A stretch of DNA of 45,822 nucleotides from Candidatus Hermodarchaeum yapensis. Its GTDB lineage: Archaea > Asgardarchaeota > Hermodarchaeia > Hermodarchaeales > Hermodarchaeaceae. This document shows positions 1-45,822 of the stretch, in pieces. Position 1 is the first letter of the stretch; every line of letters begins with the position of its first letter. The stretch spans positions 1-45,822 of the forward strand of contig JAEOSK010000022.1 of NCBI GenBank assembly GCA_016840405.1, written 5' to 3'. The position numbers were made by a program, and so were the translations under genes. Below the pieces are notes generated by a model, which did no database searches, had not been told where the DNA came from, and was given only the letters and a program-made list of their open reading frames with translations.

Positions 1-453
1 TGGTGTAGGGTTTTCGCCCTATCTAACTGCATACATCTGTGAAGTACCGTAACGGTGAGAAGCAGACCAACGCAGGAGTGGCCTACCGTATAAGGTGGGT
101 ACCGCTGGGCCCTGGATCCACTGAAAAGGCGCGCGGGAAGGAGCCCCCGTGATCGTACCCAGAACCGACACAGGTGCCCCTAGCTGAGTAGGCTCAGGCG
201 TTTCGGGTTACAGCAGGCGAGGGAACTCGGCAAATTAGCCCCGTACCCTTGGAAGATGGGGTGCCTTAGGTCTTCTGCTCGCAGGGGACCAGAGGTCGCA
301 GTGACAAGGGGGGCCCATCTGTTCAATACAAACATAGCCGACTGCAAGGGCGAAAGCCTGTGTACAGTCGGTGAATCCTGTCCAGTGACTGTATGTTAAG
401 GCTCAGTTCAATGGGCTCAAGCACAGTTAAACGACGGGAGTAACTATGACTCT

Positions 454-1149
454 TAGCTAAACACCAAATGGGAGTCGTAAAATCCGGCTATATGCTGGAA
501 CGCTCGATCCTTTCGCTCCTGAGTAAGGGACAATGCGGAAGGAAATGAGAGTAATCAGCAGGAAACCGAAAACAGGTGAGTTACATGCGAAGACAGAAAA
601 TATACTCGTATCTGCTCGGTATCATCGATGCCGAAGGATGTTTCAGTGTTTCAATCAAGAAGCAAGACACTGCACGATTCGGATGGGTCATAGACCCAGT
701 CTTCCATGTCACACAACATCATTCCGCGCGAGATGTCCTCGAAGATCTCAAGTCTGCCTTCAATGCTGGACGGATTATCCCCAAACCCGGGCAGGAAAAC
801 CTGCTCATCTTCATTGTGGATAACCGCCGTCAACTTGTAGAGAAGGTAATTCCATTCTTCACCCGGTATCCACTCCGGATAAAGAAGAACGATTTTGAAA
901 TCTTCAAAGAAATCGTTGAAGCGCTGGAACGAAAAGAGCATGGCACGGAAGACGGGTTCAAACGACTCGTCAAGAAAGCCAGAAGTTTCAAACGCGCTCG
1001 TAAAGGGCGCTACAAATATTCCCTCGAAGATATTCTAGGAACCGAAGAATAATTTCGGGATTCCTCAGAGACTATACGCCGGACACACCACTCAAACCCA
1101 TAGTATGGAGAGTAGTGTGAAGATATAGTCCGGCCACACAATGTGGTTG
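454..1149 (+). ncRNA. Group I self-splicing intron at the E. coli 23S L1923 equivalent, with an ORF in P6
   Basis: Removal restores GTAACTATGACTCT|CTTAAGGTAGCC. The 5' exon ends in U453, paired to G471 in P1 (GACTCT 448-453 / GGAGTC 471-476). P3 TCCGGC 483-488 / GCCGGA 1078-1083; P4 TGCTGG 493-498 / TCAGCA 555-560; P7 GACTA 1070-1074 / TAGTC 1126-1130; R TCAGAGACTATAC; S AAGATATAGTCC; P9 1134-1146; terminal omega-G at 1149. Confidence 0.95.
585..1052 (+). CDS. Single-motif LAGLIDADG homing endonuclease, I-CeuI-like
   Basis: YLLGIIDAEGCFSVSI motif. FGWVIDPVFHVTQH...GRI...IVDNRRQLVEKVIPFF resembles I-CeuI, which occupies the same L1923 site. AGGTGA RBS at 574-579 favours ATG 585 over GTG 576. 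Confidence 0.93.
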   Translation: MRRQKIYSYLLGIIDAEGCFSVSIKKQDTARFGWVIDPVFHVTQHHSARDVLEDLKSAFNAGRIIPKPGQENLLIFIVDNRRQLVEKVIPFFTRYPLRIKKNDFEIFKEIVEALERKEHGTEDGFKRLVKKARSFKRARKGRYKYSLEDILGTEE

Positions 1150-1672
1150 CTTAAGGTAGCCAAATGCCTTGTCGGATAAGTACCGACGCGCATGAATGGA
1201 TCAATGAGGTCCCTACTGTCCCCGCCTGCTACCCGGTGAACCCACCTCCTGGCGAACAGTCCAGGGACACCCAAAGGGAAGAGAAGACCCTGTGGAGTTT
1301 TACTGCAGCCTGTTGCTGGGTTACGGGCATTGATGCAGAGCGTAGCTGGGAGACGTCGAAGCCACCCTTGCGGGGGTGGTGGAGTCGCCAATGGAACACC
1401 AGCCTTTAATGTTTGCAGCTCTTAATGCACCAAACGGCGCATGACACCAGCAGGTGGGCAGTTTGGCTGGGGCGGCACGCCCACGAAAAGATATCATGGG
1501 CGCCCAAAGGTCAGCTCAACGCGGACAGAAACCGCGTGTAGCGCGCAAGGGTAAAAGCTGGCTTAACAGTGCCCCGAAAAGCAAAGGGCGCTGGTGCGAA
1601 AGCAGGGCCTAGCGAACGATCAAACCCTACCGATGAGGGTTGGTCACGTCAGAAAAATTACCCCAGGGGTAA

Positions 1673-1817
1673 TCTCAGGCCGGACGAGAACGGCGAGTCA
1701 CACACTTCTCAAACACCACTACGTGCTCTTTGGAAGCGGAGCCTGGGGTAACCGCAACCAAGAGCATCACATCACGATTACAAAACTCGCCAAGTAACAC
1801 CGACCTGGGACCCTAAA
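1673..1817 (+). ncRNA. ORF-less 145-nt rRNA intron, bulge-helix-bulge-like, in the peptidyl-transferase loop (U2449-C2452 equivalent); boundaries ambiguous by 2 nt
   Basis: Removal restores CCCCAGGGGTAA|CAGAGTCGTCGC. Terminal stem TCTCAGG/CCTGGGA; exon-intron 4-bp helix GGGT/ACCC or AGGG/CCCT flanked by A-rich bulges; internal stems GGCGAGT/ACTCGCC, TGCTCTTTGG/CCAAGAGCA and GCGG/CCGC. No group I core and no terminal G. Confidence 0.85.
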
Positions 1818-1931
1818 CAGAGTCGTCGCGGGCAAGAGTCCATATCGACCCCGCGGCTTGCTTCCTCGATGTCGGCTCTTCCTATCCTGGGGGTGCATTA
1901 GCTCCCAAGGGTAAGGCTGTACGCCTGTTAA

Positions 1932-1974
<43 letters not shown>

Positions 1975-2100
1975 ATTCTCTCTTTTGGGTGCGTTGGGTG
2001 ATTGAGGGTCAGGTCCGCTCGGTACGAGAGGAACGGCGGATCGCAGCCACTGGTGTACCGGTTGTCTGATAAGGCATCGCCGGGCAGCTACGCTGTGCCC

Positions 2101-2131
<31 letters not shown>

Positions 2132-2154
2132 GGGTCCCGAGACGAATCACCCAC

Positions 2155-2215
2155 TCCATAATCATTGGGTGCATAGCCCACGGCGGGCTTGGCGACTTGA
2201 ACGCCGGATTGTGGA
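2155..2215 (+). other. Enlarged helix 98 / ES39 expansion segment of 23S rRNA
   Basis: 61 nt between AATCACCCAC and CGAAGGCTCCGG, closed by TCCATAATC/GATTGTGGA, with internal hairpins (AGCCC/GGGCT or TGGGT/GCCCA; GGCG/CGCC). Confidence 0.75.
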
Positions 2216-2634
2216 CGAAGGCTCCGGTAAAAGACCGGTTTGAACGAGCGGCCGTGTACGCATCGAGCCACGGCGAGATGTTGAGCGGGCCGCCACGTAC
2301 CGCCTAAGTGTGTTGCTTTCGAAAGGAGCTATAAGCTCTGATTCTGGAGTGATATTTTCTCAGGGTATGCGACCACCACTTTCTTTTTCAGATAATGTAT
2401 GTTGGTTGGAGTTAATCATTTAAACATGAATTGGAGCATTCTAAAACAATGGACAATTCCATAAGATTTTAGAAAAAACCTGTTTTTATCTTCTTAATAG
2501 CAATACAAACAGTACATGAATTATTAAATTAGTCATTTGTTTGTTTAATTCCTCTAAGGAATGGCTTATATATCTCAAAGGGCAAAAGACCCTACACGAC
2601 TGCATTTTAGAAAATGCAGCGTCGAGGGAAAAAA

Positions 2635-4296
2635 ATGAAAAGATACCAAATCGTTGCAATAGTGATCATCGTAGCTATCGTCATTGGTTCTGTTGGCATC
2701 TACATGCTCTTTCTACCTCCTCCGGCACCCAATGTTATCATCATGGGTACAACGGACTCAGTGGAATCTAGTCTTGACATCGCTCAATCCTATGACTACT
2801 TCGGTTGGAACACCATTAACTCACTTAGCGAAGGACTGGTGGGCATTGATCCCGGTTCTGAGGCAGGGCCCGATGATATCATACCGGGACTCGCAGAATC
2901 TTGGGCGTCAAGTGCTGGTGGAACCATATGGGACTTCGTTCTCCGGCAAGGAGTTACTTTCGACGGAACAAGACCTTTCAATGCTTCAGTCGTGAAATAC
3001 ACCTTCGATAGGAACTGTAACCTTACAGGCGTTGGCCTCGCTGAACCCGACGGACCGCAACTCAACATGGGTTACGCCGACATTATCGATAACGTAACCA
3101 TAATTGATGAATACAATGTCCGATTCTATCTCCGCATTCCGTTTGCACCATTCCTGCAACTCATGGCATGCACAGCCTCATTCATGATTGATCCCGTAAA
3201 AGCGCCCATGGATGAACTAGTGCCCTACGCCGAAGGTGACCCAGAAAATAGTCATCCTGGTGCCCTTGGTCCCTTTATTCTCGAATCATGGACACGCGTT
3301 GGTGGGTCAGATGAAGAAATGCGCTTAGTTGCGAATCCCCATTATTGGGATGCGGCTAGTGGCATACCGAAAACTCCAACCATCATCCTCAGATTCTATG
3401 CATCCGACTCTGCGCTAGCCTTAGCAATGACCTCGGGTGAAATTGATATCGCCTACCGACAACTCACAGCTCAACAAATCAATACTTTCAGAACGAATCC
3501 CGATGTTCGAGTCTGGGAAGGCATAGGTGCGCAAATCCAATACCTGTGTTTCCAGCAAAACATCTATCCATACAATGAGACTCCAATTCGACAAGCAATT
3601 ACTGCCGCCTTAAATCGATCTCATGTCTGCGAGACCGTCTTCCTTGGTGATTTCGATCCGTTGTACAGTATGGTTCCCGCAGGGATGGCCTACCATAAAC
3701 CATCCTTCGAGCAATGGGGCGACGCTAACTATACAGCCACAGTAGATCTCCTAGATCCCTACGGCTATAACGCAACCCACCCACTTGTTGTCGAATTATA
3801 CTATGAGAACTCTGGACACTATCCACAAAGCGCAGAGCAAGCCGCTGTATACAAGAGTGATCTCGAAGCTAGCGGCGTCATTACTGTGAACCTCCATGGA
3901 CTGGAATGGGCTACGTATCGTACCCAAAGAAACGCGGGGACAATGCCCGTATTCATTTACGGTTGGTACCCTGACTACATTGACCCTGACAACTACCTGT
4001 TCCTCCCATTTGCATCCTGGCTTAATCTAGGATACAATGAAACCTATCCAGCAGGTGGAGTTGCACAATACAACCTCTGGGTTGATGGTCGTAGCGCCAC
4101 CACCTCATCTGCTCGAGAGACCGCCTATCATGACCTGCAAGACTTGCAAGCCGATGAGTGTTCCGTCATTCCACTTTGGCAGAGCGGAACCATTGCTGTC
4201 ACCAAACTCACCATTCACGGAGTTATCTTAGATATCTCCGTATTGTGGCGACACTGGCTACTGTACATAGGACCCCCCGCAACAACTGGACCATGA
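2635..4296 (+). CDS. dppA: ABC transporter substrate-binding protein, family 5 (peptide/nickel), N-terminal membrane anchor
   Basis: N-terminal TM helix; PGLAESW...WDFVLRQGVTF, GPFILESW and GWYPDYIDPDNYL motifs; first gene of the operon. Confidence 0.9.
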   Translation: MKRYQIVAIVIIVAIVIGSVGIYMLFLPPPAPNVIIMGTTDSVESSLDIAQSYDYFGWNTINSLSEGLVGIDPGSEAGPDDIIPGLAESWASSAGGTIWDFVLRQGVTFDGTRPFNASVVKYTFDRNCNLTGVGLAEPDGPQLNMGYADIIDNVTIIDEYNVRFYLRIPFAPFLQLMACTASFMIDPVKAPMDELVPYAEGDPENSHPGALGPFILESWTRVGGSDEEMRLVANPHYWDAASGIPKTPTIILRFYASDSALALAMTSGEIDIAYRQLTAQQINTFRTNPDVRVWEGIGAQIQYLCFQQNIYPYNETPIRQAITAALNRSHVCETVFLGDFDPLYSMVPAGMAYHKPSFEQWGDANYTATVDLLDPYGYNATHPLVVELYYENSGHYPQSAEQAAVYKSDLEASGVITVNLHGLEWATYRTQRNAGTMPVFIYGWYPDYIDPDNYLFLPFASWLNLGYNETYPAGGVAQYNLWVDGRSATTSSARETAYHDLQDLQADECSVIPLWQSGTIAVTKLTIHGVILDISVLWRHWLLYIGPPATTGP

Positions 4297-4312
4297 AAGA
4301 ACTCATAAGTAT

Positions 4313-4381
4313 GTGCTATCAGTTCCGATAACATCATGGACTCCAAATGGATTCCCCGATGAAGATTGGTGCTGGTAGCAC
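4313..4381 (+). promoter_or_regulatory. Long intercistronic stem-loop after the binding-protein gene (mRNA stabiliser or partial terminator)
   Basis: Nested pairings GTGCTATCAG/CTGGTAGCAC, CCGAT/ATTGG, CATC/GATG and TCCA/TGGA, followed by a T-rich tract. Confidence 0.6.
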
Positions 4382-4418
4382 TAGATTTTTATTTTTCAAA
4401 GAAGATGGTGCATAAAGT

Positions 4419-5429
4419 ATGTCGCTAAAATCCTATGTTACCAGTAGAGTTCTGCTCACAATACCCATGGTTTTCCTACTACTAACACTAGTTTTCGTCA
4501 TTATTCGTGTTATGCCTGGTGATCCAGCGCTTCTACATTTTGAGCGGCATGTAAGTCCTGAAGTACTCGCTGAATTTCGTCGAAGATTAGGCTTAGATTT
4601 ACCTATTTGGCAGCAATACATAAACTACATAGCAGGGCTCTTTCGGGGAGATTTTGGGATTTCAATGCAAGATTATAGTCCCATTATTCAACATCTTCAT
4701 GCTAGATTTCCTGCCACACTAGAACTGTCTATCTACTCGGGCTTATTTGCAGTTGTGTTTGGAGTAATTTTAGGTGTTATCTCAGCAAGGAAATATGACA
4801 CTACTACAGACCATTCAATTCGTCTTTTAGCCATTGTCACCTATGCAATTCCTGTATTTTTCTTAGGTATGATATTCCAGATAATTTTCTCAGTATGGCT
4901 AAGAATCCTTCCAAGTGGACTTAGATTTGATCCCCACTATACGCCTCCACCAACAATAACTGGTCTGTATACCATTGATAGCCTTCTCACAGGCAATATA
5001 TGGGCTTTCGGCATTTCCATCCGTTATCTCCTACTCCCCTCCGTCACACTTGGAATAATTCTCCTTGGTATTTTCATACGATTAACACGCACAAATATGC
5101 TCGAGACCCAACAAAGTGATTTTGTAATGTCAGCCAAAGCACGAGGACTTTCCAGCTTCAGTATAACCTATCGCTACTCCCTGAAGAATGCCTTTCTACC
5201 AATTCTAACTATGATTGGAATTCAAGTTGCCATACTCTTAGCAGGCGCTGTGCTAACAGAAACGACATTCAGCTGGCCAGGGCTAGGAACCTACCTCGTC
5301 GACCGAATCTACCATCGCGATTACACTGCAATCCAAGGCACTGTGGTGTTCTTCGCCATAATGGTTGCTGTCGTAACACTTGCTGTAGACATCTTATATG
5401 CCTACTTTGACCCACGAATTAGACTGTGA
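4419..5429 (+). CDS. dppB: Peptide ABC transporter permease
   Basis: MPGDPA, LGLDLPIWQQY, FPATLEL, EAA-like SAKARGLS, ETTFSWPGLG, DILYAYFDPRIR. Confidence 0.93.
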   Translation: MSLKSYVTSRVLLTIPMVFLLLTLVFVIIRVMPGDPALLHFERHVSPEVLAEFRRRLGLDLPIWQQYINYIAGLFRGDFGISMQDYSPIIQHLHARFPATLELSIYSGLFAVVFGVILGVISARKYDTTTDHSIRLLAIVTYAIPVFFLGMIFQIIFSVWLRILPSGLRFDPHYTPPPTITGLYTIDSLLTGNIWAFGISIRYLLLPSVTLGIILLGIFIRLTRTNMLETQQSDFVMSAKARGLSSFSITYRYSLKNAFLPILTMIGIQVAILLAGAVLTETTFSWPGLGTYLVDRIYHRDYTAIQGTVVFFAIMVAVVTLAVDILYAYFDPRIRL

Positions 5430-5430
5430 G

Positions 5431-6714
5431 TTGAAATTAGTTTTGACACAAACAAAATCGATCAAAGGCATCTTTCTCCAGTTGGCACCGATTCGGGGAA
5501 CTTTTGAGGGGCAATCTAAACGATGGTGGATAATTTTTATTGTTATTATTGGCGGCTCTCTATCACTAGTCGTTAGCCTCATTTTGTTGGCAATTAATTC
5601 AAATAGTGGTCTAGGTGTTCACGTAGTCACAGCAAACATAATCATTGGTCTTATTATCCTATACAGCGACATTGTGCGTAAACGCGTTGTGAAATATAAA
5701 CTCCTTTCACAACGACTTAGTATTTTGCTCATTGCAGGCATTTCAGGAGTTATCGCAATAATCACAATGGGCTTAAGCATCTTTTTTATTCCCGCAGCAT
5801 GGATCGAATTCTTTGGAGCTGTGTTTTTTGGTGGTTTTGTAGTGGGAATTATTTTGATATTTTTGTATGAAGGATTTCCCATTTTAAATGTGTACAAATC
5901 CTCGGGGTGGATAACCATTGCTGGTTTTTTGATCGTATCTGCAATTATCTACATGACAGTCGTCGCAGAATGGATCGTTCCTTATGACCCCTTCACCCTC
6001 AATGTAGGACCACTATTGGGACCACCTACACCCCAATTTCCACTCGGTACAACATCCCTTGGTCAAGATTTACTTAGTCGAACGATAGCGGGAGGGGCCA
6101 TTATGCTACAAGTCGCATTCGTATCCGTTATCATATGCTTCTCCATTGGGGTACCTCTAGGACTTTTTGCATCATATCGGGGTGGAATAATTGATAACAC
6201 CGTGTCGCTTATCATGAATGCCATTTTTGCATTCCCCGGTCTAATCTTAGCTATCGCAATTGCGGCCATTCTAGGACCAGGCGTAGTAAACATGGCTCTG
6301 GCTATTGCCGTAGTTTATATCCCCTCATACTTCAGAGTGGTGCGCAGCCGGGTTATAACAGTCAAAGAACTTCCTTACGTCGAAGCATCAGTTGCCCTAG
6401 GAGGAAGTGAAGGAGCAATCGTGTCTAGATACATTCTTCCAAACGTCATCCCCTCTGCCATTGTTGTCATGTCAATCAATTTCGCAGATGCAATACTTGT
6501 TGCAGCTGGATTGACCTTCGTTGGTTTGGGGCTTCCGATTGATGTCCCAGACTGGGGTTGGGATCTTACCTTTGGATCGCATCAATTAATTACAGGCGCT
6601 TGGTGGGTCATCACCTTCCCCGGTCTAATGATTGTCATTCTCGCTCTAGGATTCGCCCTTATTGGAGAAGGGCTCAATGAGATTCTTACGCCAAAACTTG
6701 AAAAAGGAGTTTAA
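5431..6714 (+). CDS. dppC: Peptide ABC transporter permease with extra N-terminal TM segment (start uncertain)
   Basis: PLGTTSLGQDLLSR, PYVEASVALG, ILPNV, PDWG, WWVITFPGL, GEGLNEILTP. Confidence 0.88.
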   Translation: MKLVLTQTKSIKGIFLQLAPIRGTFEGQSKRWWIIFIVIIGGSLSLVVSLILLAINSNSGLGVHVVTANIIIGLIILYSDIVRKRVVKYKLLSQRLSILLIAGISGVIAIITMGLSIFFIPAAWIEFFGAVFFGGFVVGIILIFLYEGFPILNVYKSSGWITIAGFLIVSAIIYMTVVAEWIVPYDPFTLNVGPLLGPPTPQFPLGTTSLGQDLLSRTIAGGAIMLQVAFVSVIICFSIGVPLGLFASYRGGIIDNTVSLIMNAIFAFPGLILAIAIAAILGPGVVNMALAIAVVYIPSYFRVVRSRVITVKELPYVEASVALGGSEGAIVSRYILPNVIPSAIVVMSINFADAILVAAGLTFVGLGLPIDVPDWGWDLTFGSHQLITGAWWVITFPGLMIVILALGFALIGEGLNEILTPKLEKGV

Positions 6715-7737
6715 ATGACTAATCTACTTCAAATTGAAAATCTATCAGTGGAATACAAAACGCGACGAGGAATCGCACGAGCAGTTGATAATGTGTTCCT
6801 CAACCTAGAGGAAAATAAGACTCTCGGGCTCGCAGGTGAATCTGGGTGTGGAAAATCAACACTTGGCCTCTCCATCATGAGACTAGTACCTCACCCCGGT
6901 CGTATCAACGAAGGAAAGATCCTTTTCAATTTAGATGAATCTCTTATTTTTGAAGGCGGTTCAGTCGAAAAAGGGCAAATCGACTTAATGCAACTTGACG
7001 ACAACCAAATGAGAGCGATACGCGGACGAAAGCTAGCGTATATTTTCCAAGATCCTATGACCTCACTCAACCCGCTGATTAGAATTGGAGATCACTTCAC
7101 TGAGATAATTCAGGCACACGAAGAAGATGTAAAAAAGGATGAAGCCATAAACCGGGGCGAAGAAATTCTTGAAACCCTTGGAATACTTCCTGAGCGAATT
7201 ACAGATTATCCTCATCAATTCAGTGGAGGGATGCGGCAAAGAGTAATGATCGGGCTCGGAATTGCTCTCCGACCTCGGTTGCTAATTGCAGATGAACCAA
7301 CCACTGCCTTAGATGTTATTGTAGAGGCACAGATTCTTGATGAACTCGCTACTTTGAAGAAACAATTCAATCTGTCAATGTTATTAATCACCCATAATCT
7401 AGGAGTCCTTGCTCAAACGGCTGATGATATTGCCATAATGTACACTGGACGAGTAATGGAGATAGCTAAGACGGAGAGTCTTTTTGAAGATCCTAAACAT
7501 CCCTACACACAATGCCTCCTGAAAGCAGTACCTGATGTCCGGAAGCCTGACAAAACGCTTGCTTGGATTGCGGGGGCGCCCCCTGATCTTATTGATCCTA
7601 TACCTGGTTGCATGTTCAGACCCCGATGTGAATTTGCAATGGAAATTTGTGCAACTCAACCTCCACCACTCGAAAAGCTGGATACAGGGCAACGTGTAGC
7701 GTGCTATCTCTATACAAAGGGGGTTAGTAAGAAATGA
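6715..7737 (+). CDS. dppD: Peptide ABC transporter ATP-binding protein
   Basis: GESGCGKS, FQDPMTSLNP, YPHQFSGGMRQR, LIADEPTTALDV, C-terminal HPYT and Cys motif. Confidence 0.95.
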   Translation: MTNLLQIENLSVEYKTRRGIARAVDNVFLNLEENKTLGLAGESGCGKSTLGLSIMRLVPHPGRINEGKILFNLDESLIFEGGSVEKGQIDLMQLDDNQMRAIRGRKLAYIFQDPMTSLNPLIRIGDHFTEIIQAHEEDVKKDEAINRGEEILETLGILPERITDYPHQFSGGMRQRVMIGLGIALRPRLLIADEPTTALDVIVEAQILDELATLKKQFNLSMLLITHNLGVLAQTADDIAIMYTGRVMEIAKTESLFEDPKHPYTQCLLKAVPDVRKPDKTLAWIAGAPPDLIDPIPGCMFRPRCEFAMEICATQPPPLEKLDTGQRVACYLYTKGVSKK

Positions 7738-8711
7738 TTGAAGTCAAGAACCTCGTGAAGTATTTTCCAGTTCAAAAAGGCTTCATGGACGCCCTCTTTA
7801 CCCGAGAAAAAGACTTTGTCAAGGCGGTTGACGACGTATCCTTCAAAATTGAAAAAGGAGAAATTTTCGGGCTCGCTGGTGAAAGCGGATCTGGTAAAAC
7901 CACTGTTGGTAGGCTTTGCGTTCGCCTAACCCCCGCTACTTCAGGAGAAATTATCTTTGAGGGGCAAGATATCACAAAAATCAAAGGAAAACAACTTCGA
8001 TTATTGAAGCGCCGGCTTCAAATCACCTTTCAAGACCCCACCTCTTCATTAAATCCCCGAATGACAATTGGTAATGCTATCGCCGATGCACTTAGACTTC
8101 AGAATATCGGCACCAGAACAGAGCAAAGAAAGCAAACGGAAGACGCTCTAGAACGCGTCGGGCTCTCTCCGGCCAGCGCCTTTTATGACCGCTATCCGCA
8201 CCAACTTAGTGGTGGTCAACGTCAACGAGTGATCTTCGCACGGGCGTTCATTCTCAGACCCGCGTTCGTAGTCACCGATGAACCAGTTGCGATGGTAGAT
8301 GTATCCATTCGAGCACAAATCCTCAATCTAATGCGGGACCTTCAAAAGGAACTCGACCTCACCTACCTCTATATCACTCACGATCTAGCAACAGCCCGAC
8401 ACATCTGCGACCGCATTGGCATCATGTATCTTGGTAAATTCTTCGAGATAGCAGACAGCCGTGCCATTTACGAAAATGCCCTGCACCCTTACACTGTTGG
8501 CTTGATGAGCGCTATCCCCGTTCCGGACCCGAAAGCCGAAAAATCAGAGGCTATTCCTACGGGAGAAATTCCAAGTCCAATCAACCCTCCGCCTGGCTGT
8601 CGTTTTCATCCACGTTGTCCCCGTGCCTTTGAAAGATGTCCAAAAGAAGAACCAGAACTCCTTTTGGTAGAGAAAAACCACTGGGTCGCATGTCATCTAT
8701 ACTCAGACTAG
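7734..8711 (+). CDS. dppF: Peptide ABC transporter ATP-binding protein
   Basis: GESGSGKT, YPHQLSGGQRQR, GEIPSPINPPPGCRFHPRC; ATGA overlap with dppD. Confidence 0.95.
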   Translation: MIEVKNLVKYFPVQKGFMDALFTREKDFVKAVDDVSFKIEKGEIFGLAGESGSGKTTVGRLCVRLTPATSGEIIFEGQDITKIKGKQLRLLKRRLQITFQDPTSSLNPRMTIGNAIADALRLQNIGTRTEQRKQTEDALERVGLSPASAFYDRYPHQLSGGQRQRVIFARAFILRPAFVVTDEPVAMVDVSIRAQILNLMRDLQKELDLTYLYITHDLATARHICDRIGIMYLGKFFEIADSRAIYENALHPYTVGLMSAIPVPDPKAEKSEAIPTGEIPSPINPPPGCRFHPRCPRAFERCPKEEPELLLVEKNHWVACHLYSD

Positions 8712-8812
8712 ACCGGTTCAAGAAACCTAGAACATGTGACTAGCATTTCTTTCTTTTTCACCATAATATTTCATAGGGATTTATACGCAGAATAAGTAGT
8801 GAATACGGTCAG

Positions 8813-9490
8813 GTGGACTCTGTGACCGTCAAAGAAAATTCATGGCTACAAGCCTATCAAGACGTGGTTTCGAAGTGGGGAGATGAGCCGGATTGGCGGC
8901 TCATGGAATATGCCCGATTTGTCCCAGAGGGTCCTGTACTAGATTTGGGAATAGGAGACGGTCGGAACGCCCTCTATTTTGCAAAACTCGGTTATCCCGT
9001 AGAGGGAGTAGACGAGTCGAAGACCTACGTCAAGCGATGTCGAGATCGTGCAAAAGCGGAAGGCTTGGACCTAACAGTCAAGGAGGCAGATTTACGCTCT
9101 GTTGAGATTCCACGGAGACGATATGCATTGATTATTGCCTCCAAGTTATTGCAGATGTTCTTGAAATCAGAGAGCACAGCAATTGCAGAGAAAATGTATC
9201 TTGGACTCATGCCGAAGGGACTCATCTATATACGAACCTTTTCTGTAGAACGTATTGCACAATCCGCGGCTCTTCGAGCCTTGGAAGAGGTGGAACCCAA
9301 CACTTTCTATGCCCCACAACGGAAACGCCACTATCATTATTTTACGCGAGATGAAATTCTTTCATTATTTCCAAAAATGAGAGTATTGTATTGTGTTGAA
9401 GGGTTGGAGCTAGATAGGTTCCGGAGTAAGACGTCGAAAAAACCTCAAACTCCGGCAATCATCGAATTCATCGGGCAACGAATCCGTTAG
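8813..9490 (+). CDS. Class I SAM-dependent methyltransferase (TehB-like)
   Basis: VLDLGIGDGRNALYFAKLG...GVD motif I. Confidence 0.88.
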   Translation: MDSVTVKENSWLQAYQDVVSKWGDEPDWRLMEYARFVPEGPVLDLGIGDGRNALYFAKLGYPVEGVDESKTYVKRCRDRAKAEGLDLTVKEADLRSVEIPRRRYALIIASKLLQMFLKSESTAIAEKMYLGLMPKGLIYIRTFSVERIAQSAALRALEEVEPNTFYAPQRKRHYHYFTRDEILSLFPKMRVLYCVEGLELDRFRSKTSKKPQTPAIIEFIGQRIR

Positions 9491-9558
9491 CTTCAATGAA
9501 CTGATTTTGAAGTGTGGAGGCTTTAAGGTTCGTTGCAAATGATGCACTGATAGGTCCT

Positions 9559-10134
9559 ATGGTGAATGAAAGACACCCAATAGCAAAAGTGCTCATAGCT
9601 GGAGCACCAAGCGCTGGAAAAACCAGCCTAGTCCATAGTCTCATTTTTGAAGGGTTTACAGAAGTTGCTCCCACGATTGGCGTGAACTTCGCCCAGAAAG
9701 TCTGTCGTGGGGAAGCAGGTCCTGTCAATCTGAGCATATGGGATCTGAGCGGGCAATCGCGATTTCGATGCCTGATGCCTCGATTTTGCCAAGGAGCAAA
9801 TGGTGTTGTACTTGTAGTTGACCTAACCGACCCCGACTCGCTAGACATTGCTGGTCAGTGGTTAGAGCTCATTTCTTCTTTCAATAACTTACAACAGGAA
9901 TTCGCTGTGGTTTTAGCGGGAAATAAAGGAGATTTACTAGGAGTGCTTACGCAAAAAAGAATTCAGCTGTTTTGTGCACGGCATAATATTATGGAATATA
10001 TTCCGTGTTCAGCGAAAACTGGTGAAAATGTCAGATTAGTATTTGAGTCACTGTGTTCCGCTATGCAACGCAATCATCTCGCGGTTACTGCACCGTCAAG
10101 TAACCTTGCTCAAATTGATCCGTCTATACTTTGA
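9559..10134 (+). CDS. Small Ras-superfamily GTPase, Rab-like
   Basis: G1 GAPSAGKT, G2 PTIGVNF, G3 WDLSGQ, RabF-like RFRCL and FCQGA, G4 NKGD, G5 SAKTG. Confidence 0.92.
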   Translation: MVNERHPIAKVLIAGAPSAGKTSLVHSLIFEGFTEVAPTIGVNFAQKVCRGEAGPVNLSIWDLSGQSRFRCLMPRFCQGANGVVLVVDLTDPDSLDIAGQWLELISSFNNLQQEFAVVLAGNKGDLLGVLTQKRIQLFCARHNIMEYIPCSAKTGENVRLVFESLCSAMQRNHLAVTAPSSNLAQIDPSIL

Positions 10135-10956
10135 TCACAAGGCATAAGATCTGAGGACAAAAGAATGAGAGCTCTCTGAAACCTGTTCTAACAACTCTCT
10201 CGATGGATTACCATAAGGACAAACGTCCATACATCTTGAGCATTCTATGTAGCTATGCACAGTGGGTCGTGCTGTCAGCCGCTGCTCTATTTTTCGAACC
10301 TTCTCTGGCACCTCGGGGTCATCCGGACATTCTAGGGCATAAACAATGCATCGGAAAATATTACATTCATAAGGTGCTAAAGCTTGAGCAGGGCAGGCTT
10401 TCACACATTTCATACAATCTTTGCACAAATCCTCTTGGAAAGGTTCATCACAATCCAGTTCAGCATCCGTCAAAATCGCAATCAGGTTGACCCGGGGGCC
10501 ATGATGTGGTGTAACTAAAAGGGTGCTTTTACCTTGCCATCCCAATCCACATTGCACTGCAATGGGTTTGAGCGGAATCCCTGCTGAGTAGATTGCATTA
10601 TGCCCCTGAGATTCTAGATACTGGATGACCTTCCAAGCCTTGTTTTTCATTACTTCGTAGCTAATAAAATATCCTTCAAATGAATCAAAAGAGGACGAGT
10701 TGCCTGAGTCTATTCCATTCGGTGCTCTAATATTAATGTTGAAAATTTCATCCCAGACATAGAATGCCATTACGATGATGGAGTTGACAGGAGGAAATTC
10801 TTCTTCAGGGGGCTGTAATCTTCGAGCCTGACCAACCCAGCCATGGGGCAGGTTTTCAAGCCTGTCAGGAATAGTAATCCCAACTGCTACAAATCCTGCA
10901 TCAAGAGCTATCTGTTTGACATTTGAAGTTAGAGTACTTGTCACGTTACTCACCAC
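10135..10956 (-). CDS. Epoxyqueuosine reductase (QueG)-like / reductive-dehalogenase-domain Fe-S protein
   Basis: AVQCGLGWQGKSTLLVTPHHGPRV, CKDCMKCVKACP, CSRCMDVCP. Confidence 0.8.
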   Translation of the reverse strand: MVSNVTSTLTSNVKQIALDAGFVAVGITIPDRLENLPHGWVGQARRLQPPEEEFPPVNSIIVMAFYVWDEIFNINIRAPNGIDSGNSSSFDSFEGYFISYEVMKNKAWKVIQYLESQGHNAIYSAGIPLKPIAVQCGLGWQGKSTLLVTPHHGPRVNLIAILTDAELDCDEPFQEDLCKDCMKCVKACPAQALAPYECNIFRCIVYALECPDDPEVPEKVRKIEQRLTARPTVHSYIECSRCMDVCPYGNPSRELLEQVSESSHSFVLRSYAL

Positions 10957-10989
10957 CAGAATCAGATAACATCGTGAAGCATATTCGTT

Positions 10990-11009
10990 CTACCGTCACC
11001 TGACGGTAG
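10990..11009. promoter_or_regulatory. Palindromic operator CTACCGTCA-CC-TGACGGTAG upstream of the QueG-like gene
   Basis: Perfect 9-bp arms; the same CCGTCA-N2-TGACGG core recurs at 11831-11844. Confidence 0.75.
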
Positions 11010-11059
11010 GAAACAGACAATGAAAAAGAAAATCCTGAAAACGTGAGCACTGGAACCGC

Positions 11060-11782
11060 TCACGCAAGGATTGTGGTAACAAGGCGCTGCTTTACGTCGG
11101 TTGGGAGATGAACATACAACTGTAGAAACGGAACTAACGATGAAACTAGCTTACTTTCCGCTTTTTGCAAATGTTCTTGAAATGTGGTCCGCGGAATCCG
11201 TTTCATAGCTGCCAGATTCTTCACATTAGTTTGCCTTGGAAACCGATAATAACCATTAGAATGGGCTGTTATCAACGCTGCTTGTTGTTTCTCAGTAAGG
11301 CTCGAAAATAGTGCATCAGCAGTCAACGTCAAACTGCTAGAAATCATACCATCAAACGGGGCCTTCCGCACAATCTCATATTCATACCCCTTTTCATCAA
11401 ACCGCTGGAACAGCTTATCAATATTTTCATGACGGAAAACGATTACGCGAAAATACTCCCATCCCCCATCAAGAATCACTGGCGACAAATGAAGAATACG
11501 AAATTCATCAATAACCTCCGAAATCGATCCACCGTATTGACATGAACACTGCTTCACAATAAGATGAACGTGTCCATTCTCGTAAGTTTGTTCTTTAATA
11601 CCCGCAAACTTTTCCAGTTCTTCCATCACAAGGTCATAATCCTCTTTTCCAATTGAAGCAACCTCAATAACATCATTTTCCCCATTACACCACAAATAAA
11701 ACTTCATAGTCGGAAATTTCCGAGAAAAGTTACCATAGGGACAATCATGAATCACTTTGAAGACTAATTCGAACAACGGCAT
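11060..11782 (-). CDS. HTH-10 (bacterio-opsin activator-like) transcriptional regulator
   Basis: LTEKQQAALITAHSNGYYRFPRQTNVKNLA...TTFQEHLQKAESKL. Confidence 0.9.
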   Translation of the reverse strand: MPLFELVFKVIHDCPYGNFSRKFPTMKFYLWCNGENDVIEVASIGKEDYDLVMEELEKFAGIKEQTYENGHVHLIVKQCSCQYGGSISEVIDEFRILHLSPVILDGGWEYFRVIVFRHENIDKLFQRFDEKGYEYEIVRKAPFDGMISSSLTLTADALFSSLTEKQQAALITAHSNGYYRFPRQTNVKNLAAMKRIPRTTFQEHLQKAESKLVSSLVPFLQLYVHLPTDVKQRLVTTILA

Positions 11783-11830
11783 ATCGTCAACCCCGTTTCC
11801 ACATCACTCCCCTCCTACATATAAGTACGC

Positions 11831-11844
11831 CCGTCATATGACGG
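11831..11844. promoter_or_regulatory. Palindromic operator CCGTCATATGACGG upstream of the HTH-10 gene
   Basis: Perfect 14-bp palindrome, 6 bp upstream of a minus-strand TTATAT box (11819-11824). Confidence 0.75.
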
Positions 11845-11881
11845 CTCAAAATTCATTCATGACTCAAATAATCTATTGACA

Positions 11882-12358
11882 CTAGGCTCCTAACGGTTTC
11901 GGTGGGCGAACCTCGATTAATTCTAAAATGGTTCCCAATTGATCTTGTGTATCCAAGTAGGCAAATGGCACTGAGAAAATCTGTCCACTCCAAAGAACCG
12001 TGAACCCAGTAACCAACGTTGCGTCAACGGCGGCGTGAAGGTCTGGAACATTTATACCAACATGGTGTAATCCCTCACCACACCGATCAAGAAAATCTGT
12101 ATAGAGCCTTGGAGCTCCCTCAAGAACTTGGATGAATTCCAATTGCAGTTCACCAAGTGTTACCAGAGCAAAGCGAACCCTATAGGATGGAATAGCTTTC
12201 CCATCGAGCCCTTCCCGCGCGTTGGTAACCTCTGATTCGAAAACAACGGCTGGATTCGCACCAAACAAGCTCTGATACTTCTCAGCCGTCTCGGCAGCAT
12301 TTTTCACAACATAACCTAGCTGGTTAATGCCTTCAAAATTGAGATTCATGGTCCCCAT
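11882..12358 (-). CDS. VOC family protein (methylmalonyl-CoA epimerase/glyoxalase-like); start uncertain
   Basis: INQLGYVV, QLEFIQ, GEGLHHVG, FAYLDT...GTILELIE. Confidence 0.85.
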   Translation of the reverse strand: MGTMNLNFEGINQLGYVVKNAAETAEKYQSLFGANPAVVFESEVTNAREGLDGKAIPSYRVRFALVTLGELQLEFIQVLEGAPRLYTDFLDRCGEGLHHVGINVPDLHAAVDATLVTGFTVLWSGQIFSVPFAYLDTQDQLGTILELIEVRPPKPLGA

Positions 12359-12395
12359 CACTACCAATCGTATAGTGATTAGGGTGAAGTTCTAC

Positions 12396-13064
12396 TTATT
12401 TTGTTAGGACTTTTTTGAATTGATCACAGAGATCTGGATTACGAACCAAGACTCCAAGTGTGGCAACGAGGTCTCCGAGGTATTTGATTCCGTAGAGGTC
12501 TTCTTTACTGAATATCTCGGAAATTCCTTCACTTTCAGGAGTTTTACGGTACAACTCCATGAGCATGCCTTCATGTTTTTCGTAATATTGTTCCATTAAT
12601 TTTCGAAAAACATCTACATCAATAGAAACGTCGAACAATTCCTGGGCTAAAATGGTGAGTTTCTTGATAACGAGTTTCCCCTTTTTTTTCGTCCACCATT
12701 TAGGTTTTCCTTCCTCGTCCTCTTGAAGGAACACGTTAGCTGTTCGGCAAAACAATTTCTCAGTTAACCGGCTATCCTTCCGTTTTCGATGGCCGCATTC
12801 TTGGACGAGTCCTACTTTTTCCAGAGTTTCTAGATATCGGTACACGGTTTTAATGGTTTTATCATACTTTTCCTTTTCTGGATTCCAATACAGCGCATGA
12901 ATTTCTTTAACTGAGAGGTTTTTCCCCACCATCGCTCTTATGATATCATGGTGGTCATCAATCGCGGCTGCCTGTTCTTCTGACGTGAAAAGAATGGGTT
13001 CTGGGCGCTCGGTGATAAAATCTTCATAGTCTGTGGGTTTTTTCTTTTTCTTGGGATCGCCCAT
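12396..13064 (-). CDS. Winged-helix (ArsR-like) transcriptional regulator
   Basis: LSVKEIH...KTIKTVYRYLETLEKVGLV...TEKLFCRTA wHTH pattern. Confidence 0.7.
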   Translation of the reverse strand: MGDPKKKKKPTDYEDFITERPEPILFTSEEQAAAIDDHHDIIRAMVGKNLSVKEIHALYWNPEKEKYDKTIKTVYRYLETLEKVGLVQECGHRKRKDSRLTEKLFCRTANVFLQEDEEGKPKWWTKKKGKLVIKKLTILAQELFDVSIDVDVFRKLMEQYYEKHEGMLMELYRKTPESEGISEIFSKEDLYGIKYLGDLVATLGVLVRNPDLCDQFKKVLTK

Positions 13065-13289
13065 AATGCATCAATCCTGTAAGCGATAGATACGGTTTTT
13101 AATCATTCACTATTAAAATCATTGTCACGTACAGTAATATTAATATACCGGTTAGTCATTATAGGGACATTGCGTGACATCAATATGACATTAGGCGTCA
13201 GAACAACTGGCATTTGTGACAACTTTTGTACGAATCTCTCCGCAAATCGAGACAGTCATCTCGAATCAAAACCAAGAGGTGAGGTAACC

Positions 13290-13403
13290 ATGACCCCCGA
13301 ACCAGAGGGTAAGAAACAAACTGAACCTCACACACCCAATAAGGAAGAGGAAGAACGCAAGAACCAAATCTTTAGATCAACTCTTCGTGAGAGAGTGCTC
13401 TAA
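13290..13403 (+). CDS. Putative 37-aa small protein MTPEPEGKKQTEPHTPNKEEEERKNQIFRSTLRERVL
   Basis: Strong GAGGTGAG RBS at 13276-13283; divergent from the wHTH gene; followed by stable hairpins. Confidence 0.5.
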   Translation: MTPEPEGKKQTEPHTPNKEEEERKNQIFRSTLRERVL

Positions 13404-13545
13404 CCAGCACAGCAACAGCGCGGCACAGATCCGAGCTAATCCGCTGACCCTTTTCTCTTGAACGTTTGACGCGCAGGCCACAGCAATTATTTGACACGAA
13501 GCCTGCGAAAAGGTCAATAAAACAGATAACCACTGAACGACTGTA

Positions 13546-13611
13546 AGGGAGTGATAACAGCCTGGTTTCCTTTACCCGGAGGGAAAACAGGCAACCTCAC
13601 TCCTCTTTTAT
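13546..13611 (+). terminator. Long hairpin with T tract
   Basis: GGGAGTGA/TCACTCCT, GCCTG/CAGGC and TTTCCTT/GAGGGAAA stems, followed by TTTTAT. Confidence 0.5.
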
Positions 13612-13823
13612 CCATGAGAAGAATCCCGCCATTAGGCTTGGTGTGATTTGTGGTGTTTAAATCGTCCTGTGCATACTCTCATCTGAGGACCCAGTCGGTA
13701 TCCATCAACCTTGGTTTACCAAGGCTGGGCAACATCGCTGGAACAGCGAGTAGAGCCTGTGGAGCTGCCCCACTAGGGGAGTGATGAAGCAGGAAGTCCA
13801 ACACTAAGGTGTGGGCAGTTCAC
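13612..13823 (+). mobile_element. Non-autonomous IS200/IS605-derived element (no ORF) retaining a TnpB omegaRNA-like right end; left boundary tentative
   Basis: GCCTGTGGAG...ATGAAGCAGGAAG-hairpin-GGGCAGTTCAC is the typical tnpB right end. Guide tetranucleotide GAAG (13793-13796) fits cleavage site TCAC (13820-13823). GGAACAGCGAGTAGAGCCTGTGGA reads GTASRACG, like a TnpB C-terminus. TTTAT (13607-13611) is a possible target motif. Confidence 0.72.
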
Positions 13824-14090
13824 CTTCTCAGTTCAAGTTCAAAGTACTGGTTAGATTGACCTCGGCGTGGATCGTGATGAAGTTTGGAGGGAGGGTAGTT
13901 GCCTTCTCTCCGCGCTCATTTTTTTTGAGGTGTTAGTCCCAAAACGTGTGGACGCTAGAATTCTGAACCATTACGTTCAGAAAGAAGATTTCTTTTCGTT
14001 TATCAGGTCTTTTTCCGAACTTGCCGGATAACGAGAAAATATACATTGGATAATTAATTCGATTTCAGAACCTAGTGAAATGTGAAAACC

Positions 14091-15161
14091 ATGAAACTCA
14101 AAACACTTCTCCTGGTCACGATGATCGCCTTCAGTTGCTTTGGAGTATTCTCCTTACCTACCGCAACGGCTCAAAGCATGAACGATGTGCATGTCTTGTT
14201 CGTTCTCTCTGATGGATTTGGGTGGAGTTACTTCACTGCCCAAGATTACTTTGATAATTGGGGCGTTCAAACAACAAGCGTCACTCGTGGTTCCACATTA
14301 ACTGTTGCTGCTTGCCACAATCGTCCCTATCGTTCAACAACCGCAGATTTCCTGCTCTCAGACTTTGACTTGAACACACTGACCGACTATGACTGCGTTT
14401 TCATCCCGGCGGGTGGAAACTGGCCGAATTTGCGGTCAAGCCAAATGGTTCGCGATCTCATCTCAACAGCTCATGCCAATGGATTAGTAATCGCAACATT
14501 TTGCATTGGAAACACGGTGGTAGCCGGTGCAAACAACATCGTCACCGGAGTGAAAGTTGCCTCCTTTTCCATGTCCAATGACGAAATGGCCGTTGCCAGA
14601 GCCAACATCGTAGAGGCAGTCCGCATTGTTTGTGATAATCGCATCATAACCGGCAGCGAAGGCGGAGGAATCGCTGGTGGCGGATACACCACAGCCCCCA
14701 TCTATGAAGCATGTGCCATGGTTGTCAAAATGATATTACAGCAATCCTTTGTGCAAAGTGTTCAGGTCACTCCCACTACTACCTTCCAAGGCACGGGGTA
14801 TTCCATAGCCGTGGAAACAATCGATCCTGCCAGTAACCTGCCCGGCATTAACTCTACAACAATTTCAACGGTTACCGCTCAAGTCTATTCTCCATCAAAT
14901 CGCATTACACCCATTACCTCTCTCACACTATCAGATTCTGATACAGATGGTATATACACCGGAACTCTAACAGGACTAACCGCTGGCCCATATTTCATTG
15001 ATATCGAAGTCCACGACTCCGATCACGTGCTAGAAGTGATAAGAAACACATCCAGTATCTTTCCAGCCTTACCAATAATAATTGGTGGAGTAATCGCGGT
15101 TGTCGGGATAATTGCTGTCATAGGTGTCCTTTTTTACCGGAAGCAAAAATCAGCTTTTTAA
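14091..15161 (+). CDS. Secreted, membrane-anchored DJ-1/PfpI family protein
   Basis: Signal peptide; YDCVFIPAGG and IATFCIG nucleophile elbow; beta-rich domain with DSDTDGIYTG; C-terminal TM plus RKQK. Confidence 0.8.
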   Translation: MKLKTLLLVTMIAFSCFGVFSLPTATAQSMNDVHVLFVLSDGFGWSYFTAQDYFDNWGVQTTSVTRGSTLTVAACHNRPYRSTTADFLLSDFDLNTLTDYDCVFIPAGGNWPNLRSSQMVRDLISTAHANGLVIATFCIGNTVVAGANNIVTGVKVASFSMSNDEMAVARANIVEAVRIVCDNRIITGSEGGGIAGGGYTTAPIYEACAMVVKMILQQSFVQSVQVTPTTTFQGTGYSIAVETIDPASNLPGINSTTISTVTAQVYSPSNRITPITSLTLSDSDTDGIYTGTLTGLTAGPYFIDIEVHDSDHVLEVIRNTSSIFPALPIIIGGVIAVVGIIAVIGVLFYRKQKSAF

Positions 15162-15295
15162 TGGTCTCCTATCAGGACAGTAACCACTGCTGTCCGTATT
15201 CCCTTTTTTTGGAACTGAACTAATTTTCTCCCAATCTTTCTTATGTGACCAATTCGTCAAGGACACCAGTGATGCTAGTTCTAGGGGCGATTTTC

Positions 15296-15718
15296 ATGTC
15301 TAATAGGCAAACAGAAATTGAAAAAATACGGGAAACAATACGGCACTTCCATTGGGCGCAAGAAAATGGTGACGAAAAAGCCTTTCTTAGCGTATGGCAT
15401 CCAGAGGCAAAGCGCTTTGGCTTTGGACCAAATAACGAATTGTACGTCCTCTCCGCTGAAGATATATTAAGAGACCAGTTTTATGAAATTCAAAAGGCGA
15501 AAGAAGAAAATCCAGAATATTCAGTTAGCTTTTTCATTAAACAGATGAAATTCTTCGATGTGCAACCGGATAATCTCATTGCCTCAGCTTTTGTTGAATG
15601 GCAGATGTTGGTTTTAGGCGAATGCGTGGGATTTCATTACACGTATTATCATTTTGTTAAGACGGAAGGCAATTGGGTAATCGTCAACCTAACGGATCGT
15701 GCAAGAAGTCCCCCTTAA
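15296..15718 (+). CDS. NTF2/SnoaL-like fold protein
   Basis: ENGDEKAFLSVWHPEA...YHFVKTEGNWVIVN pattern. Confidence 0.7.
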   Translation: MSNRQTEIEKIRETIRHFHWAQENGDEKAFLSVWHPEAKRFGFGPNNELYVLSAEDILRDQFYEIQKAKEENPEYSVSFFIKQMKFFDVQPDNLIASAFVEWQMLVLGECVGFHYTYYHFVKTEGNWVIVNLTDRARSPP

Positions 15719-15727
15719 CCGTTCTTT

Positions 15728-16231
15728 TTAACTTTCCAAACAGCGGTTACTCCTGGTTTGCTCAGGAAGTGGAGGAAGCCGGTTTACAACCTGTCGTCCC
15801 TTTTCTGTCAAAACAAAGGTGATAGAACCCTTTTGGGTTCGGCAAATAAAATAATCTAAAACCTCAGTGGCGGTTTGAAATGCTGCAGAAACGTCAGCAA
15901 TCTTGAAGGGCGATAACTGAAGTTGTTCTTCTACAAAGACCTTTGAAATCGCGACTTCTTGGGCATTCCGAGTTTGATGATGAAATGCAATGCAGCAAAG
16001 AATCTCAGCTGCATCCCGCGGTCGCTTTACAAGGAGAAATTCATTCAATGTAAGCGGACGTGCAAGCGTCGGCATAGCTGGACGCATCCCATTAATATTA
16101 CAAGCTAAACGCCGTAATCGGGTGAGACAATAACCATGGGCAGTGAACTCCTTATCTTCGTGACGAATTGTCCGCAACTCTTGCTCACGCTCAATCGGTC
16201 TTAAACAAATTGCGCAAAAAATTGATTCCAC
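15728..16231 (-). CDS. Hypothetical protein: N-terminal CxxC-x22-HxxC zinc finger plus probable winged helix
   Basis: CAIC...HGYC; C-terminal FVLTEKGRQVV wing motif. Confidence 0.6.
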   Translation of the reverse strand: MESIFCAICLRPIEREQELRTIRHEDKEFTAHGYCLTRLRRLACNINGMRPAMPTLARPLTLNEFLLVKRPRDAAEILCCIAFHHQTRNAQEVAISKVFVEEQLQLSPFKIADVSAAFQTATEVLDYFICRTQKGSITFVLTEKGRQVVNRLPPLPEQTRSNRCLES

Positions 16232-16296
16232 ACGCGACGTTTCGTCTTTCCCCCTAATACCCAGTTAAGAAAGGGGAAAAGTAGAGGAGCGGCTAG

Positions 16297-16566
16297 CTAC
16301 TTCTTCTCTTCCTCTTCTTCTTCTTCGAGGCTATTTTCTTCCCAGATACGACCAAGAATAAGCAATCCAAGGACTAATTCGGAGCCCTTGAGTTTCTTCA
16401 CCATGAATTCGACGCTTTCAGAAACCGTATCTTCATAGTTCCACGCTTCTCTTGCTGTGTTTACAATTTCATCGAATTGGTCTTCTTGAAGACCAAAAGC
16501 TCCAGTGAGAGTCTTGCTTTCGTGATCTGAAACAGTTAATTTTCCTAGTTCGTAGGTATCGGCCAA
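16297..16566 (-). CDS. Small acidic hypothetical protein
   Basis: AGGTGA RBS before a TTG start; poly-Glu tail. Confidence 0.7.
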   Translation of the reverse strand: MADTYELGKLTVSDHESKTLTGAFGLQEDQFDEIVNTAREAWNYEDTVSESVEFMVKKLKGSELVLGLLILGRIWEENSLEEEEEEEKK

Positions 16567-16847
16567 GCTAGTTCACCTATTCCATCGTCTTTGAATACTG
16601 TCTTATTAAGATGATGCTCTTGCACCTGTGACCATTTTCTTCGTAAAGATAAACGGGAGATAGGCACAAACCTCTCCTGAGAAACATGGCATAAAAACTC
16701 GTAGATTATGTAAGTTGGGAAAACCTTTGAGGGCAGGATTTCCTTATTGTAGTGAAGTTTTTCGATAGCAACTTTTCTCTATGAAAAGAGTATATCTATT
16801 GGTAATCGTTTCAATCACAAATTGCAGAAGCCCTGAGCTGTCTTATA

Positions 16848-17879
16848 ATGCATGAAGCAATGCTGTATTCAAAGCGAGACGACAACAAGGTCAGCTGCCA
16901 TCTATGTGCACGTCGATGCACAATTAATGAAGGCAAATTAGGATACTGCCAAGTTCGAAAAAACACACAGGGTACTCTCCATACTCTAGTGTACGGCAAA
17001 GCCTGCTCCGCAAACCCCGATCCTATTGAGAAAAAACCTCTCTGGCACTTCCGCCCTGGCTCTCTTGTAATGTCAGTAGCCACCGTAGGCTGTAACTTCC
17101 GTTGCCAATTCTGCCAGAATTGGCAAATTAGCCATGAACGAGAAATTGTTGGGCGTGCCCTCTCACCAGAAAAAATTATTGATTTAGCTTTTCAAACCGG
17201 CTGTTCCGGGATCTCATATACCTATTCGGAACCCACTATCTTCTTTGAATACGCCTACGATATCGCAAAAATTGCCCATGAAAAAGGCCTCTTCAACACC
17301 TTTGTCACTAACGGATATCTCACCCCGGAAGCCATTGAGACTATAGCGCCATACCTTGATGCAGCCACCGTCGATTTCAAAGGAAATGGCAACCCCTCGT
17401 TCTATAAAAAATACTGTAACGTGTCTTCCGTGAATCCTATTTATGATGCGCTAAAGGCGATGAAAGCTGCGGGGATACACATTGAACTCACCAATCTGGT
17501 TGTGACAGATGTTGGTGATGACATACAAGATGCCAAAAATCTGGCCCAGTGGATAGTGACAGAGCTTGGGGAAGAAACACCACTCCATCTTCTGCGATTC
17601 TATCCGCATCATAAAATGAGAAACCTACCCCCTACACCCATCAAAACACTTGAAGAATCTGCCTCTGCCTCGACTCGGGCCGGTCTTAAATACGTCTACT
17701 TGGGCAACGTGCCTGGCCACCAAGGCGCGAATACAATTTGCGCCAATTGTGGCGCGCTACTTATCGAACGTCTAGGTGTACACACCACCTCCGTTCGATT
17801 AACTCGCCAAGGACACTGTCCATCATGCAACCTTCCCATACCCATCGTCCTCTCCAAAGAATCCTCCAATTCCGACTGA
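16848..17879 (+). CDS. amrS: AmmeMemoRadiSam system radical SAM enzyme
   Basis: CHLCARRC, DPIEKKPLWHFRPGS, GCNFRCQFCQNWQIS, YVYLGNVPG. Confidence 0.92.
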   Translation: MHEAMLYSKRDDNKVSCHLCARRCTINEGKLGYCQVRKNTQGTLHTLVYGKACSANPDPIEKKPLWHFRPGSLVMSVATVGCNFRCQFCQNWQISHEREIVGRALSPEKIIDLAFQTGCSGISYTYSEPTIFFEYAYDIAKIAHEKGLFNTFVTNGYLTPEAIETIAPYLDAATVDFKGNGNPSFYKKYCNVSSVNPIYDALKAMKAAGIHIELTNLVVTDVGDDIQDAKNLAQWIVTELGEETPLHLLRFYPHHKMRNLPPTPIKTLEESASASTRAGLKYVYLGNVPGHQGANTICANCGALLIERLGVHTTSVRLTRQGHCPSCNLPIPIVLSKESSNSD

Positions 17880-17971
17880 CAGCCTTCTGCGAAATAGAGT
17901 AAAATTTCATTCTTCTCCGTAATCTAACGCCATCTTTAAGTGGTTATTGAGGCTGAATTCAATTAGCGAGG

Positions 17972-18841
17972 GTGATGATCATTCGTTTTATTGCCTCCAC
18001 GGAAGCCGATGTTGCCCCCTTTCAGGACCATTTTCTCGGGCTCAAAACCATCTTTGAAGAAGCCCAATTCCCTTACTGGATTCTTGTACGCGATCAAACC
18101 GTAATGGGACTAATTGTAGCTGCCAAAGAACCCCGAGAACTCCTCCAGCAACCAAGTACCACATTCATCCAAATCTACCTCTTTCGTCATGAACTGGATG
18201 CGGTTTCACAATTACTTTCTGAAGCACAAAGAATCGCAACAGAACATCAAGCCGCCTACATTAGTTGCAAAGTCAGTACTGATAAACACGAATCCATTCA
18301 GGCTCTCGAGAAAGCAGAATTTACCGTATATGATGAAACCGTCAAAATGGGTGTTCCCTTGGATAATGTGGTTCCTCCAGCAACCAATCTTTCCTTCTAT
18401 CGCACCTCTCCTGAAGAAACCTCACAAATCTTGGACAATTTGGCATCTTCAATGACCAATACTCCCGACCGGCTTCTCCATACCGTTGTCTATAACATTC
18501 GCAACCTTCCTCCTGACCAGCTAGAATCTACGCTATCCCAAATGGAAGTCGTGCTAGTCAAAGATTCCACCAATACTGTGGGGCTTCTAAGCTTGGAAGG
18601 TCCAACCATTGGGATGCTAGGGGTTCATCCAAACGCTCGCGGAAAAGGCTATGGTCAAGCCATTACCCAATGGGCAAAAAGCCACCTCGCTGAACAGGGA
18701 CACTTTCGGGCTTGGCTTCGTGTATCAGTTGCCAATGCCCCCGCTCGTCATATTTTTGAAAAAAATGGATTCAAAGTCAGTGAACAAATACGCTACTACG
18801 TTAAGACTATCCCGGCTCTCTGGCGAGACATCCCACCATAA
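17972..18841 (+). CDS. GNAT family N-acetyltransferase (tandem domain)
   Basis: LGVHPNARGKGYG, NAPARHIFEKNGF. Confidence 0.85.
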   Translation: MMIIRFIASTEADVAPFQDHFLGLKTIFEEAQFPYWILVRDQTVMGLIVAAKEPRELLQQPSTTFIQIYLFRHELDAVSQLLSEAQRIATEHQAAYISCKVSTDKHESIQALEKAEFTVYDETVKMGVPLDNVVPPATNLSFYRTSPEETSQILDNLASSMTNTPDRLLHTVVYNIRNLPPDQLESTLSQMEVVLVKDSTNTVGLLSLEGPTIGMLGVHPNARGKGYGQAITQWAKSHLAEQGHFRAWLRVSVANAPARHIFEKNGFKVSEQIRYYVKTIPALWRDIPP

Positions 18842-18860
18842 ACCACAATTTCTACACATA

Positions 18861-19874
18861 TTATTCCGGTTGCTTTCGAAGATTTTCAGAAGCCATGGGG
18901 CAATCCAAGTACTCCTCATCAACACAGGAAGAAACCGCTTCACCGCCGATATACTTGTACGCTTGATAGACGGCTAAAACCCCTTCTGCAACGCCTGTAA
19001 TGGCCTGTTTGAACTCTGTATCCGTGACATCCCCCGCAGCAAAAACGCCTTTGATGTTGGTTCCAGTCTGACGGTTGATGACAATCTCCCCCTTCGGATT
19101 GGTTTTCACTCCCAGCTTCTTAGCGAGATCAGAGAGAGGAACACTACCGATTGCAATGAACACACCCTGCACGGCTAGCTCCTTATTTCCCTGGAAAGGT
19201 TTGTCTAGTAGAACTTTCTCAACACGGTCCCCGCCTTCAATACGGGTCACATTAGTGTTCAGAAGAAGAGTGATTTTCTCACTCTGATTGACTCGCTCAA
19301 GGTTGATAGGTTCAGCTTTCAAGCGATCTCCTCGCACCATAATGTAAATCCTCTGTGCCCATTGTGTGAGAATCAAAGCTTCTTTCGCTGCACTATCTCC
19401 ACCGCCAACTACTGCCAAGGTTTTATTCTGAAACATGGGGCCATCACAAAGGCCACAAAACTGAACACCCTTCCCTTCATAGGTATCTGAGCCGGGCACC
19501 TCGAGTTTTCGATAATGTGTCCCTGTTGAAAAAAGGATAGTTTTCGCACGGTACTGACGAAAGGCTGTTTGGACAACGAAAACACCGTCTTGTTGGCTAA
19601 CATCGGTAACGTTGTCTAATATGGGTTCAATGCCATACTCTTTCGCGTGTGCTGTAATTTTATCTGCCAGTTCTTTTCCTGAAAGTGAAATGAACCCCGG
19701 ATAATTCTCTATCCAATCCGTTGTGGCGATGACCCCACCCGGTGGAAAGCCAATAAGAATTGTCTTGAGTTTCATGCGTCCGGCATACATCGCAGCTGCG
19801 AGACCGGTCACACCGCTACCAATAATGGCAATGTCATATATCGCTTGTTTCTCAGTCACTTTCTTCACAACCAA
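18861..19874 (-). CDS. trxB: Thioredoxin-disulfide reductase
   Basis: IIGSGVTGLAAA, IENYPG, CGLCDG, VVGGGDSA, GVFAAGDVT. Confidence 0.92.
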   Translation of the reverse strand: MVVKKVTEKQAIYDIAIIGSGVTGLAAAMYAGRMKLKTILIGFPPGGVIATTDWIENYPGFISLSGKELADKITAHAKEYGIEPILDNVTDVSQQDGVFVVQTAFRQYRAKTILFSTGTHYRKLEVPGSDTYEGKGVQFCGLCDGPMFQNKTLAVVGGGDSAAKEALILTQWAQRIYIMVRGDRLKAEPINLERVNQSEKITLLLNTNVTRIEGGDRVEKVLLDKPFQGNKELAVQGVFIAIGSVPLSDLAKKLGVKTNPKGEIVINRQTGTNIKGVFAAGDVTDTEFKQAITGVAEGVLAVYQAYKYIGGEAVSSCVDEEYLDCPMASENLRKQPE

Positions 19875-19894
19875 ATATAACTGAAATTTTGTGG

Positions 19895-20572
19895 TTAGAT
19901 AGTTGGCGAAATACCAGTGGGTGATCCCTGTGCAGCTTGTTGAATGAAATTAATAAATTGCATGGGCGGTACAAGCCCTTCAAACTGAGTCGTTTCATTC
20001 AGCGCCGCCTTCGGTGTGCCAATCACATTGTATTTATTCACTAAATGAGGAAACTCCGCGATTTCAACAATATCTACTGAAATATTGCTATTTGCTACAG
20101 CGAACTGAAACGCCATTGCACCTAGTACCGGGCATACTGGACAGGTGGGAATTACAAAGATTTGAATATGCACCGGACTGGTTGCCGCCTTTGCTAATAC
20201 CTCCACAGCTTCAGAAGGTAGTTGACTGTCACCACTAGAAACCAAGATAATGCCCTCTATGAGCGTTTGAAACTCATAGCCCGAAGGAATCCCATAAAAT
20301 CGAAGGCCATAATCCTTCCCCCCCAAGATAGCTAACGCTGGAATCTTCTCAATGCCCAGTTCTTCTGCTTTTTCCTTGTCCTTCACAAAATCATACACTT
20401 CAAAGCCAATATTCTCTGATAATTTCGCAACTGTTTCTAACAACTGATGAGTTTGTGCACAAAACGGGCATTCCATCTCCTGGGTAAAATACACCAACCG
20501 CACTGGCTTCTTCAATTCCTCTTCAAAGCGTTTTACAACGGTTTCCGCGATATCCTCTGGGACTTCACTCAT
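19895..20572 (-). CDS. Protein disulfide oxidoreductase (PDO, two thioredoxin folds)
   Basis: CPFC and CPVC; [11 protein letters not shown]; adjacent to trxB. Confidence 0.9.
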
Positions 20573-20718
20573 TCATGGCACCCGTTACTAAATTAGAACC
20601 CCTTACCCCAAAAAGATAGAGGTTTTCCGACATTCCAAAATCAAGGTGTTCTCTCGATGAAATGAAATAATAGCCAGAACCATATACTACGAAAAATCAC
20701 ATGACAGGTGAAAAAACT

Positions 20719-21279
20719 ATGGAAGTAAAGGTGACCTATTTCCCCGAAAAAGGCGTAGAAAATACTGAAGCCACCTGCCGCTTGGCCGCAGAACGAGCGA
20801 AAAAATTAGGGATCAAATATATCATCATCCCCACCACATCAGGAGCCACTGCCGTAAAAGCACTCAGATTTCTCAAAGGTTTCAACCTCGTCGTTGTCAC
20901 CCATGTAACTGGCTTCAAAGCACCCGGAGAAAACCAACTCCTTCCTGAGCATCGAAAAACCCTGCAAAAATCGAATGTCCCCATCCTAACCACAACACAT
21001 GTACTGAGTGGTGTTGAACGCGGGATTCGCAAAAAGCTTGACACCATTGGCTACGCTGTCATCATTGCCAGTGCACTCCGAATGCTAGGCCAAGGAGTTA
21101 AAGTTGGTGTCGAAATCACACTCATGGCTGCTGATGCAGGACTCATCCCAATGGATAAATCAGTTATCGCCTTGGGGGGAACTGGACGTGGTGTCGATAC
21201 AGCCATGGTCGTCCAACCCGCCCATGCGAACAACATATTCGACTTATACATTCAGGAAATAATCTGCAAACCACGCTAG
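20719..21279 (+). CDS. Stand-alone pyruvate kinase alpha/beta (PK_C) domain protein
   Basis: GVENT, TTSGATA, LVVVTH, GQGVKVGVEITLMAADAG, EIICKPR; AGGTGA RBS. Confidence 0.88.
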   Translation: MEVKVTYFPEKGVENTEATCRLAAERAKKLGIKYIIIPTTSGATAVKALRFLKGFNLVVVTHVTGFKAPGENQLLPEHRKTLQKSNVPILTTTHVLSGVERGIRKKLDTIGYAVIIASALRMLGQGVKVGVEITLMAADAGLIPMDKSVIALGGTGRGVDTAMVVQPAHANNIFDLYIQEIICKPR

Positions 21280-21304
21280 CCGCTATCTCTACCCGGATCC
21301 CCTA

Positions 21305-22501
21305 CTAACGCAGAGGTATTGTAAGGTAGTCAATATCCCGTGGATAATAGGTCACTTGTTCCTTCCCATCTTCGGTAATAAATATCGTATCTGAATGGCG
21401 AAATCCACCGATTGATCGATCATAGATACCTGGCTCCACAGTAAACACCATACCCGGCTCCATCTTCACATCCATGCCATGATCAAGAAACGGCTTTTCA
21501 TGTCCCTCTAATCCAATAGCATGTCCCGTATGATGCTGCACCAAGTTCCACACACCATGCTTCTTAAAGACCGCCCGCGCCGCCTTATCCACCTTCGAAC
21601 ACGGATCACCCGGAGCAAAAGCAGCCAATGCCGCATCCTGAGCCTCCATCATGATATCAAAATATTTCCGCTGCTTGTCATTTGGGGGACCCAAAAACAT
21701 GGTCCGTTCCAACTCTGAATAATACCCGGCCACGTTTGACGAGGCGCCAGTTACCAAAGTATCGCCCGCTTGAAAAATCGCAAATCGTGTCATGGCATGC
21801 GGAATCGCAGAATAAGTGCCGATTTGTCCACGGTATCCAGCGTGTACGGGTAACCCTCGAAAAGTAAAGGGTCGATACGCAATGCCCAGGGCTTTACCCA
21901 TAGCTTGTGACGCTTCCAGAGACGCCGAAGTAGACACATCGACCTCATTTGCTCCAACCCGTGTTTTCTCCTGCAGGAGCTGATGAGCAAGATTTGCCCA
22001 CATCGAAGACTCACGAATACAAGCGAGTTCATCGTCGTCCTTAATCACTCGCATATCGACAAGAATCTGGGGAAACACTTTCACCGGGAGTCCCAAGACC
22101 TCTTCCAGTTTAGGGCCTTCATACCCTTGACGCCCGGGGCTACCTGCTCCCTCTGCACCCAAATCACCCGTAATACTCAGGTCCTTTTTGAGAAAAGTAG
22201 CAAAATGCTTCATTGGATGAGTGGCATCCGGGTAATCAAAATACGTCCCAATCTTCGCCGTCTGAGGTACTTCCTCTTCCACATGCTGTTTCTCTAATTC
22301 AGGCACAAAAAAGTTGATTTCAGAATCCTGAACGATCAAACCAAACGGACGTTCTGTGGGAATATGAACAAACCCGGTTAGATAGTAGATATGCGTGGGA
22401 TTAAACACGATAAAATGCTTAATTTTCTTCTCTGCGAGCTCTGCCCGCAACTTATCCAGTCGTTCGTCAAAACGATGTTTTGGAATCTTTACAATAGGCA
22501 A
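21305..22501 (-). CDS. Xaa-Pro peptidase / M24 family protein
   Basis: HHTGHAIGLEGHE, VFTVEPGIY, GGFRHSDT. Confidence 0.88.
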   Translation of the reverse strand: MPIVKIPKHRFDERLDKLRAELAEKKIKHFIVFNPTHIYYLTGFVHIPTERPFGLIVQDSEINFFVPELEKQHVEEEVPQTAKIGTYFDYPDATHPMKHFATFLKKDLSITGDLGAEGAGSPGRQGYEGPKLEEVLGLPVKVFPQILVDMRVIKDDDELACIRESSMWANLAHQLLQEKTRVGANEVDVSTSASLEASQAMGKALGIAYRPFTFRGLPVHAGYRGQIGTYSAIPHAMTRFAIFQAGDTLVTGASSNVAGYYSELERTMFLGPPNDKQRKYFDIMMEAQDAALAAFAPGDPCSKVDKAARAVFKKHGVWNLVQHHTGHAIGLEGHEKPFLDHGMDVKMEPGMVFTVEPGIYDRSIGGFRHSDTIFITEDGKEQVTYYPRDIDYLTIPLR

Positions 22502-22610
22502 CCCGACAATCCTCCTCGCTCATGAGGTTGGTTACCAAGTATCCGCTTGTTAACAAAAAGGCTTCGTAACGTTTGAGTTTTAGATTGTAAAAAAAATGGG
22601 AGGAAGGAGC

Positions 22611-22988
22611 CTATGCTCCTCCACCTTCTGCTTCGATGAAGAACAGGATTGCTGCAACCAGACAGAGAACGGCACCTACTCCTCCAATAATCGCCCACTC
22701 GAAGGCAAAAACGGCACCCACAATCGAAAAGATTAGGATGAGAACAGCTCCCATAACTCGGTTTTTGTCAACCATTGGTAAAAACAGGAACAACAGGAGA
22801 AAGCCAAAGACAACTGCTATGGCACCTGCAACGACTACTAAGATAGGCCAGATGTAAATCTGACCGGGATAGTTGATTAGATCTCCGACAACGTAGATGG
22901 CCCATTCACCGAGTTGCACAAACCCTGCAAGAATGACGAGGATTGAACCGATTCGAGCTAATATTTTTCCAACATCATATGTTTCCAA
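22611..22988 (-). CDS. Four-TM membrane protein, unknown function
   Basis: Four hydrophobic segments; AGGTGA RBS before TTG 22988. Confidence 0.7.
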   Translation of the reverse strand: METYDVGKILARIGSILVILAGFVQLGEWAIYVVGDLINYPGQIYIWPILVVVAGAIAVVFGFLLLFLFLPMVDKNRVMGAVLILIFSIVGAVFAFEWAIIGGVGAVLCLVAAILFFIEAEGGGA

Positions 22989-23088
22989 GACGGGGTTCAC
23001 CTGCCACGGTATTGTGACAATGAACCTTTTTTCATATCTAACTTTAACAAAAGACTTTCGCGCTTACTACAAAACGACATTCGTATTC

Positions 23089-23922
23089 TTAGGATTCAGC
23101 TTGACAGCATGTAAACACGCGATGTGTTTCTTCAATGAGTGCTTTGACGCGGTCCTCAGACAAACCTGTATCCTTCGGTGTTTCTTTCACTAACTGCTGA
23201 AGTGTCAATATCCCATTTACATACAAAACATCCCGCTCATCATCCGTTATAGTTCGCAGAATTGTTACTGGATACAATTTCTTTTTTTCAATAAACGTCT
23301 CCAAACCTCGACCTCGTGGAGTATTCCACCCAAAATGTTCAATCCCCACACACTCAGCATACCGTTGAGCATGTTTGGTCAATCGCGTGTTCGTCACAAT
23401 CAACACCCGATCAAACGAACAATCATTTAATCCTTTTTTACACCCCGCCTCCAAATCATCCCACTTCGCCTTCGCTGACAACGTAACCTCAAAAGGCGTA
23501 TACCGGGCTAAAACACTATGATGCTTCATCTCCACATATACCGTCTCTCCATCCCGTTCAGCAATACTATCCACCTCATGTGCCACACACGCCCCTTGTA
23601 TCACCACATTCCCCGAAACCTTATACCCATACTCCTGCAAAATCAATCTGACATACTCTTCAAACCGAAATCCACTGCCAATCCGGGCCAACCCATCCCG
23701 CAAATCACGACGAAACTCCACAACCTCTTTATGGTCCTCCAATGAATCAACCGCCATTTCATACACTTCTTTTGTCGTCATTCCCTCCTCAATCTGATCT
23801 GCAATATCCTCTGCAATTTCTTCCGCCACACCCTGCGGCGCTCCCATTCGTGTAAGTGTACGGACAATTTTAGTTGGATCAAACTCCTCGGTACGACCAT
23901 CCCATTTTACAACCATAACCAT
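23089..23922 (-). CDS. ATP-cone domain plus Mrr-like PD-(D/E)xK endonuclease
   Basis: VVKWDGRTEEFDPTKI ATP cone; GFRFEEYV, HEVDSIA, YVEMKHH, LIVTNTRLT. Confidence 0.85.
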   Translation of the reverse strand: MVMVVKWDGRTEEFDPTKIVRTLTRMGAPQGVAEEIAEDIADQIEEGMTTKEVYEMAVDSLEDHKEVVEFRRDLRDGLARIGSGFRFEEYVRLILQEYGYKVSGNVVIQGACVAHEVDSIAERDGETVYVEMKHHSVLARYTPFEVTLSAKAKWDDLEAGCKKGLNDCSFDRVLIVTNTRLTKHAQRYAECVGIEHFGWNTPRGRGLETFIEKKKLYPVTILRTITDDERDVLYVNGILTLQQLVKETPKDTGLSEDRVKALIEETHRVFTCCQAES

Positions 23923-23972
23923 AAACACTCACCACAAAAGAGACCAATTCGTAGATTAACTGAAATTTTGTA

Positions 23973-24338
23973 CTATTTCTTAGACTGGTACGTGTACTGC
24001 TTAGAGATATAATGACTTCGGGTTCGCCGAAACACATGGTAAAACGTACCAGGTGGTTTCTTCTTCGCCCGTCGACCATGATAGGTAATAGTAATTCGTT
24101 CTCCCAATCGCACCCCTGTTCGACCAGATCCCCCCTGTAAATAATCTCGGAGCATTTTTGCATTCGCTTGAATGACAAGAATCCGACTCTTTTCGTCATC
24201 AAACAACAGAAACACAGGGACCTCGCCAAAACGCGTTATGCGAAACAATTTCCCGACAACTAAGCCGGTGACTTCATCACCAGCCTTGTCAAACACTACT
24301 TCTTCGAACGTCAACCAATCTGGGATTCGAAAGTCCAT
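23973..24338 (-). CDS. Hypothetical basic protein, possible OB-fold ssDNA-binding protein
   Basis: GDEVTG...GERITITYHG...GTFYHVF pattern; fold assignment is inferred. Confidence 0.5.
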   Translation of the reverse strand: MDFRIPDWLTFEEVVFDKAGDEVTGLVVGKLFRITRFGEVPVFLLFDDEKSRILVIQANAKMLRDYLQGGSGRTGVRLGERITITYHGRRAKKKPPGTFYHVFRRTRSHYISKQYTYQSKK

Positions 24339-24415
24339 AGAAGCCCTCCTTCATTTGGTGCAAAGTGGGTAATTATTAAGCTAATATTATTCTCCTAAAA
24401 GAATGGATATGAATA

Positions 24416-24904
24416 CTATGTCCCGTGAACTTGTGCTACAAGACGTGCTACACGGGTGCCAAGTGCTCTACAGGATTTCTGCTCCTTTTCATCTGGGGCT
24501 CCCTTCGCAGCTGCACCATAATGCTGCATCGGACCCCGCGCGCTCCCCTGCACAATCATCCCATGCACTAACATCGCTTCCAGAATGGATAAAATCGTCG
24601 TTTCAGCACCTGTAGCAATTCCACCACTGGAAGCAAAGGCACCACCCACTTTTCCATCGAGTTTTCCATGAATTTTGACTGAAGCATCGAATACTTGTTT
24701 CAACGGAGCTGACATGAGACCATAATAGACAGGAGATCCCGCGATAATTCCCTCGGCATTGAGCAAATCATCGTTTGTCGTATTTTTCGCTCGTTTCACA
24801 ACGACTTCAACACCTTCAACCTCAGCGACTCCTTCTTCGACAATCTTGGCCATTTTTTCTGTATTTCCAGTTTCCGAATCATAGACAATCAATACTTTTG
24901 GCAT
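24416..24904 (-). CDS. wrbA: Flavodoxin / WrbA-like NAD(P)H:quinone oxidoreductase
   Basis: LIVYDSETGNTEKMA, GSPVYYG, GKVGGAFASSGG. Confidence 0.88.
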   Translation of the reverse strand: MPKVLIVYDSETGNTEKMAKIVEEGVAEVEGVEVVVKRAKNTTNDDLLNAEGIIAGSPVYYGLMSAPLKQVFDASVKIHGKLDGKVGGAFASSGGIATGAETTILSILEAMLVHGMIVQGSARGPMQHYGAAAKGAPDEKEQKSCRALGTRVARLVAQVHGT

Positions 24905-24930
24905 CCTCTTCACCAATTCTGGTACTTTTT

Positions 24931-25221
24931 TTAATCCCATTCGTTCGCATAGGCTTCACAGGTTTCAGCAATTTCTAGCGCATAACCCTTGGCGATATTA
25001 AATTTCTGGCGCATCCGCCACTCCCCTTCCTTATTTCTTTGCCATCCCACCAACCGCAGTTGCTGACCCTTCTTTAGCTCAACTAACACAATGGCTTTAT
25101 GCCAGCTTGGCGTCTTCGTCAACGTTTTCCCACGGATTATCTTTAATTCTGATCGCCTGGGAAATGATTCACCTGGTTCGTCTAGCAGTGTTGATAGACC
25201 CTTGAAGTACACTTCATACAC
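24931..25221 (-). CDS. Small hypothetical protein, possibly PC4-like
   Basis: Co-oriented between dinB and wrbA; LRLVGWQR...EWRMRQKFNI followed by a helix. Confidence 0.6.
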   Translation of the reverse strand: MYEVYFKGLSTLLDEPGESFPRRSELKIIRGKTLTKTPSWHKAIVLVELKKGQQLRLVGWQRNKEGEWRMRQKFNIAKGYALEIAETCEAYANEWD

Positions 25222-25275
25222 CCACTGGTTACCCTAAGAATAGATAACCGAATGAATGTTTTCATTCCCGAATTT

Positions 25276-26376
25276 TCAGTAATAGTCTGACAAAGATGCT
25301 TGTCCAGTCATCCGCGTAAGATTTGTCACACGAACTCCTACCAGACGTACTGGCGCATCTGGTTTCCGATGTTCTTCAAATAACGAAGTCACGGTCTTAC
25401 ACAGCGTATGTAAGTCGTTTGTACTAACAGGTAAGGTTCGACTTCGCTGCACAGTCTCATAATTACGATATCGGATTTTCACTGTCACAGTACGGAAATG
25501 ATATGATTTCGACTGCAGCCTCTGGCTAATCCGAGTCGACAATTCCTCCAGCGTTTCCACCGCCACCTCCACAGATTTTGGGTCGACGTCTTTCGGAAAG
25601 GTTCGGTCTTTGCCCATCGATTTCCGCCGCCACGGACCACTCCGTACAATCCCACGAGTATCAATACCCCACGCCCGATCATACAACCATTTTGACCCCT
25701 TACCAAACACGGGATAAAGCTCCTGCAGGGACATCTGTTGAATCTGTCCCAAGGTTCGAATCCCATGTTTTTTCAATCGATTCCCCGAAACACGCCCAAT
25801 GCCATTAATGACTGTCACATCAAGAGGAGCAAGAAACGCTGCCACAGCCTGAGAATCCTGTGGCACCAGAGTAATACCCAAAGGCTTATTCTGTTCGGTC
25901 GCGATTTTTGCCACAGCCATATTTGGAGCAATCCCAATTGATGCAGGGAGTTTTGTCTCCTCTTTAATCGCGGTTTGAATTTCTTGCGCTAACGCCCTCG
26001 GACTGGGATAGGCTTTCACACGTTCAGTAACCTCAAGGTAGGCTTCATCAATACTTGCTTTACGAATCCGCTGCTCATCTGCAAACCGTTCAATAACCTC
26101 CATGACTTCATCGGAAGCTTCAAAATAATTGGAAAACTCACCAAAGACAAAGACCGCCTCGGGACACAAATTATAGGCTTTTAACACCGACATCCCTGAC
26201 CGAATACCAAACGCTCGCGCCTCATACGACGCTGCACGTACGACTCCCCGATTCTTCCCCTGTTTTGGATCCGGACCCACACACAGCGGGTGTCCAATAT
26301 ACTCTGGATGAACCCGACACTGTTCAACCGACGCATAGAACGCATCCATGTCAATATGAAATATCCAACGAGGCAT
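25276..26376 (-). CDS. dinB: DNA polymerase IV (Y family)
   Basis: HIDMDAFYASVE, ASYEARAFGIRSGM, SIDEAYLE, VRLVGV; C-terminal PIP box QASLSDYY. Confidence 0.96.
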   Translation of the reverse strand: MPRWIFHIDMDAFYASVEQCRVHPEYIGHPLCVGPDPKQGKNRGVVRAASYEARAFGIRSGMSVLKAYNLCPEAVFVFGEFSNYFEASDEVMEVIERFADEQRIRKASIDEAYLEVTERVKAYPSPRALAQEIQTAIKEETKLPASIGIAPNMAVAKIATEQNKPLGITLVPQDSQAVAAFLAPLDVTVINGIGRVSGNRLKKHGIRTLGQIQQMSLQELYPVFGKGSKWLYDRAWGIDTRGIVRSGPWRRKSMGKDRTFPKDVDPKSVEVAVETLEELSTRISQRLQSKSYHFRTVTVKIRYRNYETVQRSRTLPVSTNDLHTLCKTVTSLFEEHRKPDAPVRLVGVRVTNLTRMTGQASLSDYY

Positions 26377-26520
26377 GGAACTAACCTCGAATCACCGCTT
26401 TCTCCAGATGATTGGTTCTAGCATCAGGTCATTAAATAGGGAGAGAGACCCACAGCGAAGTGACACAAATTCTGTCCATCTGACACGATTATTAGCAAGA
26501 ACTCATTAACCATTGGATTC

Positions 26521-27201
26521 ATGCAGATCTCTCTCAAATCCACTGAACGCGATGCCTTCATTGTCCACCTGCTTTTTGTGATACTGTGTGCAGGCATCCT
26601 ACTCCTACCTATTCCATTGCTAATTGGTCCGCGGTTATTCATCCTCGTGGTTGCCTACAATATTCTGATACCTGCCATTGGCTACTGGAGAGGTCACAAA
26701 GACTGGCTCTATCTCTGGGTCTTCGTGGCCCTCATCAGTCTCTTGATGATTTTTCCAGACTGGTTTCTCGTCACCCCTCTCGGCACCCTTGTCTTCCTAC
26801 CCGATGGATTTCCTCAAATAGGACCGGTCTCCGGATACATGGCACTACTTTGGGCCATCCCCCTCTTCATCATTATCTTTCTCGGACTCCGCATTATCGA
26901 ACGACGATCTAAACCCCTTGCTTATGGGATTGTGGCACTCACATCCTTTCTCATCTTCACTGCTGCAGAGGCTAGCCTGACCTTCGTCTGGCACGCCCAA
27001 AACGTCACCATGATTGCTAGCGTCGCCCTCTATATCCTTCTCCCAGAAATCATTCTTGGCCTCTCCGCTTTCTGGGGCTATCAATCCATCCAAGACAAAT
27101 CTCATTGGTGGAAACCGGTCGCTGCCTTCCTCATCATGCTTCTCTATATCGGCAGCGCTTGTTTCTTCTATCTACTCATCGAAATCATCATCTTAGGATA
27201 A
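26521..27201 (+). CDS. Conserved multi-TM membrane protein
   Basis: About 7 TM helices; FPDWFL and MALLWAIP motifs. Confidence 0.75.
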   Translation: MQISLKSTERDAFIVHLLFVILCAGILLLPIPLLIGPRLFILVVAYNILIPAIGYWRGHKDWLYLWVFVALISLLMIFPDWFLVTPLGTLVFLPDGFPQIGPVSGYMALLWAIPLFIIIFLGLRIIERRSKPLAYGIVALTSFLIFTAAEASLTFVWHAQNVTMIASVALYILLPEIILGLSAFWGYQSIQDKSHWWKPVAAFLIMLLYIGSACFFYLLIEIIILG

Positions 27202-27216
27202 TAACCAAGAGAATAA

Positions 27217-27741
27217 TCATTTTTTCAGGATGCGAGGTGTCTTCCATTCATCTCGTAAGATGCTGTAAAGAACGCCATCCCGCCACTCTCCCCGAATAAA
27301 CACGGATTTTCGAATTACACCCTCTTTCGTAAACCCCGCTTTTTCTAACACACGTTGTGATGCTCTATTCGCTGGATTCGTTTCAGCCTGAACACGAACC
27401 ACATTTGCTGACAGGAACAAATAATCTACCAACAATTGTACGGCTTCCGTACAATAGCCCTTATTCCGCTCCGCTGGTAGCACCCGATAACCAATCGTGT
27501 AGTGTTTATTCACAGCTTTTTGCATAATATGACCAATTTTTGTGCCATCTTTCTTCTCAATCATAAACCACTTTTCGCCAGACGGCAGCTGGTCCAACCA
27601 ACGCTCAATCTCACCAAGGGTGACTTGTTCCAGCGGTTCATATTCTCCACCAAACTCTGGATTATTCGCCCATTCCACAACAAGTGGTAAATCGGCTTTT
27701 TCCATGACCCTCAGATTCACCGTCTTACCTTCAAGCATCAT
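27217..27741 (-). CDS. RimJ/RimL-type GNAT acetyltransferase
   Basis: IGY...RNKGYCTEA, NRASQRVLEKAGFTKEG, YSILRDEW. Confidence 0.9.
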   Translation of the reverse strand: MMLEGKTVNLRVMEKADLPLVVEWANNPEFGGEYEPLEQVTLGEIERWLDQLPSGEKWFMIEKKDGTKIGHIMQKAVNKHYTIGYRVLPAERNKGYCTEAVQLLVDYLFLSANVVRVQAETNPANRASQRVLEKAGFTKEGVIRKSVFIRGEWRDGVLYSILRDEWKTPRILKK

Positions 27742-27956
27742 AACACACGCAAACGTAGTTACTAATTCACCAACTGATAAGTAGCTCCTTAAAACTCCTC
27801 ATCTTCTCATGAATCTAATCGAGTGGCATCTCACACAATTGCATCCGACATAAATCCGAACTGGTTGCGATTTCAACAAATAAAACCCAAAAAAAGTCTG
27901 CTCCTGCCAGCCTATAAAATTGACAACCGATCTTAATAATAGGGACTGGTGATTGC

Positions 27957-28445
27957 TTGGGAGAAGACAATGACCTGTTCCAGCGATCAATAGCTGCTTT
28001 CGCCGGAGGCTACCCTGAACGGGCGAAAAAACGACTTTTAAAACTCCTCAAAAAAGATCAAAACAACCTCGAACTCCTTACACTTCTCACCACTATCGAG
28101 CAACAGTATAACTCTCCTCAAAAAGCTCTTAATACAGCCCAACGCATCGCCCAACTCGACCCCAACAATCCCCAACATTGGAACAATCTTGGCAACCTCC
28201 ACATCGCCCTCAGACAATGGCAAAAAGCCGAGCAATGTTACGCAACGGCTGCCACACTCGATAATGCCCCACCGACCATCTTTTTGAATCATGCACGGGT
28301 ACTCATCGAACTGGACAGACCTCAGGCAGCATTCCTTCAACTGAAGCACGCTCTCAAAAAGTCTCTTCCCGGCGAACTAGAAAACAACATCCAAAAGGAC
28401 CCAGAATTTGTCAAACTCCGTCCACTCCTAGCAAAGCTCGAATAA
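27957..28445 (+). CDS. Tetratricopeptide repeat protein
   Basis: LDPNNPQHWNNLGNLH...AEQCY, C-terminal DPEFVKLR. Confidence 0.82.
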   Translation: MGEDNDLFQRSIAAFAGGYPERAKKRLLKLLKKDQNNLELLTLLTTIEQQYNSPQKALNTAQRIAQLDPNNPQHWNNLGNLHIALRQWQKAEQCYATAATLDNAPPTIFLNHARVLIELDRPQAAFLQLKHALKKSLPGELENNIQKDPEFVKLRPLLAKLE

Positions 28446-28519
28446 AATAACTCATTATCGCTGCTTTTGTTCACCTTACACTTACGCTTTTTTACGCAGC
28501 TTGCTCAAGTTCAACTTAG

Positions 28520-28575
28520 GTTATTGAAAATAGTACATAACAACTATTTCCATTGAATTCTGTTACCATTTTGCA
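28520..28575 (-). mobile_element. Right end / omegaRNA 3' region of the tnpB element
   Basis: Minus-strand hairpin TGGAAATAGT/ACTATTTTCA followed by ATAAC; end at TCAA (28524) or TAAC (28520). Confidence 0.55.
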
Positions 28576-29757
28576 TCAAACGGTCACCGAATCTGGGTGT
28601 AACCCCACACCCTCTATCCCGTCCACCGCAAAGGCTTCCGGGACTGCTTTGCGCCCGATATTATAACCTGCATTCACATCTGCGTTCAGGACCACTCCAG
28701 TTGATGATCGAAACAGTCCTCGGTGTATTCGCTGACCCACATAAGTTTCGTTCTGTGTGATCGGTTCATCGTCAAGGAAGCTCACCTTGGAAGTATAGGC
28801 TTCGTCTATCAAACTCACTTCGATTCCTACCAAGGCCGCCTTGTATTGTATTTGTAGGACCAGCTTCCTGAAGGGCACGTTAACAAAAGCCTGGTTCGTG
28901 CGCTTTCCCAATCTGATGAACTGCTTCCACGTCTTGTTATATCCAATCACAATCCGTCCGAAATCATTGGAAATACAATACTCAATGAGGCGTCGTGACA
29001 CCTTGTGAAAGATATCGGTAATTCTGTTTTTTCGTTTTAATCGGAGTCGATGAAGGCGTCGCGTTTGGTTTGTAAGTCCTTGTTGATCCTTACAAGAAGT
29101 AAGGCGTGCTTGTTCTTTGTTATAGTATTGATTGATGGATTTGACAACTCCGCCTTTCACGCGCCAGGGGGCTAGCCCTGCGTTGTTGACAACAGTTACG
29201 AGGTTATTCAATCCAATATCAATACCGATGACACGACGTTTGTCTAATTGAAGAGCAATGGGGGTCTTATCATACACAAGTTCTAAGATGTAGTGATTAC
29301 CCCGGGGTAATATCCTGACCTGATGGAATCTTCCAGTGATGCGCGTCTTGATGGGGTCCAGCTGAGTTTTTTTAGGAAACCACAGGAGCCCGTTTTTGAT
29401 ACGGCACTGCTGGTTTGTGAATATAACGATGCTCTCCCCTGCCTTCGGTTTATATCGAGGTAACCTTGGTTTCTCAAGGTACTTGTTCGGGTGGTCTCTC
29501 CAGTCTTTAATTGCGTTGAAGAAGGATTTCTAGTTCTTGTCAAGTAGTAGGAGAATCTGCTGGGCTGTCTGTGCTGGCAGGTTCCTGTAAGCCCCAGTGT
29601 TTTTCAGGAGCCAGTACAAATTCCTGTATCGTATCCAGTGTCCTTCGTTGATGAACTTCTGTCGAATGTGGTAGTTGGCTAGGTTGTAGAGATTTTTGGC
29701 TAAATGGCAGAGCTTCGATAGCGCCGATGTTTTTTCCAGCTGGATCCTCTCAGTCAT
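28576..29757 (-). pseudogene. tnpB: IS200/IS605 (IS1341-type) TnpB RNA-guided nuclease, 393 codons, one in-frame TAG at codon 76
   Basis: The ORF-track pieces 29530-29757 and 28576-29277 share a frame. Read-through gives ...LLDKN*KSFFNAIKDW...PRLPRYK...GIDIGLNN...IVIGYN...IDEAYTS...NADVNAGYNI. No tnpA nearby. Confidence 0.92.
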
Positions 29758-29991
29758 CCGCGTGGTTTCTCACCTGCGTGGTTAACTGTCTGAAAAGTAG
29801 GTTTTCGTTTCGGCTGTTTAGTTTCATTGAGTTGGAGTGATGTGAAGAGGCGCCCACTACGCTTTTAATAAAACCTCTTGCTTTCATTAGATAATAACTG
29901 TCAAAGAAATTATTTAAGGTCCAAAATTTTGAGTCTATATCACCCTAGTTTGCTTCTCCAACGTGAAAATACCAGTTGGAGGTGAGTCAAC

Positions 29992-31272
29992 ATGGAGCTA
30001 TGGCTGCTGATTCTACTAATCTTCCTTCTGACTGTCCTATTAATTGTAACACGTATGGTCCACCATACAGTAGCCGCCCTGATGGGCGCCGTGTTGGCAT
30101 CAATCGCACTCATCATCCACGGCATACCTGGAGAAGACGTATTGGCGATGGTGCGTTTAGAACCAATTCTTGTTATCACTGGAATGACAGTAGTGGCTGA
30201 AGTCATGCGAGGGGCAGGAGTATTTCAGTTCGTCGCAGTCCATGTCATCCGGTTGACTCGAGGGAATCCCCAAAAACTGTTCGTGTTATTTTGCGTACTT
30301 ACCGCCAGCTTATCAGCGGTCCTCCTGAACACAGTTGTAATGGTGATAATGGCATACCTGACCATTCTAACCTGCCAGGCCCTCAAACTACCACCCCATA
30401 AGTTTCTACTAGGAGAGATGCTAGCCGTTGGCGTAGGTGGGGCCTTCACTTTAATCGGCACCTCGTCTAACGTCATTGTGGCAGATTACGCAGGCTTCGA
30501 TTTTGCCTACTACATCATACGATTTGGACTTCTGGCTTTGTTCGTATTGGCAGTAACCTTACTCGTCTTATTTTTGATTTTTCGTAGCCAATTGAAAACA
30601 TATGATGCTGCAGCATATGAACGAGTCATAGATTTTGATCCGTGGACGATGGTTCCCAATCGACGGTTGTTTTGGGTATATTCAGGACTCTTCGTCTTAG
30701 TCATCATAGCATTTGCCGCATTTCCCCAAGCCTACGTTGTTGCCCTAGCCGGAATGATGGTGTTCATGATTGCTAGTCAAGCCGATCCCCGGACAAGTTT
30801 CCGTGACATAGAATGGGACATCATCTTCTTCATAGGCGGGCTTTTCATTCTCGCCGGAGCCCTACAACTTGTCGGGGTTCTCACAGTGTTATCACAAGTA
30901 ATCTTGCAGGCAAGTGGAGGTCAACTGGTGCCAACGTCTTTAATGATGCTGTGGGCAACATGGCTAGGAACCCTAATTATTGGTGGCTCGCCCATGGCAA
31001 CTACTTTCGCACCACTCGTTTCTGAAATGGCCGTTACAATGGGGTGGACAGCGGGCATACAGGATCCCCTGTTCTGGGCTGTAGGGTTTGGATCAGCCCT
31101 TGGCGGGATCGCCACACCCTTCGGTGCCGTACCGCTAATCGTGTTTTCAACACTAAGCTTCAAGGACTCAAAGCTCTCATACCGATTATTTCTCACAATT
31201 GCGCTGCTAATTAACATCCTCATGATTGGATTATGCTCCGCCTATATCCTGCTCCTCGCTCCTCCTGTATGA
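29992..31272 (+). CDS. ArsB/NhaD/CitMHS (SLC13-like) anion permease
   Basis: SAVLLNTV, GGAFTLIGTSSNVIV, IEWDIIFFIGGLF, ALGGIATPFGA; GGAGGTGA RBS. Confidence 0.88.
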   Translation: MELWLLILLIFLLTVLLIVTRMVHHTVAALMGAVLASIALIIHGIPGEDVLAMVRLEPILVITGMTVVAEVMRGAGVFQFVAVHVIRLTRGNPQKLFVLFCVLTASLSAVLLNTVVMVIMAYLTILTCQALKLPPHKFLLGEMLAVGVGGAFTLIGTSSNVIVADYAGFDFAYYIIRFGLLALFVLAVTLLVLFLIFRSQLKTYDAAAYERVIDFDPWTMVPNRRLFWVYSGLFVLVIIAFAAFPQAYVVALAGMMVFMIASQADPRTSFRDIEWDIIFFIGGLFILAGALQLVGVLTVLSQVILQASGGQLVPTSLMMLWATWLGTLIIGGSPMATTFAPLVSEMAVTMGWTAGIQDPLFWAVGFGSALGGIATPFGAVPLIVFSTLSFKDSKLSYRLFLTIALLINILMIGLCSAYILLLAPPV

Positions 31273-31554
31273 AAACGAAGAACCAAAAAGTATCATATAG
31301 GAAAAGCTTTAAACCAGTAAGAGCTTCTCAAAGTCAGTTAGCAAATAGTATTTAATTTCTTTTTTTTATTTAGAAGAAATCTAAAATTATCATGCTACCG
31401 TACGGTTGCGTGACACAACCACCCTTCCTCGGAAGGCAACTGGATCTCCAGCCAGGGTACCGGCATCTGCAAGTAATCTGCACCATTAGATACGCCAATT
31501 CACAACTGGCTCACCGGATGTCACACTCCACCAAAACGAATCTAGGTGAACACT

Positions 31555-31752
31555 ATGGAAAAAGGAACCATCAAGTGGTTTAACCCCGAATCAAACTACG
31601 GCTTCATCCAACGCGACAACGGTGACGCCGACGTCTGGGTCCACGGCGACGAAGTTGAAGCCAATAAATTCCTCAACAAAGGCGACAACGTCACCTTCGA
31701 AATCAAAGAAGGCGAAGGTCGCCCCAAAGCCACCAAAGTCAAAATAGCCTAA
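31555..31752 (+). CDS. csp: Cold-shock domain protein
   Basis: GTIKWFN, RNP1 YGFI, RNP2 VWVH, GDNVTFEI...GRPKA; AGGTGA RBS. Confidence 0.93.
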   Translation: MEKGTIKWFNPESNYGFIQRDNGDADVWVHGDEVEANKFLNKGDNVTFEIKEGEGRPKATKVKIA

Positions 31753-31928
31753 ATCGCATTGAAATTGGCACAATTTAGCCAGAAAAGGCGTGTTCTTGTT
31801 TTTAGATAAAATCTTGGGACACTGCTCTCAAAGTATAACGCGCGGCGATTACAGTACGTGTGGTAAGAATGCAGCCTTTTGTGAGCGGTTTGTTTTGAAA
31901 AGTGGGAATTTATTTGTTCTACCAAACT

Positions 31929-33035
31929 TCACTCGAATTTCACTTGGCCACCTTGTCTTTTCTTGTTCAAGATGGTATCGTAAAGTTCTTCGAGGGTTTT
32001 GGGAGGAATGTGCTCTTCTCCCTTTTGCTGTAAGGTAATCGCTGCAGATGGACAATTAACAGCACAAACTCCACAACCGATGCACCGGTCGAGATTCAAC
32101 TGTGATTTTTCCTCAACGAGCGTAATCGCATCCATTTGACATTTGTCCACACACGTTCCACACCCAGTACACAATTCGGGATCAATCTCAACATAGAAAT
32201 TTGAGGAATGATATCTCACAGGGTGTCGGGACATTTTCGTTCCCAACAGTAAGGCACAACAACAACCACAGCAACTACAAATGTATTCTACGGCTTGGCT
32301 GTTACTTGGCTGAAGGATTAGTCCATCCTTTGCGTTTTGCTCAATAATCCCTAGAAGCTCCTCCTTCGAAATTTGGCGCCCCCACCCCTCATCAATATAC
32401 AATTGCGCAAACTCTCCAAACCCTAAGCATGTCTCCCGGCGTGAAGTTGCCCGACAAGGATTACCAAGGAGGTCCTGCGCTTGTCGACACACACAATCCG
32501 CCACTGCAAAAGGTCCCTCAGCTGCGTCAACGAGTTTTTTCACATGATCATAGTTTGCGACCAAATGTTCAGGGGTGAAACTCTGCTCAACAGGAATCGT
32601 ACGCAACTGCGGAATCTTCGTGCTAAATGTTTCCCCTCCGTACGCCTCCAAACTGAACTGCACAATATCAAAAAACAACTCCCTCGTGAGCTTGTTCACC
32701 TGAAACTCGTAAATTCCAATCATCCACTGAATGCTGCTATAGAATTTCATGTTCTCTTCCCGTTTGAAATGAAGGAGTCCCTTACTCACCATCCCATCTA
32801 AAATCTGCTCTAACTGGTTCTTTGCATTCCCCGACATCCCAAGCCGGTCCGCAATGCTATCAAGGCTTTCCGAAGCCTTTGGAGAAAATGGCAGCTGCAC
32901 AGCAATCTTTGCTTCTTCAGGGCTGAAAAGCTGTTTTAGAATTCGAATCTCCACACCCGAAGCCGTTTCCGGGAAGCCCACCGGCATACTATCCAAGTGC
33001 CTCTGTAATTCACGATACACCTTATCATCAGACAT
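31929..33035 (-). CDS. 4Fe-4S dicluster domain protein with N-terminal wHTH-like region
   Basis: CVCR, ICSCCGCCC, CTGCGTCVDKC, CIGCGVCAVNCP. Confidence 0.88.
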   Translation of the reverse strand: MSDDKVYRELQRHLDSMPVGFPETASGVEIRILKQLFSPEEAKIAVQLPFSPKASESLDSIADRLGMSGNAKNQLEQILDGMVSKGLLHFKREENMKFYSSIQWMIGIYEFQVNKLTRELFFDIVQFSLEAYGGETFSTKIPQLRTIPVEQSFTPEHLVANYDHVKKLVDAAEGPFAVADCVCRQAQDLLGNPCRATSRRETCLGFGEFAQLYIDEGWGRQISKEELLGIIEQNAKDGLILQPSNSQAVEYICSCCGCCCALLLGTKMSRHPVRYHSSNFYVEIDPELCTGCGTCVDKCQMDAITLVEEKSQLNLDRCIGCGVCAVNCPSAAITLQQKGEEHIPPKTLEELYDTILNKKRQGGQVKFE

Positions 33036-33154
33036 AATCCTACACCGTATTATTCATTTTTATTAACATTCACCCTCAACACACAATTGCTGGAAGAGGT
33101 GGTTTCCTCAATGAGTAAAATCATATGTGGGAATCATAAAATTTATAAGGCTGT

Positions 33155-33191
33155 GTTTCAAATTAGTTTGCAGGACAAACCAGTTTGAAAC
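33155..33191. promoter_or_regulatory. 37-bp imperfect palindrome just downstream of a TATA box; probable repressor operator
   Basis: GTTTCAAATTAGTTTG-CAGGA-CAAACCAGTTTGAAAC (14/16 arm match); TTTATAA at 33142-33148. Confidence 0.7.
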
Positions 33192-33213
33192 TGGAATTCC
33201 GAGATGAATAACA

Positions 33214-33897
33214 ATGTCAACTTCAACGGAATTAGACGCAATCGCCCTCAAAGTCCAACAAGCCTACTATGAAGACGGACTGGCTGACCTCTTCATGGGC
33301 GTCATTTTCCTAGGCTTAGCATCTGTTTTCACCATGCTTGCTTACAACATCACATTCTTGGTATTTATGTTAATCATGTTAAATCCGCTATTTTATGACC
33401 CCCTCATCGAGGCAGCAAAACGACGGTGGGTCTATCCCCGCGCAGGATATGTAAAACCCAAGCCTTTCAAAGAGACGAGTACACGTGGAGTGCTTCTCAT
33501 CTTAGTTCTCATAGCGAGTATAGTGATTCTCCCTCCCGTAGTCCTTTTCATCATCTCCGGTTATGCTGGACTTTTCTTCTGGTTGATTTGGATAGCACCC
33601 GTCGGGTTTGGCTTGTTGATCGCCATTGGACTCTTTTTCCTCGCTCATAGATATCACCTCACCCGATACTATCTCTTTGCTATCCTCCTCCCCGTTATCG
33701 GTGTCATCGTTCCCTGGTTGAACCTCAGTGTTCCCAACGCATACGCGGCGTTTTTCACTACTTTTGCAATCCAAAATGCTATTATCGGTCTCCTCGCCCT
33801 CTTTTCCGGTACAGTTCTCTTTCTCCGATTTCTGCACCGCTATCACGTTGAACCCACAGATCCCGCTGAAGGTGAGAATCCACATGCCCGCGTCTGA
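33214..33897 (+). CDS. Six-TM membrane protein co-transcribed with a wHTH regulator
   Basis: YYEDGLADL and YPRAGYVK motifs; overlaps the next gene. Confidence 0.8.
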   Translation: MSTSTELDAIALKVQQAYYEDGLADLFMGVIFLGLASVFTMLAYNITFLVFMLIMLNPLFYDPLIEAAKRRWVYPRAGYVKPKPFKETSTRGVLLILVLIASIVILPPVVLFIISGYAGLFFWLIWIAPVGFGLLIAIGLFFLAHRYHLTRYYLFAILLPVIGVIVPWLNLSVPNAYAAFFTTFAIQNAIIGLLALFSGTVLFLRFLHRYHVEPTDPAEGENPHARV

Positions 33898-34210
33898 ATT
33901 TCCTACGGATCCCTCCTTCATCGACGACGACTTAGATCCTATTGTCCATTCGCCGGCGCGGCTCAAAATCCTAACAGTTCTCAAAGAAGTGGAAAGCGCA
34001 GATTTCCTCTTCATATTACGCCAAACCGGCTTAACGAGAGGTAACCTCTCCTCCCACCTCAGCAAACTTGAGACCGTCGGTTACGTCACAATTACCAAAG
34101 AATTTGTCGAAAAAATTCCCCACACTCTCATCCAACTCACAGAAGACGGAAAGAAAGCACTACAAACCTATCGCCAGCAAATGATACAAAAACTCGACCG
34201 CCTAAAATAA
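33884..34210 (+). CDS. Winged-helix transcriptional regulator (HTH_34/ArsR-like)
   Basis: LDPIVHSPARLKIL...GLTRGNLSSHLSKLE...LTEDGKKALQTY; GGTGA RBS. Confidence 0.9.
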   Translation: MPASEFPTDPSFIDDDLDPIVHSPARLKILTVLKEVESADFLFILRQTGLTRGNLSSHLSKLETVGYVTITKEFVEKIPHTLIQLTEDGKKALQTYRQQMIQKLDRLK

Positions 34211-34297
34211 CGTGAATGTTCAGGCAGTAGACCTTCTACTGACACGCACCGATTTACTATTTAAATATCTAAACACGCAATCACCAAAGCGAACCAG

Positions 34298-34801
34298 GTG
34301 GTGAGCAAGATGATGGAGATTACCTTGAGCGTTTTGTTTTGGGGCTACGTGATGGCCTATTGTGTACATGTAATCGAGGAAGTTGCAGTGGGTGAAGGGT
34401 TCATCGAGATGATGCGTAAGACCTTTTTTGCGGAGTTTTCGTGGCGGATGTTCTTTGGCTTCAATCTCATGATCTTTATAGTGTTTGTGATTGGCATCGT
34501 ACTGTTCGAGCTGTTTGGTGGTGTGTGGGTGATTTGGCCCTTGAGTTTTGCCTTTATGTTCGTGACGAACGGGCTCTGGCATCTAATTCAAACCATTGTG
34601 CTCCGCAAGTTTTCACCGGGTTTGATAACGAGCCCATTCTATTGGATTCTCATATACTTCATCACTCGCTATTTCCTGTTAACTGGTGAAATACTCCTGC
34701 TAAACTTTGTTCTCTCAGCGGTTTTTGGTACAGTCATAACCTTGGTGATGTTTGGTCTAGCCCTCTATGTCCGACGAAAAATGAAAAAAGATCAGGAATA
34801 A
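34298..34801 (+). CDS. HXXEE domain membrane protein
   Basis: HVIEE, NGLWH, SPGLITS. Confidence 0.85.
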   Translation: MVSKMMEITLSVLFWGYVMAYCVHVIEEVAVGEGFIEMMRKTFFAEFSWRMFFGFNLMIFIVFVIGIVLFELFGGVWVIWPLSFAFMFVTNGLWHLIQTIVLRKFSPGLITSPFYWILIYFITRYFLLTGEILLLNFVLSAVFGTVITLVMFGLALYVRRKMKKDQE

Positions 34802-34922
34802 TGCCCAGTTCATTTATACTCCTCATTAGGTCCTCTCTACAACATTTTGTCTTTTAGAAATCTAAAAGTAATCCCCGGCACTAGGTAATGTTTACGTGTT
34901 GTCAGTTTGAAGGTGAACATGT

Positions 34923-36389
34923 ATGACCCTAATGACAGGTGAAGAGTATCGTGCCAGTCTCCGTGACCGAAAACCCCTCAAAGTCTATTTCACTGGTGAG
35001 CTGCTCCAAGATCCACTTGACCATCCAATTATTCAGGCGTCAATCAATTCAATTGCCCTAACTTATGACCTGGCACACAATCCACAATTTCGGTCTATCA
35101 TGACAGCGACCTCATCGATAACTGGGGAGACCATTAACCGGTTTTGCTATTTACATCAGAGTACCGAAGATCTTGAGAAAAAGGTGCAAATGCTGCGCTT
35201 GCTTGGTCAACAATGTGGAACCTGTTTTCAACGCTGTGTCGGCATGGATGCCCTCAATGCGGTGTATCTGACGACCTACGATATTGACCAGAAACACAAG
35301 ACCAACTATCAACAACGATTCATCGAATACATGAAAGAGGTGGAAAAACACGACTGGGTCATTGATGGCTGTATGACCGACCCCAAAGGAGACCGAAGCA
35401 AACGTCCCTCTGAACAAAAAGATCCCGATGTGTTTGTGCACGTTGTCGAGCGCCGCGATGATGGCGTCGTCATTCGGGGGGCGAAAGCCCATCAAACGGG
35501 TGCAGTCAACTCCCATGAACACCTGCTCATGCCGACTTTAGCCATGCGGGATGCTGAAAAAGAATTCACCATTTGTTGCGCAGTTCCCGCCGACGCAGAG
35601 GGAATCACCTATTTTTATGGTAGACAGGCTAGCGATTTACGTCGGCTAGATCAGAGTGCTGAGGGTGATATTGATTGTGGAAACCCTGAGTTCGGGGGCC
35701 AAGAATGCCTGATAATCTTCGATAATGTATTCGTTCCCACTGAACGGATATTTATGAACGGAGAATCGGAATTTTGTAGTCAACTTGTGGAAAGCTTTGC
35801 AGCATATCATCGTCAGAGCTATGGAGGCTGTAAGGTGGGCGTCGGTGATGTATTGATCGGAGCCGCAGCGACCATCGCTGAATACAACGGGGTCCAAAAC
35901 GCTTCCCACATCAAAGACAAGCTCACCGAAATGGTACATTTGAATGAAACCCTTTACTCCTGTGGGCTAGCCTGCTCAAGCTGCGGGCAACAAACTGCAG
36001 CCGGCAATTATCTTGTCGACATCTTACTGGCTAATGTATGCAAACAGAACGTGACCCGGTTTCCATTCGAAATCGCTCGACTGCTACAAGATATCGCTGG
36101 CGGATTATTTGTCACCTGCCCCAGTGCCAAAGAATTAGAAAACCCCGAAACCCGCCAAATCATCGAAAAGTACCTGGTCGGAGCCGAAGGCGTCGATACC
36201 ATCGACCGGATGAAAATCCTCCGACTAATTGAAAACCTAACTCTAGGACGCGCCGCAGTTGGCTATTTAACCGAATCCATGCATGGTGCAGGTTCTCCAC
36301 AAGCTCAACGAATTATGATTGGAAGACTGGCAAATTTCGAAGAGAAAAAGAAGCTTGCCAAATCCCTTGCAAGAATTGAAGAAAAGTAA
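34923..36389 (+). CDS. abfD: 4-hydroxybutyryl-CoA dehydratase / vinylacetyl-CoA isomerase
   Basis: CGTCFQRCVGMD, MTDPKGDRS, HRQSYGGCKVG, ESMHGAGSPQAQ, including the Fe-S ligands that separate it from HpaB. Confidence 0.92.
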   Translation: MTLMTGEEYRASLRDRKPLKVYFTGELLQDPLDHPIIQASINSIALTYDLAHNPQFRSIMTATSSITGETINRFCYLHQSTEDLEKKVQMLRLLGQQCGTCFQRCVGMDALNAVYLTTYDIDQKHKTNYQQRFIEYMKEVEKHDWVIDGCMTDPKGDRSKRPSEQKDPDVFVHVVERRDDGVVIRGAKAHQTGAVNSHEHLLMPTLAMRDAEKEFTICCAVPADAEGITYFYGRQASDLRRLDQSAEGDIDCGNPEFGGQECLIIFDNVFVPTERIFMNGESEFCSQLVESFAAYHRQSYGGCKVGVGDVLIGAAATIAEYNGVQNASHIKDKLTEMVHLNETLYSCGLACSSCGQQTAAGNYLVDILLANVCKQNVTRFPFEIARLLQDIAGGLFVTCPSAKELENPETRQIIEKYLVGAEGVDTIDRMKILRLIENLTLGRAAVGYLTESMHGAGSPQAQRIMIGRLANFEEKKKLAKSLARIEEK

Positions 36390-36408
36390 GCATCCAAATT
36401 TGTGTATC

Positions 36409-37179
36409 CTATTGATGCTCCCAGTTTTTGTACCATCGACGGAGTACTTGAGGTTTTGCCTGTGGACTTAGGGGTTTCTGATAAGATATCGCGTCAGCGG
36501 CGGCAAGCACCTCTTTTTCGCTTTTTCCTTGAGAGATGCATTCCTGCATGGTGGCTTGGACTTTGAGCATGAACGCTAATCGGTCTTGGACGAAGGTTTT
36601 GGTCATTAACGGACCGTGCCCTGGGATAATGGTGTCAAGGTCGAGAGTGAGATATTCTTGAAGAGCACGAATCCATTGATGGAGACTACTCCCTTTACCA
36701 CCCCAGGGATAGCCGGGCATGAGATTGTCACCAGCCACCAGCACTCTCTCTTTAGAACAGAAGATGTAGCTAGAGTCATCAGTATGTCCGCCAGTGCGTC
36801 TAATGACAAGCCGAACGGTTCCCTCTTGGAGTTCCAACGAATCTTCAAAGAGCTTTGTGGGTGCTACGACGGGGAAACCAGGGAGAGTTTTACGTTTAGC
36901 GTCATGGAGATGCTTAGCTAGGCGGGTTGAGGCAATAATTGTGCAATCAGAGTAAAAGGGAAGGCTATGTGTATGATCGCTGTGAAAATGAGTGAGAATC
37001 ACAGTTTTCACTGGCTGGCTAGCAAGGCTTTCGATTTGGCGTCTCACTGCCTGCATTTCAATTGGCGGGCGTCGTGCGCCAGCATCAATCATAACGACTT
37101 GAGAAGGTAATATGAACGCGGTGGTATTGACGCCGTTAAACAAGGCATAGCAATTGTCAGTGATTTTTTCAAAGTCCAT
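36409..37179 (-). CDS. MBL-fold metallo-hydrolase
   Basis: THFHSDH, GGHT, AGDN, IPGHG. Confidence 0.88.
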   Translation of the reverse strand: MDFEKITDNCYALFNGVNTTAFILPSQVVMIDAGARRPPIEMQAVRRQIESLASQPVKTVILTHFHSDHTHSLPFYSDCTIIASTRLAKHLHDAKRKTLPGFPVVAPTKLFEDSLELQEGTVRLVIRRTGGHTDDSSYIFCSKERVLVAGDNLMPGYPWGGKGSSLHQWIRALQEYLTLDLDTIIPGHGPLMTKTFVQDRLAFMLKVQATMQECISQGKSEKEVLAAADAISYQKPLSPQAKPQVLRRWYKNWEHQ

Positions 37180-37200
37180 ATGTGCACAACACAACATGAG

Positions 37201-37926
37201 TTATTTAGTTTCAAGGTTGCGTTTCCAATCTTTCACAATTTGTCGTTCGCGATGAAAATGCCCGAGTTCACCACCCCATTTTCCCCCAACGAACGCACCT
37301 AGCGTTTCAAGTGCGGCAAGGGCTAGTCCGAAAGCGATACCGACCCATTCACCACCCAACACAAAGCCGATGGTACCCACCCAGAGCGCGGTGAAGGCTG
37401 TCCAGTACCCAGCAAAGAAGAAGAACCATTGCCGGCGAGGCGGAGAGGCTTTCAAGTAAGTAGTGTAATTGATTTTCAACGTAGGTAGGTAGTAGATATC
37501 ACGAGTAATTCCATCCAAACGAATCCCCAAGGCTTTCCCGAAAATTAGGCGTCCAAACGGATAGAAGAGAAACACGATACCCGCAACGAGGGCACCCGGA
37601 TAAAAATAAACCCAGAAGAGATCAACCCAGAAATTGCCCGTGGGCTGTAAATTGAAGAGAGCCAACCACACATAATAGAAGAGCCCAAGAGTCCCACATA
37701 GAAACCAGAAAAATAGCCATTTCAGCGACCTAGGTTTGCCCAAACGTTCTTCGTAGAGCAAATCGCGTATCTCTGCCGCCTTCGTGATACAGGCGTCATC
37801 GGGGGCAGGTTGACGTTTAATTTGCCCAACGATACGCCAAAAGTGTCGCCTCGTATCTGCATCCACTTGTTGAGGACTTGACACAATCTCAGTATGGATT
37901 TGATTTAGATCCTCAAGTAATCCCAT
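37201..37926 (-). CDS. Membrane protein, unknown function
   Basis: Long ORF with about 4 TM helices, co-oriented with its neighbours. Confidence 0.7.
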   Translation of the reverse strand: MGLLEDLNQIHTEIVSSPQQVDADTRRHFWRIVGQIKRQPAPDDACITKAAEIRDLLYEERLGKPRSLKWLFFWFLCGTLGLFYYVWLALFNLQPTGNFWVDLFWVYFYPGALVAGIVFLFYPFGRLIFGKALGIRLDGITRDIYYLPTLKINYTTYLKASPPRRQWFFFFAGYWTAFTALWVGTIGFVLGGEWVGIAFGLALAALETLGAFVGGKWGGELGHFHRERQIVKDWKRNLETK

Positions 37927-38014
37927 ACAACACAATATGTTCTTGGAAGTATATTTTTGCTAGTAAACCAGTTGTCTAAGTCGTTTTTTCGGCAATTGTT
38001 GAATTTCCCCACAT

Positions 38015-38590
38015 CTAATTGCTTTGATAGCTTTCATAATGAACGAGTTCGTTGAGCGGTTTTCGGGGTCGGGGTTGTTCTTTGGATTGCGTATGCCCAA
38101 TGGGAACAATTGCCACGGGCTGAATCGTAGCCGGTAGATTGAGGACTTTACTCAGGGCATCTTCTCGATACATTCCAATCCAACAGGCGCCCAAACCACG
38201 ATTCGCTACAGCAAGGAGCAGGTTCATCGTGGCAATAGCAGAGTCTTGGATGCAGAAACGATCGGCAAAGATGCTGTTCTGTTTACCCTTGTAGGCCTGC
38301 GTATCTGTACAGACAACGATGACAACAGGCGCTTGTTTCATGAAATTTTGGGGCGTCACCTTTATCGTGCGCTTTGATGAAATCGGAACCTCAATATCCG
38401 TCGTTGTTTCCCAGATTTTTTCGATGCTCTCCGGCTTCCGGATGATAACGAACCGCCACGGTTGGTTATTGCCCGCCGAAGGCGCCCAGCGTGCCGCCTC
38501 AAGAACGTGCAATAAGTCATCATCAGAAACCTCTTTGTCCGTGAAGTAATGAATACTCCGACGCTTCTTGACCAACTCGTCAAACTCCAA
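38015..38590 (-). CDS. Nitroreductase family protein
   Basis: RRSIH, APSAGNNQPWRF, GLGACWIG. Confidence 0.92.
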   Translation of the reverse strand: MEFDELVKKRRSIHYFTDKEVSDDDLLHVLEAARWAPSAGNNQPWRFVIIRKPESIEKIWETTTDIEVPISSKRTIKVTPQNFMKQAPVVIVVCTDTQAYKGKQNSIFADRFCIQDSAIATMNLLLAVANRGLGACWIGMYREDALSKVLNLPATIQPVAIVPIGHTQSKEQPRPRKPLNELVHYESYQSN

Positions 38591-38852
38591 ACATTCAACC
38601 TCCTGCTGTGAACGTAGTGAAGTATCACATCATTCTTGATATTTTTTAGCTTGATGGATTCTATGGTAACACGATTACAACACACTAATGGTTAAAAGAA
38701 AAGGGAAGAGGGCTAGTCTGTAGTCCGCGTCTCTCTTTTTTAGAAGTGTATTGGGTGTTTCACGGTGTCTTAAAACAGAAAGTGAACCGACTGGTTACCA
38801 TAACCATAAATATCTCATATGCTGAGACAGTATTCGCTTCTGGTGAGAAACT

Positions 38853-39164
38853 ATGCCGAAGATAAAAATCACTGTCATTAAACGATTTCATCCCAAAGAC
38901 GTCTTTGGCAAAGACTACGTTACCCCTAGTGGGAAAACTGCCACCGAATGCCAAAGCTTCAAGGATGGCCAAGAATTCATCATCGAAAAAGGGCAGAAAC
39001 CGGACGGCTTCTGCACTTGGGCTTGGTATGACGTCTACAAGGACCTCTCCGTCCTTAACTGGGGCGGTAACTTCCGCAACTGGATGGAAGATGGCATCAT
39101 GTACACAGCTTGCTCAGATGGTGTCCGACCAGTCTGCTTCAAACTAGAACGTCTTGATGAATAA
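38853..39164 (+). CDS. TIGR04076 family protein
   Basis: FKDGQEF, PDGFCTWAW, CSDGVRPVCFKLER. Confidence 0.85.
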   Translation: MPKIKITVIKRFHPKDVFGKDYVTPSGKTATECQSFKDGQEFIIEKGQKPDGFCTWAWYDVYKDLSVLNWGGNFRNWMEDGIMYTACSDGVRPVCFKLERLDE

Positions 39165-39206
39165 CCGGTACTGATTACACTAAGACTTTAAGAAAAACAA
39201 CGGTGA

Positions 39207-40208
39207 ATGGTGTTGAATGAAACGGCGTTTCGCAAATACTTGTCAAAACGTAAAGTTGACCCAGAGCAAGCCCAAACCTTCCTCAATTGCTTGGAAGAGC
39301 TGCAAAAGTTTCAAAAAACCGACAATATTGATTCCCTCCCTAAAGGCACAATATTACAGTATACAGAACACCTCGTCAAAGTTAATCCTGATGCAGTATT
39401 AGATACTCTCCGTGCACTCTACAATTATGGTTATTTCATCAAGAACTATGATTATGTGGCGGAGGTGCTGGACATCCATGAAGGATATAATGCCATGGAC
39501 AACCTGTTTGACCGCGTGGCTGAACAATTCGGAGAAACAGTTCGCGATGAAATCTTTACAGACATCCAATTGCCGCCGTTGGGCGTGGATCCTGAACCCA
39601 AGTGTGAGGTCACCAAAATTGTCATGAAGCGCTTGGAAGAGACGCTCGGAGAAGACAAAACGATTGAGCTACTTGCTCCCTGTTTGCATGGGCATGATGT
39701 TGAACCGAAAGCACGGGAGGATTTTCTCAAGCTCAAAGATATTGACGCCTTTCTAGAGTTTAAACATCAGACAGTCGTCGACCGCTTTCGCCAACATATG
39801 AAGAATGGCACCTTGGAATACGCTCAGTACGTCGATGAAGACGTTGTAGCGTATGTGGAAAATACACCAACCATCTCGCCCGGGATACGTGAAGGGGACA
39901 AAATCATCAGCACAAAAATTCCGTACCACATCAAAGCAATGCTGGACGCCAAGGACCCTCACATGAAACGCTATTATGTCTGCTATTGCCCCTGGGTACG
40001 CGGAGCAATAAGAAACGGGACCGAGGATGAAATCTCCTCAAATTTCTGCCACTGCAGTGCGGGATTTACCAAACAATACTGGGACATCGTCTTCAATCAA
40101 CCAGTCAAAGTGCAGCCTATTGAAACCGCATTAACCGGAGCATTACACTGCAAGTTTGCAATAGAAATTCCCAAAAAATACCAGAAGAAAGACGCAGCAA
40201 ACAGATGA
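39207..40208 (+). CDS. Cys-rich hypothetical protein (DUF6144/V4R-like C-terminus), paralog 1
   Basis: PCLHG, CYCPW, FCHCSAG, HCKFAI. Confidence 0.75.
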   Translation: MVLNETAFRKYLSKRKVDPEQAQTFLNCLEELQKFQKTDNIDSLPKGTILQYTEHLVKVNPDAVLDTLRALYNYGYFIKNYDYVAEVLDIHEGYNAMDNLFDRVAEQFGETVRDEIFTDIQLPPLGVDPEPKCEVTKIVMKRLEETLGEDKTIELLAPCLHGHDVEPKAREDFLKLKDIDAFLEFKHQTVVDRFRQHMKNGTLEYAQYVDEDVVAYVENTPTISPGIREGDKIISTKIPYHIKAMLDAKDPHMKRYYVCYCPWVRGAIRNGTEDEISSNFCHCSAGFTKQYWDIVFNQPVKVQPIETALTGALHCKFAIEIPKKYQKKDAANR

Positions 40209-40332
40209 TCACTGGATACCTGGTTGTCACCGCATTAAAACGTGGTTAGGAATAATAAGGGTAACTTCTGGTATCTGAAGACAGAAGCAGGGTACAAACA
40301 TCGTTGGAGTTCAGATAAAAAATTGGTGAAAT

Positions 40333-41328
40333 ATGTTGGATAAAATTGCGTTTCGTGAATATCTGACGGAAAAAAATGTTGATGAAGAACAAGCCACAAT
40401 ATTCGTCAGACGCTTACAAGAATTGAAGAAGTTTTTAAAAAGCAATGACATTGATACCCTCCCTCCAGACAAAATCCTTGAATACACCGAATCCCTTGTA
40501 GAAGCCGATTCCGATACGGTATTGGAATTCTTACGCGCTTTAATCCAATACGCGAACTTTACCAAAAACTATGAGTACGTCATTGAAATTATTGACATCG
40601 CAGAAGCCTTCAACGCCATGGACAACTTGTACCAACGAATCGGAGAACAACACGGGGAGAAGGTGCGAGATGACATTCTTGCCGGGATTGAGATTCCACC
40701 GTTAGGTGTAGATCCCGAAACAAAACCTGCATTCACCAAGGTTGTCATGCAACGCCTTGAAGAAAAACTGGGTGAAGACAAAACCATTGAATTGCTTGCT
40801 CCATGTTTGCACGGTCGACCCCTCGAAGAAGCGAAGCGAGATCGCGAAGATTTACTCCGATTAGGTGACATTGATGAATTCTTGGCATTAAAACATCAGG
40901 AATTCGTCGAACGGGTGAAACAGCACCAACAGGATGGAACGCTCGAATACGCCCAGTACGTCGATGATGACGTTGTGGATTATGTGATAAACACTCTCAC
41001 CATCGCTCCGGGGGTCCGAGAAGGTGATACAATCATCAGCACAAAAATTCCATATCAGACCATCAAGTATCTCACAGCTGATAGCGACCGGATGAAACGA
41101 TACTATTATTGTCACTGTGCATGGGTACGAGGAGCAATCAAAAATGGTGGCGAGCATGAGATTTCACCGAATTTCTGCCATTGTAGTGCCGGATTTACCA
41201 AACTCTACTGGGACGTTGTTTTTGACCAACCGGTCAATGTTAAACCCATTGAAACGGCGTTAACCGGAGCGTTACATTGTAAGTTTGCAATCCAGATACC
41301 AAAAGGGTATCAGAAATTCATCCAGTAG
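40333..41328 (+). CDS. Cys-rich hypothetical protein (DUF6144/V4R-like C-terminus), paralog 2
   Basis: Collinear with paralog 1; shared blocks LGEDKTIELLAPCLHG, GTLEYAQYVD, PIETALTGALHCKFAI. Confidence 0.75.
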   Translation: MLDKIAFREYLTEKNVDEEQATIFVRRLQELKKFLKSNDIDTLPPDKILEYTESLVEADSDTVLEFLRALIQYANFTKNYEYVIEIIDIAEAFNAMDNLYQRIGEQHGEKVRDDILAGIEIPPLGVDPETKPAFTKVVMQRLEEKLGEDKTIELLAPCLHGRPLEEAKRDREDLLRLGDIDEFLALKHQEFVERVKQHQQDGTLEYAQYVDDDVVDYVINTLTIAPGVREGDTIISTKIPYQTIKYLTADSDRMKRYYYCHCAWVRGAIKNGGEHEISPNFCHCSAGFTKLYWDVVFDQPVNVKPIETALTGALHCKFAIQIPKGYQKFIQ

Positions 41329-41390
41329 CTGAACCATTCCTTTTTTGTGCATCATGCGTAGCTGTATAGCGTCACAGGATGTTAGTGAAC

Positions 41391-41753
41391 ATGAATCGGA
41401 AACGGCTTGGAATCGCAATTCTCACAGGTGCGCTCTTAGGCATTCTCTGCATTATTGGAGTTGGACTTCGACTTCCTGGTGGATACTTTGCGAATTGGGT
41501 GTTCCTAATTGGGATGTGGTATAACCGTGTCATCATGGGGCTCGTGGTTGGCCTCGCTGATGAGATTGTCATCATTAAAGGGGAAAATAGCCGGGTGTGG
41601 GCAAACGCCATTGTTCGCGGGTTGATCTTGGGGCTCATCGTGTCAGCGGCTATCTTCCTTTCCACTGAATTTCGAGATATCCTCGCATTCTTTGCAGGCA
41701 TTATCTATGGCATTATTATTGACTTAGTTTCAACCGCTCTGAGCAGAACGTAA
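41391..41753 (+). CDS. Four-TM membrane protein
   Basis: GALLGILCIIG, WYNRVIMG, FFAGIIYGIIID. Confidence 0.75.
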   Translation: MNRKRLGIAILTGALLGILCIIGVGLRLPGGYFANWVFLIGMWYNRVIMGLVVGLADEIVIIKGENSRVWANAIVRGLILGLIVSAAIFLSTEFRDILAFFAGIIYGIIIDLVSTALSRT

Positions 41754-41865
41754 ACACAGCATAAAACATACAAACAAGAAGTCGTAACGCAAAAGCGTAC
41801 AAGCTCCAAATCTACGAAATGAAGAAAGGCAGGAAAGATTTGAAACTTGGGACTGTCTTGAATCT

Positions 41866-42909
41866 CTACTCCATGGTTACTGGACTCGTGCGGAGTTTAA
41901 GGAGTAATTGGATGGAAGCAATTGCAGCAGTCAACATTAACAGAATAGGTCCAAGAATCCAGCCCGCCCAAAGAAAGAGTGCGGATATTGCAAGGATGAA
42001 TAAGAGAATCAATTGACGAGGTTTATGCGGCCAATCGGTGGAGACAAAACTGCGAATTGTGAGGAATCCGAGAATAATAGGAATGGTACCAAAAATGATA
42101 GTAATGGCAATTTGAGGGCTGGCAGGAACCTGCAAGAGGGCTAGGCCCATTTGGTAGAGAAGGAAGATACCACTGGCAATGAATAACAGTCCGATGGTAA
42201 TACCCATCCAAGTAAGGAACTGCTGTTCTTCGCGAAGGCGAGGAAAACGCCAAAAGACCAACACAAAACCCAAGAGAAGGGTTACCAGAATCGGAGCAAT
42301 AATTGTAAGCGGACTTTGATAGTTCCATAAATGGGTAATAAGGACGGTGAAAGGCACTGTAACCCATTCGGTGAAGCTGAAGATTTCTTGATAACCGACT
42401 GCAATCGCAAAGTTTCCAGACATCACGGGCTCATAATAGGCAAGATAGTAGCGCCCAGTAGAAGGAGCCAAGATATCAAGATCATATAGCACGTAAAAGG
42501 ACGTGGGCGTGAATCCTTCATATTCCGGAATCAGTGATTCTGGTTCTAAAATCATCACCTGTGCACCGGAAGGAATTTCGAGGTTTTCGGGCGGTGTACT
42601 CATGTTAGTCAAGCCTTCGCCCATTAGGGCAAGGCGCGGTCGGAAGCCTTGATCCCCATCCGGAATGGGAACCATGAGCATCAGGCGGATTCGTTCTCCT
42701 ACTTGCATATCCAGATAGAAGTAATGCGGTTCATCAACTTCGTCAATGGTAGAATAGATGACCCACGATTTGGTTGGGTTTTCAATGGGTACAGCTTCAT
42801 CGAGTGAATGTCCACCCGCCATGAAAAGAGGCACATGGGCTGCAGTGGTTTGAATCAGAGAAAAGGCAACGAGAAACCCAACAAGAATCACGAAGCCACG
42901 TTTTCGCAT
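41866..42909 (-). CDS. Exported-domain membrane protein, unknown function
   Basis: Signal peptide ending AHVP, YEGFTP motif, several C-terminal TM helices. Confidence 0.75.
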   Translation of the reverse strand: MRKRGFVILVGFLVAFSLIQTTAAHVPLFMAGGHSLDEAVPIENPTKSWVIYSTIDEVDEPHYFYLDMQVGERIRLMLMVPIPDGDQGFRPRLALMGEGLTNMSTPPENLEIPSGAQVMILEPESLIPEYEGFTPTSFYVLYDLDILAPSTGRYYLAYYEPVMSGNFAIAVGYQEIFSFTEWVTVPFTVLITHLWNYQSPLTIIAPILVTLLLGFVLVFWRFPRLREEQQFLTWMGITIGLLFIASGIFLLYQMGLALLQVPASPQIAITIIFGTIPIILGFLTIRSFVSTDWPHKPRQLILLFILAISALFLWAGWILGPILLMLTAAIASIQLLLKLRTSPVTME

Positions 42910-43074
42910 GCTTCGAATTAGTTGAGAAGTGTCTTTTTACTCATTTGCTGTTCTTAAATAAAACAGTCAAGTCGTGAAGAGTATGTCCCGAACTGCATCT
43001 CTTAATCCATTAACATGTTATTTAGGCAAAAACGAGACTATTACTGCTGGTTGAAAAGCGACGTAGTGACAAAT

Positions 43075-44511
43075 ATGAAAGTGCTCTTCATCGAACCTCC
43101 CAAAGACTACTGGTTCATCATGGGAGAATACCGCCCACCGCCTTTCGGCATCCTCTGCTTAGCAGCCTATCTAGAAGCCCACCTCGAAGACGCAGAAATC
43201 AGTGTAGTGGACTGTCAAGCAGAACGACTTCAATGGGACGGGCTTGAAGACCGAATTACCACCTTCAAGCCGGACATGGTCTGTCCAGGTGCCCTTTCGA
43301 CGGTAAATACCTATCTTGTTGCCCGAACCGTCCAACTAGCAAAAAAAGTGAATCCAGACATCACCACGGTAGTAGGAGGGTTACATTTCTCTGTCCTTGC
43401 ACAGGAAAGTCTAGAAGCGTATCCAGAAATCGATTTCGTCGTACGTGGTGAAGGCGAAAACACCCTCTTGGAATTAGTAAAAACATTGGAATCCGGTCAG
43501 CCTCTCAAACAGGTGAATGGGTTAAATTACCGTCACCAAGGAAAGGTGGTCCAGACGCCTGATCGAACCCATATCAAGGACCTCGATTCGTTACCCTATC
43601 CCGGGTATCATTTCGTCCGAGACCATATGAAACACTATCATTTCACCATGATGGCAGGAAAGAAAAATCCCTATGCGTTAATCGAAGCCTCCAGGGGTTG
43701 CAACCATAAATGCTCATTCTGCACCCAATGGCAATATTGGGGACGCTGTCGACGTAAATCCCCCAAACGTGTCGCCGATGAATTTGAATACGTCTACCGT
43801 GAATTTGGCAGTCGGTTCCTCTGGCTCACCGACGACAACTTAGGCCTCGGGAAATGGATGGACCAATTCTGCGACGAATTACTCAACCGCGGTATTACCG
43901 ATGACCTCCTCTGGTTCATGCAAATTCGCGCCGATGATATCATTAAACACCAAGACCTGCTCCCGAAAATGCACCAAACCGGGCTACATTGGGCCATGTC
44001 TGGTGTAGAAACCTATGATGCCTCCCGGCTGGATAATTACCGAAAGGGGCTCGATCCATCAATGGCAAAACAGGCCATGGACTTGTTGAAAGCAAATAAC
44101 ATCATGTCACAAACGACCGCCATCATTGGAGACCGCAACGACACCCATGAATCAATTGAAGCTTTCCGAAAATGGCTAGATGATGTAAATCCAGACATTG
44201 CCATCTTTATGATCCTAACACCATATCCGGGAACCGAATTATACGAAACAGCGAAACGAGAAGGATGGATTGAAGATGAGAACTGGTTCCACTACGATAT
44301 GGTCCATGCCGTAATGCCCACCGAACACCTCTCTCGCCGAGAAGTCCAAAAAGAACTCTATAAATGTTACCGGAATTTCTTTGGGTCATGGCGGCGTCGC
44401 ATTGGCGGTCTGTTCTCAACGAATAGAATCAAACGTAGCTGTTACCGCTACATGATGAAACAAGGCGTGGTCCTGATACTCAAGGACCTCTATGAAATAC
44501 TTAGACCCTAA
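43075..44511 (+). CDS. B12-binding radical SAM enzyme (BchE-like, class B)
   Basis: PPFGILCLAAYL, VVGGLH, VVRGEGE, SRGCNHKCSFC, TPYPGT. Confidence 0.92.
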   Translation: MKVLFIEPPKDYWFIMGEYRPPPFGILCLAAYLEAHLEDAEISVVDCQAERLQWDGLEDRITTFKPDMVCPGALSTVNTYLVARTVQLAKKVNPDITTVVGGLHFSVLAQESLEAYPEIDFVVRGEGENTLLELVKTLESGQPLKQVNGLNYRHQGKVVQTPDRTHIKDLDSLPYPGYHFVRDHMKHYHFTMMAGKKNPYALIEASRGCNHKCSFCTQWQYWGRCRRKSPKRVADEFEYVYREFGSRFLWLTDDNLGLGKWMDQFCDELLNRGITDDLLWFMQIRADDIIKHQDLLPKMHQTGLHWAMSGVETYDASRLDNYRKGLDPSMAKQAMDLLKANNIMSQTTAIIGDRNDTHESIEAFRKWLDDVNPDIAIFMILTPYPGTELYETAKREGWIEDENWFHYDMVHAVMPTEHLSRREVQKELYKCYRNFFGSWRRRIGGLFSTNRIKRSCYRYMMKQGVVLILKDLYEILRP

Positions 44512-44559
44512 TTACCATTTTCCTCTTCGTCGAGAAGGATAGGAAGCGAAAATTCGAAT

Positions 44560-44931
44560 TTAGCGTTGGGCAAGCCCAATGAGATTTCCATCGGGATCAT
44601 AGAGTGCAGCTAAGGTATCGCCCCACGGTTTCTTTGTAGGAGGGTATTTGATCTTAGCACCAAGTTGCTTGAATCGATTAAAAGTCGCCTCGATATCATC
44701 AACCCGAAACCACAGAGAAACCGCCCCTGGGTACGTGAACTCGGTGTCCTTGACTTTATCGAAGCCTAAGTACGTTCCTGCGATGGGAAATCCAAGATGA
44801 TCGTCACCCTGCGATTGGGGCGGATTTAATTGAAGCCCGTCTTGATAGAATTGCGCGAGCTCTTTCATCCGAGCGGTGGCAATTATTATCGTGTCTATCG
44901 TGGCATTCGGAGCAGCAGTTTCCTTACTCAT
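44560..44931 (-). CDS. VOC/glyoxalase family protein (alternative start 44940)
   Basis: FYQDGL, LWFRVDDIE, PWG...YDPDGNLIGL. Confidence 0.88.
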   Translation of the reverse strand: MSKETAAPNATIDTIIIATARMKELAQFYQDGLQLNPPQSQGDDHLGFPIAGTYLGFDKVKDTEFTYPGAVSLWFRVDDIEATFNRFKQLGAKIKYPPTKKPWGDTLAALYDPDGNLIGLAQR

Positions 44932-44947
44932 TTCAGTCATCCTACCC

Positions 44948-45124
44948 TTAGGTTGGTGCATAATATCAGCGTTTAGGCGAGTCGACCTTTCCGTCCTTTT
45001 TCAAGGATTTCATCGCCTTCGAAATTACCTCTTTGGGTAAACCCGTAAGGTCAGCAATTTCTCCAGGACGCAGCGGTTTACCCGCGTCTTTCATTGCCTT
45101 CAAAATCGTATCTTCATCACTCAT
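44948..45124 (-). CDS. 58-aa wHTH (MarR-like) protein with in-frame TGA at the conserved Cys position; candidate selenoprotein
   Basis: MSDEDTILKAMKDAGKPLRPGEIADLTGLPKEVISKAMKSLKKDGKVDSPKR(TGA)YYAPT(TAA); TGA at 44966-44968; TATAAA box and AAGGGA RBS upstream; absent from the ORF track. Confidence 0.82.
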
Positions 45125-45222
45125 TTAATTCCCTTCACAAAGAGGAACTACGTTTGCTCCCAGATTTATATTCACTAAAGCATAAAAGACGAACTAATTA
45201 TCAAGTGGCGCTTGAATTAGCA

Positions 45223-45822
45223 ATGAAAAAAGTCAAAGACGATGTAGCCACGAAATACCAGCTACATAAACAACATCTCCTAAATCAGTCGCAAGCCGAT
45301 ACGGTACTGGAAGTTGTAGAGGATATTTTCGGGTTACACGCTACGAGCGCATCCACTCCCTACCTCTCCTTGTTTGCCCGAATGAAACAATTCCAGCGCA
45401 GCCTGTTAGATCAGGAGTTATACATTAAACGGAACCTAATTCGCCTCGGTTTCATGCGCCGCACGCTGTTCATCATGACAACAAAGCTGGCACCCCTCGC
45501 GTTTCAAGCCACCCGACTATCCGAAGCTCAAACTATGCAACTACTCGAAGGATGGAACATTCCCCGTTCCGAATATCAACGCCTTGCTGAATCAGTGTTT
45601 ACAGTGCTCAAGGATGGTGCGCAACCACTGCGAATAATTAAACAGGCAATGAGTCCTGGGCTCGTCCGAACCCTGGAAAGACAGATTGGCAAAAACGTCG
45701 CACGCATGACGAATGTGAATATCGCCCTCACCGTGTTAATGCAACAAGGCAAAGTCTTCAGCGAAAAGTATAGAGACCCCATCATGACCCGACATGAAAA
45801 CCGCTACGCCCTAACACGCACG
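45223..45822 (+). CDS. AlkZ/YcaQ-like (HTH_42) DNA glycosylase family protein, 3'-truncated by the window
   Basis: Frame begins MKKVKDD...; GLHATSASTPYLSLFAR and MRRTLF motifs. Confidence 0.8.
   Translation, partial: MKKVKDDVATKYQLHKQHLLNQSQADTVLEVVEDIFGLHATSASTPYLSLFARMKQFQRSLLDQELYIKRNLIRLGFMRRTLFIMTTKLAPLAFQATRLSEAQTMQLLEGWNIPRSEYQRLAESVFTVLKDGAQPLRIIKQAMSPGLVRTLERQIGKNVARMTNVNIALTVLMQQGKVFSEKYRDPIMTRHENRYALTRT

Follow-up and report, generated by a model that had tools for sequence, protein, structure and literature searches.

The 45,822-nt stretch of contig JAEOSK010000022.1 analysed here (the window) begins inside a 23S rRNA gene, whose portion present in window positions 1-2319 is broken by two large inserts. 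The gene-level features are listed below:

1-2319, forward strand: archaeal 23S rRNA gene, 3′ approximately 1400 nt (Rfam RF02540, LSU_rRNA_archaea, 1137.8 bits, model positions 1587-2987)
454-1149, forward strand: group I intron at E. coli position L1923, with U453 as 5′ exon end and G1149 as intron end
576-1052, forward strand: LAGLIDADG_1 endonuclease ORF within the group I intron (Pfam PF00961, 68.5 bits)
1672-1816, forward strand: probable BHB intron of 145 nt, ORF-less, missing in intronless relatives, with a rod fold, without an Rfam family and with predicted circular release

Joining of the exons across 454-1149 gives back ACUAUGACUCUCUUAAGGUAGC, which places the first insert at E. coli position L1923. 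The Rfam model Intron_gpI reached 25 bits on this intron, a score below the gathering score, and picked out P7-type motifs in a match that is interrupted by the ORF. Two ORF-less group I introns, one in the same bin (G000:C17, 70 bits) and one in the congener G007 (61 bits), both scored above the gathering score with this model, and their starts align with the exon-intron junction of the window's group I intron. The second insert, of 145 nt, lies approximately 520 nt downstream of the group I intron in the same gene and belongs, as the original prediction proposed, to another mechanistic class.

The C17 contig carries a second 23S fragment on its minus strand (G000:C17:1-2154, L065), covering Rfam model positions 659-2340. 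Its group I intron, located at C17:401-663 and 263 nt long, starts in alignment with the L1923 junction of the window, and the contig ends approximately 200 nt short of the BHB-intron site. This 23S could belong to a second operon that has diverged, or to a relative that was co-binned.

Position and register of the 145-nt insert

The 145 nt interrupt the 23S rRNA at the bond that corresponds to A2450-A2451 of E. coli, in the central loop of the peptidyl-transferase centre. A position in this centre next to the catalytic A2451 had been predicted, and it is now narrowed to the exact bond. Intronless genomes of the same phylum read uninterrupted as ...GAAAAGTTACCCC(A/G)GGG(G/A)TAACAGAG..., also written ...TACCCC(A/G)GGG(G/A)TAACAGAG..., and the intronless target site sequence is TTACCCCAGGGGTAACAGAGTCGTCGC. 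Genome G024 has CCCCAGGGGTAACAGAG, identical to the joined exon ends of the window. The G at E. coli 2448 is unlike the Rfam consensus, yet normal in several families of the phylum.

BLAST against intronless relatives ended the 5′ exon at 1672 and began the 3′ exon at 1816, which gives an insert of 145 nt, and the two exon ends overlap by 2 nt because AA is present at both junctions. Owing to the same repeat the registers 1671-1815, 1672-1816 and 1673-1817 give one and the same spliced product. Three congeners have GGGGTAT/TCTC at the 5′ junction, which excludes register 1673-1817 with its exon ending in ...TAA and fits a cut after UA, and with this register gone the BHB rule led to the choice of 1672-1816. 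An insert of 145 nt at 1673-1817 had originally been predicted; its size stood, as did its reality, for which the intronless relatives speak, and only its register had to be given up.

The Rfam alignment of the gene shows a gap for an insert of 160 nt put 17 nt too far 3′, after GGUAAUCUCAGGCCGGA, and this placement was rejected as a misalignment on the evidence of the intronless relatives. The cmscan misplacement is explained by the first bases of the intron (GGUAAUCUCAGGCCGGA), which weakly mimic helix 89 and can be aligned to its 5′ strand. Genes of this kind would receive a wrong junction from automatic rRNA annotation.

The insert alone folds as a rod of -44.3 kcal/mol (z = -3.64), which none of 200 shuffles equalled. 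No ORF lies wholly within it, as three listed ORFs (41-67 aa) extend into flanking exon sequence, and a search of 1660-1830 against Rfam at permissive thresholds returned only a meaningless 10-bit match (best E = 2.7) and no ribozyme or other RNA family. The description of the insert as a rod lacking both an ORF and a ribozyme core has accordingly held.

The splice motif and its variation across the phylum

The elements of the motif around and within the insert are the following:

1666-1669, forward strand: helix H, 5′ exon strand GGGG (E. coli 2445-2448), pairing with C1811-U1814, constant in 14 introns and found independently by RNAalifold
1670-1672, forward strand: bulge B1, UAA, between H and h′, with a predicted EndA cut after A1671 (= A2450)
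1673-1683, forward strand: intron helix h′, 5′ strand UCUCAGG C CGG, pairing with 1800-1810 with one C/A mismatch
1692-1791, forward strand: rod interior, with a helix 1692-1698:1785-1791 and an apical hairpin 1723-1767 (RNAalifold)
1800-1810, forward strand: intron helix h′, 3′ strand CCG A CCUGGGA (pairing and covariation; RNAalifold)
1811-1814, forward strand: helix H, intron strand CCCU, constant in 14/14 introns
1815-1817, forward strand: bulge B2, AAA, with a predicted EndA cut after A1816 and the 3′ exon from A1817 (= A2451)

Helix H consists of three G-C pairs and one G-U pair, and h′ of the pairs 1673-1679:1804-1810, the C/A mismatch and the pairs 1681-1683:1800-1802 (7 + 3 bp); the length of h′ is given as 7-11 bp, running on into the long rod. 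The orientation is that of an archaeal BHB, in which each strand read from 5′ to 3′ has H and then a bulge. A 4-bp exon-intron helix with flanking bulges had been foreseen and was found as 1666-1669:1811-1814 with its two 3-nt bulges. The accompanying claim that canonical BHB cleavage fails to restore the exon proved mistaken, as the predicted cuts behind nucleotide 2 of either bulge would join ...GGGGUA(1671) to A(1817)CAGAG... and so give back the intronless sequence without change. The UAU of the congeners at B1 likewise fixes the exon end at ...GGGGUA.

With the canonical rule restoring the exon, the argument by which a relaxed endonuclease substrate had been proposed falls away. The proposal itself survives for another reason, since an exon-exon outer helix h was not found at the 3′ bulge either by opposing the flanks (CCCCA versus CAGAG, 2/5 pairs) or by constrained folding, and the motif is therefore formally HBh′ and not strict hBHBh′. 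This relaxed form stays within the BHB family as defined (PMC5829648). According to the Rfam structure lines, the bases before G1666 form helix 74 in the mature rRNA and the bases after C2452-A2453 go into helix 89. When H forms, helix 74 loses its last two G-C pairs, and what is left of it could conceivably stack under H and replace h.

RNAalifold applied unguided to the three short congeneric introns recovered H, the 3-nt bulge and h′, and in these mini-introns the rod keeps its pairing with 4 pairs changed on both sides. In a 211-nt context the BHB conformer has -59.3 kcal/mol versus -60.2 kcal/mol for the free optimum, a cost of 0.9 kcal/mol, and the free optimum slightly favours a local exon hairpin UUACCCC/GGGGUAA over the BHB.

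The end of the 5′ exon in the window (1657-1673) is a near-palindrome, AUUACCC CAG GGGUAAU, whose 7-bp hairpin rivals H in the folds. The UAU bulge of the congeners would weaken this hairpin.

The distribution of the intron was surveyed in 400 genomes of the phylum, which were scanned by pattern for its 3′ junction. The scan matched 24 of the 400 genomes and 21 were kept, the matches in G312, G313 and G335 being dropped as lying outside rRNA. Since many MAGs have no assembled rRNA, the intron is present in at least 21 of the 400. Four of these genomes are from the window's genus, the window included, 12 are from family f4 and 5 from family f6, among them Thorarchaeota SMTZ1-45. Three other species of the window's genus have the same-site intron in separate assemblies.

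From families f1, f4 and f6 a total of 14 distinct introns of 145-793 nt were delimited. All 14 have H as GGGG:CCCU, B1 as UA/N and B2 as NA/A (AAA or GAA), and the sequences of h′ vary by lineage, with UCUCAGG/CCUGGGA, UCUCUAG/CUAGGGA, UCUUUAG/CUAAGGA and CUGCGCUU/AAGCGCAG among others. Across the 14 introns, each of the h′ pairs 1-7 is represented by at least two types of standard pair in which both partners differ. Counted over H and h′ together, 159 of 168 cells hold standard pairs, and displacing the 3′ partner by 1-3 nt lowers this number to 34-93. Three further f4 introns with the exon variant TTACCTC, missed by the first pattern, have identical geometry.

In the f4 lineage (L034-L045, L066, L070, L071) the introns at the identical site are ORF-poor and 335-381 nt long, and those of the three further f4 genomes are approximately 400 nt. 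They have H as GGGG:CCCU, B2 as GA/A or AA/A and unrelated h′ sequences (CUGCGCUU/AAGCGCAG and similar). The f4 intron was found in 12 of the 31 sampled genomes of the family.

Homing-endonuclease relatives and splicing enzymes

At the same site and with the same ends, the congener G007 has an intron of 665 nt, of which the first approximately 42 nt are shared and the last approximately 90 nt align with the short introns, the match being best in the final approximately 45 nt. The ORF of this intron encodes 192 aa with two LAGLIDADG-type motifs (LAGLIDADG_3, PF14528, 37.4 bits), and a PDB sequence search with the protein returned no match. Introns of 739-793 nt that occupy this site in Thorarchaeota SMTZ1-45 and other archaeal MAGs, mostly of family f6, encode proteins 61-64% identical to this homing endonuclease. 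Compared with the G007 intron, the window copy has approximately 520 nt deleted and most of the homing-endonuclease gene (HEG) is gone. The short introns of the window, G002 and G011 are 145-148 nt long and 91-92% identical over a matched stretch that comprises the intron and flanking exon. As HEG-bearing homologues have the same ends, these three short introns are regarded as deletion remnants of a mobile intron. They fall into the category of ORF-less "remnant" BHB introns known from rRNA (Jay and Inskeep, PMC4496867).

The 23S rRNA gene of G007 (G007:C20, L004/L047; L064:1322-1571, minus strand) also contains both intron types. The HEG is there in the 665-nt BHB intron and none is present in the short group I intron (61 bits), the reverse of the arrangement in the window.

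EndA and RtcB had been named as the machinery to be expected, and both are encoded in the genome. Of two EndA paralogues, the one assigned as alpha (PF01974, 102.7 bits) has the Tyr/His/Lys triad and its closest match (161 bits) in the catalytic alpha subunit of the heterotetrameric Aeropyrum pernix enzyme, with which it aligns without gaps through the Crenarchaea-specific loop (CSL), its K41 standing opposite K44. The second paralogue (69 bits) was marked as the beta subunit because the catalytic His is absent, and it matches the fused beta-alpha protein of M. kandleri, the EndA of M. jannaschii and, weakly, the A. pernix beta subunit. As predicted from their sequences, the two paralogues make an (alpha-beta)2 EndA with an L1/CSL loop. 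An (alpha-beta)2 EndA with the L1 loop was inferred for Asgard archaea by Kaneta et al. 2018 (PMC5829648), who also showed that relaxed HBh′ and hBH motifs are cleaved by the loop-bearing type. The EndA subunit type had been suggested as a check, and it came out as the type that cleaves HBh′ motifs. The RtcB gene (509.9 bits) is divided between two contig ends. In archaea, one and the same endonuclease splices tRNA introns and the BHB introns of rRNA (PMC4496867).

Interpretation and relation to known introns

The favoured explanation, to which a probability of about 0.9 is given, is that 1672-1816 is a BHB intron of an Asgard 23S rRNA gene at the bond between A2450 and A2451, spliced by EndA and RtcB and remaining from a mobile HEG-bearing intron. 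In the precursor, GGGG at 1666-1669 would be released from helix 74 or the central loop to pair with CCCU of the intron at 1811-1814. The (alpha-beta)2 tRNA-splicing endonuclease would then cut after A1671 and after A1816, and RtcB would ligate the exons to ...GGGGUA-ACAGAG... and circularise the intron. The short form would have arisen from a HEG-bearing ancestor by loss of approximately 520 nt, including most of the two-motif LAGLIDADG gene. The insert, the covarying motif, the HEG-bearing homologues and the enzyme genes are observed, and cleavage, ligation, circularisation and the rearrangement of the exon are in this scheme inferred.

Ligation being such a prediction, the transcript could instead be cut at the BHB without religation, or be processed otherwise, so that a 23S rRNA in two non-covalent pieces divided between A2450 and A2451 results. 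Fragmented and circularly permuted rRNAs do exist in prokaryotes, a circular permutation of the P. furiosus 23S being reported in PMC7758197. Against such a split rRNA stand the RtcB gene of the genome, the location of the site in the catalytic core, the HEG-bearing homologues that act as classical mobile introns, and the fact that archaeal rRNA genes are well known to carry BHB introns (PMC6125680), which are spliced by EndA (PMC4496867); this outcome is considered very improbable. There is a similarly slender chance that the 23S copy is non-functional or foreign, either a pseudogene or the contig of a co-binned relative, in which case the insert would not need to be removed here. The bin does contain the second 23S fragment on C17, with exons 88-98% identical and a different group I intron, and its contamination is 4.4%. 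However, the scores of the window exons are those of a well-conserved archaeal LSU whose core sequence is intact, the same-site intron recurs in three other species of the genus in separate assemblies, and the compensatory changes in the rod argue for selection on the transcript. Given the second fragment in the bin, the window copy may not be the sole or principal working 23S gene of the organism.

The presence of the group I intron approximately 520 nt upstream raises the question of a degenerate self-splicing intron, of group I or II, or of removal in trans by the neighbouring group I ribozyme. This reading is extremely improbable, as the insert has no ribozyme core and no Rfam match and is with 145 nt too small, and as the conserved and covarying feature is the BHB. 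Group I features looked for in 1672-1816 gave no match to a catalytic core (P3-P9), and the 5′ exon ends in A and not in U, the intron in A and not in G. Splicing of a mobile-intron remnant by EndA and RtcB accounts better than any of these rivals for the combination of a conserved, covarying BHB with homologues that carry a HEG.

It is also conceivable, although quite unlikely, that the intron is more than a selfish remnant, with its splicing coupled to the folding of the peptidyl-transferase centre or acting as a checkpoint for it, with CUGGGGUAA serving as a chaperone in cis, or with a functional circle. The coupling is suggested by two traits of the BHB, which needs G2445-G2448, bases that otherwise belong to helix 74 and the central loop, and which lacks an outer helix. 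The apical loop CUGGGGUAA (1743-1751) is complementary to UUACCCCAG of the 5′ exon (1658-1666) and mimics the ligated junction too. This loop is kept in the four introns of the genus and in one Thorarchaeia intron, and in G007 the motif sits within the C-terminal codons of the HEG (SGVTH). The complementarity is absent from the other Thorarchaeia introns and from the five f4 introns checked; it was for that reason rejected as a general feature, and its patchy conservation indicates that it is not required for splicing.

The intron class and a dual-mechanism rRNA gene are both known already. BHB introns with and without LAGLIDADG genes are classical in archaeal rRNA (PMC4496867; PMC6125680). 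The novelty implied in the original prediction, of one gene combining ribozyme splicing with EndA/RtcB splicing, is anticipated by Nawrocki, Jones and Eddy 2018 (PMC6125680), who reported group I and BHB introns together in archaeal rRNA genes. A search of open-access text, outside which much of the older literature lies, found no paper naming an archaeal intron at the bond between A2450 and A2451. The Asgard host, this exact site and the breadth of the intron family in the phylum may be new.

The window thus adds to the known class a case in which an Asgard 23S rRNA gene carries a BHB intron exactly at the A2450-A2451 bond of the catalytic centre beside a group I intron, and the current picture of archaeal splicing is unchanged by it. 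The intron family, in HEG-bearing and remnant forms, is present in at least three Asgard families and is of use for studies of homing-endonuclease spread. For the rRNA annotation of Asgard MAGs it matters that such introns break assemblies, primers and covariance-model alignments. The intron is moreover predicted to offer the (alpha-beta)2 EndA of Asgard archaea a natural HBh′ substrate in pre-rRNA.

In organellar LSU rRNA the same GGGAUAACAG segment houses group I introns, among them the yeast mitochondrial omega intron with its I-SceI site. Omega-type introns are likewise mobile, driven by LAGLIDADG proteins and directed at the same universally conserved peptidyl-transferase sequence; they are self-splicing ribozymes, whereas the intron in the window is without a ribozyme core and has a BHB.

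Thermoproteota carry BHB introns in 23S rRNA (Desulfurococcales and Thermoproteales) and in 16S rRNA (Thermoproteales, PMC4496867). These share with the window's intron the 4-bp helix with two 3-nt bulges where exon and intron meet, an interior folded as a stable rod or hairpin, insertion into highly conserved rRNA sequence and, as predicted for it, splicing by EndA, and there too full-length members carry LAGLIDADG genes and others are ORF-less remnants. The intron described here differs from them in its Asgard host, its site between A2450 and A2451 and its want of an evident outer helix. Nawrocki et al. 2018 (PMC6125680) likewise describe an IB4-type group I intron with a LAGLIDADG ORF at LSU/1923 and a BHB intron in the same LSU gene. 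Their 39 introns are mostly from DPANN, Thaumarchaeota and Aigarchaeota with no Asgard host after filters, the sole Lokiarchaeota-binned contig being judged bacterial. With the relaxed HBh′ tRNA introns of Kaneta et al. 2018 (PMC5829648) the present motif shares one well-formed bulge between H and h′, another splice site that adjoins H without a closing helix, and an enzyme type with the specific-loop lysine encoded in the genome, while the substrate is here pre-rRNA instead of pre-tRNA.

Follow-up and report, generated by a model that had tools for sequence, protein, structure and literature searches.

A 145-nt intron in the 23S rRNA gene of Candidatus Hermodarchaeum yapensis carries in its apical loop an exact antisense copy of the adjoining 5' exon, and the 8-nt core of this copy is demonstrably under selection at the nucleotide level, beyond protein coding. 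We propose with moderate confidence that the loop is an intron-borne exon-binding element, which would pair with the 5' exon and assemble the splice site; both the pairing and this role we infer. The window, that is, the whole stretch of 45,822 nucleotides analysed (contig JAEOSK010000022.1), holds the 3' part of an archaeal 23S rRNA gene at positions 1-2319 (Rfam RF02540). Two inserts interrupt this gene: one of about 700 nt at about 455-1155, and the 145-nt insert with the exon-complementary loop. The splice site of the latter consists of the following features (^ marks a splice point here and below; the E. coli numbering is taken from an alignment to the E. coli sequence).

1672-1816, plus strand: 145-nt ORF-less BHB intron in 23S rRNA, between E. 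coli A2450 and A2451; an insert in the Rfam LSU_rRNA_archaea alignment
1666-1669, plus strand: GGGG, exon strand of the 4-bp central helix of the BHB, pairing with 1811-1814; read by hand, three of the four pairs in the constrained fold
1811-1814, plus strand: CCCU, intron strand of the central helix; from the sequence and the constrained fold
1670-1672, plus strand: three-nt 5' bulge UA^A, cut after its second nucleotide; from the sequence, junction deduced from relatives
1815-1817, plus strand: three-nt 3' bulge AA^A, cut after its second nucleotide; from the sequence, junction deduced from relatives

The ends of the intron are set by comparison with relatives. Intronless relatives carry an uninterrupted GGGGATAACAGAG or GGGGTAACAGAG at this place, and copies from the same genus (G002, G011) have T instead of the window's A at 1672, which gives the junction GGGGTA^...TAA^ACAG; from these two facts it follows that the intron spans 1672-1816. 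Joining 1671 to 1817 produces GGGGTA-ACAGAG, as found in intronless relatives and in metagenomic 23S genes, and a near-identical copy of 148 nt is present in a Promethearchaeota MAG (L054). The splice point proposed in the first-pass annotation, GGGGTAA^CAG, is thus one base off the supported GGGGTA^ACAG, and because of a run of A the two give the same product in the window.

The BHB geometry itself is observed: two 3-nt bulges lie on opposite strands with a 4-bp helix between them, as read in the window partly by hand, and the constrained fold shows the flanking helix as well. The strict hBHBh' form is not found in the sequence, since the intron-intron helix is present but the exons are unable to pair beside the 3' bulge, and the outer helix of the strict motif is therefore absent. 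The window intron is a relaxed BHB motif, unless the loop-exon duplex substitutes for that outer helix. On the side of the enzyme, the window's genome (G000) has two matches to the EndA domain (PF01974) above the cut-off (C14:43413-43667, L261, and C36:10730-10990, L262), and their open frames of 188 and 202 amino acids are separate genes, which suggests a two-subunit enzyme. If the two form a broad-specificity heterotetramer, a perfect motif may be less needed.

Away from the splice site the intron body is a rod of three stems, P2, P3 and P4, interspersed with large internal loops; the element sits in the apical loop. The features of this part, together with the exon segments which concern the loop, are the following.

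1657-1673, plus strand: interrupted palindrome at the exon end, able to fold on itself (-6.9 kcal/mol) and so to hide GGGG; from the sequence and folding
1658-1667, plus strand: 5'-exon target of the loop, exon nucleotides -14 to -5; reverse complement of the loop
1673-1683, plus strand: 5' strand of the intron-intron helix beside the BHB, pairing with 1800-1810 with one C/A mismatch; from the fold, invariant in four mini-introns
1800-1810, plus strand: 3' strand of the same helix (11 positions); from the fold
1692-1698, plus strand: 5' strand of stem P2, pairing with 1785-1791; two compensatory changes among mini-introns
1785-1791, plus strand: 3' strand of stem P2, derived from the terminal codons of the endonuclease ORF now lost; from comparison with relatives
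1723-1733, plus strand: 5' strand of stem P3, pairing with 1758-1767; from the fold and mini-intron comparison
1758-1767, plus strand: 3' strand of stem P3; from the fold and mini-intron comparison
1736-1755, plus strand: apical hairpin with stem GCGG/CCGC (1736-1739 with 1752-1755) and a 12-nt loop at 1740-1751; from the minimum-energy fold
1743-1750, plus strand: candidate conserved exon-binding core CUGGGGUA; CUGGGGU(A/G) in family A
1774-1779, plus strand: ACGAUU, weak candidate complement of the 3' exon (1821-1826, one G-U pair); read by hand

Read as its reverse complement, the loop sequence CCTGGGGTAA (1742-1751) is identical to exon TTACCCCAGG (1658-1667); each of the two occurs once in the window, and the bases next to the 10-nt complement are unpaired on both sides (A/C and G/G). 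The first-pass annotation had read this complementarity correctly, as exact over 10 nt and placed in a loop closed by GCGG/CCGC. It was equally right about the interrupted palindrome of the exon, ATTACCCC-A-GGGGTAAT at 1657-1673, whose final two bases belong to the intron, and about the likeness of the loop to the ligated junction CCAGGGGTA^AC, which it matches at 10 of 11 positions. When the intron core was compared with 30 nt of either exon flank, a complement of at least 10 nt arose in 11 of 5000 dinucleotide-preserving shuffles and one of at least 8 nt in 256 of 5000.

Homologues of the intron were collected from an exon-pattern scan of metagenomes, from 400 genomes of the phylum and from the DNA behind endonuclease homologues. 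All intron sets were gathered with one exon pattern, TTACCCCAGGGGTA, so the sets represent introns behind this pattern only. The comparison of the 14-nt exon pattern with genome contigs gave mostly bacterial chance matches among those listed, L054 being the useful one, and some 25 metagenome matches were set aside as not being 23S rRNA, including a family that starts with AATTTACCCC. The family of the window intron, which we call family A, has 20 distinct members, four of them ORF-less mini-introns and 16 with an ORF; their hosts belong to at least two families, whose exons differ at position -15 (A, C or G).

The core CUGGGGU(A/G) is present in 20/20 distinct members of family A, about 75 nt from the intron 3' end. 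The first-pass annotation had suggested looking for the complementarity in homologous introns, and the 8-nt core is indeed kept in every one, synonymous codon positions included. The exon target paired in every member is 1659-1666 (-13 to -6), which corresponds approximately to E. coli 2438-2445 in the 3' strand of helix 74. The conservation is confined to the core: members of family A often have a mismatch to exon position -14 or -15, so that pairing beyond the 8 nt is not kept. Also, the closing stems around the core vary by eye between GCGG/CCGC, GAGU/ACUC, GCUU/AAGC and GCUU/GAGC, and among the four ORF-less introns the loop bases neighbouring the core vary while the core does not. These four are close relatives (about 90% identical), and the covariation count across them finds all eight loop-exon pairs invariant and is thus uninformative; the exon target is invariant in the whole of family A, and the loop-exon pairs show no compensatory change there.

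The origin of the intron can be traced in the same genus. In genome G007, locus L004 holds at this site an intron of 665 nt whose LAGLIDADG_3 ORF encodes 192 amino acids, and the mini-intron shares with that longer intron about 29 nt at the 5' end and 75 nt at the 3' end; these shared ends identify the window intron as a deletion derivative of a LAGLIDADG intron. The mobile form itself is not what the window holds, its 145-nt copy having no ORF. The homology to L004 restarts exactly at the element, which in the L004 ORF encodes Ser-Gly-Val within the C-terminal motif xGV(T/S)HPEKR. One would argue, then, that the element is nothing but leftover coding sequence from the endonuclease C-terminus (Ser/Thr-Gly-Val), complementary by chance to a low-complexity palindromic exon. 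The homology of the 3' 75 nt of the mini-intron to the ORF end fits this explanation, and so does the shuffling result, by which an 8-nt complement is not rare for the mini-intron and is less rare still for introns of 700 nt.

The codon alignment of the 16 ORFs makes such a relic unlikely. The core overlaps the codons xCT-GGG-GTR. Of 42 columns in which all sequences use a four-fold-degenerate codon, no more than two have an invariant third base, and both belong to adjacent codons inside the element, a coincidence which coding leaves unexplained. Coding leaves equally unexplained that the first base of the xCT codon takes all four values (Ala, Pro, Ser or Thr) while CT is constant. The second codon is GGG in every ORF, whereas glycine elsewhere in the same ORFs uses all four codons, and the following valine is GTA or GTG only, both third bases being able to pair with U. 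Downstream of the element the third bases vary: a proline three positions further uses four third bases and an arginine six positions further uses three. An apparently free-standing endonuclease homologue, not located in this intron and 59% identical, has ATA GGT CTC at the aligned place. The constancy of the core in four introns that have lost the ORF, amid variable loop bases, also counts against a relic, as do the analogous elements in two non-coding intron families described below.

Because the exon end is a palindrome, the loop resembles the exon in the sense orientation too, and only the centre of the palindrome discriminates between the two. One could therefore read the loop as an imitation of the 5' splice site or of the ligated junction CCaGGGGUAAC, which the splicing or homing endonuclease would meet as a decoy or as another possible site; in its favour, 10/11 positions agree with the junction in the window, and sense and antisense are nearly identical. 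The discriminating base decides otherwise. In all 20 members the base of the element that faces exon A-7 is U, where A would have been synonymous, and this constant U identifies the element as antisense to the exon, as opposed to a copy. Furthermore, 7 of the 20 members have G in place of A, a change that makes the sense match poorer and leaves the pairing intact as G-U, and no second CCCY partner or flanking helix is available for an alternative BHB. With the orientation found in the two other families (see below), we consider imitation of the splice site very improbable.

Two more families of ORF-less introns occupy the same site. Family B has four distinct members of 144-193 nt (L017, L177, L162, L249) and family C has 11 of 288-381 nt (L016, L191, L234, L235, L202, L238, L221, L213, L236, L237, L239); both have the same BHB geometry (read by hand) and are otherwise unrelated in sequence. 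They have in common one conserved hairpin module, the strands of which complement exon 1 (-18 to -10) and exon 2 (+5 to +11). The 5' strand of the module is GGUAAGUUU against exon AAACUUACC in family B and GGUAACUU against exon AAGUUACC in family C, and the sole base that differs between the two strands tracks the C or G of the exon at -15. The 3' strand, GACAACU, complements exon-2 positions +5 to +11; L162, whose exon reads GUCGUC for GUUGUC, matches it by an A to G change at the pairing position, the only change in the block. The exon-1 complement stands 61-78 nt from the intron 3' end, and family C has a second one near its 5' end (GGGUAAC, or AACUUUUCU in another register in L016 and L191). 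In both families the antisense match is 8-9 of 8-9 positions and the sense match 5-6. For single sequences both complements together arose in 8-33 of 2000 shuffles and the exon-2 complement alone in about one of four, so that the weight of these complements comes from their conservation, their position in one module and the two compensatory changes.

The two-stranded module leads to the main rival of our proposal, namely that the element is an exon tether or ligation splint, which would hold the 5' exon after cleavage for the RNA ligase and in families B and C also the 3' exon. The presence of exon-1 and exon-2 complements on two strands of one module, each with a compensatory change, is what one would expect of such a device, and the exons have no pairing with each other beside the splice sites. 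For the window's own family A, which has no convincing exon-2 complement, the tether explains less, and the remainder of domain V keeps the exons together in any case. We regard a tether as possible but rather unlikely as the general explanation; in families B and C it may be the role of the module. In its distance from the intron 3' end the weak candidate ACGAUU of the window agrees with family B's exon-2 element; it is absent from L003 and L151 and from the ORF-bearing members of the other host family, and as an exon-2 complement it is doubtful. Another candidate for family A, CAACTC, was rejected: although found repeatedly in the ORFs, it is part of the catalytic LAGLIDADG motif and fails to track the exon change in L245.

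Assembly of the splice site by the loop, the reading which we prefer, would proceed as follows. In the pre-rRNA the core (1743-1750) would pair with 5'-exon nucleotides -13 to -6 (1659-1666). Left to itself, the exon end UUACCCC-A-GGGGUAA would pair its CCCC arm with GGGG and hide the G residues needed for CCCU (1811-1814); by taking the CCCC arm, the loop would free GGGG for the 4-bp central helix. The loop-exon duplex would abut this helix and could stack on it, standing in for the missing outer helix, and the splicing endonuclease would then cut at UA^A and AA^A. The first-pass annotation had named pairing with the exon as one of its options. The conserved complement, the complements of families B and C and the predicted need of the central helix for a blocked 5' arm all add to this option, whereas the pairing and its effect on splicing are, as stated at the outset, our proposal.

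The predicted energies speak for this reading: -6.9 kcal/mol for the self-hairpin of the exon, -14.8 kcal/mol for the helix-74-like pairing with the upstream strand and -19.2 kcal/mol for the loop-exon duplex. Minimum-energy folds of the junction region favour the exon hairpin and lack the central helix of the BHB; with exon positions -14 to -6 and the element blocked, GGG pairs with CCC and the BHB appears, in the window as well as in L002, L249 and L162. Several features of the fold make the pairing demanding. The first C of the core competes with U1814 for G1666 of the central helix. By our own reasoning, a 12-nt loop with a 4-bp closing stem puts steric strain on a duplex of 8-10 bp; since no more than one loop base remains on the 3' side, opening of the GCGG/CCGC stem would probably be required. 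Besides, the loop caps the distal end of a rod of about 30 bp, and to reach the exon it must bend back by way of the large internal loops.

The stability of the predicted duplex relative to the helix-74-like pairing (-19.2 vs -14.8 kcal/mol) would also suit an action after splicing, in which the excised, probably circular intron binds the helix-74 strand of other pre-23S molecules or of intronless rDNA and serves as an assembly checkpoint or as an aid to spread. Stable excised circles are consistent with three metagenomic contigs of relatives (L253, 915 nt; L256, 1152 nt; L259, 1078 nt), which contain the ORF-bearing intron only, circularly permuted with the junction CCCTAA^AT and with no rRNA flanks. 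L253 has a 123-nt terminal repeat, which implies a circle of 792 nt, and L256 has repeats with a 678-nt period. These contigs look like assembled circular introns and, if they are RNA-derived, support the predicted intron ends. On the other hand, the introns' own stems take up part of the exon complements of families B and C, and BHB introns are not known to undergo reverse splicing or RNA-guided homing; both points count against an antisense action of the excised intron. Altogether we judge it quite improbable, and the re-insertion which the first-pass annotation had also considered found no support.

The same annotation had raised a third option, that the intron guides the modification of peptidyl-transferase-centre nucleotides in the manner of the Haloferax tRNA-Trp box C/D intron. 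The complementarity itself would fit a guide, and nothing else does. In 1672-1816 there are no RUGAUGA or CUGA boxes and no ACA-pocket architecture, as the annotation itself had observed for C/D and ACA boxes, and the intron gives no Rfam match even at E values up to 10. The option is thus unsupported, and we find a modification guide scarcely credible.

Compared with known systems, the intron resembles the archaeal 23S BHB introns, such as that of Desulfurococcus mobilis (I-DmoI), and their ORF-less derivatives: two 3-nt bulges flank a 4-bp junction helix, the body is a rod-like hairpin, relatives have a double-motif LAGLIDADG_3 ORF, and the permuted contigs of relatives are consistent with circular excised introns. 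Unlike these introns, it is located at A2450/A2451 in an Asgard archaeon and has a conserved 5'-exon complement outside the BHB. In the latter feature it is similar to the guide sequence of group I introns (P1/P10) and to the EBS-IBS pairs of group II introns, where an intron segment complements the exon near the splice site (here the pairing is presumed); in families B and C adjacent intron strands would address both exons. Contrastingly, there is no ribozyme core and cleavage is by a protein enzyme, and the exon targets are at -18 to -6 and +5 to +11 and not at the last and first exon bases. No Intron_gpI match is found in the 145-nt intron, nor any Rfam match, Intron_gpI included, in family C.

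A precursor-specific fold that competes with the mature exon fold is familiar from the BHB of archaeal pre-tRNA, with its anticodon-intron pairing, and Kjems and Garrett in 1991 reportedly proposed alternative pre-rRNA conformations for archaeal rRNA introns. In our intron, unlike in those cases, the remodelling would fall to a second, distant intron segment, which would form a pseudoknot relative to the BHB. The tRNA-Trp intron of Haloferax volcanii, which contains a box C/D guide, shares with our intron the complementarity to its own exon, but the window intron lacks C/D boxes and its target is not positioned as for methylation. In the searchable literature, including reviews and surveys of archaeal BHB and group I introns, no exon-complementary internal element is described; the intron is of an ordinary kind, and the exon-complementary feature appears to be undescribed.

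BHB introns are usually seen as passive substrates, defined by the motif at their ends alone. Should the enzyme be able to act only after an internal element has remodelled the exon, then parts of the intron other than the BHB would be functional, and this would explain the conserved fold of the ORF-less introns at A2450/A2451. It would be a case of RNA-guided substrate assembly in protein-catalysed splicing, situated at the catalytic centre of the ribosome, where mis-splicing would be lethal. The proposal matters, too, for the order in which Asgard archaea fold their rRNA and remove its introns, and for the idea that group I and BHB introns are linked. As to this link, the site A2450/A2451 adjoins L2449, the classic group I site, and the elements could thus be vestiges of a group I guide sequence. 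It can tentatively be suggested, as a possibility of rather low probability, that Asgard BHB introns at the peptidyl-transferase-centre site use RNA guides like ribozyme introns, the 5'-exon element and, in two families, a 3'-exon partner building the motif and holding the exons. Should the elements be vestiges of group I guides, this would give sequence-level support for the descent of BHB introns from group I.

Some further observations concern the same genes. The insert at about 455-1155 of the window has an intact LAGLIDADG_1 ORF at 576-1052 and a weak Intron_gpI match (25 bits, E 3.7e-4, under the gathering score); this sub-threshold match agrees with the group I intron that the first-pass annotation had placed at L1923. 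In the 23S gene of L255 a second LAGLIDADG_3-like ORF occurs at 1411-1782, about 210 nt downstream of the intron 3' end, and on this sequence evidence the gene would have a further endonuclease intron. A 288-aa homologue of the intron endonuclease in L251 (384-1250) lies between ordinary-looking ORFs with no rRNA nearby, and is apparently either a free-standing copy or one hosted otherwise. An otherwise intronless 23S gene from another family of the phylum (L018, genome G029) has a 32-nt insert in helix 89 at about 1545-1580, which is probably a mini-intron. The 23S sequences of L167, L217 and L218 read GGGGTA-ATTGAGTGGTCTCC as against GGGGTA-ACAGAGTCGTCG elsewhere, with the conserved bases matching E. 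coli C2452 and A2453 changed; this may be an unusual peptidyl-transferase-centre sequence. Finally, a recurrent non-rRNA element, ...AAA(T/C)TTACCCCAGGGGTAAATTTACCCC(A/C/T)GGTT(A/G)AG..., was met in L156, L163, L175, L176, L179, L190, L195, L198, L203, L207, L208, L222, L224 and L225; it is a long palindrome-like repeat of several hot-spring or sediment metagenome contigs.
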